Source: Eledone cirrhosa (taxonomy: Eukaryota). From it: a DNA stretch of 64,000 nt. Location: positions 158,162,001-158,226,000 of the forward strand of contig OZ024740.1 of assembly GCA_964016885.1 (NCBI GenBank), read 5' to 3'. The position numbers and the translations under genes are program-made. Below, in pieces: positions 1 to 64,000 of this stretch. The notes under the pieces were generated by a model. It was not told the DNA's origin. It did no database searches and saw nothing but the letters and a program-made list of their open reading frames with translations. Numbering within the stretch: the stretch's first letter is position 1; each line of letters begins with the position of its first letter.

Positions 1-544
1 AAAAGCTAAGTTGACCTTTGAACTCCGAACGTAAAATGCCCTTACTAAATACTGCAGGCATTTTTGTCCAATACCCTAATGATACTGCCAATCCAGAAGA
101 ACAGAAATTGGTAGGAGGAGAAATGTAGATTAAATCAACATCAGAACTTTATTGGTAATCCTAATAAAATTCATGATCATGATGATGATTTAAAAAAAAA
201 ATTCTTTCTTTCATTCTAGGATTGCTACGTGATGTATCAGGGACATACAATTACGCTTTCATATTGAATGGATTGCTATTATTAACCAGTGGATTCTTAT
301 TTTCCCTTGAGAGTTGCTCCAAGAAATGGGATAGAAAATTTCAGAATAACTCTAACAATACGTGAAAAAAAAGCAAGAAAAATGTCAGAAAGGAATTGAA
401 AAGTATCCATTGAACGTTTATTTTATTCATTAACTCATCACGTTTTTTTTTAATCCGTAATCACCAAACTTTTTTTTTTCTCATTATCATTCTTTTATTC
501 TTTTAATCTTTCGTTGTTTTAATCTTTCATTATTTTATTTTATT

Positions 545-741
545 GGTGGATCTGCAGTATCGGTAAAGGGTCGGACACCATGCTTTCCAGCATAGAGTTA
601 CGTCCCTTTACAGTATGAGTTCAAATCACGCCGAGGTTAACTTTGCCTTTCATCCTTACGGGGTCGATAAAATAAAGTACCAGTAACGCACTGGGATAAT
701 TGCTGGCTTTGTGCCAAAAGTAGAAACAATTATTATTATTC
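545..741 (+). mobile_element. tRNA-derived SINE
   Basis: A-box-like TGCAGTATCGG, B-box GAGTTCAAATC, central GCCTTTCATCCTTACGGGGTCGATAAAATAAAGTACCAGT, (ATT)n tail; more than 12 copies in the window. Confidence 0.9.
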
Positions 742-1080
742 TTTTTTTTTACTAGCAGTGCCAGTCATTGAAATGATGCAGTATCGACCAAGGCACCACC
801 TTCTAAGAGCTTTTATTTGTCAATAACATCAATCTACACTTCAGTATTTTATTTTTGTCTGGTATTTATTTTATCAATGTCTATTTAGTGAATGGCAATA
901 GTCACGATTTTAACGTTAAGGGGTGGAAGAATTCAACATTATTTGCATCAGTAAATATTAACTCAGACAGAACATAAACCCACACAAACACAAATGTAAA
1001 TAATACATACATGTCATCACACACACACACACACACACACACACAAGTAGAAATATAAGCTTACGCCGTATTTTGACTAC

Positions 1081-1264
1081 CAGACCTGTCAACTCTCTCC
1101 GTCCGACGGGGAGATCTTCCACCCACTTTCGGGTGTCTTCTTTTGTGAAAATGGGTATCACTTTCATTGTGTAAAATCTCCCTATTTTGCCTTATTTCTC
1201 CCCGCTTTCGGGCACTCTTTTTCATGGTACTCCCCGTTTGGGCTTTTAGAGGTTGGCAGGTCTG
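1081..1264. mobile_element. MITE (hAT-like TIRs) with 6-bp TSD
   Basis: TIR CAGACCTGTCAACTCT / AGAGGTTGGCAGGTCTG; GACTAC directly repeated on both flanks. Confidence 0.75.
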
Positions 1265-1371
1265 GACTACAAAAGTAATCATTGATTAATTAACACAAAA
1301 TGATGATTATACATGTATCTATGTTCTCTCTTTCTCTTAATTTTTAGTCTATTTTTTCCTAACTAGTTGTG

Positions 1372-1477
1372 TTCTTTCTGTTCGTGTGAAATCCAGCTTC
1401 TCAAGATTTGTATTGAGGCAGTTACTAACATATCCCAGTGCCCCAATAATCACAGGCATAAATCTGAAAGTATAGTA
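1372..1477 (-). pseudogene. Fragment of R4/Dong-type RLE endonuclease
   Basis: Minus strand reads YTFRFMPVIIGALGYVSNCLNTNLEKL, matching the PVVVGALG motif of the ORF at 56037-56468. Confidence 0.55.
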
Positions 1478-1642
1478 TGCATGTATGTATGTTTTCTCTT
1501 TCTCTTAATTTCGAGTATATTTTTTTGACCGGCCACCTTCCTGGTGGCAAGGTTGTAAAAGAAAAGAAATTGTCATCCCTTGAATCGCAAGAATGTTTTG
1601 CAAATTTTGAAGGTGCCAGCTATCGCAGCCATTTGTAGACTA

Positions 1643-1688
<46 letters not shown>

Positions 1689-2281
1689 CATCATCATCAT
1701 TTAATGTCTATCTTCCACGCTCGCATGGGTTATATATATATATATATATGGTCTCAACTAGTAAGATCTCATATATATATATATATATATGAATGACATG
1801 TTACTAGTTGTACCAGTAAGACCATTGTTCCACTTAATATCCCATACTTAAGGAAAATAGAATGTAGATAATATTATAGGATATCATTTCTGATAGTCAA
1901 GTTTAAACCATTTCGATTGCTAAAATGAAAAATTAATCAGATTGAGTTAACTTCATCCAAGTCTACCTCTTCAGGTAGAAGAGCTATACCTTGATTGACA
2001 GGTTGGGGAAGGTACATTGTGGAAGCCAATTGTATTTTATTAGTCTGTGATGCTGTGGAGATAGTATATTAATGTAATTGTGCCTCCACCTGACTAGAAT
2101 CTGTGTCTGTGCGTTGTTTTAATTCAGTTTTTATTGTCTTTTGAGTAATGTTGAAAGAGTTTAAGCTTGACCATGAGATATTATATCCTATCACACACAC
2201 ACACATATATATATTAGTCTCATTGTGAATTGGGAAAAAAAGGCAGGGTCCATGACTCTTTATATTTTTAAGGCCTCTGAA

Positions 2282-2362
2282 ACCACTGGAAGGAAGTTAT
2301 CTTTAAATCAGAGACCTGGTTCAAGGGTTTGCAATTAAAGGACCCCAAAACCAGGTGGTGGT
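2282..2362 (+). ncRNA. Decayed hammerhead ribozyme remnant
   Basis: ACCAC/GTGGT stem I and CTTTAA/TTAAAG in stem II, but both core boxes are mutated (CTGGAAG, AAAAC). Confidence 0.3.
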
Positions 2363-2433
2363 GTTAAACTAAGTGACATTTGCCCCAAATGAGAAAATGA
2401 TATAAGATCAGCAGTCATGGTATGGATTTTTTG

Positions 2434-2520
2434 GTATGTATGTATGTATGTATGTATGTATGTATGTATGTATGTATGTATGTATGTATGTATGTATGTA
2501 TCTATGTATGTATTATGTAT
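2434..2520. repeat. (TATG)n microsatellite
   Basis: Direct reading. Confidence 0.95.
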
Positions 2521-5500
2521 ATTTGTTTGTATGTATGTATTATCTCTTTACATTGGGAGTTGAATGCCCGAATTAATTTTGATTTCCATCATTCTGGGTA
2601 GGAACAAAATAAACTACCTTGCAAACACTAGGCTGATATGACATGCTTTCCTCAAAAGGTTAGAACATGTACCTCTGTAAATCATTGTTCATAGTTCAAA
2701 TCTAGTTTTCATTTTTTGTTTATTGTTTTGTCTATACAACGAATCAATATTGTATTAATGTCAGTTAGATCCCCTGTACTGACACAGTATAGCCTAATCA
2801 TTGAGAAGTTCGTTTCGTAATCATGGGTTTCCAGTTTTCCTTCAACTGCGTGATGTTTTGAGCCATTGTGGTTCAATCCAAACTTGTAAGGAAAATTGGG
2901 TAGATGGAAACTGTTTGGAAGCTCGCCAAATGGACCGTACTTGCAATTCGAAGGGCCAACCCTGTCACACTGTCTCATGATGAATATCCCTGAGAATTAC
3001 ACTAACATACACGAGTCTGTGGAATACTCAGCCACTAACACGTTGACTTAAGGAGTAGGACACTCCGTTGACCGAACAACTGGAAAACCCATTATCAAAA
3101 TATACATAAATTCATTCTCCTTTCCCCAAGAAAAATATTTTTCTAAACCCCCTCTCTGCATGATTGAAAGAAATTAACATCATGTTTCACCGAGACAGCC
3201 ATGATACTAACTAAATGTAGAATTCTTATTCGAAACTAGGTTCAAACGCGACCCAGATCCATTTTTTAAATATATTTTGTTAAGCTTATAATTCTGTGAT
3301 TAATGAAATAAGTACATTAAATACCATTCAAATAATGGGATTGGTTTAGTCAAGTACACTATTTCCGAAAACAATTGTGACCATGTATTTATATTAGATC
3401 TTTGTTTAAAGATGAGTTGGGGAGAAACTATTCTCATTTAATTGCATTTTCCACGAGGGTGATATCACTGCTCAGCCTATCTTAAACCGGAAACCTGGTG
3501 CAGTCGGCAACTAACCCAGGTTCGGCTGCACGTCGGACTGAGGAGGCCAAACACTCCAAGTATCGGTCGCTCTCCGACAGGTTCGCGGTCGTGCCCTTGG
3601 CAGTGGAGAGTTCTGGTGTCCCCTAGCCGCACGTGTGAGCCTCGTGAGTTGGAATGGCTCTTGCAGCGCATCTCCCTTACCATCCTCCGGGGAAACGCCT
3701 TCTCTATTCTGTCCGCCGGGGCTGTGGTGAGGCCAGCACGTGGGACCCCATTTGTTCACCATACGGAGAGATGGGGAGGGCGAGAGAGTTGGAGGCGATG
3801 ACAGTGGGAGTTCGGCTGTTCTTTCATGTTTACTTAAGTTACTGTTTCCTTGTTCATTGATTAACATGAATATATCACCGAAAACAGTTTTATTTTGGGT
3901 TACACTCGTGTCACAATCCCTGGTAATAACGATATTTCAGAACTTCCGCTTTATTTAAAAAGTTCACGATTCTGCGTTGCTGCTAATGCTGCTGTTAGTA
4001 CTCTTGTTGTTGTTGTTTTTTATCCTCCTCACATCAGCCATTCTTGAACTCCCCTATGATGACAGACATTCCATTCTTGATCATCCCGTCTTTTCGCAGA
4101 TCTACGACAACCTTGTTTAATGTGTCTCTTCTGTTTTAAGGTATGCTGTAATTTGTGGCAATTCGACTGCTATTTCCGGGGTTCTCTCATTTAATAGACG
4201 GGCAGGGGAAAACAAAATAGTACATTTTATTTTTCATTTATATTAAAATTTAAAGATATTGCGCGTGAGAAGTACCAATGGCCTCACCAGACCATACTCC
4301 TTTATGTTCAACATAAAGACATAATCATAACCAGTATAATCCATTCAACGGTAAATTCGTGAGATTGTAGTTATGTTTCTACATGAAATCAATAATTCAT
4401 TATAACGTGCAACAAAAGAGAAAACATAATAAAACAAACAAAATTTCTCTTTCTTCAAGGTACATGTAATATGAGAGAGATTTTCAGTTTCCATTTTCTT
4501 TTCTTTTTTTTTTTTTTTCAGTATTGAATTTTTACAGTTATTTGTAATTATGTCAACTTTGAACTTTTCATTGAAAATAAAAATAAATAAAATAAGAATT
4601 AGAGACAAAACCGTTTTGATTACTTTCATTTTTGTTTTTAATGGTGACTTTGATATTGGCAAAGAATATTTATACACCATAAGAATGCCAAAAATATTGC
4701 AATTTTACCAGATGAAAACATCATGTCACATGATACATGCAAGGGTATTATCAGCAAAAACAACAACTCTTTTGTTAACGATACTGGCTAAAGAGAGGTG
4801 TAAACATTACTCAGTTACCAGACATCAAAGAACATAATCTAAGGTGTTCTTTTTTATTTTAAATTGTTGTGCTATTTCTAGCCAGTCACGTAACCGCATA
4901 GATGCTCCTTCCCTGTACCATATAGTTTGTATTTCGTTAAAATGAAATCATTTTGGTAAATCTAACACCTTCAATTAATCTCAGTGAATTATTATTGCTG
5001 CTTTTTAATATGTGTACATTCATCATTTCTACACATGTACCTTATTGTAGATATTCTTTATGATCCTCTTAGCTCTAATTTGACACATACGACAAAGTTC
5101 ATACTTCACTGAGAATTGATAATAAGTCTGAAACACACTGGAAGTTGTCTCCCGTACACGTTTAAATGGGTTAAATAATCATTTATTTTTTTAAGATAGA
5201 AAGAAAATCAGAAATCTTTGAAAAGAAAACAAATCGAAAACGTCTATCCAAATACTTGACTGGTACTTTATTTTATCGATCCTGGAAAGATGAAAGGCAG
5301 GATCGACAGATAAACGGTAGAAAAGATATATTTGAATTCAGAACTCAGAACGTAAAGAGCTATAATTAATAACCTCGAAGTATTTTGTCTGATGCTGTAA
5401 TGATTCAACCAATCCACCACTCTAAATAAATATTTCGTACATAGGCTCAAGGCCATACATTTTTTGTGGTTGGGGAAGTTGTTTGATTTAATGGATACCA

Positions 5501-7104
5501 GTACTTCACTGGCACTGTTTTCTTGGCCTTGGAAGTATGAAAGATAAAGTAAACCCCGATGGGATTTGAACAAAAGACTTAATGATTCGAGTCATATACC
5601 ACAAAACAATTTGTCCAATGTTGTAACGATTCTGTCTATACAATACCATAAATGAATTAAATAATACTAGTAATTGAGATAATGTTATCTCTTCCTCGGC
5701 ACATAAGTATTTCTAATTAAGGTTTTGATGATCACTACATTGTCTGTATAGACCCGCAACGCAGGAGCACCTTTATGATATACATTTTAAACCTGGCGGT
5801 TAATATCATCTTTCTTTTCTATGCGAGTGTTCTCAATGATTTTCATTTTAATGCACGATAAACACATTGGTCTGATATTTTTAGTTTTGTCTTCATAAAT
5901 TCTAGGTTCAAATGAAACTATGGTCAGCCTTTCCTGCCAATCAGGTGCAATATATATTCTATGATTGATCGGTTGAATTGACCGTAAATAAATACATCTC
6001 TCTTATAAAATTCTAAATTTATTTATTTGTTTGATATTTTAAATTAGCATAACATTCAATCATGGCAATTAGTTTTTAAAATTCCCCAACACTCACACCC
6101 AAAATTTAAAAAGAAAATAACAAAAAGAAATAAAGAAAAACAATTAAAAAAAAAACATTTTTTAATGAAAATAAAAAAAAAATACGTAAGAGCAAAACTG
6201 TTGACAGTCTAAACGGCTGGAAAATTGAACAAGAATTACTAATTTAATAATAATTACACGATAATTAATTTCTGATCCTTAGAATCGTTAAAGCGATGGA
6301 TAACATTCCAGGCGGTATATGTTCCAGCTATTTAAGTGTTCAGTCCACAATGAAGACACTGGCGCCATATTGCATTGACCCTTACTCTTTCCTTGAACAA
6401 AATGGGCAAAGATGAAACGTACTGCATTGGCAACTGCTAGTCTTTCATATAAAAAGAAACTTGCCAAGCATGCGCTGTTGAGAGGGACTTTCCAGGTGTA
6501 CATACATGGCCATCTCTAACCGAACCTTAGAATTTCTTATATCCCTCATCTCTCTCTCTCCCTCTCTCTCTCTTTCGCACACATACATTTATACATATAT
6601 ACATACATTCATACATACATTATTTAATCAAAGAAGTATGACCTAACAGGAATGTAACTGCTTCGGCATATATCGTATCTCATTTGCGACCGAATGGAAT
6701 ATAACAATTGGAAATCCACACATTTATATCTAGGCCAAAGTAAAAAATAAAATTAAAAAATATCTCTAAAAACACAGAACAAAGAAAGAATAAACAAATA
6801 GAAATTAAATAAATAAATAAATAAATAAATAAACAAATGTCACAAGGAAGAACATGACTAACGAGGTGGGAAACTTCAGCGGAATAATATTTTTCATAGG
6901 CTGTACCGAAACTAGCTGTCAGTATTTTGAAAGCAATTTATAACCGTCAAATCAGACAAGAATATAAGGATTGATTGACAGCTATCGCGGGAATGTCAAC
7001 CCAAATCTACAATTCACTGAAAAGACAGGAATGCAAAAATTATAATAGAAAACTTATAACATATATTAAATATATTTTTCTATAGTTTAAAGATAAAGAG
7101 GCAT

Positions 7105-8564
<1,460 letters not shown>

Positions 8565-9349
8565 GAATAATCGAGAATCGGAATATCAGCCGCCCACGAA
8601 ATCACGATAAACAATATCCGATATGTGTGGCAGAGGGCTCAATAATTTGGATAAATCAGAGCTATAACTATCGTTAAAATACCAACACATAGAGATCATG
8701 CCTAAAATCACCCGTGCAGCCGAAAAAGAACGACCAGGAAGATTCGGGTCACTCAAATAAAATATCAATAAATTAATAAATTAAATGAATGTAAAAAACT
8801 CACCCGGACCCGCTAGAAAGATGTTAAATCTAGCTTCTTGGGTTTCTGCAATTCCTTAATCCAATCACTATCAGCCCACATAAAAAATATATAAAACTTC
8901 TAGAGAAGGGATGAACGCGGAAAGGCTTCATCAACGAGTATTTCGCCCAATAATACAGAGGGGACCCAAAGCCAAACGCACATGGTATTCAGCAAGGGAG
9001 GGAACCCCTATATTAGCGAAAGAATTCGGTGATGTGTAAATTATGTAAGAATACAAATTATCACATATCAAATCAGAGTGCTCAACAGACGTGTTAAAAT
9101 AAACAAGAGCTATTCATCAGTCAATAAGATCAACAAAAAAAAATCATCAATAAAATTAACTGGTCAATAGCTATATATATATATATTCAGGTTTGAGGAT
9201 CACCACTGGATAGAGCTGGTCAATTCCGTATGGTCAATCTCAATGTAATAATATGGAGAGTACTCAACGTAAAGCAGTTCAACCGTCTTTGTTTTTGTAG
9301 TTGGTGGTGCTAGTACGGAGTTAAATATTATAATATATATATAAGCAAA

Positions 9350-10201
9350 CGGGATATTTAATTTGTTGGTAATTCAACAAATATAAATGTTTATAACTGA
9401 TTCGATGTATAACTTGTATGATAAACTATATAACTTCGCTAAATTAACAATATTCTGGAAACATTTTCAATGTTGGAACAAAATATTTGAATCTAAAAAT
9501 TGTTCTCCTCTTACAACTTGAACTACATCTTTTTCTTAAACTTTTTTTATATAAAATGTAACATCAACACTCTTCGTAACTCATGAAAAATATTAACAAA
9601 TACTTGTGGTTTATTTCTATAAAATCATCAATAATACTTATACTTGCACAATTGTTAATCTATATAGATATTTATATACTTACAACCTATTGTAATTTAA
9701 TAAGATAAAATGTTTTACTTCATATAATCTAATTATTTATATATACAATATTATAACTCATAATATAGCTAAATAATTTTTTTAAATTCTGGAACCATAT
9801 TCCCCCATTCCTACAAACTGTTAATTCTTTATAAATTAACGTAAATACAAGCCGTTCTTTCTTTCCCTTTCTTCTTCCTATACATACATAAATATATCCT
9901 AATAATTAGTTAAATCTACCTAGTGTCTAAAAATAACGTTTTTTTCAGCCCTATACCTCAACCTCATTTGCATACTCATCTTAATAATTTGAAATGTTTG
10001 ACTTTTCTTCTCTTTCCCTTCTTTCCTTTAATATCCAGGAAAAACTTGAACCGTTAAGTTCTTCTTGGTTATGTCAATATTTATGAAACAAACTTTGTAT
10101 TTTATCTGATGAGAGGGTATCAAAGTTTTGGTTCCCTTGAAATATATATAATAGAATAAATATGGTTTTATAAATATAGTTTCCATTTATTTAATATCAT
10201 T

Positions 10202-10205
<4 letters not shown>
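9350..10205 (+). mobile_element. Highly decayed 3' end of a Penelope-like element
   Basis: Weak GIY-YIG-like residue (NNTYTCTIVNL near 9629), then an HHR and (TA)n; 3' end shared with 43857-43929. Confidence 0.4.
10098..10158 (+). ncRNA. Minimal type I hammerhead ribozyme
   Basis: ATTTTAT-CTGATGA-GAGGG...CCCTT-GAAA-TATATA-TA-ATAGAAT; stems I and II pair; palindromic stem III. Confidence 0.85.
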
Positions 10206-10267
<62 letters not shown>

Positions 10268-10305
10268 GTATATATATATGTATATATATCTATATATATA
10301 TCTAT

Positions 10306-11148
10306 ATAAAATATTAAACAAATAATGAATAAACAATGAAACAGTTCCTTATATTAAACAAAAAAAGTTCATTATTTAACGATCGTTTCTAGGATATATA
10401 TGTGTTAGAATTGGCATGCATATTCAACAGATCTATGTACAAAATTATACAAAATTATACAAACTATCAAGATTAAATATACATACCAACACATATATAC
10501 ACCGTCTTCAGAAATAATGAAATATATTTATTGATAATAACAACAATTCAAAATTTCAGGTCCGTTTGGGAACAAAATTGACCAATGAAAATACAAAAGG
10601 TTTAATGCAGTTCGGTGTGTGTATATACATGTAACTACCCTTACACATATTTTACAAAAATGTATGCACAACTTGTATACGCATACCAAAAGGATGGATG
10701 CAAATACAAAATTTCAAGGTTAATGTCTCTGTAAGTTTATAATGCACAGATAAGATGCGTATAGACACATAAATATGAAATAAGTGTATACACATATTTT
10801 CATACTCACACATATCCGTACAATCACACACACACGCGCGTATATGCATAAACATACACATAACTACGAACATACAAACACACACACACCCCCACTCACA
10901 TATATATATGTGGATATAAAATCCTAAGCACATGGATATTAATTCACTCACATAAACACTGGCACACACATTTAGATCAAGATACAGAAATTAGGTGGGA
11001 GGGGGGGAGAGGTCAGTATTCAACGGTTTGGGCAGACTGCTTAATATAGATGTATCTATAAACTAAGAAAATAAAAATAATAAATAATAAATAAACATTA
11101 AAAAGGAAAGAAAAGAAAAAGAAAAAAAGAAAAAAGAAATATATCAAG

Positions 11149-11198
<50 letters not shown>

Positions 11199-11348
11199 CA
11201 CATATATACACACATACATATATATATACACACACATACAAACACATACATACATATACACACATCCACACTTAGAACATACATACACACACATATATAA
11301 ACATATACATATACACACATACATACATATACACACATACATATAAAT

Positions 11349-11417
<69 letters not shown>

Positions 11418-11722
11418 CATACATACACATATAATCACACATACTATATAGACACACATATATATACACACATACACGCACATATACATACACTTACATA
11501 CTTATATACATACAGATATACACATACATACCTATATATACACACAAATACATACAGACATACATACATACATACAGACAAATACTTACGCATCTATATA
11601 TCGGTATATACATACAAACACCACTACACTCTCACACAACACAGACATACAAAGAAAAAGGTATATACCTATACAGATATACATATACAAATAGAGAAAC
11701 ATATACATATATATATATATAT

Positions 11723-11757
<35 letters not shown>

Positions 11758-11915
11758 CATATACATACACATATACACACACACACATACATACACATAC
11801 ATACATGTACACACACATACACCTACACGAACATACACATACACATATATAAAGATATATATACACACAGACACACACATACACACACACACATATATAT
11901 AAAAAAAAAAAATAA

Positions 11916-11964
<49 letters not shown>

Positions 11965-12291
11965 CATATACATACACACATACATAGACATATATGTACA
12001 TACATACACATACATAGATGCATACACACACATACATACATATATATATACACACATAGACATATACATACATACACACACAACATACATACACACATAT
12101 ATACTCATACATAGAATTAGATATATAATCATACATACATACGCACTTACATATACTCATATATACAAATACATACGCATCCATATATGCGTATATACAT
12201 AGAAACACCACTACACCCTCACCCAACTCAGACATACAAAGAAAAAGGCATATACATATACATATATACACGCATTAATAGAGATATATAT

Positions 12292-12330
<39 letters not shown>

Positions 12331-12545
12331 CACTTATATATATATACCCACACACACATACAACCATAAATACACATACAAACACCCACATATACATATA
12401 TATACACATATATATATATATACACACACATAAAAAACAGACATGCACATATATATTTTTTTACACATATATATACACATATATATACATATACACACCC
12501 TCACATATACACACATACACATAAGTTATATTATAATAATAAATA

Positions 12546-12604
<59 letters not shown>

Positions 12605-12675
12605 CGAATATAGACATATATACACACATAGATATACATATACATATATATACACATACATATACACACACACAT
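10306..12675 (-). repeat. Left arm of long inverted repeat (inverted copy of the PLE 3' region)
   Basis: Reverse complement of 15843-18278; the ORF track shows the same 105-aa ORF at 10652..10969(-) and 17615..17932(+). Confidence 0.95.
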
Positions 12676-12917
12676 TTAAGGAAAGTTCTAATATGTTTTT
12701 TGTTTTTTTCAATTTCTGAAAGGCTAAGGTTGTTAGAAAGAAGAAGACAGTCATCACGATATAAACCACCTTTGAGGTGGGGAAAGGAGGCATTTATGTT
12801 GAAAAGGAGAAAGAGGCCCACAAGATCAGTAATTTGGGCGGAATCGCTTGAACCCATAGTAATATCAAATAGATTACTATATGTGTTTCTGGTCCAGTAT
12901 TCATTCTGAAGACTATT
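12675..12917 (-). pseudogene. Inverted RT core segment of the Penelope-like element
   Basis: FDITMGSSDSAQITDLVGLF...GLYRDD...IRTFLK. Confidence 0.9.
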
Positions 12918-12919
12918 CA

Positions 12920-14245
12920 TTTAAAGACTATTATAATCTTAATATTACTTTTGAAAAAACAAGTAAAGTAGTAAATTTCCTAGATATAACTTTAGATTTA
13001 GCTACGGGTATCTATCAACCTTACCATAAACCAAACCAAAACTTACATTACATACACTCACAATCTAATCACCCTAAATCTATCCTTAAAAACCTTGCAT
13101 ATAATATATCACTTAGAATTTCTAACCTTTCTTCTAACCAAGATGTATTTGATAAAAATGCGACCTTCTATAACGAAGCTCTAGATAGAAGTGGCCACAA
13201 AAATAGATTAGAATATATACCTTCTACTAAAAATACTGAAAGCATACAACCTAATATTACCAACAAACACCAAATGAAAAGTACACACCTAAATGCCACC
13301 CACACTATACCCCAAAATACCAAATCTTCTAATATAAAGTATAGTAACTCTCAAAAAACTACTCATCATACAACTCTAATAAATATTAATAATAAAACTC
13401 CTAATAAAAAGGATAAAACACCTAAATCTACAAATATAACTAAAAATGGTTGTGGTGAGATCATTAACATTAATCCTCCTAGTAAAAATCACGATACAAC
13501 CTATAAAAATAATAAAAATAATAAACAACATAGAAACCGTAATAGACGGGTTACTTGATATAATGCTCCATTTAATTTACAAATTAAGGATAATATTGCT
13601 AAAAAATTTTTTTATATCCTAGAGAAAAACTTCCCGCCAAACCACAAATACCATCAAATCTTAAATAGGTCTACAGTTAAATTCTCATACTCTACAACAA
13701 ATAACATAAAACAAAATATAAGTGCCTATAATGCATATAAATGTAAGAAAACCATAAGTATACCACCAGTACATCAAATTAACCATAATATCTCCTCAAA
13801 TACAGAATTAACGAAAGGTTGTAACTGTAGAAACAAAGCAAACTGCCCATTAAAAGGGAATTGTCTTGTTAACAACATAGTCTATAAATGTAATGTTAAA
13901 ACTAAAGATTCTATTTGCTCATATATAGGAGCTACCTCTAACAATTTTAAGACAAGGTTTAATACCCACAAGCATAGTTTTAAAAATGCCGCACTGGCTA
14001 ATACAACATCTCTAGCAGAAAAAATCAATAGTTATAAAAATAAGAATATAGAATATGATTTGACCTGGAGTGTGCTCAAAAGAGCCACCCCTTATCAAAA
14101 TAATAGAAATGAATGTAGATTATGTTCCCAAGAACTATTTGAAATAATGAAATCTAAGGATATCCTATTAAATAAACGACAGGAATTGATTATATCGTGT
14201 AATCATAAACTAAAAAAAACATTTAAATATTATAAACCTAATTAA
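12920..14245 (+). pseudogene. Penelope-like RT C-terminal half + GIY-YIG endonuclease (disrupted)
   Basis: NFLDITLDL, YIHSQSNHP, T*YNAPF (TGA at 13556), CNCRNKANCPLKGNC, IVYKC...YIGAT...FKTRFNTH, CRLC..E, LN.R.E....CNH. Confidence 0.9.
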
Positions 14246-15567
14246 TAACATTATTTTAGAAATTAATTTAATTTAAATGTTAGTTAACCTATAAATTTAA
14301 TTTAATTAAAATTCTATTACAGATGAGATTATAAAATATTATGTAATCATAAATTGTGAAAAAACCTTTAAATATTACTAATATATACTTAGTAATTTAA
14401 TTTATAGATTAATTTTAATTTATTTAAACCTTTTATTATAATTCTTTTACAGATAAAATATAACAAAATATCGTGTATCCAATGACAGAGAAATAATTTT
14501 TAGTATTATAGACCTAATTAATATACATTTTAGAAATATATTTATAATTTGGTTTTAATTTTAGTCAACCTAAAAATTTAATTTAATTGGCTTAAAATTA
14601 GTATCCTTATACAGACGAATTGCAGAATGTCATGTAATCATAGAATGGGATGTGTTTTGGATATATACCTAGTTAATATATTCTTTGCAATTTTTGAAAA
14701 AATATGTATATGTATATGTGTATGTGTATGTGTATGTGTGTGTATATGTGTATATATGTATGTATATATGTATATATATGTATATATATATGTGTATGCA
14801 TATGTATATGTATATGTATTAATTTTGATTTCTATTTGCATATAATTATATTCTGCTATTGATAAAATACAATATCTGTTTTATTTATTATATACCTAAT
14901 TAACATATACTATAGAAATAAATATATAATTTTTAATTTAGTTAACCTATAATTTATATTCTACTACCGATGTAATACTTTATTTGTTTTTTCCCTATTA
15001 CTAAATTCATTTCCTAATATTGATACCATAACGTTATTAACTTTAATTTAGTTATACTATAATTAATACTCTACTACTATTTAACTTCAAAATTCTGCTT
15101 CAAATATTATAAACCTAACTAATTTACACCTTAGAAATCAATATGTTAACTATCTTTAGTTTAGTTAACATATAATTAATGGTATACTTATTTATTTTGA
15201 AATGCATAAATTTTGCCTTATTTCTTGTTTATTGTATTTCCTAACACTGAAACTATGTAAAAAAGCATACATTGGATCCAGATACGGATAATATTCTATG
15301 TTTCTTGAAACATATATTTACTATAATCCCCTTCTCCAACCCCCCCCCCCCATTCCCCCATACTATTATCATCTGTGTTTGTAAGCGTGTATGTATGAAT
15401 ATATATGTAGGTAGGTGTATATATGTTTGGGTATTTATATCTGAATATAAAAATACATATATGCGCATGCAAATAAGAATGTAAGATTGTGTGTGTATAT
15501 ATATGTGGGTATGTATGTGTATATGTGTATATATGCATGTGTATATATATGTGTATGTGTATGTGTG

Positions 15568-15662
<95 letters not shown>

Positions 15663-15842
15663 ATGTATGTATGTATATGTGTGTGTGTATATATATGTAC
15701 GTCTCTCTATTTATATGTCTATCTTCGTATCTATGTGGATATATGTGTGTGTGTGCATGTATACACATATATGTGTTTATGTGTATATGTGTATATGTGT
15801 ATATATGTGTGTGAGCACACACATATATATGTGAGTGTGTAT

Positions 15843-15913
15843 ATGTGTGTGTGTATATGTATGTGTATATATATGTATATGTATATCTATGTGTGTATAT
15901 ATGTCTATATTCG

Positions 15914-15974
<61 letters not shown>

Positions 15975-16189
15975 TATTTATTATTATAATATAACTTATG
16001 TGTATGTGTGTATATGTGAGGGTGTGTATATGTATATATATGTGTATATATATGTGTAAAAAAATATATATGTGCATGTCTGTTTTTTATGTGTGTGTAT
16101 ATATATATATATGTGTATATATATGTATATGTGGGTGTTTGTATGTGTAATTATGGTTGTATGTGTGTGTGGGTATATATATATAAGTG

Positions 16190-16230
<41 letters not shown>

Positions 16231-16557
16231 ATATATATCTCTATTAATGCGTGTATATATGTATATGTATATGCCTTTTTCTTTGTATGTCTGAGTTGGG
16301 TGAGGGTGTAGTGGTGTTTCTATGTATATACGCATATATGGATGCGTATGTATTTGTATATATGAGTATATGTAAGTGCGTATGTATGTATGATTATATA
16401 TCTAATTCTATGTATGAGTATATATGTGTGTATGTATGTTGTGTGTGTATGTATGTATATGTCTATGTGTGTATATATATATGTATGTATGTGTGTGTAT
16501 GCATCTATGTATGTGTATGTATGTACATATATGTCTATGTATGTGTGTATGTATATG

Positions 16558-16603
<46 letters not shown>

Positions 16604-17165
16604 ATATATATATCTTTTTTTTTTTTTTATATATATGTGTGTGTGTGTATGTGTGTGTCTGTGTGTATATATATCTTTATATATGTGTATGTGTATGTTC
16701 GTGTAGGTGTATGTGTGTGTATGACTATATATGTATGTGTGTATGTGTGTATGTGTATATATATCTATGTGTGTGTACATGTATGTATGTGTATGTATGT
16801 GTGTGTGTGTATATGTGTATGTATATGTATGTATATATATATATATATATATGTGTATATATATATATATATATATGTATATGTTTCTCTATTTGTATAT
16901 GTATATCTGTATAGGTATATACCTTTTTCTTTGTATGTCTGTGTTGTGTGAGAGTGTAGTGGTGTTTGTATGTATATACCGATATATAGATGCGTAAGTA
17001 TTTGTCTGTATGTATGTATGTATGTCTGTATGTATTTGTGTGTATATATAGGTATGTATGTGTATATCTGTATGTATATAAGTATGTAAGTGTATGTATA
17101 TGTGCGTGTATGTGTGTATATATATGTGTGTCTATATAGTATGTGTGATTATATGTGTATGTATG

Positions 17166-17234
<69 letters not shown>

Positions 17235-17384
17235 ATTTATATGTATGTGTGTATATGTATGTATGTGTGTATATGTATATGTTTATATATGTGTGTGTAT
17301 GTATGTTCTAAGTGTGGATGTGTGTATATGTATGTATGTGTTTGTATGTGTGTGTATATATATATGTATGTGTGTATATATGTG

Positions 17385-17434
<50 letters not shown>

Positions 17435-18278
17435 CTTGATATATTTCTTTTTTCTTTTTTTCTTTTTCTTTTCTTTCCTTTTTAATGTTTATTTATTATT
17501 TATTATTTTTTATTTTCTTAGTTTATAGATACATCTATATTAAGCAGTCTGCCCAAACCGTTGAATACTGAACTCTCCCCCCCTCCCACCTAATTTCTGT
17601 ATCTTGATCTAAATGTGTGTGCCAGTGTTTATGTGAGTGAATTAATATCCATGTGCTTAGGATTTTATATCCACATATATATATGTGAGTGGGGGTGTGT
17701 GTGTGTTTGTATGTTCGTAGTTATGTGTATGTTTATGCATATACGCGCGTGTGTGTGTGATTGTACGGATATGTGTGAGTATGAAAATATGTGTATACAC
17801 TTATTTCATATTTATGTGTCTATACGCATCTTATCTGTGCATTATAAACTTACAGAGACATTAACCTTGAAATTTTGTATTTGCATCCATCCTTTTGGTA
17901 TGCGTATACAAGTTGTGCATACATTTTTGTAAAATATGTGTAAGGGTAGTTACATGTATATACACACACCGAACTGCATTAAACCTTTTGTATTTTCATT
18001 GGTCAATTTTGTTCCCAAACGGACCTGAAATTTTGAATTGTTGTTATTATCAATAAATATATTTCATTATTTCTGAAGACGGTGTATATATGTGTTGGTA
18101 TGTATATTTAATCTTGATAGTTTGTATAATTTTGTATAATTTTGTACATAGATCTGTTGAATATGCATGCCAATTCTAACACATATATATCCTAGAAACG
18201 ATCGTTAAATAATGAACTTTTTTTGTTTAATATAAGGAACTGTTTCATTGTTTATTCATTATTTGTTTAATATTTTAT
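15843..18278 (+). repeat. Right arm of long inverted repeat (microsatellite-rich PLE 3' region)
   Basis: Reverse complement of 10306-12675. Confidence 0.95.
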
Positions 18279-18475
18279 CTTGACTCTGTATACCGTTTAT
18301 CTTTCACCGAAAGTGATTTTTCATTACATCTCTTCCTTCCATGATATCCGGAATACATTGAGTTCTTCATACGGATTGGACACTACCGTAAACTCTTGGT
18401 AGATTTATCTACATATATATCTATATATGTATATATATATATATGTATATATGTATATATATATATGCGTATATA

Positions 18476-18560
<85 letters not shown>

Positions 18561-18693
18561 ATATATATATATGTATATACATATATACATATATGTATAT
18601 ACATATATATATGTATTATACATATATATATATACATAGATATATATATATAGATATATATATATATATATATATACATATATATACATATAT

Positions 18694-18876
18694 ATACAAA
18701 TTTAAACGATATACGAAAACGTCTCTTCCATATATGTAGTTTAGAAACACCTTGGTTTGATTCTTTCTATGAGCGAGTACATTTATTATTTTTCATCATA
18801 TGTATGTACATGATAATAATTGTTTCTCAACTAGATACATGAAAGAGATGTTTTCGTATATCGTTTAAATTTGTAT
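18694..18876. repeat. Imperfect inverted repeat (~55-bp arms) next to (TA)n
   Basis: ATACAAATTTAAACGATATACGAAAAC... / ...GTTTTCGTATATCGTTTAAATTTGTAT. Confidence 0.8.
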
Positions 18877-18954
18877 GAATCATGTTCTGAGTTTAACGTT
18901 CGTTGAGCTTTCTTTATAGAGTAACTTAATCAATATACATTATATATGTATATA

Positions 18955-19146
18955 GGGCGGTGGATTGGCAATATCGGTAGAGGGTCGGACGCCATGCTTT
19001 GACGCATTGAGTTACGGCCCTTGCCATTCTGAGTTCAAATCCCGCCAAGGTTAACTTTGCCTTTCATCCTTACGGGGTCGATAAAATAAAGTACCAGTAA
19101 TACACTGGGTAATTGCTGGCCTTGTGCCAAAAGTAGAAACAATTAT
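18955..19146 (+). mobile_element. tRNA-derived SINE
   Basis: Full copy; ATTATATATGTATA repeated on both flanks. Confidence 0.9.
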
Positions 19147-19172
19147 ATATGTATAGATTTAAACTAGTTATA

Positions 19173-19202
<30 letters not shown>

Positions 19203-19213
<11 letters not shown>

Positions 19214-19337
19214 GAATACCTTTCACCGTATTTTTCAATACTCATCTTTTTCCATTTATCTGAGGGTTCTAAACCCCATTATCAGACTAAAATTTCTTTA
19301 GTAAAAAAATACGGTGAAAGCTATTCTATTTTCTAAT
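19203..19337. repeat. Inverted repeat (~32-bp arms) in (TA)n
   Basis: ATTAGAAAATAGAATACCTTTCACCGTATTTTT / AAAAATACGGTGAAAGCTATTCTATTTTCTAAT. Confidence 0.8.
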
Positions 19338-19559
19338 TTCAAACCTGCTCACTGTTTCAAAACATATTTACTTGATATATATATTATGCTAAAATATCGA
19401 AGCTAGAATAAGAAAAACTATATAGGAATTCATTTCACACTATTTCAATAACTCTATATACATATCATCATGTTCGTAACCTATTACATGCCACATTTAG
19501 TTTCAGAAAGAGAAATAAATTTGTAGAAAAACTGGTACACTATACTAAACTACAGAAGC

Positions 19560-21070
19560 TGTTAATGATGAAGTTAAACCAAAAGGTAGCTTCTTTTGAT
19601 TTCTTTTCCCTTTGCTTTCTTTTACTCGCCACAAGCAAGGCAATAAAACCCCGACAATGGGTTGCTGAGAAGGAGAAAATACAAGCTGGGAAGAAGATAT
19701 TTCAAGAGAAGATGACGACTTTTGTAAATTGTAATGGTCAGGAACACAAGAAACCAGAAGAGAATTCCAGAAGGTGAGTTGAGTTAGGGAAGAAACTATC
19801 AGAATAAAATTTACTATTACGTATTGGACTTCAATTTTAAAGAGGTAAATCTTAGACGCGAATCTAATACTACGATTAAATTCTTGAAGACGAGGCAACA
19901 AAGAAGAAATCTCAGAGCAATTTTCATGAAAATATTTATAGAAAAGGCACAAAGATGCGCAACATTTCTATGGGGTTATAGCGATTGAAGCGTCCTGATA
20001 CGTCAGGACCAATAATGTTGATTATTATTTGGATTTTATCTCGACTCTCAAGGAACACAGCAGACCAGGTATGGCAGAAGTCCTCAATACAAGGATGAAT
20101 GGGCAGCGGACTTGGAAATCGATGAGATATAATCATTCCAGCTCAAATCAGTGGAAAATGTGAGACCAAGAAGTCATAAAGAATTACTCTCTTGGAGGGT
20201 AATGATCAGCCATACTAATGGAAGACAAGCGTGGTTCCCTATGGTTATTAAGGGATACCAATTTAGTCTTAGATGCAATAAAGGTAACAAACCGTTTCTT
20301 TCTTCTCTCAAGAACAGATCAATGGTCATATTCAAAATCAGCTGCCAATTCAACATTATCAACATGAAGAAGAACCCTGTCAAAAGCCTTAGAAATATCT
20401 AAGGCAACACCAGATTTATTCAAAGCAGTCTCTCAGTAATAACAGTTAATGCACTAGTTGATCGTGGGGAACGGAAGACTTATTGTTTATCTGAAATAAA
20501 ATACAGCGAGGCGATTGAAACCTCAAATACTTTGCCAAAAAAAAAGGCAGAAGACTAATAGGGCGATAGTCAGGAGGATCAGACGGTTCCCCAGATTTCT
20601 TAAAAACAGAAAAGGATTTACAAGGTGGGAAGCAAATAAAAGATAGAACAGGAGCTAGTTCAGGAAAACAATTCTGCATGACTATGACGGGAATACCACC
20701 AGGAATATATGATTTATAGATGAAAATTTGAGATGATATCAGAAACCATGGAAGGAGAAATATGCATATTGTACAGTAGTGTTTGTACAGTGCGTTTAAG
20801 TGGAAACTCAGGTTAGAATATTGTATATAGATATAAAACTGTCTACTTCTAACAAAGCTTATATTGTATCGACTGATAACTTTAAAATTGGATTTTTCTC
20901 TTACGCTTACTATACTGGAATCTTGAAAGAAAAACATCGAAATCATTATCAGAGCATACAGAGAAATTGAAAGACAATAATGCATCCCTTGGATTTAAAT
21001 GGAATACAACTTGTGACTTGTGTACAATTGATAGATTTGAAACATGTTTTGCTAAGAAACTTTTATTCAA
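19560..21070 (-). pseudogene. Decayed non-LTR RT (CR1/Jockey-like)
   Basis: SDPPDYRPISLL and LDISKAFDRV motifs on the minus strand; many stops and frameshifts. Confidence 0.75.
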
Positions 21071-21406
21071 TAAAAACTCTGAGGATCAGACCTCATACAA
21101 CCATAAGATTGTTTAGAATCCTTCCTCCATTACAAACCTTATACTCATCAAGATAGATAAACTGTCATCTTCTTCGTGTGTTTTCTTCTGTATATGCTAT
21201 TGTTTCTTTTACTAAAAAGTAATCTTCTGGTTGCTATAATCTACCATTAAAAACTAAGATTAGAACCCTTTTCTATACACTATAGCCTACTATAATTCTA
21301 CTTTTTTTGTTGTTTTTGCTCAACTTATATTCCAATATATTTTGACAACTTACATATAGGCAAATCTATAGTATGTGTGCGTTTGTGTGTGTGTATATAC
21401 ATATAT

Positions 21407-21408
<2 letters not shown>

Positions 21409-21501
<93 letters not shown>
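21409..21501. repeat. (TG)n microsatellite
   Basis: Direct reading. Confidence 0.95.
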
Positions 21502-21503
<2 letters not shown>

Positions 21504-21849
21504 ACGCCTATATTTACTCTGCTTTGGGAATATCTGTAAAAACAGTGTATATACAATTTCTTTCTCGTTCTTCATCCTAATCTATGTATAGCAAATAATA
21601 CTTCTTAACGAATTTAAGTAGCATTAATTTCATAATGGAAAACATTTTAAATAATTCAGATATTTTTTCAGCTCTTAGTGCTTATATTTAGGCTTACGGA
21701 ATTAACAATTCTTGCAGTTTTGAATCACATAATAAACGGAAGTTAAACAGAGATTTAACTCTTTCGTTGCCCCATACACACACACACACACACACTCACA
21801 AAAGAAAAATACTGCCTATGATTTTCAAATCTTTTTTGAAAACCTGGGC

Positions 21850-22080
21850 GAAATCTCATCAGCGAGGTCTTGCGCAAGACCGCAGAACTTGACGCGTCCC
21901 AGGAACTGGAGTCAGCTTTAGTCAATTGGACCGACGAAGGCCTCCCATCTCCCCGTAAACAGATGTCCAACGTAACTGGGACGGCATCAAATGCAGGTCT
22001 ACCTTCGGGCAGCTTGGATCTTTCTTGAACCAACACCGTCTTGGTTCCTACTGCAGTTGCAGCCGACAAGACCAGCCCAA
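21850..22080 (+). pseudogene. Possible fragment of a CRE-like non-LTR retrotransposon
   Basis: GC-richer island reading PSPRKQ..NWDGIKC...LNQHRL across a frameshift; resembles the post-RT region of CRE elements (from memory, unverified). Confidence 0.35.
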
Positions 22081-23607
22081 TACTCTAATAATTTAGTAGA
22101 CTTGGTGAAATAAGAGTCTTCGGTGAACCTTGTCTTAACCGGGAAAATGTCAAGTGGCTATCAGTGACCGTGGTCTCTTTCGAAAGGGACAACTTTCACG
22201 TGGTATATAGTTCACAAGAAGGGAACTAATAAATGGACAGTAGGCAAGAAAAGGGGGTTGCTAGAATAAGCAGTTCTAGAATAAGCAGTTCGTTTTAACC
22301 TTTTCCCCTCAACCATGTTGGGAGTTCAAACAAATAATAGCAGATACATGCATACATTTGACTGAATTAACTAAATCATTAATTAATTTGTCAGCGCATT
22401 ATAAGATAGAAAAGAGTTGCAACGTCACTGGTGTCAGGTTGTATCGGCATTTGCCTTTCCTTGGGGCAACATTGGTGGCGTGGAAAGGGGAGACTGGTAT
22501 ACATGGGCGACTACTGGTCTTCCATAAACAACCGTCCCATGGACATTCGTGACCGAATGAGGTCTTTACCTTTTACCCTATATACACGTATATTAAAATT
22601 TGCATGGCTAATTAAGATTGCTACCTTTGATTGTATTCACTTATTTTTATTTGCTATTTTCTCTTTTTAGATTTTCAGTTAACATAAACCCTTGTGTTAT
22701 GTGCTAAAATGAAGTAGTTACGACTTTGCCCGAAGGCTCAGAATGTAATTTTATATCATTTGCTCTTTATATTGTTTTACTTATTGTAATCTACAGATCG
22801 TGAAAAAATGCTTGGGTAAGCAAACGGTATGTTGCGTATTCGAGAGACAGTAATATCACAGAGAGATACCATCTTTTTCAAAATATTATCTAACAGATTC
22901 GATATTGATTACATAATAATTAATTCATTACATTATTATTAAATGTTAATGTTATCATTCATGTACTATAATGCAAAGTTTAGCAGTCAACAGATCTCTG
23001 AAAAGGATGAAAAAATGGTTCGATAATTAAATAATTTTTATAGAGTAGTCAGTGTTTACCATTCTTTTTAAATATACACGCCTTTGCAATTGATATATTT
23101 TCCATTATCAATATTTACCACATAAGTACCTATCAATGATGTATCATTAATGTCCTAGTCATATGTTTTATAACTACTTGTGTAGTTCATTAAAATTTCG
23201 ACTGGGGTCTCTTACCTCCCTTGTATTGGCAACAGTGTTATCAAATTTCATTTTTCTCTCAACCTAGTTTGATGTAATGATATTAACACTGCCTCGTTAA
23301 TATATTTTTAATAGTTTCTTAATTTAATTCTAATATATACTACACTCAAGACTACATTATGATTTACGACTTTAATTTTTGTAATACTATATATATATAT
23401 ATATTATATATATGTATATATATATATATGTACATAGATTATTAGTGGGGTAACTCATAGTTACTAGCAGCAACGCTCGTCGAAGCACTCAATTTCTGTT
23501 ACTGTGTCCGTCTCTCGTTAGGTTGTGCTCCAGGTTTAAGGCGGCTGCAGTTTTCAGTGTGTATATAAAGTGACAATAAAAATTGCAGCTTTTTGTAAAC
23601 TTTATTC

Positions 23608-23693
23608 CATATTAGAAATTGTTTCCATATCAATCAGCTCAGGTTTGATCATGCAATCGGATGCCGACTCGGATCGACGCTTCTTCAGATATG
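23608..23693 (-). ncRNA. Partly decayed type I hammerhead ribozyme
   Basis: CATAT-CTGAAGA...GAAACAATTTCTA-ATATG; stem I intact, stems II and III imperfect. Confidence 0.55.
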
Positions 23694-23765
23694 CGAGTTT
23701 ACATGGGTGATCCCAATATATATATATATATATGTATATATATATGTGTATATATATATATATAT

Positions 23766-23823
<58 letters not shown>

Positions 23824-23949
23824 TAAAAGAGAAAACACAGGTAAGCATTAAGAGAATGATTTTATCCAGGTATTTACGACCGTTTCATTAGTAACCACGA
23901 ACTGGATCACAATAAGCAATTTTCTGCTTCCCTAACTATATATATATAT

Positions 23950-24219
23950 ATATTTATTAAAATAACAGATTAAAGTTTAAGCAAAGAATCGCTGCTTTCA
24001 CCCTTAACGGGATCCTCTGAAACTAACAAGTCAATCTGTAAACGCAGAACTGGATATTTCAAAAAACGTTGCACGTCTTCCTGTCTTCCTCCGGTTGCAA
24101 CGTTTTTTGAAATATCCAGTTCTGCGTTTACAGATTGACTTGTTAGTTTCAGAGGATCCCGTTAAGGGTGAAAGCAGCGATTCTTTGCTTAAACTTTAAT
24201 CTGTTATTTTAATAAATAT
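23950..24219. repeat. Perfect fold-back palindrome (124-bp arms, 22-nt spacer) with ~85-nt tail, in (TA)n
   Basis: 23950-24073 is the reverse complement of 24096-24219; a non-palindromic relative lies at 44201-44330. Confidence 0.92.
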
Positions 24220-24301
24220 TTGCTCTTCGGTTCTTATATATTTGATATATATTTTCCTTATCGAGCCCTCTTTGGATTTTAGTCTTCAATTTTATTATTA
24301 T

Positions 24302-24363
<62 letters not shown>

Positions 24364-24417
24364 TAACCAAGGAAGTGTGGTAAGGAACCAGGTGGACCAT
24401 ATAACGCACCAGATTCG

Positions 24418-24582
24418 TAGGGTAGTAAAGTTGGTAATAGGAAAAGAGTTAGGATCCCGATGGCTGAGCTCCGGCCGTTTCGACAGCTAGTTTTGTACTG
24501 AGTTCAGATCTAGATGTCGAAACGGCCAGAGCTCAGCCGGCGGGATCCTGACTATTTTCCTATTATCAACTTTACTACCCTA
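24418..24582. repeat. Fold-back palindrome centred just upstream of GAAACGGCC (HHR 3' half), in (TA)n
   Basis: TAGGGTAGTAAAGTTG...TTTCGACA / TGTCGAAAC...CAACTTTACTACCCTA; ~55-nt unpaired tail on the left. Confidence 0.85.
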
Positions 24583-24583
24583 A

Positions 24584-24661
<78 letters not shown>

Positions 24662-24867
24662 CGTTTCTGAATTTGTTTAGCAAGATTCTTTATCTGAAAT
24701 CGTGTGTTGAAACCGATATTGTTATACTTTGGGAGGGTCATGTTGCCAATAAGAAACACACGCACCAGTTGCTTTCACTTCAATTTATTATAATAAATTT
24801 ATAAATTTAGGAATTTATAAATTTCTGGTTGGTTAATAACAAAATAATTTATGGTTGGTTAATAACA

Positions 24868-25789
24868 AAAAACAAATCCTCCATTCCCATTATGCCAAAC
24901 CCATGACTTCCAAACATCTGATCCACCGAAACTCGGCTGTTTCGGACCATACCAAAATCAACATACTGATTGCGGATTTGGTACGGGTGATGAGAAACGT
25001 GTCCTGCATGTGCAACCCCGAAGAACTAGAGAGACACATACAACACTTCATCCACTGTATGCAGTTCTCTGGTTACAATCAGAGAGATAGAATCAGAGTG
25101 TATAGAGGAGCCAGAACCAAATAGGAAAAAATGGTAAATAATGACACAAATGGGACCTGCCCCTTGTATAGAGCAAATTTTGGAATAGAATAGAAAGAAC
25201 TAGGAATAAGGCTAATAGAATAAACTCATGGTATGATAGCAATAAATACCAGAGTGTAATGTTCATCGATACAACCCCTAGGTGAATTAGCTTACAAATT
25301 TAGAAGGGCCCTAGATAAACATAAACTCAATATTAAGATAGTAGAAAGACCAGGTACCTCCGTAAAAACACTTATTAGCAAGACATACCCTTTCCAAAGA
25401 CCCCCCTTATAGATAAGAAATGTATAACCTGTAAAATAAGCCCCCATATTAACTGTAAAACTAGAAATGTAGTGTATAGCATAAGATGTACTGAAGGACA
25501 ATGTAGAGACAAAAATATAGTGTACATAGGTGAGACAGCTCGTAGTGTAGGGGAACGGATAAATGAACACTGGCGAGACCTTCAAGATAGTAAAAAATCA
25601 TCTGTACTCTACCAACATGCTAAAATAGAACATAAGGGTAAATTAGAGAACATAGAAATAAAAATAGAATCTACACACAGAAAAGACGCAATGTTTAGAC
25701 AAATCACAGAGGCAATAAACATAAAAGAATTACAACCCAAATTAAATAGAAAATATGAGTGGAACAGCAACATCACAACTTACAATTAA
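24868..25789 (+). pseudogene. PLE RT thumb + GIY-YIG endonuclease (disrupted; possibly Nematis-like)
   Basis: HYAKPM...SA...SGY; VYSIRC...YIGETARS..ER..EH...H...H...RQITEA.I....PKLN. Confidence 0.88.
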
Positions 25790-25990
25790 GGACAAAATGA
25801 AAACACACACACACATAGAACAAACAACCAACCGGTAACATGTAAATAAACAAATAAATAAAAAAATATAAACACACACAGACATCCGGATGTGGCGCAT
25901 GCGCAGACTGAGCACACAACACACACACAGAAACAAAATGGCGTAGGACAGAACAAAGGAGAGGCACAAAAACAAAGAAAAGAATCCCCA

Positions 25991-26033
25991 GTCACTGAAG
26001 AGGTCACAGAATGTGTGACGAAAGAACTTTGAC
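25991..26033 (+). ncRNA. Minimal type I hammerhead ribozyme
   Basis: GTCA-CTGAAGA-G-GTCAC-AGAATGT-GTGAC-GAAAG-AA-CTT-TGAC. Confidence 0.88.
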
Positions 26034-26179
26034 AATATATAAACAACTATCTGGTTGTGGAACCAACCGACCAACCAGAAATTTATAAATTCCTAAATTT
26101 ATAAATTTATTATAATAAATTGAAGTGAAAGCAACTGGTGCGTGTGTTTCTTATTGGCAACATGACCCTCCCAAAGTAT

Positions 26180-26251
<72 letters not shown>

Positions 26252-26255
<4 letters not shown>

Positions 26256-26352
26256 ATGAGAAGAAAGAAGAATACTGCGTGGTTGCACATGGGTTACATA
26301 TGTTAAAAATAGTCCTTCGTCAGTGATTTTCCAACCATCTTTGGTATTTCAT
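26252..26352 (-). repeat. Dispersed short repeat containing CTGACGA, ending in (TA)n
   Basis: Near-identical reverse-complement copy at 39850-39950. Confidence 0.8.
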
Positions 26353-27449
26353 ATTTCGACTCAAGACTCTATAATATGTATTTATGTCCCCAACCCCCAT
26401 TATTATCATTAGTATTTTCGTGGGGTCCATAATCCCCGACGTCAGAGATATGCCTAACCTTTTAAGCTACACAAAGATTTACGTAATTTTTTAAATACTA
26501 GCATTTTTAGCGTCGTTGTATATAACACAATTGCTTCTGAAATATGTAATAGATATTACAAATTTTTTTAAAACTTTTTAATGGGTTCATGCTTTGTAGA
26601 AATTATTTCCAACTAAATTCGAACTCATAACCTTTACCATAATAAATATTAACATATATATATATATATATATATATGTATCTGTGCGCGTGTGTGTGTG
26701 TGCGTGAATGTGTCTGTGTGAGTGAGAGTGTGTACGTCAATATGTGAGTGTGCGAGTATGTGTGAGTGTGCGAGTATGTGTGAGTGTGCGTGTATCTGTG
26801 TGTGGGGGTGTGCTTCTGCGCGCGCACGTGTGTGTTTGTTAAAATTGAATTAAATATAATTAGATAAGACTTAGATTATTATATATTATTATTTATTACA
26901 TATCATTATACCAGGGCGGTGGTTGGCAGGATTGGTAGAGCGTCGCGCAACATGCTTAGGGGCACAGAATTACGGCCCTTTACGTTCTGAGTTCAAATCC
27001 CATTCGTGTGTTTTAGTAGTATACTAAACCACCCGTGACCTTCACTTCAAAATATTTTTTTTTAAATCATGTTTACTTAAAAATATTATTTAGATAATTA
27101 ACATATACATAGACATATATATAATGTGAAATGAAACTGGAACGCCTATATATATACGTGTGTGTATGTATATTTATAAATGTGTGTGTGTATATACACA
27201 TATATATATATATATGTATGTGTGTGTGTTTATATATATATGTGTGTCTGTGATCTATATACACTGGTCATAGACACATACATACATATATATATATACA
27301 CAATAACACTACTAGCTCTCTCTCTCTTCCATTCTCCCTCTCTGTCTCCTCTCCCCCTCTCTCATGTCTCTCTTTCAATCTACTCTCTCACAACCCCTAT
27401 CTCTTTCTCTCCCTCTCTCTCTCTATCTATCTATCTATATATCTCTGTT

Positions 27450-27643
27450 TATGAAGGTACCCGGATAAACACCCATATCTCGGGAACCCGTGCTTTGATT
27501 TACGCGAAACTTGTTTTAATCCATTTGTATTCCCATTTCAGGGTCAACCTCCTTTCAAAGTATTTTCCCATTATGCGCCCCTTTGGCTGTATTACATTAT
27601 AGACAAGCAAGCAAACAATCACAGACTTTTAGTATTATATAGA
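27450..27643 (-). mobile_element. Possible non-autonomous Helitron 5' fragment
   Basis: Minus strand begins TCTATATAATACTAAAAGTCTG followed by (TTGC)n. Confidence 0.4.
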
Positions 27644-27644
27644 T

Positions 27645-27838
27645 AATAATTGTTTCTACTTTTGGCACAAGGCCAGTAATTACTCAGTCCACTACTGTTA
27701 CTTTGTTTTATCGACCCCGTAAGGATGAAAGGCAAAGTTAACCTCGGCAGGATTTGAACTCATACCGTAAAGGGGCGTAACTCTATGCTGCAAAGCATAG
27801 CGTCCGACTGCCTCCCGATACTGCTAATCCACCACCCT
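27645..27838 (-). mobile_element. tRNA-derived SINE
   Basis: Reverse-complement full copy. Confidence 0.9.
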
Positions 27839-27854
27839 TATTATTATATAGAAA

Positions 27855-28020
27855 ATAATAATATTCGATTCGTTTGCAAGCCGACAATCTCATTACACTA
27901 TATTTTTTAGATGACTATTGCCATCAGTTTGTTCTAGCGACGAACAAAAGGATGGCGACAGTCATCTAAAAACATGGTGAAATGAGACTGTTTGCTTGCA
28001 AACGAACCGAATATTATTAT
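27855..28020. repeat. Imperfect ~165-bp palindrome
   Basis: ATAATAATATTCG...TTTGTTC-TAGCGAC-GAACAAA...CGAATATTATTAT. Confidence 0.8.
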
Positions 28021-28041
28021 TACTAGGTGGATTAGAAATGG

Positions 28042-28726
<685 letters not shown>

Positions 28727-28737
28727 GTATGTATATA

Positions 28738-28769
<32 letters not shown>

Positions 28770-29250
28770 CATCGTTTTTATATGTTGGTGGGCGGGGAAG
28801 TAGGTGTATAGGAGTCACATGATAACATAATTTATGTTACGCTTTACTGTAATCTTGTTATCTCTCCTCTAGGTTACATTGTATGAAAATGTGCTTTATC
28901 AGCGAATATGGCGTCAAGAAAGCTTAAACATATTTAATCTCTGCTAATACTCATCACGATTTGATTCAAATATCTCTTAGTATTATTATTTCTTATTTTG
29001 GTTCCTAATTTACCCTTTGGCAGCGCTTTTCCTTCTATTTTTATTTAATTCAGTTTACGATTTTAAGAATTATCGAAGCATATCAAATTATATGAAATAT
29101 TCTTTCTCTGTTGGTAATGTGAGAATGTATAAACACCGACGACAACGTCTGCTGTTTTTTAGAACACCCATGAGCATCGAATGTCTTGTGTATAATAGTT
29201 TTAACAGGGAGATTATCAACTATTTTATAATGAGTGAAAGTGGGAGTGAA

Positions 29251-29370
<120 letters not shown>

Positions 29371-29689
29371 AGAGAAAGAGAGGCAGACTAATTCAGGGAC
29401 ACTGAGAAAAAGAGATGAAGAGAAGACAAGGAAAGGGGAGTAAGAAAAAAGGTAGACAGATAGATAGATAGATAAATTTCTTTATTAGCCACAAGGGCAC
29501 AAAAGAAGGGGACAAATACAAATGGGGAGTTTACATACAGGTACATGAAAATAACAAATAACAATTGAAATCCCCAATAGGGGGAGGCGTTACACAGGGG
29601 TTGTACACACCCCGAAAAAATGTACAACCCTAATCTCCAGGAGCACCAAAAGTGAGTACTCTCTTCCTCTCTTCCTCTTTTTCCTCAAC

Positions 29690-32600
29690 CTACAGGCTTA
29701 TATAGAGAGAAGGCCCAACCACTCGGGCCATCTTTGCCACATTCACCCACCTTTTATAAAATTTGCTGGGGTACAGCACCTCTCTCTCCATCCTGATTCT
29801 TCTTCCAAAATGATATTTGAAAAAACGAATCGATTGTTCGCCGGAGAGAAAGGTGTCTGACCTCAGCCCTTTTAACCTCGTCCACCATATAACCTCTTTC
29901 ACCATAGCCATAACACATAGGAAAACCGTCTCTCTTTCGTTTTTGAAGGAGGGTGGCGGTTTTATCATGACAATGGACTCGGTGGTCAACTGGATTGGTC
30001 CCACCCGCGACAATAGTCGTTCTACATAGCTCCACAGGTCGGTGACGCCCGGGCAGTGTACAAATGCGTGTGCGACGGTTTCCTCGTCGCGCACGCATCT
30101 CGGACAGATCTTTTTCTAAGGGTCCCTGCCCAAGCGCCCGTGTCCGTAGAGCTTGTCTCGAACTTGTAGAGCTCCTCGGTAGTACTGCCAGGCCAGGGAC
30201 TTTTCGAAGTTGTCCATCGGTCCCGGGCGGAAGGTCCTACCGAACAGACTAGCCAGTTCGTCCTCCTCTACGCCCAGAGTTTCTCCGAGCTTGTCGTCGC
30301 ACTTGCTGCGGACCAACCCTCTATAGAATGTCAAAGTGGAGTCTTCACTGATCGCCTGGTCCGTTTGCCAGAGGACTGTGAGCGCCTGAGCACATCCGAT
30401 GTGTCAGTCGCCCATTTTCCTCGGTCTTTGCTTGACCCAGGACTGCAGCTCGGTCAGCGAGACGAGTCGTTGGAAGGCTCGCCTCACGAACGGGGCCCAC
30501 ACAGGTTGTCCGGTGAGGAATGCGTGGAGGTGCTGCAGGCTGGGCGTGTGTTTGCGCATCGTCAGACACGACATCCGCAGCCCTCCGTTTGAAGGGTGTT
30601 GGCAGCAGATGGATCTTCTCACCAAAGGAGCCCGTTTCTTCCAAAGGAATTGGAAGAGCGCGCGCTCCATTTTGTGTGAGCGTTTTGGCTGGACAAGGCA
30701 CGACGGTCAAGCGGTAGTAGATGACGGACGTTATGAAAGTGTCCGCCACCTCCGCTCGACCTTTCAAGGATAATTTGCACACAGCCCACTTCTGGGTGAG
30801 CGCAAACACCTTGGCCGTCACCTCGTTCCAATTCTTCTCCACCTGGAGGTCCGGACCAAACCAGACCCCGAGCTGCTTTACCGGTCCTTCCATCCAGCAT
30901 CCGACGACGCCATCGGAAGGCATCGGTTTGCCTCTCCACGTTCCGAGTTGCAAACCGACGGATTTGTCCCGGTTCAGCTTCGCTCCTGTGAATCTTTCGT
31001 ATTCCTTCAGTAAGGTGCCGACCTCCCCGATTTGCGAGGTGCTCGAAACCATTACTGTCAAGTCGTCGGCGTAGGCCGACGCCGCTTTTCGCAGTCCTGG
31101 TTCAAAAGGGATGCCCTGCAATAGCTCTAACCTCCGCAGTAGTGGTTCGAGAGTCAGTACGTACAGAAGGGAGGAGAGAGGGCATCCCTGTCGGATGGAT
31201 CGCGTGATATGGAACGGCTCCGAGAGGTAGCCGTTCACCTTGACCCTTGAGCAGATATTGCTGCTGTGCATTGCAGCAATCCAGCCCCTGAACCTCCAGG
31301 AGACCGGAGAACAAGTCCGGCATTGCTATGTAAAATTCGTAGGGTAGACCTTCGAGACCTGGAGATTTGCGTTTGCCGCATTGGCTCAGCCCGTCCCCTA
31401 TCTCAGCGGCCGAAATCGGCCTTTCGCAGAACTTCGCCTCGCTGTGCCAGAGTCGCAGCATGCCGTCGAGGTATGGACTGAAATACATAGCCCCTCCCGG
31501 CGCGCCGCCCTGCCCGAACAGTTGAGCAAAGTGCCGCAGAAAGGCGGCGCACATCTGCTTCGGCTCACGTATCACGCGTCCGTCTTGGTCCTTCAAAGAC
31601 CGAATCGTGGATTTCTTGCCACTTTTCGCCACCGTCACTCGGGCCCAGCTAACAGCTTTGGCTCCTTCGTTTCCCAGAGCACGTATTTTTCCTCTGACAA
31701 CGCAGCCCTCGTGCTTTGCGTCGAAGAACTGGTCCAAGGCCGTTCTCGTTGCTAGCACGCTGGCTACGTTGCCACTCCTAATTGCCTTTTCTACTTTATC
31801 TACCAATTCCTTTTCGGTCTTATTTCTATGTAACACTAATTCTTTACTAAAACCTATCGAGTCTAATCTAACTGCCCTCTTGAGAGAGTACCACCATCTG
31901 TTGTTGACAATGGACCCCGTCAAGTGCGGCTTAACTAAAGTGCTAATCCGTCTATGTAGGCTTTGCATGTCGGTAACGACACGTTCAGCTTCCAGTAGCC
32001 GCGTCCCTGTCTATGGGTTCTATCAAGGTAGACTAAGCAGGTCACTAGTTTGTGATCTGAATAAGCAACCATGAACATTTGTGGACAGCTTAACATGTCC
32101 CTATCACTAACTCTAACTAGAAACCTATCTAGGTACGATCTAGATGTTCCGCTATGGTTGGTCCACATCCAGTGTGGCCTTTTGAAAAATCTAGTTGATA
32201 TCTATCAGCCAGTTGATTAACTGTTTGAGGCTGTTACACCTCCCTCTATCGGGACATGCTCCCACATAGTCCCAACGTGCATCTAGGATTCCATTCCAGT
32301 CCCCCACTAATAGCACGGAGCGGGACGTTCCCAGAAAAGTCTCTAGACGTTTGAAGACGTCTGGCCGCGGTGTCCCGGATGGGCATATGCAGCCACCAGC
32401 CTGAAGGCTCCACCTTCACTACCGTCAACGTCTAGGACCACCAGTCGACCCTCCGGGTCCAGATGTACCGTCTGTGTTACGTGTCCAGGTGTTTCCGCAG
32501 CAAAACGGCAACCCCGCCCCCACCTCCCGGCTGCCAAAGGGATGCGTAGATCTCAAAGTCGTCGAAGATGGGGGCCAATTGTCGCTCGCTGTGGATCCTG

Positions 32601-32719
32601 AACTCGCAAATGGCTACTACATCCATACTGTGCGACCTGAGGTCGTTTAAGAGTTTGCCCTGTTTCCAGGGCAACCCCAGGCCGCGTACATTCACACATC
32701 CAACTCTTATATTGGCCAT
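29690..32719 (-). pseudogene. Tx1-type ORF2 (APE + RT + C-terminal Zn-finger region), frameshifted
   Basis: ORF pieces 32477-32719, 31935-32168, 31102-31968, 30345-31271, 30116-30334, 29690-30094 are colinear with ORF2 at 50981-54309. Confidence 0.9.
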
Positions 32720-32759
32720 GTTGGTGCTGAAAAGTTAAAAGAAGAGGAAAAGAAATCAC

Positions 32760-34270
32760 TCACCTCTTCGTCTCCTGGGGACCAGGCTGCACAATTTCCA
32801 TGCGGGTGTTGGAGGGGTTCTTTAGGGGGGTTCTGGCGAGGGTGGGAGATGTTTGGTGGGGAGGGGGTGTCTGGTGGGATGGGGGTGTCTGGGTGGGGTG
32901 GGGAAACATTTTAAAAGGACGCGGTTAATGGGTTTAACGCAAGGATTAGCCACATCCTTAGGAAAGTTTTTCTTTAAAGACTTATAGGTGTCCGTAGAGA
33001 CCCTAATTCTCTTTAAATTGGGTCTGTCTACACAGTTCGAAAAAGTTTTCCCTTCGGTGAAAACCGAAGGGTCGTTGGAGATGGCCTCCATTACGGTTTT
33101 GTTTTCACTGTTTATGTATGTGTAATGTTCTTGTTGTGTTGTGTTGGTTTTTGTCTGTTGTTCTTGTGTGTGTTTTCGTTTTGATGTAGGTGTTTGCGTT
33201 TGGAGTGATGTCGTGGTTTTGTTTTCAGGAGGGGGGATTTTTGTTTGTAATGTTTGTGTTGTTTGTGTTGGTGGTTGTGTGTTTGTTGCCTTTTTGTTCG
33301 TGTTATGTCTTTTTTTTTCCTTTTGGAGAGGAGGGGTTCTCCCTCATCATCACTGAGTGATGATGAGGGGGCCTCGTCCGTTGTGGTGTCTGTGTGATTG
33401 AGGAGGGGTACGTTTTGGCGAGCTGTTGTGCTTGTGGGTGTTTTTGGAGTTGTTTTAGGTGGGGAGGGGTTGGGTGGGACTGTGTTTGCGGTTTGATATG
33501 TTTTGGTTATTTTTGTGTGTTGTTGCGGTAGTGGTTGTGTTGTTGTGTTGGGTGTCGGCAGTAGTGCCTTTTTTATCGCAGTTAATTGAGGACAGGAAGC
33601 CCTCAGGTGACCACTGCTTAAACAGTGGTAACATGAAGGCCGCCTACTCTCAACAGAAATGTTTATGTAGGAAACTCCATCCAGAGGCACACGTTGTGGG
33701 ATTCTAGCTATTCATTCTGGCCTCATTAGGACCAGAACTTCTAAGCTAGTACCGTTAAATATACTCCTGGAGGACTTTCCTATCGAAATTATTGTGTCTT
33801 CATCAAAGTTGATAAAGCCACTCAATATCCACCAGATATTTACATTTGGTGTGATACTCGTTACCCTTATTTTTAGGGTCCCTTTTCTCATATATGTGGG
33901 GGAAAAGGTGTAGAGGGGGACACACAATTGGCGACACAGAATATTGGTCTTTCATTATTACCGATAAACTCCCGAAGAGTTTTCCCTTCTGTATGAAGGT
34001 AATGTCATTCATGGAGTTTCTTAGAACCTGCTCAATTTCGTTTTGAGTTAATTGAGCTGGTTTTCTGGTGGTATTTGAGATTGTCCTAAAAACTATAGTT
34101 TTCAGGACAGTGTCTCTACGCAATTCTTGGGGAGAAGTGATGCTAAAAGCGCCATTCTCCCCAAAAGTTATGTATTGCTTGGCATCTCTTAGCAATTTTC
34201 CGGCATTAGAGATGTCAATCTGTATATATAGTTCCGTCTTTTGGACAGTTCGTGCGAACGAAATTGTTTT
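32760..34270 (-). pseudogene. Tx1-type ORF1 (gag-like, single CCHC), frameshifted
   Basis: Pieces 33803-34327, 33712-33927, 33112-33690, 32822-33091 are homologous to ORF1 at 48967. Confidence 0.85.
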
Positions 34271-34588
34271 TTTTTTTTCTTTTTTTTTCTGATAGATAGA
34301 TAGATAGATAAGCAGGCAAATAGTCATCTAGTTACAGTGCCAGATAGATATAGCTAGCTAAATAGTTAGATAGATACAGAAAAAAATACTATTAAATTAT
34401 CCCAAATAAAAATTGATATTCAAAAAGCAGTTGTTAATAAAGTTTTACTAAATAATATTTTCTCGGTTATCAGCCTTAGCTTTCAAAGATAATAGACATC
34501 GAAAAAGGTAAAGGGCCTTAATTCTTGACAGAGTTATTGAAGCACCGTCCTGAGACAAGGCTTATATTGAGCATTCTACTGTTAGAGG

Positions 34589-34885
34589 CAAGGGCCTTGT
34601 TTCAGGGGTTTACCAGGGGACAAGTCCCCCCCCCCCTCACCTTCTTTTTCAGGAAACTGAACAAACTATCTTTTGTTTTTTGTTTATTTGATATAATAAA
34701 TTCTTTTAAAGCTTATTTTTTTTATATCTGAAATTCATTTGAATATATAAAATTTAATAAGCGTAAAATGTTACTTATGTGATAGGGTCCGGGAAAGGCA
34801 CCATAAGCAATACTAACATGCTCCTTTAAGAATCAACAAATGTTGGTTTGTCTCCCTCACATTTTTAAGGTAAACGAGGCCCCTG
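34589..34885. mobile_element. Old MITE (hAT-like TIRs)
   Basis: CAAGGGCCTTGTTT / AAACGAGGCCCCTG; 8-bp flanks match only 5 of 8. Confidence 0.5.
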
Positions 34886-35128
34886 GGTGGAGATGCCCAT
34901 TTCTGTCCAGATCGGAACACAGCTGATTTCTTCCAGAGAACGAAATAGTATCGACCCCAGTACTGGTATTTCATGTATCGAAGTCGGAAGGAGGAAAGAT
35001 ATATTGACCTCTACAGGAATTGAACTCAAATCGCAGTGAGCCGGAGCAAATATGGAGAGATTTTTAATTCAACACCCCTAACGACTTTCTGTGCCTACTA
35101 AACTTTGACGATCTTTATAACAGTAAGA

Positions 35129-35295
35129 TAATTGTTTCTACTTTAGGCACAAGGCCAGCAATTACCCAGTACATTACTGGTACTTTATTTTATCGATCCC
35201 GTAAGGATGAAAGGCAAAGTCAACCTCGGCGGGATTTGAACTCAGATCGTAAAGGGATGCGTCCGACCCTCCACCGATACTGCCAATCCACCGCC
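35129..35295 (-). mobile_element. tRNA-derived SINE with 17-bp TSD
   Basis: TATAACAGTAAGATAAT at 35116-35132 and 35298-35314. Confidence 0.9.
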
Positions 35296-36997
35296 AATAT
35301 AACAGTAAGATAATGTTGCCTCACAAGAAAACAAATTTCTTAACCTCTCACTCCACACACTCAAACCTGATCAAGTTACTCTCTTCAATTTCAGCATAAA
35401 CTTCCACCTAAAACGACCAAAATATTAAGTGTTGGATTCAAATTACTTTATCGGTCTCTTTAATTACTCTGTCACTCTCTCGAAACTCATAGGGATAAAA
35501 ATATACTAAACATTGGCGACAAGCTGCAAGACTTATTCAGGTGTGAAAGCAATAAAAAGAGGTAGAAAAAGTAAAGAGAACAACAAAAATAAACACAACT
35601 CATATGACAAACAAGCTCTAGGATCTGGAAAATAACGATAAAATTATATGTAAGCGTGATAAGAGTAATCTGTTTGTTATTATAAACAAAGACGGGTGCA
35701 TTACAAAAGTAAACAGTACACTATTTGATAACAGCATATTCATCAAAATTAAAGAAAACAACACTGCATAGACAAAAGTGTTTCTCACTAAACTAAATAC
35801 TAGTTTATCCTTGCATATATTTATGATACTGTAATGACTCTCAAACACAATAACCTTCACCAGCTGACAGAATCGCTAAACAACTAGATAAAATCCTGAA
35901 AAAAATATACACCATGGATATAGTATATGCTTATCGAACGAAATACTAGAAATTTTACAAGAAATTGACTAAGTTGGCAACATTTCCCCTATGAGTGTAC
36001 AACGTCTATTTAGTAGTGTTACTGAAAGGGCACAATACGAGACAAGTCGTATTATAAACCCCCTAATGTGATTAGAAAGTTCCTGCTGGTCCACATGATT
36101 GTGTTTCCCTTTCCGTTGCCCAGAAGGTAATCTATATACTTAGTTTGAGGAGTGGACATTGGTTCAAGAACAGACAGTAGATTTATTACGGAAAATAATT
36201 CCACCATCAAATTGACTATTTAATGTAGAATCAAATTGACTATTTAATGTAGATCTAGCATGAATTCAGACTACAACACCATCACTACATAATCAGATAT
36301 AATAGTAGGATTAGAAACACAGAGGTGCCTATATATATATATACGGATATAGTGAATATATTCATAGATATAAAATGTCTGCAGTCAATTGCCTACTAAA
36401 GAAACCTCACAAAGGAAAATACATGTATCACACCTAACTATAACTAAAAAATACCATGATTGTAAACCTTCTTCTCAACGTGACACAACCAAATGGCAAG
36501 CCATAAAACGTATTTCAAAGGATCAATGTACATACTTTTAAATTTCAATGTAAAACATGTAAGTTGTATAAGTGAAAACAATAGGGTCGAATAGTTAAGG
36601 AGTTCGCTTCACAATCATTGGGTCTCTATGTGGCATCTTGTTTCATGAGTGGGCTGTTCCGTTCATCGAACAACTGGTCGGTTCATTTCTCTCATCCTAA
36701 TTTGTAAACTTCATGGCTCAACTTCATGGCTCAACTTGTTAAATTTGGCATACATGCACGGCAGACTATGTATTTACAAGGAACTAATTCACATTGTATT
36801 GTTCGGTCTGGGACATTTGTAGGATCAAATGGGTTACACAACTTTGATTTATCATTTCACGTTCACCCTATAATTGATATACAGTAGTTAATTTCGTCAC
36901 CCTAATATATTTCAGTGTACTTTGACTTCCGACTGACTCTGATTAAAACATGGGACATTTTACCAATGTTAGAAATCTTTATTATTTTACCTATGAC

Positions 36998-37435
36998 AGG
37001 GCGGTGGGTTGGCAGCATCAGTTGAGCGTCGGACACCATATTTTGTAGCATAGGCCCTTTACGTTCTGTTTTCAAATCCCGCCGAGTTTAGCTTTGTCTT
37101 TCATCCTTACAGGGTCGATAAAATGAAGCACCAGTAATGCACTGGGATCGATTCAATCGATTTTCCTCTCATTGCTGACTTTGTGCCTAAAGTAGAAATC
37201 ATTATGACAAGGGTGGTGAATTGGCAGAATTGTTACAGCATCGGACACAATATTCTGTGATATATAGTTACTGCTCTTAACGCCCAAATTTCAAATCTAG
37301 CCGAAGTTGACTTCACCTTTTATCTTTCCGTGATCAGTAAAATGGGTAACAGTACATTACTGGTATCAATATGATCGACCGTTTTTCTCTCCCATCCATC
37401 AAACTATCTGCTCTTGTGTTTACGCTTGGAATCAC
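36998..37435 (+). mobile_element. Two tandem SINE copies (second more decayed)
   Basis: Heads at 36998 and 37210; central and tail motifs present. Confidence 0.8.
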
Positions 37436-37787
37436 TATACGACTCTGCGAAGAAGCCTGTTTACGTCTTCACACATTCCCAGTAGGAATATCGTCTTTAT
37501 TTCTTCCAGACATTTTATTAACTTCAATTAATTTTTCCGGCGATGAGTCATCAGTATTAAATAAGCAATATTATCCCAACTTAATTAATAGTAATTAATA
37601 TTACGCTTTTATTATCTAATTTTCAGTTAAGATTGTGAGTTATTGATATAAACATTAAGATATTAGTCTATTAAGAATTTTGTTTACAGATATAAAATAT
37701 TCAGAATTAACTATTTAGAATTAACTATATAATGGTGATTCAGAAGAATATAATGATGGTTTAGAAGAATACAATTATGTTTTAAAA

Positions 37788-38142
37788 CAGAGGCTCTCAA
37801 ATTTTTTTGACCACCGCCCTTCTCACGGCAACGTAATACCCTCAGCATCCCCATCCCCATTTTCAGAGCGACCTACCTACACACCAATTGTAAATAATAT
37901 ATAATAAATAAAATTATTAATTTATATATAATAAACAATATAATATAAGTATACAATAAACAATATAATATATACTATGTTTAATATATTTTTTTAAATT
38001 TTACTATATTTATATATAATAAGTATCATTTGATATTTAATATAATATTATATCATCTCTACTGGCCTCCTTAAGCCCCCCCCCCCTCCCTTATCCCCCC
38101 CCCCCCGAGGGCGGGCGATAGCACCCACTTTGAGAACCTCTG
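37788..38142. mobile_element. hAT (Charlie-like) MITE
   Basis: TIR CAGAGGCTCTCAAA / TTTGAGAACCTCTG; 8-bp TSD TTTTAAAA/TTTTAATA. Confidence 0.8.
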
Positions 38143-38384
38143 TTTTAATACGTCGCCTAATTTATCACCGACTCGAGTGTATTTGTCGGTGCCCACTCTA
38201 TGATAAGCATTCTCCAGTCTGATGATTACTTGATAACTTGATACACGGCTTCCGGCTGTATCAATAACATACGTGCCGTGGTTTGCACACGAGAAGTGAG
38301 ATACAAACAAATAGGCCTCACGATTACCGAGGATCTCCCGTGGCAAACACACACAGTTAATATTGTTAAGATCGCACTTCAAAG

Positions 38385-38870
38385 ACTGGACCTTCTCTTC
38401 AAGTCAGAAAATATTTCAGCCCTCCACAATTAAGGATACTCTACAAACCTCAAATGCGACCTATACTGAAGTACTTAGCCCATGTCTGAAATGGTGCAGC
38501 TGTTCCTCACACTGGCATAGTAGACCACAACCAGATCAGCTAATCGGCATAATGACACTAGCTAGGCTCTCCCTTTTCTAACGTTACTATAATGATCTCT
38601 GTAACTCAGCACTTGCTGGTCTAATGCGATCTCCCCACTCAAGATTCCTGACTCATTCACCTCTCCTCCTCTTATTACACACGCTAGTTACACCACCGCC
38701 CGGGTCCCACATTAATCACTACGCTCAGTCCTTTCTGCTGATAGCGTCGGTCCTTTGGAACACTTTCTGTTCATATCTTTTCTAAAAGAAGTAGAATTGT
38801 AACAATTTCAATGGAACATTACCAACATCGACTTATCCAGTTTCAAAAGACATATGAAGACCATGTGCGC
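38385..38870 (+). pseudogene. Decayed 3' part of a CR1/Jockey-like LINE
   Basis: LYKPQMRPILKYLAHV resembles the LYKxxIRPxLEYxxxVW RT-thumb motif. Confidence 0.5.
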
Positions 38871-39192
38871 TGCAACTTCTCCCAGCCCTATCAAATAAAG
38901 AACCGAATGTATTGTGTGCTCATGCTGTATGGCAGCAGTCGACTACGATACAATAATTATCTTTCAGTTTTCCAAAATGCACATTATTTTTAATTTAAAA
39001 GGTATATTTGAGTTGTTTATTTAAAAAGGGAATGTATGATAGAAATGAATTAAAGTAAACTACCTTAAGAATGTATAAAATTAACAAACACATATAAGGC
39101 TTAGTCTATCTATATATTTACCAGATTTAAATTATTTGGCAACCGCAGTTTCTAACACAAAGTGAGGGGAGGAAATGCTGGTCTGTAAGAAA

Positions 39193-39411
39193 TAATTGTT
39201 TCTTATATAGGCTCAAGACCAGCAAACTTAGGGCAGGGCAAAGTCGATTAAATCGACCCAGTGCGTGACTGGTACTTTACTTCATCGACTCCGGTAGGAT
39301 GAAAGGCAAAGTTAACCTCGTTGGGATTTGAACTCAGACCGTAAAGGGCCGTAACTCTATGCTGCACAGAATGGTATCCGACTCTCTACCGATACTGCCA
39401 ATCCCCCGCCC
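39193..39411 (-). mobile_element. tRNA-derived SINE (long variant) with 18-bp TSD
   Basis: TGGTCTGTAAGAAATAAT at 39179-39196 and 39413-39430. Confidence 0.9.
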
Positions 39412-39698
39412 TTGGTCTGTAAGAAATAATAAGCAAGAGGGGCTATCTTACAATTTTATTTTAATATTAAGAAATGCGAGAATACCTCAACAGGTCCACC
39501 GAAATATAAAGAATTGAAGCAATGCTTCTTTCTCATATTTTTTGTAGACGCGGAAATTAAAATCTGTCCTTACTTTGGAAAATTTGAAATTTGATTTATT
39601 TGAAATCGGGGTGGGGAGGGCTCCCATCCTCCTCCAGAAAGTGAGTGAATGCAGTTCCCACAATAAAACACTATATATATATATATAAACAGGGCATG

Positions 39699-39744
<46 letters not shown>

Positions 39745-39987
39745 TTCTATGTTGTTTACTTGTCCCCCTCGCTTTACGCGAATTCTGGTCCCAATAACAT
39801 ATTTTAGTTATTGCTCGCACCAACCTGAGATATCTGATTTTTAATGCGATGAAATACCAATGATGGTTGGAAAATCACTGACGAAGGACTATTTTTATCA
39901 TATGTAACCCATGTGCAAACCACGCAGTATTCTTCTTTCTTCTCATGCTTTATATATATATATATATATATACACATCAACAGTATC

Positions 39988-40063
<76 letters not shown>

Positions 40064-40066
<3 letters not shown>

Positions 40067-40285
40067 AACCAAAATTAAATTAAGGATGTCATGTCTGAGA
40101 GACATGTGCCATAACCTCTGTAGAGGTTGAATAGATCCGAGCATTTATATCTACTAGAAATCGATTGACATATATATATATTTATAAAATAAACATATGA
40201 AACAATCACAGGGGATAATTTGTAAAGAGTGCAAACACTCACATGTCTCTCAGACATGACATCCTCAATTTAATTTTGGTTATAT
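40064..40285. repeat. Inverted repeat (~45-bp arms) next to (TA)n
   Basis: TATAACCAAAATTAAATTAAGGATGTCATGTCTGAGAGACATGTG and its near reverse complement. Confidence 0.85.
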
Positions 40286-40463
40286 ATACGGTTCCTTAAT
40301 TGTAGAGCTAACTCAGTTGAAAGGACTTGGCTGCTATTTCAAGCTGTCGATAATCCTATTCACGCCACTGGGATGACGTACGATGTGTGTATTTAAAAAA
40401 AAACGTAGCACAAGCTTCTCGCCATTCACAGATTTGCATTTGCTGTGTAAACACAGATAGTTA

Positions 40464-40561
40464 AATCTCCTTTGCTGACGATCCGGGATTTGACTACTGT
40501 GATTTAACGATTGTTGGTGAAATATATTTCTTTATTTAATGAAATATATACAAAGGAGATT
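40464..40561 (+). ncRNA. Hammerhead ribozyme with disrupted stem II
   Basis: 11-bp stem I AATCTCCTTTG/CAAAGGAGATT, CTGACGA, GAAATATATA; GAAATATAT duplicated around a short insert. Confidence 0.7.
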
Positions 40562-40694
40562 AATCATTTTAAAAGGTATCTATATTTGAAGTTCTCGTTA
40601 AACTTTAATTAGTTACCTACCTAGCTGTGTGTGCATACACTCTTTACAAATTATCCTGTTTATTATATATATATATATGTTTATTATATATATA

Positions 40695-40807
40695 TAATTG
40701 TTTCTACTTTTGGCACAAGACCAGCAATTATCCCAGTGCATTACTGGTACTTTATTTTATCGACCCCGTAAGGATGAAAGGCAAAGTTAACCTCGGCGGG
40801 ATTTGAG
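40695..40807 (-). mobile_element. 5'-truncated SINE
   Basis: Central domain and tail on the minus strand. Confidence 0.85.
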
Positions 40808-41828
40808 GTTTACTTTGCCTTTATTATATATATAAAATAAACTGGTCCGTGGTTAGAAAGGTTCCCCCAGGCAGAGGCGGGTCTGGTATTTGCAACCTCT
40901 GTCTTAGTGAGACACTCGAGATACTTCATGGCGGAACCAAGCTATTAAACAGAAGGGCCGACTTATTCGGTGCCTGCAGACACCTAAGGACGGGAACTTT
41001 CCTCAAGCTATATGGATAAACCCCGGTTAAGACCTCCCACAACGCCCACCCCCCTGTAGGTCCCCTACACCACGTACCAATGACCAATGGACAACAACAA
41101 CCACCCATAGTTTGTGGTCCCTATGGTGGATGGTCCACCGGATCCTCTACTGGTTAGGAGTCATCAAAACCACGTTTTATTGAACCTGATTTTATATATA
41201 TATATATACACACCTGTATGGATTTGTGTGTGTAGATGTGTGTGTTTCTGAGGGGGTAGGTGTGAGTGTATGTACAAGTCAACCAACATAAGCCTTTTAA
41301 TTTTAAATTTTCTAAACTATCTAATTACTTGACTCTAACCATTATTTAAATATTACCACCCCACATTAATTCCTCAATTTGTATGTGTGGATGTGTGTGT
41401 GTGTCTGTGGAGGTGGGTGTGAGTGTACGTGCAAGCCAACCTACATTAGTCTTTTTATTTGTAAATTTTCTACTCTAACCATAATTTTCAGTAGCACCAC
41501 TCCACATAAATTCCTCAATTTAAGAATGACCTGTAGTATCTATTTCATACTATTAACCCTAATTGAATATATATCTGACCAGGAATGCTTTTTTGTGAAA
41601 ATCAGTCATATAGAACTATTGTCATCTTGCCTGACGGTTTGAACTTTACAACACCACCTGCCTCTTTGAGGTCAAATATCAACCCTACTAGCACCTACAA
41701 ACTGACCAATGAGAATTAAGACTATTCCTGCTGACAACATTAAATTATTCCTAACAAGCTCATATGTCCCAAGGCTGTGATACCATCAACACTATAAACA
41801 CAGAGCTGGCATATCTAAGAACTGACTA

Positions 41829-41884
41829 ACTGCCTGATGAGGTCATTGCCATTCAAAGGCTATCATCGAAATATATATAGCAGT
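41829..41884 (+). ncRNA. Minimal type I hammerhead ribozyme
   Basis: ACTGC-CTGATGA-GGTCATTGCC-ATTCAAA-GGCTATCATC-GAAA-TATATA-TA-GCAGT. Confidence 0.85.
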
Positions 41885-41961
41885 AAATAAAGGATAATGA
41901 GTTTATGCAATTGACTTATGTTTCGTAACTATATATATATATATGTCAATCGATTTTTAGT

Positions 41962-42003
<42 letters not shown>

Positions 42004-43120
42004 TTTAGGCGGACACCCTGCATATATGCGTAAATAAGACCGTTATTGCTCCACAAAACACTGAGCAAACATCCTAAACCGAGCGCAAAACTTCATTCAA
42101 GACTCTTGCTAAAATAACCCACAAACCACCCTCCCAATTTGGCAAACCGAACGCAGACAACCCACCTTTCCAAACTCGGCAAACCGAACATAGTTTGAGG
42201 TGCCCCTCTCCAATTTTTCATTCTCAGGGGTACTGTAGCCGATTTTCTCAACTTTTATTTATGGTGATCGACTATTACTATGGTAATTTAGCGTGTGTGT
42301 GTGTAAGATTCTATTGCTTTAAATATTCCTCGCGAGTGAATTATGAAACTGTATTCGAAACGTAGAGATTGAACATATAAATACAAATAAAAGACATATA
42401 GAAGGTGGATTGAGGTGGTTGGAATAGGAGGTGTTGAAAAAGAAAAGGAAATTAATTTGCACAGCATTGTGTATAGCCGGAAGGGTTAGTTTGAAATGGT
42501 GCACAGGGGGAAGATAATATTGAACGATTCTAAGGTATTATTTTAAATTATTATTTCAATTTACAATTAAAGCGACGCAATTAATAAACGCAACATGAGC
42601 AATTTGTCAAAGCATTTTAAAATTTCGTAATGTAAAGAAATTAATATTAACTTGACTTTCATACATATAGAAAGATTTGACAATGTATTACAGTTTAAAG
42701 AAATGTTATTTAAGAAACCTTTGAAAAAATATCTATTCTGTGAGAGAATAAACTTAAACCATATAATTATTATATATGAAAAGAAGACTGAATAAATTCC
42801 TGCAATGATACTTTCTTCAACAGCGATTTGGTGAATTCTGTGTCAGATCCAAACTTTGTTGCCTAACAACCTGAAGATAGTAAACTGTCAAAGTACTGGT
42901 AGGTTTCCAATAGTTTTATCGACGCACCAAAAGGGATGGAAAAATCAACTCCTAACTTTATCCCTGTCATCTGAACGGAGATGACGATACACAAGAGCGA
43001 GCAATGCAAGTCGGATTGACTCTTTCAGTTCATCATCCGGGGTAACGTATTAGCTATTCTGTCCATGGGCACTATGAGGCAGCAGCCATCTGACGTTTTG
43101 CAAAGGGCATGAGATTATAG

Positions 43121-43192
<72 letters not shown>

Positions 43193-43350
43193 TAAATATA
43201 CACGGGTGTGCATGATTGTGTATAGAAGATTATATTAATAAGAGGAATTCCAACTTTGTCTGATTTACTCGTTTTATTTACAATCCTTTAAAATTTATAA
43301 TGGTATTATAATGAAATAGTATGGTAGAATATTAAATGTTAAGTGTTAAT

Positions 43351-43389
43351 TGAACAAGTACTTTCATGTTTTCGCAATCTTCAGGTTCA
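43351..43389 (-). ncRNA. Minimal hammerhead ribozyme (mirror copy)
   Basis: Exact reverse complement of 43463-43501. Confidence 0.75.
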
Positions 43390-43462
43390 TATTCTGTGGT
43401 GACAGTCAAGTTTGCAATTTTCAACAGTTGAAAATTGCAAACTTGACTGTCACCACAGAATA

Positions 43463-43501
43463 TGAACCTGAAGATTGCGAAAACATGAAAGTACTTGTTC
43501 A
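43463..43501 (+). ncRNA. Minimal type I hammerhead ribozyme
   Basis: TGAAC-CTGAAGA-TTGCGAAAACAT-GAAAG-TA-CTT-GTTCA; palindromic stem III AAGTACTT, very short stem II. Confidence 0.78.
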
Positions 43502-43613
43502 ATTAACACTTAACATTTAATATTCTACCATACTATTTCATTATAATACCATTATAAATTTTAAAGGATTGTAAATAAAACGAGTAAATCAGACAAAGTT
43601 GGAATTCCTCTTA

Positions 43614-43688
<75 letters not shown>

Positions 43689-43776
43689 GGGAACATAGGG
43701 AAAGGAGGGGGAGAGACAAAGAGAGCGTGTATGTGTATGTGCATGTGTATATATGTATATATATATATATATATAC

Positions 43777-43929
43777 CAATAATATTAATAAATGGAAACT
43801 ATCTTTATAAAACCATATTTATTTTATTATATATATTTCAAGGGTACCAACATTTTTGGTATCCTTGAAATATATATAATAAAATAAATATGGTTTTATA
43901 AAGATAGTTTCCATTTATTAATATTATTG
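43777..43929. repeat. Fold-back palindrome centred on the HHR stem II loop, with ~75-nt tail
   Basis: Right arm matches the 3' half of the HHR element at 10128-10200; centre at 43853. Confidence 0.9.
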
Positions 43930-44004
43930 ATATTATACTCCAAAAGAAAACTGTAGAGTGCTTCGAATCTGTTATAAATAACCAACAAATTAAATAACTC
44001 TTTG

Positions 44005-44056
<52 letters not shown>

Positions 44057-44551
44057 AGAGATCTGCGTGTTCTTTATTGTTCTCCATTCTGTAGAGGAAG
44101 AGAGAGAGAGAGAGGGGCGTATGAGTGAGAGAGAAAGAGAAAAAGAAAGAGAAAGAGAGAGAGAGGGTATGAGAAAAAGGGAGAGGGGTTGAGAAAGAAA
44201 GAAAGTTTAAGCAAAGAATCGCTGCTTTCAACATTAACGGGATCTTCTTAAACTAAAAAATTCAATCTGTGAGGGCAGAATTAAATATTTCGAGAAACAT
44301 TGCAACCGAAGGAAAACAGGAAGATGATATTTTGGTTTGTGAAGATGTTCCTTGGTAATGAACGTAAAAAAGCGAGGATAATACATCGTTATGTGGATCG
44401 TGAAGAACAATTTCATGCAAAGACGATATGTTTATGGTATAAATGGAGTCGTTAGACTAATATTCTATTTAAAATAACCGAATGATTTCCAGCCTCGGAG
44501 TTTAAGAATGATGTAAATAAAATTGAAAACGAAAATGACAGAGGTTATTAA

Positions 44552-44672
44552 AATAGTTGTTTCTACTTTTGGCATAAGGCCAGCAATAACCTCAGTACAT
44601 TACTGGTACTTTATTTTATCAACTACGTAAGGATGAAAGGCCCCTTTAACCTCGACGGGATTTTAACTTTGC
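44552..44672 (-). mobile_element. Truncated SINE
   Basis: Central domain and tail on the minus strand. Confidence 0.75.
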
Positions 44673-44699
44673 CTTAAAATAGTAAAAGTAAATAGTGAA

Positions 44700-46787
44700 G
44701 ATTTAGGCCAGTACATACGTATGCGCCGACGGACATACACATACATATACATACGCACACACAAATACATACACACACACAAATACATACACACACACAA
44801 ACACACACACACACGCGCGCGTTTCTACAGTATTTTCACCAAACTTAAGACATAGTTTACATATGTACTCCGGATGGTCATGGGCACTTTCATTTTTACA
44901 GATATTGATTATAGGGCCTCCTGGCAGATAACCCCCTTTAACCACTTCCTTGGAGTCGACTGAAGCACTACAGTGCAATGCAACAAAACGTTATAACTTC
45001 TGGAGTTCGCAATCGATTTTCTCAAAACTTGACACATGGGCTACGTTTGTTCTACAGATGAATGTGAAAAGAACTTAACAATGTAACTTTAACACAGCTA
45101 CTGAGCAGCCCCGAGCAACGCCGGGCTTTACTGCTATAGGCGATAAAGTTGTGCAGACAGACAGTCGTGCAGAGAGGTGATATAGGCGATAAAGTTGTGC
45201 AGACAGACAGTCGGGCTGATAGACGATGTAAGCTTGCAGACAGACAGTTATGCAGAGAGGTGATATACGCGATAAAGTTGTGCAGACAGACAGTCGTGCA
45301 GAGAGGTGTTATCTATATATATAAAACTGTGGTTGTCTGTCTGTCTTTTTTTGGCACACATCTCCTCTTAGAATCTCTGACGGAATTGCACCGAAATTGC
45401 TATACTTGTACATTGAGCCCTAGCGAAGACATCGGAAAAAAAATATTTCAAATTGACCCACCCTATGTGACGAAATCGAATATAATGTATCGATTTTTGA
45501 GCGTAAGTTATCAGTTATTTCCCTTTGTTCTGTTTACATTGAGCGTCTTACGTAAAAAATTACGCTGGCTTTCTCAGCGTTTAAAATGACATTAACACAA
45601 TACACGAACAGTTGTCGAGCCAGCAAAATATTGACCTGCAAAATTCATCAGTTCGAACACTAAGCTTCCGTTTTGCTTCATTTCCATTTAAAAGCATTTT
45701 AAAATAATATTTTTACTTGAAAACAAGTCTATTTAAAGACTACGTAAAACAAGCAAATATTTCGTCGTTAGGCGTGCAGACAGACAGTCGTGCAGACAGA
45801 CAGTCGTGCAGAGAGGTGATATACGCGTGCAGACAGACAGTCGTGCAGAGAGGTGATATAGGCGTGCAGACAGACAGTCGTGCAGAGAGGTGATATAGGC
45901 GTGCAGACAGACAGTCGTGCAGAGAGGTGATATAGGCGTGCAGACAGACATAACTGATAATTTGGTTACGCTAATGTTTTTCTCTGCGTTGCAGTGTTTA
46001 CATTTTCGATCTTTATTAATAAATAACCAGTGCAGTTTCTATCCCCAGCATCCTCTTTTGTTATAACATTCGGGTTATCGTTATGTTTTCTTAACTTCAT
46101 AAGGCATATTGTTGGTTGAGGGAATATTAATCAAAAACACCACATGCAAGTCTGCACAGTAGACACTACAGTTTTTAAGCCAAGAAAGAAACTTAACATT
46201 GTAACTTTAACACAGCTACTGAGCGACCCCGAGCAACGCCGGGCTTTACTGCTAGTAGGCGATAAAGTTGAGCAGACAAACAGTCGTGCAGAGAGGTGAT
46301 ATAGGCGATAAAGTTGTGCAGACAGACAGTCGGGCTGATAGATGATGGAGGCATGCAGACAGACAGTCATGCAGAGAAGTGATATAGGCGATACAATTGT
46401 GCAGACAGACAGTCGTGCAGAGAGGTGATAGGTGATGAAATTGCATTTTTTTTTTTTTTTTTCATGTCCATCCAATTTCTTTGTTTCAAAATAACTGATA
46501 TTTTGGTTACGCTGATGTTTTTTTTCTGAGACAAGTGTTGCAGTGTTTACATTTTCGATTTTTGTTAATAGATTACCAGTGCAGTTTTTATCCCCAGCAT
46601 CCTCTTTTGTTTTAACATTCGAGTTATGGTTATGTTTTCTTAACTTCATAAGGCATACTGTTGGTTGATGGAATATTAATCAAAAGTACCACATGAAAGT
46701 CTACACTGTAGACTCTAGAGTATTTAACCCAAGAAAGGAACTTAACATTGTAAATTTGCCCCGAGCAACGCCGGGCTTTACTGCTAG
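44700..46787 (+). mobile_element. Non-autonomous Helitron cluster with internal minisatellite
   Basis: Three 3' ends CCCGAGCAACGCCGGG...CTA(G) at ~45110, ~46228 and ~46760; 5' start TCTATATATATAAAA at 45312; 38-46-bp repeat GCAGACAGACAGTCGTGCAGAGAGGTGATATAGGCG. Confidence 0.75.
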
Positions 46788-47071
46788 ATATATATAAATA
46801 TATATATAAAGTTAAGAAAGTGTGGCACCATGAATAAAACGATCTAGTATATGTGGCCTGTTTATATTTATCGTAGGTGTGGTTATAAACTATAACCACA
46901 TACACTTGGTCGTTGTATTCATGGTGGCACACTTTCTTAACTTTGTGTTTTCTCTGGACGACAATGTATTAACTTTTCGCGCCATTGAATGCTTTGTGAC
47001 TGCCTCAGACAATTCTATTGGTATCTGCTTTAATGCTGTTACAACTTCGATTGATACCTTTTATTATTATT

Positions 47072-47803
47072 AGTGGATTGGCAGTATCGGTAGAGAGTCG
47101 GACGCCATGCTTTACAGCATAGTTACGTCCCTTTACGGTCTGAGTTCAAATCCCGCCGAGGTTTACTTTGCCTTTCATCCTTACGGGGTCGATCAAATAA
47201 ATACCAGTAATGCACTGGGTAATTGCTGGCCTTGTGCCTAAAGTAGAAACAATTATTATTATAGGGCGGTGGATTGGCAGTATCGGTAGAGGGCCGGACG
47301 CCATGCTTTGCAGCATAGAGTTACGGCTCTTTATGATCTGAGCTCAAATCCCGCCGAGGTTAACTGTGCCTGTCATCCTTACGGGGTCGATAAAATAAAG
47401 TACCAGTCACGCACTGGGGTCGATTTAATCGACTTTCTCCTCCCCAAAAATTGCTGGCCTTGTGCCTATATAAGAAACAATTATTATTATTATAGGGCGA
47501 GGTTAACTTTGCCTTTCCTCCTTACGGGGTCGATAAAATAAAGTACCAGTAATACACTGAATAATTCCTGGCCTTGTGCCAAAAGTAGAAACAATTATTA
47601 ATATTAGTCGGTCACCATGCTTCGAGGCAAGGAGTTACGGCCCTTTGCGTTCTGAGTTCAAATACCGCCGAGCTTGGCTTTGCCTTTCATCGTTACGGGG
47701 TCGCTAAAATAAAGTACCGGTAACGCACTGGGGTCAATTTATTTGACTTTCCCTTCCCCCAAATTGCTGGCCTTGTGCCTAAATCAGAAACCATTATTAT
47801 TAT
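47072..47803 (+). mobile_element. Head-to-tail array of four SINE copies
   Basis: Copies start at ~47072, 47263, 47495 (truncated) and 47607, separated by (ATT)n. Confidence 0.9.
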
Positions 47804-48399
47804 TCTCCTATTTTCATGTAATTAATTAATAACGTATTTGTTATTTTTGTTAATAAACGATAGTTGAGAGCATTTTGTTTAGGCTGTGAAAATCTCTTTG
47901 TTCACACTTTGAAATTACCCGCTAAAGTTCGTCCAAATGACCTTCTTCTTTTGAGAGAAGGCCCGTGATGACGCAGGAGAATTTACTACTGCGGTAGAAC
48001 ACTCCCCTGTTTCGACAGAACTACGACGGATTATGTTGAACGAAAACCTGCTGATGAAAGGATCTCCAGTTCCACCGCTAAACAATAGTTAGATGCACTA
48101 ACGACATGTATATAATTGTGCAGCTCGGGTTGCACGCTGTGATGTCCTAAAAACCTATAGAAGATTTTTATTGATTTCTATCGATTCTTAGCTATTCGAG
48201 ATGGTCAAGGTTAGTTTCCTACTTGCTTGTATTTATCGAAGTTGTGGTTATGCTCCTTTTATTCATGGCGTCACGTTTTTTTTTACCTTTGTGATTACTC
48301 TGGACGAAAGTTCATTATTAACTTTTCGAACTATTGAATGCTTTGTGACTGCCTCACACAATTCGAGTGCTACATGCGCTACTGCGAATACAACTTCAA

Positions 48400-48588
48400 T
48401 TGGCAGTATCGGTAGAGCGTCGGACACCATGCTTTGCAGCATAGAGTTAGGCCCCTTTCCGTTCTGAGTTCAAATCCCACCGAGGTTAGCTTTGCCATAC
48501 ATCCTTACGGGGTATATAAAATAAAGTACCAGTAATGCACTTGGATAATTGCTGGCCTTGTGCCAAAAGTAGAAACAATTATTATTAT
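48400..48588 (+). mobile_element. tRNA-derived SINE
   Basis: Near-full copy with (ATT)n tail. Confidence 0.9.
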
Positions 48589-48589
48589 C

Positions 48590-48713
48590 ATATATCTTCA
48601 TTATTAAATTAGTCTTGCCATTGTGCACTTTTACTCGAGCTTATTGTAAACCCTCACTGTCCGTGTCTCTGTATTGTCCCCTATATGTCGGCCCTTGTGG
48701 CCAATAAATGAAA

Positions 48714-48716
<3 letters not shown>
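48590..48716 (+). mobile_element. 3'-terminal fragment of a Tx1-type LINE
   Basis: TGTATTGTCC...CCCTTGTGGCCAATAAATGAAATC-(ATT)n, similar to 54489-54555. Confidence 0.7.
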
Positions 48717-48757
<41 letters not shown>

Positions 48758-48966
48758 GGCGACCTATGTAGGAAATCGTATTATCGTGAGCTCCGCAAAG
48801 GTTTGTTATTTCCGTTTGTTTAAAAATTGCCATTTATGGAAAATTTTATTGTAAACTGTTTATAAGCACACATACATTGTTTTCCGAAAAGGACACCCAA
48901 AAAGATTGGGGCCTTGTGCCCAAAATTTTAACTTTTATTATTATCCAAAAATTTCTTTGAAAAAAA

Positions 48967-50946
48967 ATGGCTAATTCCCCTCTGCACGAAGCAGCTGAAA
49001 GCCTTCCTCACAAAATAACACCTCACACCGACACCACCATTGTAAATGTTACTACGTTTGCCAACACAAAAAAAAATATAAGCAGTAGCAATATTTTAAA
49101 TTTGTCTCAGGCAGACATTCATTTCCCGCCATTACCAATGACTGCAGGTGTTAAACCCTCCACCACCACCACCACCACCGTGACAACAACCACCACCGCG
49201 ACAACAGAAACAAAAGAAGAAAAAAATAAATTAACTCGTGACGTCGAAATGAAATCAAGCAAAATGGACTCTTCCCCACCAAAGACGACTGACGTCACCA
49301 CCACCATAACTGAAAATAAAATTAATATTAACGATAGCAACAACAACAACAATGACATTATAAAACCGACCCTCAGTTTCGCCATCGTAGCAAAACAATT
49401 CGAAGCGTTCACGGTAACTCAAGAAGATTTAGAAAATGCCAAACAAATGGTAAAGAAAGATGGGTACAGGGTCAGCCTCACCCCCCCACCTAATAAAATG
49501 GAGCATCGGCGCCTGTGCACCGTGTCGTATAGAACAATAAATGTAAAATCGCGCCGAGTGGAACGGGCATCCGAGTCCCAAATCCAAAAAGCTTTGGGAC
49601 ATGTGTGGGCAAGAAAAACCCACATCAGAGGTGGGCAAAAGTATGGAACCGTGGATGTGTTCTTTGAAACACCAGAGGAGGCTAGAGAACACTCCATGGC
49701 CCCATTAAAAAGTGACGACCTCACACTCGTCCCAAGCTATTGTGGCCAGAGACTCGTAAAGATCAGGGTGACCCACGTTCCACCGGCCATCGAAATTCCC
49801 TGGCTAATAGCGGCTGTCATCGCCGGCATCGAGGCCAACACGAAAATAATAACAATAGCAAAAGAAAAGCAGGAAAACTGGTCCGGATCTGGGATGGAGC
49901 TCCTGATCCAAGCGGACCAAAAAAGCATTGAGGAGATCCCAGAGGTAATAGACCTCACTGACGGCAGCCACCTCACGGTAATTGTCGAGGGCAGAAGACC
50001 TAGGTGTGTCGTTTGTGGTGAAGGAACCCACCTAAGGGCTTTCTGCCCTCAGGCTAAAAGGTTGAGGCCACCTCTCCTACCCACCCCAGTGACACAACCA
50101 TCAACACCACCAGTAGCAGAGATGCCAGCAACAACTGTAGCAGCAACAACAGAAGCAACTATAACAGCAACAACCCCAGCAACAGTAGCAAAACTAACAC
50201 CACTACCACCACCAGCAAAACCAACACCACCACCACCCAACGCTTCAGAACTAGCACCAGCGCCTACACCATCCACCACACCACAACCAAAACTAACGGC
50301 TGTGGAGGATTTTCCACTCCCCGGCCTATCACAACTGGAGACAGATTGTGACGACGAGGAGTGGGAAACGATATCCGGAAAAAAAAAAAGAAACCAAAAA
50401 AGAAAAAATTCTCTTCCTTCCCCCTCCAAAAACAAAATACAGAGGGAAACAAATAAACTAAGAAACAAAAAAGTTAGGACAGATATGCCACCATCCACAC
50501 CAGCATCACCAACCCCATCAACCCAAACACCAACACCATCACCATCATTAACTCCAACACCACCATCACCTACACCACAAAAGTCACCAAAATGCGAAAC
50601 AGAAACAAACCCACAACAAACGCAAACAAAACAAAACAACCAAAACGATACACACTACACAGCATTAAATTTGAACAACAAGCAATTATTGCACTACATC
50701 CAACACAACACCAGCATCACAGAAAAAGACTACACAACAACCCCAAAATTCACACCACCTCCACACATACAAATCACTCGCATCACACAGAAAACGTACA
50801 TGACACTAAAACAAAAATTCCCCAAAGACATCGGAGACTTCCGACAAGCACTCTCCAGGAGGATTTATAAGGACATCCTTCCTGAGGAGGCCACAAGCAG
50901 TGAAAAGGATGTAAAAACCGTCCTTCCCCTACGAGAAGTAAGGTAA
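48967..50946 (+). CDS. Tx1-type ORF1 nucleic-acid-binding protein (CCHC knuckle, Pro/Thr-rich tail)
   Basis: 659-aa open frame; CVVCGEGTHLRAFC; homologous to the other ORF1 pieces in the window. Confidence 0.88.
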   Translation: MANSPLHEAAESLPHKITPHTDTTIVNVTTFANTKKNISSSNILNLSQADIHFPPLPMTAGVKPSTTTTTTVTTTTTATTETKEEKNKLTRDVEMKSSKMDSSPPKTTDVTTTITENKININDSNNNNNDIIKPTLSFAIVAKQFEAFTVTQEDLENAKQMVKKDGYRVSLTPPPNKMEHRRLCTVSYRTINVKSRRVERASESQIQKALGHVWARKTHIRGGQKYGTVDVFFETPEEAREHSMAPLKSDDLTLVPSYCGQRLVKIRVTHVPPAIEIPWLIAAVIAGIEANTKIITIAKEKQENWSGSGMELLIQADQKSIEEIPEVIDLTDGSHLTVIVEGRRPRCVVCGEGTHLRAFCPQAKRLRPPLLPTPVTQPSTPPVAEMPATTVAATTEATITATTPATVAKLTPLPPPAKPTPPPPNASELAPAPTPSTTPQPKLTAVEDFPLPGLSQLETDCDDEEWETISGKKKRNQKRKNSLPSPSKNKIQRETNKLRNKKVRTDMPPSTPASPTPSTQTPTPSPSLTPTPPSPTPQKSPKCETETNPQQTQTKQNNQNDTHYTALNLNNKQLLHYIQHNTSITEKDYTTTPKFTPPPHIQITRITQKTYMTLKQKFPKDIGDFRQALSRRIYKDILPEEATSSEKDVKTVLPLREVR

Positions 50947-50980
50947 GTGGTCTTTCCCATCTTTTCCACTCCTTTTCAAC

Positions 50981-53900
50981 ATGACCTCACTCAGAATAGG
51001 CAGCATAAATGCGCGTGGCTTGGGGTCGTCATGGAAGCAGGGCCACCTGCTCAACGACCTCAGGTCACTAAACATAGATGTAGTGGCCATCAGCGAGACC
51101 AGAATCTCCGAAGCACAGGCTTTCGCACCGATCTTCGGCGGCTACGATGTGTACGCATCTCCCAGCCGTCCGGGATCGGGGGGAGGAGTTGCTGTGCTTT
51201 TTCGGAGAGGTTTGGATCTTGCCATACGGGCCATCTTCCTGGACCCAGAAGGTAAGTTGGTGGTGCTGGACGTGACCAGCGGAGACGGGCAAGCTTTCAG
51301 GTTAGTGGCCGTCTATGCCCCGACAGGAGCAGGGCGGCCTGATTTCTTCCGGCGTCTGGAGACCTTTCTTGGAACGTCCCGCTCTTTAGTGTTAGTGGGC
51401 GACTGGAACGGGATCTTAGATGCACGCTGGGATTGTGTGGGATTAGTGGATAGGGAAGGAGGGTGCAAGAGTCTCACCAACCTGCTCAGACGTTTTGAAC
51501 TGTCTGACAGGTACCGAATGGATTTCCCGAATGTACCAATGTGGACTTGGACAAATCGCATAGGGTCATCCAGATCATATCTAGATAGAGTATTTTGTAA
51601 GGAAATAGATAGGTCTAGCATAGGCTGTCCACAATTCAAGATAGTAGGCTACATGGACCACAAATTCGTGATCTGTGTGCTTGACTTAGATAGGCTTCAT
51701 AGACGAGGACCCGGCTACTGGAAGTTAAACGCGTCCTTACCAGCGCGCAAGGCCTACAGAGACCGGATTAGCGAACTAGTTAAGCGGGCGTTGACGGGGG
51801 CCATCGTCAACAACAAGTGGTGGTTTGCTCTGAAAAGAGCAATTAGAATAGAGTCCATTAGGTTTAGTAAGACTTTAGCAATAGAGAAAAATAGAGCAGA
51901 GGGAGAATTAGTTAGAAAATTAGATGAGGCGCTTAGCAAAGGCATCGCGACCGACGTACTTGCGGCGAAATTGGCCCTTGACCAATTCTTCAATGCAAAG
52001 CACGAAGGCTGCGTTGTCAGAGCTAGGGTGCGTGCTCTCAGACACGAGGGGACGAAAGCCGTTCAATGGGCCCGAGTGGCGGAGGCGCGTCGTGGCAACA
52101 AAGCCACGATCCGGTCTTTGGTGGACCACGACGGGCGCATGCTACTCGATCCCGGGCAAATGTGTGAAGCTTTTCAGCGACACTTCGCTCAACTGTTCGG
52201 GGGCAGTGGCGGGCCGGGTAGAGGGATGGACTTTAGTGTCTACCTCGACGGACTGCCGCGGCTTTCGGCCACTGAGGCGGAGTGTTGCTAAAAGCCGATA
52301 ACAACCGCTGAAGTACGGGATGCAATGACTAGTTGCACAAGGGGTAAATCGCCTGGTTTGGATGGTCTGCCCTATGAACTTTACGTACAAATGCCAAACT
52401 TGTTCGGAGGCCTCTTGGCGGACGTCTACTGCAACTGGCAACAGAACGGGAGAATTCCCAGCTCTGTGAGCCGAGGAGCGGTGGCGCTGCTGAGAAAGGA
52501 TCCTAACAAGGGGGATAACATAGATAATTTTAGGCTAAACACAGAGTTCAAGATTTTGGCCAAGGTGCTAGCAAAGAGGTTGGCGCTTGTCGTTGGTGGT
52601 CTGGTGGGAGAGGCACAGACATGCGCCATTCCCGACAGATCCATCCACGACAACCTCCACCTCATGCGATACATCGTAGAGAGGGTAGCTAGGGAACCTG
52701 GCACGGGTGGGTCTTTGATCAATTTAGATCAGTCGAAAGCCTTCGATAGGGTCGACCATCGTTACCTAGCGGCAGTCCTGAGGGCGGCTGGCTTTGGGCC
52801 CGTCTTCAGAGGCTGGATCGCTGCCATGCACAGCGACATCTGCTCTGTAGTGAGAGTGAACGGTCACCTTTCGGAACCGTTCAACATCATGCGCTCGGTC
52901 CGCCAAGGATGTCCCCTCTCGTCCCTATTGTACGTATTGACTCTCGAGCCATTACTGCACAAACTGGAGACGTTGAGGGGGGTCCCGCGCGAACTAGGAT
53001 GCGGAAGATCCGTGTCAGCATATGCCGACGATGTCACCGTAGTGGTGTCGAACGCCAAACACATCGAGGCGATCGGCACTACACTAAGAGAATACGAAGC
53101 GGTGACAGGAGCAATGATCAACCAGGAAAAGTCAGTGGGCCTGCAGCTCGGCACCTGGAGAGGCAGGTCCATGCCGTCCAACAGCGTCGTCGGGCGCTGG
53201 ACGGACGGACCGGTTAAATTGCTAGGGGTCTGGTTCGGTCCAGACCTCCAGACGGACAAAAACTGGGACGAGGTGACGAGCAGGGTGGCTTCTCTCACCC
53301 AGAAATGGGCCGAGAGGAAGCTATCCCTGAAAGGTCGAGCGGAGGTGGCGAATGCGTACATCGCATCCGTCATCTACTACCGCCTGACCGTCGTACCTTG
53401 TCCTAAGCCCCGCCTGACTGCGCTGGAGCGTTTGCTCTTTCGCTTCTTGTGGAAGGGACGCGCTCCGATGGTCAGGCAGTCCATCTGCTGTCAACACCCG
53501 CTACGTGGAGGGCTGGGGATGCCGTGGCAAGACACGTTTTTCCCCAGCTCGTCTCCTTGACGGAGCTGCAGTCCTGGGTCAATCGAAGACCGAGAGGGAG
53601 CGCTTGGAGACTGGAATGTCTTCAGGCGCTCACAGCCCTCGACCAATCGGGCAATGTGATCGGTGGAAACTCCACCTTGGCGTTCTATAGGGGATTAGTG
53701 GAGGGGAAGAGCGACGACGTACTTGGAGAAACTCTAGGCGTCGACGAAAATCAACTAGCCAATCTCTTCGGAAGGACTTTCGGGCCGGGGCCTATGGACA
53801 ACTTCCAGAAATCCCTGGCCTGGCAGTGCTACCGAGGAGCTTTGCCAGTTCGGGATAAACTCTACAGGCATGGAGGTGCCGTCAGCCGGACATGTCCGAG

Positions 53901-54309
53901 ATGCGCGCAGGGCGACGAAACCGTCCTGCACGCACTCGTCCAGTGTCCGAGCATTGCTGACTTGTGGGTTTATGTCGAACACCTGCTGTCACGTGTAGGA
54001 CGGATCCAGCTATCAGCTGAGTCCATCGTGAGGATTTCCCCGCCCCCTTCCTTTAGCCTGGAAGGGCAGGCAGTTTTTATCTGTCTGGTGGCCATGGCGA
54101 AAGAGATAGTATGGTGGACACGTTTGAAAGGGCTGAAGACGAGCACTTACCTCTTCGGTGATGCCCTGATTAACTTTTTCAAATTTCATTTGAAAAGGAA
54201 AATCAGGGTAGAGAGGGAAGTGCTCTCTTCCCAGCATTTTGTTGAAAGATGGGTGAGAGAAGCAAGTATGGCCCGAATGATTGGGCCTTCTCTGAGTATG
54301 TGTCTGTAA
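50981..54309 (+). pseudogene. Tx1-type ORF2 (APE, RT, C-terminal CCHC), disrupted
   Basis: NARGL, GDWN, SYLDR, LDQSKAFDRV, RQGCPLS, YADD, CPRC..ETVLH...C; stop at 52289, small deletion near 52533, deletion/frameshift near 53528. Confidence 0.93.
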
Positions 54310-54551
54310 ATTAAAGGTGGAAAACTGGGAGAGGGCACTTGCCCTGGTGGTCAGGGCCACTGTGGTCTTTTAATGGGCTTTCTCCACAAATGTCCCTTGG
54401 AAGTCTCCCCCCTATTGGGGAATTTTTCTTTGTTATTTTATTTCAACCTCTGTTTTTTTACACGCAGAAATGCCCATTTGTACCGTCCTGTATTGTCCTG
54501 TACTGTCCTTAATGTCTACTTTATGTGAACCCTTGTGGTTAATAAAGAAAA

Positions 54552-54603
<52 letters not shown>

Positions 54604-55112
54604 GTTCTTTGAGTCTCAGTCATTGATGTTATTTAACTGGAACGTTTGTTGAAATGAATATCAAGCCGCTGCCTGCAGCCTCAGATATTCAGGACGTATC
54701 GGAGGGTTCTTGCTGTTGCCAGCAAGCATGCCATTTGAAGTGTTCCAAAAAGCGGGGCTGGACTAATCTTTAACCATCCTTGGAACCTCCTTGAGATAGT
54801 ACCTAGTGCGCCTATGACAATCGGGATGACCTTGATTTCATGGCAGCTTCAAATCCTTTTAAACTCCCACTGTAAATCCTGGTATCGGTTAATTTTCTCC
54901 CTCTCCTTTTCTTGCTCTCTCGTGTCAAATGGGCAGGCTACATCTAAAATCAGGCACGATCTTTTTTCCTTATCCAAAACCACCAGGTCCAAAACCACCA
55001 TTGTGTTCTAATTTTTTGTCCGTCTGTATCCTAAAATCCCATAGCACATTCACCTGATCGTTTTCTATCACCGACTCTGGCTTATGCTCATACCACTTCT
55101 CAGAATGTGGTA
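54604..55112 (-). mobile_element. 3' fragment of an R4/Dong-type RLE LINE between (TAA)n tracts
   Basis: KWYEHKPESVIEND..LWDFRIQTD...LDVACP...K..RYQDL...PIVIGALG. Confidence 0.85.
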
Positions 55113-55130
55113 AATTATTATTATTATTAT

Positions 55131-55872
55131 GGCCGTGCTACCGAGTAGCTTTGCCAGTTCCGGACAAACTCTACAGGCATTGAAGTGCCGTCAGCCGGGC
55201 ATGTCCGAGATGCGCGCAAGGCGACGAAACCGACCTGCATGCACTCGTCCAGTGTCCGAGCATTGCTGACTTGTGGGTTTATGTCGAACACCTGCTGTCG
55301 CGTGTATAACTGATCTGGCTATCAGCTGAGTCCATCGTGAGGATTGCCCCACCCTCTTCCTTTAGCCGGGAAGGGCAGGCAGTTTTTATCTGTCTGGTGG
55401 CCATGGAGAAAGAGATAGTATGGTGGACGCGTCTGAAAGGGCTGAAGGCGAGCACTTACCTCTTCGGTGATGCCCTGATTAACTTTTTCAAATTTCATTT
55501 GAAAAGGAAAATCAGGGTAGAAAGGGGAGTGCTCTCTTCCCAGCATTTTGTTGAAAGATGGGTGAGAGAGGCAAGAATGGCCCGAGTGAATGGACCTACT
55601 CTGAGTATATGCCTGTAAATTGAAGGTGGAAAACTGGGAGAGGGCACTTGCCCTGGTGGTCAGGGTCACCGTAGCTTTTTTTAATGGGCTTTCTCCACGA
55701 TGGCCCTCGGAAGTCTCCGCCCTATTGGGGAATTTTTCATTGTTCTTTTTTTGTTACATCCTCTGTTTTTTGTTTTTTTACACGCAGAAATGCTCATTTG
55801 TACCGTCCTGTATTGTCCTGTACTGTCCTTAATGTCTACTTTGTGTAAACCCTTGTGGTTAATAAAGAAAGC
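55131..55872 (+). mobile_element. 5'-truncated Tx1-type copy between (ATT)n tracts
   Basis: Closely matches 53820-54552. Confidence 0.92.
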
Positions 55873-55891
55873 ATTATTATTAGTATTATTA

Positions 55892-58365
55892 TAGTTGCTT
55901 TTATCTTGCCTTATGTTCATACGAGTTATCACCAAGTCACAACCAGTGACCTCAAGAGACAATAAGGTCCGCCATGTTCAAGAATGAATATACATACACA
56001 CACATGCATCTTTAGGTGTTTAGACTTGTGTTGTACTTATATTGACAGGATCTTCCTTAGTATATGGGCAGTTCCCATTAGTACGATCTTTTGTACTTCT
56101 CCTATACGCGGGTTTCCTGGGATTTGCGATAAGTAATCATTAGACCCCTTAGGTATCATTCCCAGAGCGCCTACAACCACTGGTATTGTTATAGTTCTTA
56201 ATTTCCACATTTTTCCAATTTCTATCTCCAGGTCCTTATACTTGCTCAATTTTTCAAATGTTTTTATAGATACATTCTTGTCTATTGAAACGGACATATC
56301 AATTAGCAGGCATACCCTCTTTTTAAAGTCCTTCAGTATTATATCAGGTCTATTTGCATCTATTTTTCGGTCTGTTTGGATGCTAAAGTTCCACAAGATT
56401 GAGATGTGATCTTTTTCAAGTGGGAGGTGGTTGATGCTCCCACCAATTCTTTTGATGGGGCAGGTCAAAATGCTTACACATTATCCAATGTATGTATTGT
56501 GCAGCTCTGTCATGCCTGTTTAGGTATTCGGTTGGAGCTATAGGACTGCACATTGAAATTATATGATCAATGGTCTCTGGTTGTTTTTTATATACACGGC
56601 ATAATGGGTTGCATCCATTTTTTATTATGTTGGCTTGGTAATATTTTGTAGGCAGACACTGATCTTGTGCTGATATAATCAGTCCTTCTGTCTCCGATTT
56701 CAGTCCAGAGGATGTCAACCACTGATGGGTTAAAGTTTTGTCAACATCAGGATTGTTAGCTCTTTCTGGGTATTTTCCATACAGAGGCTTTTCTTGCCAT
56801 TTCTTAGCCAGTTTCTGTAGCAGTTCTTTCTTTGCAGTTACTTTTACCTGCTTTGCTTTTTCTGTGTTTTCCATTTCAGCAGTAAATGGGACTTCTGAGA
56901 TGTGTAGTCCATTACTGTATCTTTGTGCATCTTTTGTAATGGAGTATGATCTTTTGATGCTTTCATGTTTCAAAACGAGTTTGATCATCCAATCATGTGA
57001 TTCCCTTAGATATGTAGATAATCCAATTGTTGCAGTTTTCAACGCAATATCTAACTGGATTAACCCACCTCCTCCTTCTTTCCTAGGGAGATATATTCTA
57101 TCTGTATCTGCCTTAGGGTGATGCATTCTGTGCATGGTTAAGAATTTTCTATTTTTTGTATCGAGCCTACGGATCTCTGTGCTTGACCAGTTGATGACAT
57201 TGTAACTGTAGGTTACTACTGGTATGGCAAGCGTGTCTATGGCATCGATCCTATTCCTTGCATTGACTTCCGTTCTTAAGATTGCTCTTACTCTGCGGTA
57301 ACATTCCTTCCTTATCCTTTCCCTCATTGTCGAGTGCTTGATTCCGTCTCCTTCACAAACACCTAGATATTTGTAAGTTTCCTCTTGATCAAGTTCTCTT
57401 ATCACATTCCCCCGATCAAGATTAATGTCTGAACTTTTTAGCAGCTTTCCTCTGGTGAACGTTGCTTTGGCGCATTTATCTAGTCCAAACTTCATTTTAA
57501 TGTCATCACTGAACTGCTCCAGGTGGATAATAGCCCTTGCAATTGTTCATCATTTTTTGTAAATAGTTTCAGGTTAATGGTTTTGTCATAGACTTTATAT
57601 CCATGTTTTGTTTCATTGAACATTTTACTTAATGGTATAAGTGCGATGCAGAATAAAAGCGGTGATAAAGAGTCACCCTGAAAAATTCCACAATTAATAT
57701 TAACTTCTCCAGCTTCCAGTGATTTTTTTTCACTATTCAAAAGGAGTGTCGTTTTCCATGTCTTCATACTGAATGACAGGAACCTCCTGACAACGGGAGA
57801 TATTTTGAAAATCTCTAAACATTTTTCAATCCAACTGTGTGGCAAACTATCGAATGCTTTTTTATAATATATCCAAGCAATTGATAGATTTTTGTGTCTA
57901 TTATGACAATCTTCCAGTATCATTTTGTTAACCAAAAGCTGATCTTTACAGCCTCAAGAGACAACAGCTTCGTTTACACCCTTTCTGCTCATTGGGAAAT
58001 AGATCATTTGTTATCAGGTGGTCATATGTATATTCAGTTAGGACTGATGTTAAAATGTTATACATTGTGGTCAAGCAAGTTATCAGTCTGTAATTTTTGG
58101 GATTGTTTGTCTCATCATTCTTCGGAAGCAGGAATGTAATGCCGTTAACTAGCCATGATAGTATCTTTTCTGGCTCCTTAACTATTTCATTGTAAAGTTG
58201 GGTTAACAGCTCATGAGACTCTGTGAAGGCATTTATCCAAGGATTTCCATTTACTGGGTTTTCTAAGAGCCAAAAGCAACTGTTCAACTGTTATATTTTC
58301 CCATATTTATTCCTGAAGGTGAGCTGTATCATTTGTCTGTCTATCCATGGGGCATGTATATTATG
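55892..58365 (-). mobile_element. R4/Dong-type LINE (RT + Zn knuckle + RLE endonuclease), 5'-truncated and decayed, between (TAA)n tracts
   Basis: KKAFDS, GIFQGDSLSPLLF, FGLDKC, YKYLG, ETIDHIIS.C, RHD, RPDII, KLSKYKDL, VVGALG. Confidence 0.92.
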
Positions 58366-58368
58366 AAC

Positions 58369-58424
<56 letters not shown>

Positions 58425-58425
58425 G

Positions 58426-61400
58426 AATGCTATGGTTGACGGAGGCTCGGCTCTGTAAGGTATTGTAAATTTTGACCGCTATAACAATTGTAAATTGTTT
58501 AAAACTTTAACCAAATTGTAGACAAAAACACCCTCCTCCTTGTGAGAGGGGTCTTTCTGTCCGTTATTTGGCCCTTCGGGGTTAAATAACCGTTTATTGG
58601 GGTTTTGTGCCCAATATTTATTTTAAACAAAAAAAACATGGCTACGAAAAAGAATTTTCATAGGTCACTCCCACTCATTCCGTCTACTTCTTCCTCAATC
58701 GTCACTACAGCAGAGAGAAGATTGTCTCTCTCCCTTCCTTCTCTAAATGTGTCTCTCTCCCTCCCTTCTCTTTCGCAAGCGACGCCAGAAAAGAAAAATC
58801 ACGTGCAAAGCGTGCAAGATTTCTCCACGACGACGACGACAACGACGAAAAAGGTGTGCGGGAAATACGAAAACCCATTTCATTCGTCTGACGTCAGGAA
58901 TAATAGCAGTAGCAGCCGTAATAACGGCAGCAGCAGCAACAGTGACAAGGAAAACAACAGTAGCAGCCGCAACAGCATCAGCAGCAGCATAAACAACAAC
59001 AGCATTAGCAGCAACAACAACAGCAGCAGCAGCAACAACAACAACAACCACAGCAACAGCGGCGGCGGCAGTAGTCGTAGTACCTGCAGCAACAACAAAA
59101 GTAACAGCAGCTCTGACGACAACAACAACAACAACAGCAGCAAAGAAAAACCAATCTCGTTTGCAGGTATCGTAACTAATGAGGAATTAGAGGAAGCGAA
59201 GAAGATGGTGACAAAAACCGGACACCGAGCAATCTGCAAGGCCGCCGAAAAATCTTTCGAAACCCAACAGCACTGTACGGTCACGTACCGTACAGTAAGC
59301 ACAAAATCCCGTAGGGTTGAAAGAGCCACAGAGGCTCAAATACAAAAAGCCTTAGGGTCTGTGTGGCAGCGGAAAACGCACATCACCCGAGGCAAGAAAT
59401 ATGCCACCGTAGACGTGCTTTTTGCCACACCCCAGGAGGCGAAGGCTCAATCCTTAGTGACCCTAAGGAGCGAGGAAATGGTGTTGGTGCCCTCCTACTG
59501 CGGGCAAAAAATTGTGAGGGTCAAACTGACCCCCCCCCCCCCCCCGGATGGCCCCTTCTTGGCTGGCCGCGTCTGTCCTCGTCGGAATCGAGGACAAAAC
59601 AACTGTACTGCAAGTACAGAAAAAAGTAAGAGAAGATTGGGTCGGCACCTCCATTGAGATGTTAATCCAAACCAACCAGGAGTGCATCGAAGCTATCCCG
59701 GATGTGATAGACTTCGATAACGGCACTCAACTGCCCATAAGTGTTGAGGGCAAACGCCCGAAATGCTTTCGCTGTGGATCGAAGACTCACCTCAGGGCCT
59801 TCTGCAACGAGAAGACCCTGAGAAAGGAGAAAACCCCCCTCCTTCCGAAACCGGCTCCACGGCTACCAGCAACAGGACAAGCGGCAACCAGGAACGATAG
59901 GTCCGTGGCACCCATACCCACGCCACGGAAATCAAAAACAGCAGCAGCAGTGGAAGTATTAACAACAACAACAGCAATACCAAATGCAGCTGCAACAGAG
60001 ACTCCAGTGCAAACATCACCAACAACAACAAGTGAAAGAGTGGAGCTGGTACCCCTCCCCGACCTCACAGAATCAGACATGGAGTGTGAGGTGGGAGAGG
60101 GATGGAAAAAGGTCGTAAGAAGGCACAAACGCAGAAGCAACTGCAACTGGCAACAGAACGGGAGAATTCCCAGCTCTATGAGCCGAGGAGCAGTGGCACT
60201 GCTGAGAAAGGATCCGAACAAGGGGGATGACATAGATAATTTCAGGCCCATAACTCTGCTAAACAACAGACATGAGGCGCAGACATGCGCCATTCCCGAC
60301 AGATCCATCCACGACAACCTCCACCTCATGCGATACATCGTAGAGAGGGTAGCTAGGGAACCTGGCACGAGTGGGTCCTTGATCAATTTAGATCAGTCGA
60401 AAGCTTTCGATAGGGTCGACCATCGTTACCTAGCGGCAGTCCTGAGGGCGGCTGGCTTTGGGCCCGTCTTCAGAGGCTGGATCGCTGCCATGCACAGCGA
60501 CATCTGCTCTGTGATGAGAGTGAACGGTCACCTTTCGGAACCGTTCAACATCATGCGCTCGGTCCGCCAACGATGTCCCCTCTCGTCCCTCTTGTACGTA
60601 TTCACTCTCGAGCCATTACTGCACAAACTGGAGACGTTGAGAGGCGTCCCGCGCGAACCAGGATGCGGAAAATCAGTGTCAGCATATGCGGACGATGTCA
60701 CCGTAGTGGTGTCGAACGCCAAACACATCGAGGCGATCGGCACTACACTAAGAGAATACGAAGCGGTGACAGGAGCAATGATCAACCAGGAAAAGTCAGT
60801 GGGCCTGCGGCCGGCACCTGGAGAGGCAGGTCCATGCCGTCCAACAGCGTCGTCGGACGCTGGACGGACGGACCGGTTAAATTGCTAGGGGTCTGGTTCG
60901 GTCCGGACCTCCAGACGGACAAAAACTGGGACGAGGTGACGAGCAGGGTGGCTTCTCTCACCCAGAAATGGGCGGAGAGGAAGCTATCCCTGAAAGGTCG
61001 AGCGGAGGTGGCTAACGCGTACATCGCGTCTGTCATCTGCTACCGCCTGACCGTCGTACCTTGTCCTAAGCCCCGCCTGACTGCGCTGGAGCGTTTGCTC
61101 TTTTGCTTTTTGTGGAAGGGACGCGCTCCAATGGTCAGGAGGTCCATCTGCTGTCAACACCCGCTACGTGGAAGGCTGGGAATGCAGAACGGAACGCATT
61201 ATCATGCATCCGTCCTATATGGGTAAAAGGACAGTGAAGGTACGCATTCCCAGCATCCCACCAGGAATGAACATATGATGGCTGATGGGATGCGTAATCG
61301 AGGAGGGGACAGACACTACCCTCCTGGACATCAAAAGGACAGAGAGAGAGGACTGGTCCGGAATGGATTTGGAGATTCTTCTCCAAATGAAACCGGAGGA

Positions 61401-64000
61401 TACGAATAACATCCCGGATTTTGCCCGCCTGCAGGACGGGACAACAATCCAACTAATGATTGACGGAAGAAGGCCACGCTGCTTCGTCTGCAGGGAAGCA
61501 ACGCATCTTCAAGCCTTCTGCCCTCAGCGCAAAAATGCAGGGGGTCGCAAATCTCCTTTGTTGCCAACGCCAGTGTCAGCACGGAAAGCTGCACCACCAC
61601 CACCAAAAACAACATCAACAAAAACACGGACATCAAAAGCAGCCGGATCACCACCAACACCAAAACCAATCCAAGGAGAAAACGAGGAAAGCTCTCCCCC
61701 CCCCCCCAATTATACACATAGACAAAACAATAAACGCACACACAGACACAGAGACACTCACAGACACAGACCCTTTGTCTTCCAGCAGCGAAGATGAAGG
61801 AAAACCCAAAAGTGCAAAAAAACAAAGAAAACTCACAAAAAAAAGCCCCAACAAAACACAAAAACACACACAACAAAAATACAGACACCACTAACGCAAA
61901 CACTTCCCCAATAACATCATCACCAACAGCAACATCGACACCACCTCCACAATCCCCGAAACGCAAATAACCTAATCAAACACAAGTACAAATAAACACA
62001 CAAATACCTGAAATTGCAGACACCACACCTACAACAAACATAGACATACCCGAAACAACACCACCAAAACCATCGCCACCACCTTCACCAAAACGAAAAC
62101 AAATAAAACCACACCAACAAAATGTTAAAAACTTCGTGCTTGTCAGAAGGGCCAACGATAAACTGATGGCCCTCTTAGCGCGAAGCGAGGAGATTCAAAC
62201 AGAGGGGGAGATTTTTGAAATGAGCACATTTTGCGTGCCAGAAGATTTCTGGTCCGAATGTCACTCAATTCCTTCAAAGAAATTCGACAGAGCTTTCCTC
62301 AAGACGTGGGAACCCCGAATGTGAAACCCAAATCAAGACTTTTAAAGGGGTTCCCAAAAGAAACCCCACCAACCATGGAGGTAGAACCACCCGACCTTCA
62401 CAAGACCCGGGAGGTAAGTAAACCTTCCCTATCTCTCTCTTAGCTTACCAATATGGCCATATTAAGAGTAGGAAGTTTAAATGTTCGCGGCCTGGGGTCA
62501 CCCTGGAAGCAGGGTCGCCTGCTCAACGACCTCCGGTCGCTGGAAATGGATGTGATTGCCGTAAGCGAGACCAGAATTTCCGACACGCGCGCACTAGCTC
62601 CCATTTTCAACTACTATCATATCTTCGCATCTGTTAGCAGGCCGGGAATGGGGGGTGGGGTGGCAGTGCTGTTTAGGAAAGGACTGGATCTCGAGGTCGA
62701 TCTTCCGGGACCCGGACGGTAAGTTGGTGGTCTTGGATGTGAGCAGTAGCGAAGGTGGTGCCTTTAGACTGCTGGCCGTCTACGCCCCTACAGGGGCCGA
62801 ACGACCTGACTTCTTTAGGCGCCTGGAGACCTTTCTGGGTACTTCTCGCCCTTTATTGTTAGCGGGAGACTGGAATGGCATCTTAGACGCACGCTGGGAT
62901 TGTGTGGGAGTAGCCGATAGGAGCGGGGGGTGCAAAAGCCTCAAGCACCTACTCAGCCAGTTCCAACTGTCTGACAGGTATCGACTAGATTTTCCCAATG
63001 TGCCAGTATGGACATGGACCAACCGAATGGGGTCATCTAGATCGTATATAGACAGGATCTTCATTAGGAAAATAGATAGAAATAGTGTGGGCTGTCCACT
63101 TTTTAAAACGGTCGCCTATTCAGATCACAAATTTGTGATCTGTACGGTCGACCTAAATAAAACGCGTAGGTTAGGACCGGGTTACTGGAAGCTGAACATG
63201 TCATTTCCGGCACGTAAGGCTTACAGGGACCGAGTCAACAATTTAGTTAAGCAAAAGTTGACAGGGGGGGATCATCAACAACAGATGGTGGGTGGCTCTC
63301 AAAAGAGAGATTAGAGTAACTTCGATAGAGTTCAGCAAAGAACTAGCGTTAGAGAAAAATAGAAAGGAGGGGGAGCTGGTAGATAAGTTAGACGAGGCTA
63401 TTTGTAGTGGCATCGCAACTGACGTGCTAGCGGCGAGAATGGCATTAGACCATTTCTTCAATGCCAAACACGAAGGTTGCATTGTCAGAGCTAAGGCGCG
63501 TGCGCTGAGAAACGAGGGAACTAAAGCTGTTCGATGGGCCCGCGTGGTGGAGGCGCAGCATGGTAATAAAACCACAATTCGGTCTTTGGCGGACCGAGAC
63601 GGACACGAGATAAGCGATTCCAAGCGGATGTGTGAGGCCTTTCGCCAGCACTTTGCTCGGTTGTTCAGAGAGAGTGGCGAGTTAGAGAGAGTAGCGGATT
63701 TCAGTCCCTACCTTGACGGCTTGCCGCGCATCTCGACGGTCGACGCTGAGCGCTGCGAAAAGCCGATTACTTCAGCCGAAATTCAGGACGCCCTTGTCGG
63801 CTGCATGAGGCGCAAGTCACCCGGTTTGGATGGCCTGCCCTACGAGCTTTACGTAAATATGCCAGACTTGTTCTCTGAACTCCTCGAAGCACTCTACTGC
63901 AACTGGCAGCAGAATGGGAGTATTCCCAGTTCTGTGAGCAGGGGAGTGGTGACGCTGATAAGGAAAGACGAGAACAAGAGGGATACATTAGACAGCTTCG
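58426..64000 (+). mobile_element. Mosaic of Tx1-type LINE pieces (ORF1 - RT fragment - second ORF1 - ORF2), running off the window
   Basis: ORF1 58638-~60137 (CFRCGSKTHLRAFC), RT ~60138-61184, second ORF1 ~61185-62443 (CFVCREATHLQAFC), ORF2 from 62453. Confidence 0.88.
62453..64000 (+). pseudogene. Tx1-type ORF2 N-terminal half (APE to start of RT), frameshifted
   Basis: NVRGL, GDWN, SYIDR, SDH, YWKLN, KSPGLDGLP. Confidence 0.9.

What the first reader, a model, noticed from the sequence alone, without database searches (positions are those of the whole stretch)
43777..44007. Fold-back palindrome that turns at hammerhead stem II
Seen: the right arm (GGTATCCTT-GAAATATATATAATAAAATAAATATGG...) belongs to the same family as the intact HHR element at 10098-10200. 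The palindrome centre (43853) is the stem II loop. Where the intact copy has CTGATGA, this copy has TTTC plus the reverse complement of the downstream sequence. Inference: the nascent cDNA snapped back on the ribozyme's own hairpin and primed second-strand synthesis, which offers a concrete mechanism for Penelope-type inverted pseudo-LTRs.
Basis: partly seen in the sequence, partly recalled or inferred. Interest (0 to 1): 0.75.

Follow-up and report, generated by a model that had tools for sequence, protein, structure and literature searches.

The report
Twin-primed Penelope ends joined at hairpin
This palindrome is two head-to-head copies of the ribozyme-bearing end of a common Penelope-like jumping gene that meet inside the ribozyme's hairpin, and because each arm carries sequence the other lacks, it was likely made from two separately started DNA copies rather than by one copy folding back on itself.

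Summary
The palindrome is real: 67 perfect pairs around the stem II loop at 43853, plus an unpaired 78-nt tail on the right. It belongs to a hammerhead-bearing Penelope-like family; 6,386 such head-to-head pairs match one pattern in this genome. Stem II is a real but minor turning point: 58 of 6,386 spacers fit it, 2.4 times the local rate, while 3,159 have spacers that fit joins near the presumed RNA start. Pure snap-back fails here. The loop is in the left arm's polarity, but only the right arm has the tail, so neither arm can template the other. The same holds in 14 of 22 informative stem II palindromes. Best reading: both ends of a cut TA repeat prime copies from two fixed start points, and the copies join through stem II's 7-nt repeat (0.55). 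A later deletion between the two stems of a longer palindrome is not excluded (0.25). Inverted pLTRs, tails and junction palindromes are published. This scan reached the twin-priming reading before on other DNA of this genome.

The parts
43777..43862 (-). Left arm: element end read on the minus strand, from the short 3' end (43777) back through stem III, GAAA, stem II 3' strand, the loop and the inner 5' strand; no CTGATGA
   Evidence: Matches the antisense arm of intact relative L069 up to CATTTTTGGTA; reads that match to 43861 continue into the intact ribozyme (63 and 102 reads)
43844..43862 (.). Inner stem II and loop: GTACCAA-CATTT-TTGGTAT; 43856-43862 can belong to either arm (7-nt overlap, one C>T change)
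   Evidence: DNA hairpin -3.6 kcal/mol
43856..43929 (+). Right arm, paired part: stem II 3' strand, GAAA, stem III, stem I 3' strand, to the short 3' end
43930..44007 (+). Unpaired tail to the long 3' end, present on the right arm only
   Evidence: the same tail closes one arm in 47 of 50 sampled palindromes
43750..43776 (.). Left (TA)n target
44008..44054 (.). Right (TA)n target; no target-site duplication can be read in the repeat
9343..9405 (-). Inverted tail of the second family copy in the window; this tail is absent from that copy's direct arm
9409..10203 (+). Direct arm of the second copy: 3' part of the element, presumed start site near 10031, minimal hammerhead near 10101-10160, short 3' end, then (TA)n

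Best explanation
The palindrome is a head-to-head pair of 3' ends of a Penelope-like retrotransposon in a TA repeat, one ending at the family's short end and one at its long end, likely made as two separately primed cDNAs that joined through the 7-nt repeat of hammerhead stem II. Shown: two fixed ends, one per arm; the loop belongs to the tail-less arm; a 7-nt overlap at the join; a modest genome-wide excess of joins at stem II. Inferred: the element's endonuclease cuts both strands; each 3' end primes reverse transcription, one at each start point; both copies usually run to the RNA 5' end, but here both stopped or were trimmed in stem II, whose self-complementarity let the two 3' ends anneal and extend on each other. 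The ribozyme serves only as a homology patch (and perhaps a pause site); the result has no catalytic core on either strand and is likely inert.
For: Loop polarity versus tail at this locus. 14 of 22 informative stem II palindromes carry the loop on the tail-less arm (looser rule 27 versus 20, 25 unresolved). Tail on exactly one arm in 47 of 50 position-ordered palindromes and 67 of 72 stem II-region ones. Tail-less arm reaches further 5' in 22, tailed arm in 5, p=0.0015. Copies whose inverted arm is tail only, including the window's 9343-9405. Loop-less joins on TTAA in L170, L176, L183, which a hairpin could not prime. In vitro a Penelope/Poseidon protein cuts and extends both strands and starts at two internal sites bounding the tail (PMC11167929).
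Against: The same sequence results from deleting the centre of a longer palindrome between its two stems, and 14:8 does not differ from the 50:50 that predicts (p=0.29). The age test was inconclusive and leaned slightly to older stem II copies (arm differences 1.53 versus 1.16, p=0.08; tail p=0.61). 8 of 22 copies are compatible with pure snap-back. The 3' end of the left arm can form a 6-bp DNA hairpin. No read bridges this locus. No intermediate was observed.
Confidence: 0.55

Rival explanations
1. The insertion was first an ordinary twin-primed palindrome joined near the start site; the centre was later deleted between the two stem II copies, which face each other as near-direct repeats (slippage or single-strand annealing at DNA level).
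For: In relative L069 both stems are present and GTACCAA and TTGGTAC recur in the same direction on either side of the centre. Predicts tail on one arm and loop from either arm, as seen. The commonest intact loop type (76 of the first 100 listed, counted by eye) is rare among stem II turns.
Against: No clear age excess of stem II copies. The loop comparison is confounded by subfamily age and exact-match bias. Joins with short overlaps occur all along the element, so joining at insertion needs no extra step.
Confidence: 0.25
2. Hybrid: the leading cDNA snaps back on stem II, copies itself to its start, then switches to a second cDNA that supplies the tail.
For: Hairpin -3.6 kcal/mol, z -2.3; arms identical outside the stem; symmetric turns dominate the stem II bin (35 of 50 listed, by eye); self-priming was proposed for Penelope junction palindromes (PMC3846280).
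Against: Needs a second, scar-free switch; still needs two priming events; does not give loop-less TTAA joins or the asymmetric majority.
Confidence: 0.13
3. Pure snap-back: one cDNA folds on stem II and primes its own second strand.
For: Centre at the loop, perfect arms, local excess at stem II. Fits 8 of 22 informative copies.
Against: At this locus the loop-bearing strand lacks the tail; it would need later trimming of the primed end exactly at the family's short end. 14 of 22 copies show the same conflict.
Confidence: 0.04
4. Assembly or library artefact (chimeric fold-back read).
For: No listed read or contig spans the junction; another perfect palindrome lies 150 nt away.
Against: Arms end at the family's two biological ends, flanks are not mirrored, the stem has a mismatch, and dozens of independent loci with their own mutations share the layout.
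Confidence: 0.03

Closest known systems
Insertion unit of endonuclease-bearing Penelope-like elements: inverted 5'-truncated pLTR, one-sided tail, junction palindromes (PMC8557442, PMC3846280; passages read)
   Same: Head-to-head copies, tail on one end, microsatellite target, short overlap and palindrome at the inverted junction, hammerhead in the pLTR.
   Different: Here the unit is only two stubs with no ORF, the tail is about 78 nt rather than 30-40, and the join lies inside stem II. PMC3846280 explains junction palindromes by self-priming; the loop-versus-tail test here argues against that for most copies.
PAc Poseidon in vitro reaction (PMC11167929; parts 1-2 of 4 of the text read)
   Same: Both target strands cut and extended; two internal start sites bounding the tail; AT-rich target.
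   Different: That work did not describe the joining of two cDNAs in the parts read; PAc is Penelope/Poseidon, whereas this family has a Neptune-like cysteine linker.
LINE-1 twin priming (passage in 10.1101/2024.12.14.628481; abstract start of PMC2837659; details recalled)
   Same: Two primers from opposite target ends give an inverted insertion.
   Different: L1 arms usually cover adjacent, non-overlapping parts and start at a poly(A) tail (recalled); here arms overlap widely and start at two fixed internal points.
Minimal type I hammerheads of metazoan PLEs (PMC4209133; passages read)
   Same: Long helix II, palindromic helix III, location in the pLTR.
   Different: In this palindrome the CUGAUGA core is lost on both strands.

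Membership tests
EN+ Penelope-like elements | ORF with RT followed by C-terminal GIY-YIG endonuclease upstream of the pLTR | tested here: met
   Copies contiguous with the hammerhead end encode an endonuclease-like piece (IYKC..YIG) and RT pieces (YRDD); these match P0001/P0002 at E 7e-25, 1e-21, which carry RT, IVYQA..YVG and C..C/CRH motifs. Pfam named no domain; the motif reading is from recall and PMC8557442.
EN+ Penelope-like elements | Hammerhead motif in the pLTR | tested here: met
   Core CTGA(T/A/G)GA..GAAA with varied stem II in 162 matches, 92 variants; Rfam gave no hammerhead hit; cleavage untested.
EN+ Penelope-like elements | Partial tandem/inverted pLTRs with tail at one end | tested here: met
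   47 of 50 palindromes have the tail on one arm; tandem-internal pLTRs in longer copies.
EN+ Penelope-like elements | Target-site duplication | tested here: inconclusive
   Both flanks are (TA)n.
Neptune clade | Zn-finger-like linker between RT and endonuclease | tested here: met
   CNCR..NCPL..NC in translated copies; feature named in PMC8557442.
Neptune clade | RT phylogeny | not tested
   No tree was built.
Snap-back (self-primed) palindrome | One arm contains all sequence of the other (loop and tail on the same arm) | tested here: not met
   Loop on left arm, tail on right; 14 of 22 informative copies likewise.
Non-LTR retrozymes | Tandem direct monomers each with a complete hammerhead | tested here: not met
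   Inverted pair, no core; definition from 10.64898/2026.07.22.740005 part 1.
MITE-like palindrome amplified as a unit | Copies share one junction and one pair of ends | tested here: not met
   Junctions differ between loci and subfamilies.

The most novel reading that the evidence does not exclude
Penelope-like elements routinely integrate by double target-primed reverse transcription from two fixed start points on one RNA, the inverted pseudo-LTR and tail are the direct product, and the hammerhead's stem II acts at insertion as a pause-and-anneal site that joins the two cDNAs; loop polarity in thousands of genomic stubs reads out which cDNA led.
Probability: 0.45. Interest if true: 0.6.

Novelty: new member of a known kind. 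Interest (0 to 1): 0.36.

Why it matters
How Penelope-like elements build inverted pseudo-LTRs and one-sided tails is described as undefined in PMC8557442. This locus gives a simple test, loop polarity against tail side, that rejects pure self-priming for most stem II copies and supports two priming events, in line with the 2024 in vitro work. The locus itself is one of thousands of stubs and is likely inert; the stem II turn is about 1% of joins.

Tried and rejected
Rfam scan: no hammerhead hit, only microsatellite-driven miRNA matches. Raw data: 8 runs laid; none of the listed pieces bridged the junction; X5 laid nothing. Pfam and PDB searches did not name the ORF pieces; the protein atlas gave no answer. 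Arm-to-arm versus nearest-other-copy differences did not show whether both arms come from one RNA (17 lower, 4 equal, 17 higher of 38). Age comparison of stem II versus long-spacer palindromes inconclusive. Excess of perfect AAAATTTT centres (14 loop-uninformative cores) could be subfamily, mismatch repair or later correction; not used. A cap-derived G before the presumed start was weak (5 of 23 terminal versus 0 of 22 internal, p=0.049). Rejected: MITE-like amplification, retrozyme, artefact. Papers' supplements were not read and may show similar junctions.

Full report
Observation. The window holds a palindrome centred on 43853 with 67 consecutive perfect pairs (43843/43863 to 43777/43929), one G.T mismatch at 43844/43862 and a 5-nt loop. 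The right side continues unpaired for 78 nt to 44007; both flanks are (TA)n. The right arm aligns to the copy at 10098-10215. That copy shows a minimal type I hammerhead layout by inspection; its stem II is the only helix in the centroid fold. Rfam listed no hammerhead among 142 hits, and cleavage was not tested.

Family. A 171-nt query gave 2,996 first-look candidates in the genome, 40 scored. Longer copies continue at least 2.2 kb upstream of the hammerhead and encode pieces with RT and GIY-YIG-like motifs and a cysteine linker. These match two database proteins at E 7e-25 and 1e-21 whose motifs fit endonuclease-bearing, Neptune-like Penelope elements (linker feature from PMC8557442; motif reading otherwise recalled; Pfam silent). 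Copies end at two fixed points, short and long, both running into (TA)n.

Where do palindromes turn? A pattern of an anchor and its reverse complement found 6,386 loci with spacers of 0-400 nt, control 0. By spacer: 289 at 0-59, 506 at 60-140, 177 at 89-112, 58 at 99-102, the length of a symmetric stem II turn in the main subfamilies, and 3,159 at 250-330. Stem II is thus 14.5 per bin against 5.95 beside it (p=1e-7), and 35 of the 50 listed loci in that bin are symmetric stem II turns by eye. It is a real local hotspot but about 1% of joins. Of the first 50 loci in chromosome order, none has a stem II-length spacer and 40 have an arm ending within 15 nt of a recurrent ACTATCC-type site about 80 nt upstream of CTGATGA, which I take, untested, as the RNA start. 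Counts need exact anchors and are lower bounds; end positions come from alignment to 19 natural reference arms and can shift by 10-15 nt.

Test of snap-back. A strand that folds back and copies itself must contain everything in the second arm. At this locus the + strand through CATTTTTGGTA matches the antisense arm of intact relative L069, and contigs and raw reads matching to 43861 continue into the intact ribozyme. So the loop belongs to the left arm, which starts at the short end, while only the right arm has the tail. Neither arm can template the other. Among 72 palindromes turning in or near stem II (42 of the 52 loci, 30), 67 have the tail on one arm only. With a strict loop rule, 14 have the loop on the tail-less arm and 8 on the tailed arm; 14 had uninformative loops, 2 uninformative tails, and 34, including this locus, were not parsed. 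One of the 14 (L171) is doubtful. A looser rule gave 27, 20 and 25 unresolved. In the 50 position-ordered loci, 47 have one tail; the tail-less arm reaches at least 10 nt further 5' in 22, the tailed arm in 5, 17 are within 10 nt and 3 aligned uncleanly (p=0.0015).

Mechanism. Inferred: both ends of a cut TA repeat prime reverse transcription, one at the short and one at the long start point; the two cDNA 3' ends are then joined by short overlaps. Here the overlap is the 7-nt inner stem (43856-43862). Loop-less joins on TTAA in three copies fit two strands annealing, not a hairpin. This agrees with the PAc protein cutting and extending both strands and starting at two sites that bound the tail (PMC11167929, parts 1-2 of 4 read). 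Confidence 0.55.

Results against. The same sequence arises if a longer twin-primed palindrome loses its centre between its two stems, which face each other as near-direct repeats; 14:8 does not differ from the 50:50 this predicts (p=0.29), and the age test was inconclusive (p=0.08 and 0.61). Confidence 0.25. A snap-back (hairpin -3.6 kcal/mol) followed by a switch to a tail cDNA gives it too (0.13). Eight copies are compatible with pure snap-back. No listed read spans this junction. Whether both arms come from one RNA was not resolved.

What is known. Inverted 5'-truncated copies, one-sided tails and microsatellite targets are typical of these elements, and their origin is called undefined (PMC8557442, passages). 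Hammerheads in pLTRs are in PMC4209133 (passages). A search for Penelope-like plus twin priming plus inverted gave two papers whose listings are not about this; searches listed no paper on joins at stem II; supplements and subscription papers were not seen. Also seen: 10.64898/2026.07.22.740005 (part 1 of 5), PMC2377424 (passages), 10.1101/2024.12.14.628481 (passages). Earlier unreviewed notes of this scan reached the twin-priming reading on other DNA of this genome; my reading was written before that look-up, and those notes are not counted as support.

Verdict. A real, likely inert stub of a known kind of insertion. The stem II turn is a minor hotspot, the snap-back mechanism is contradicted at this locus, and two priming events are needed under every reading that survives. 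Interest 0.36.

Noticed in passing
window 43190-43621: Perfect palindrome with 195-bp arms and a 1-nt spacer from a different family; its right arm has a minimal hammerhead-like motif near 43463-43500, the centre (43426) lies about 40 nt upstream of it and not at stem II, and an unpaired stretch of about 40 nt may be a tail on the left.
   Followed up: partly
window 23950-24219: Perfect 124-bp arms with a 22-nt spacer in a TA repeat, a third family.
   Followed up: no
window 10301-18283: Nested inverted duplication of about 8 kb with arms 91-98% complementary.
   Followed up: no
L101 (G000:C1:50855677-50855984), junction: Two TTAGGG units inserted between the two arms, as if telomerase or a telomeric template extended one end before joining.
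   Followed up: no
L068, L088, L090, L103, L006 junctions: An extra G precedes the presumed start site in 5 of 23 terminal copies and 0 of 22 tandem-internal ones; weak hint of copying a 5' cap.
   Followed up: partly
L091, L064, L077, L094, L062: Symmetric turns also fall on other self-complementary words and on a hairpin upstream of the ribozyme, so stem II is not unique as a turning point.
   Followed up: partly
window 43960-43990: The tail of this copy appears to lack about 14 nt between two AATAA repeats compared with relatives.
   Followed up: no
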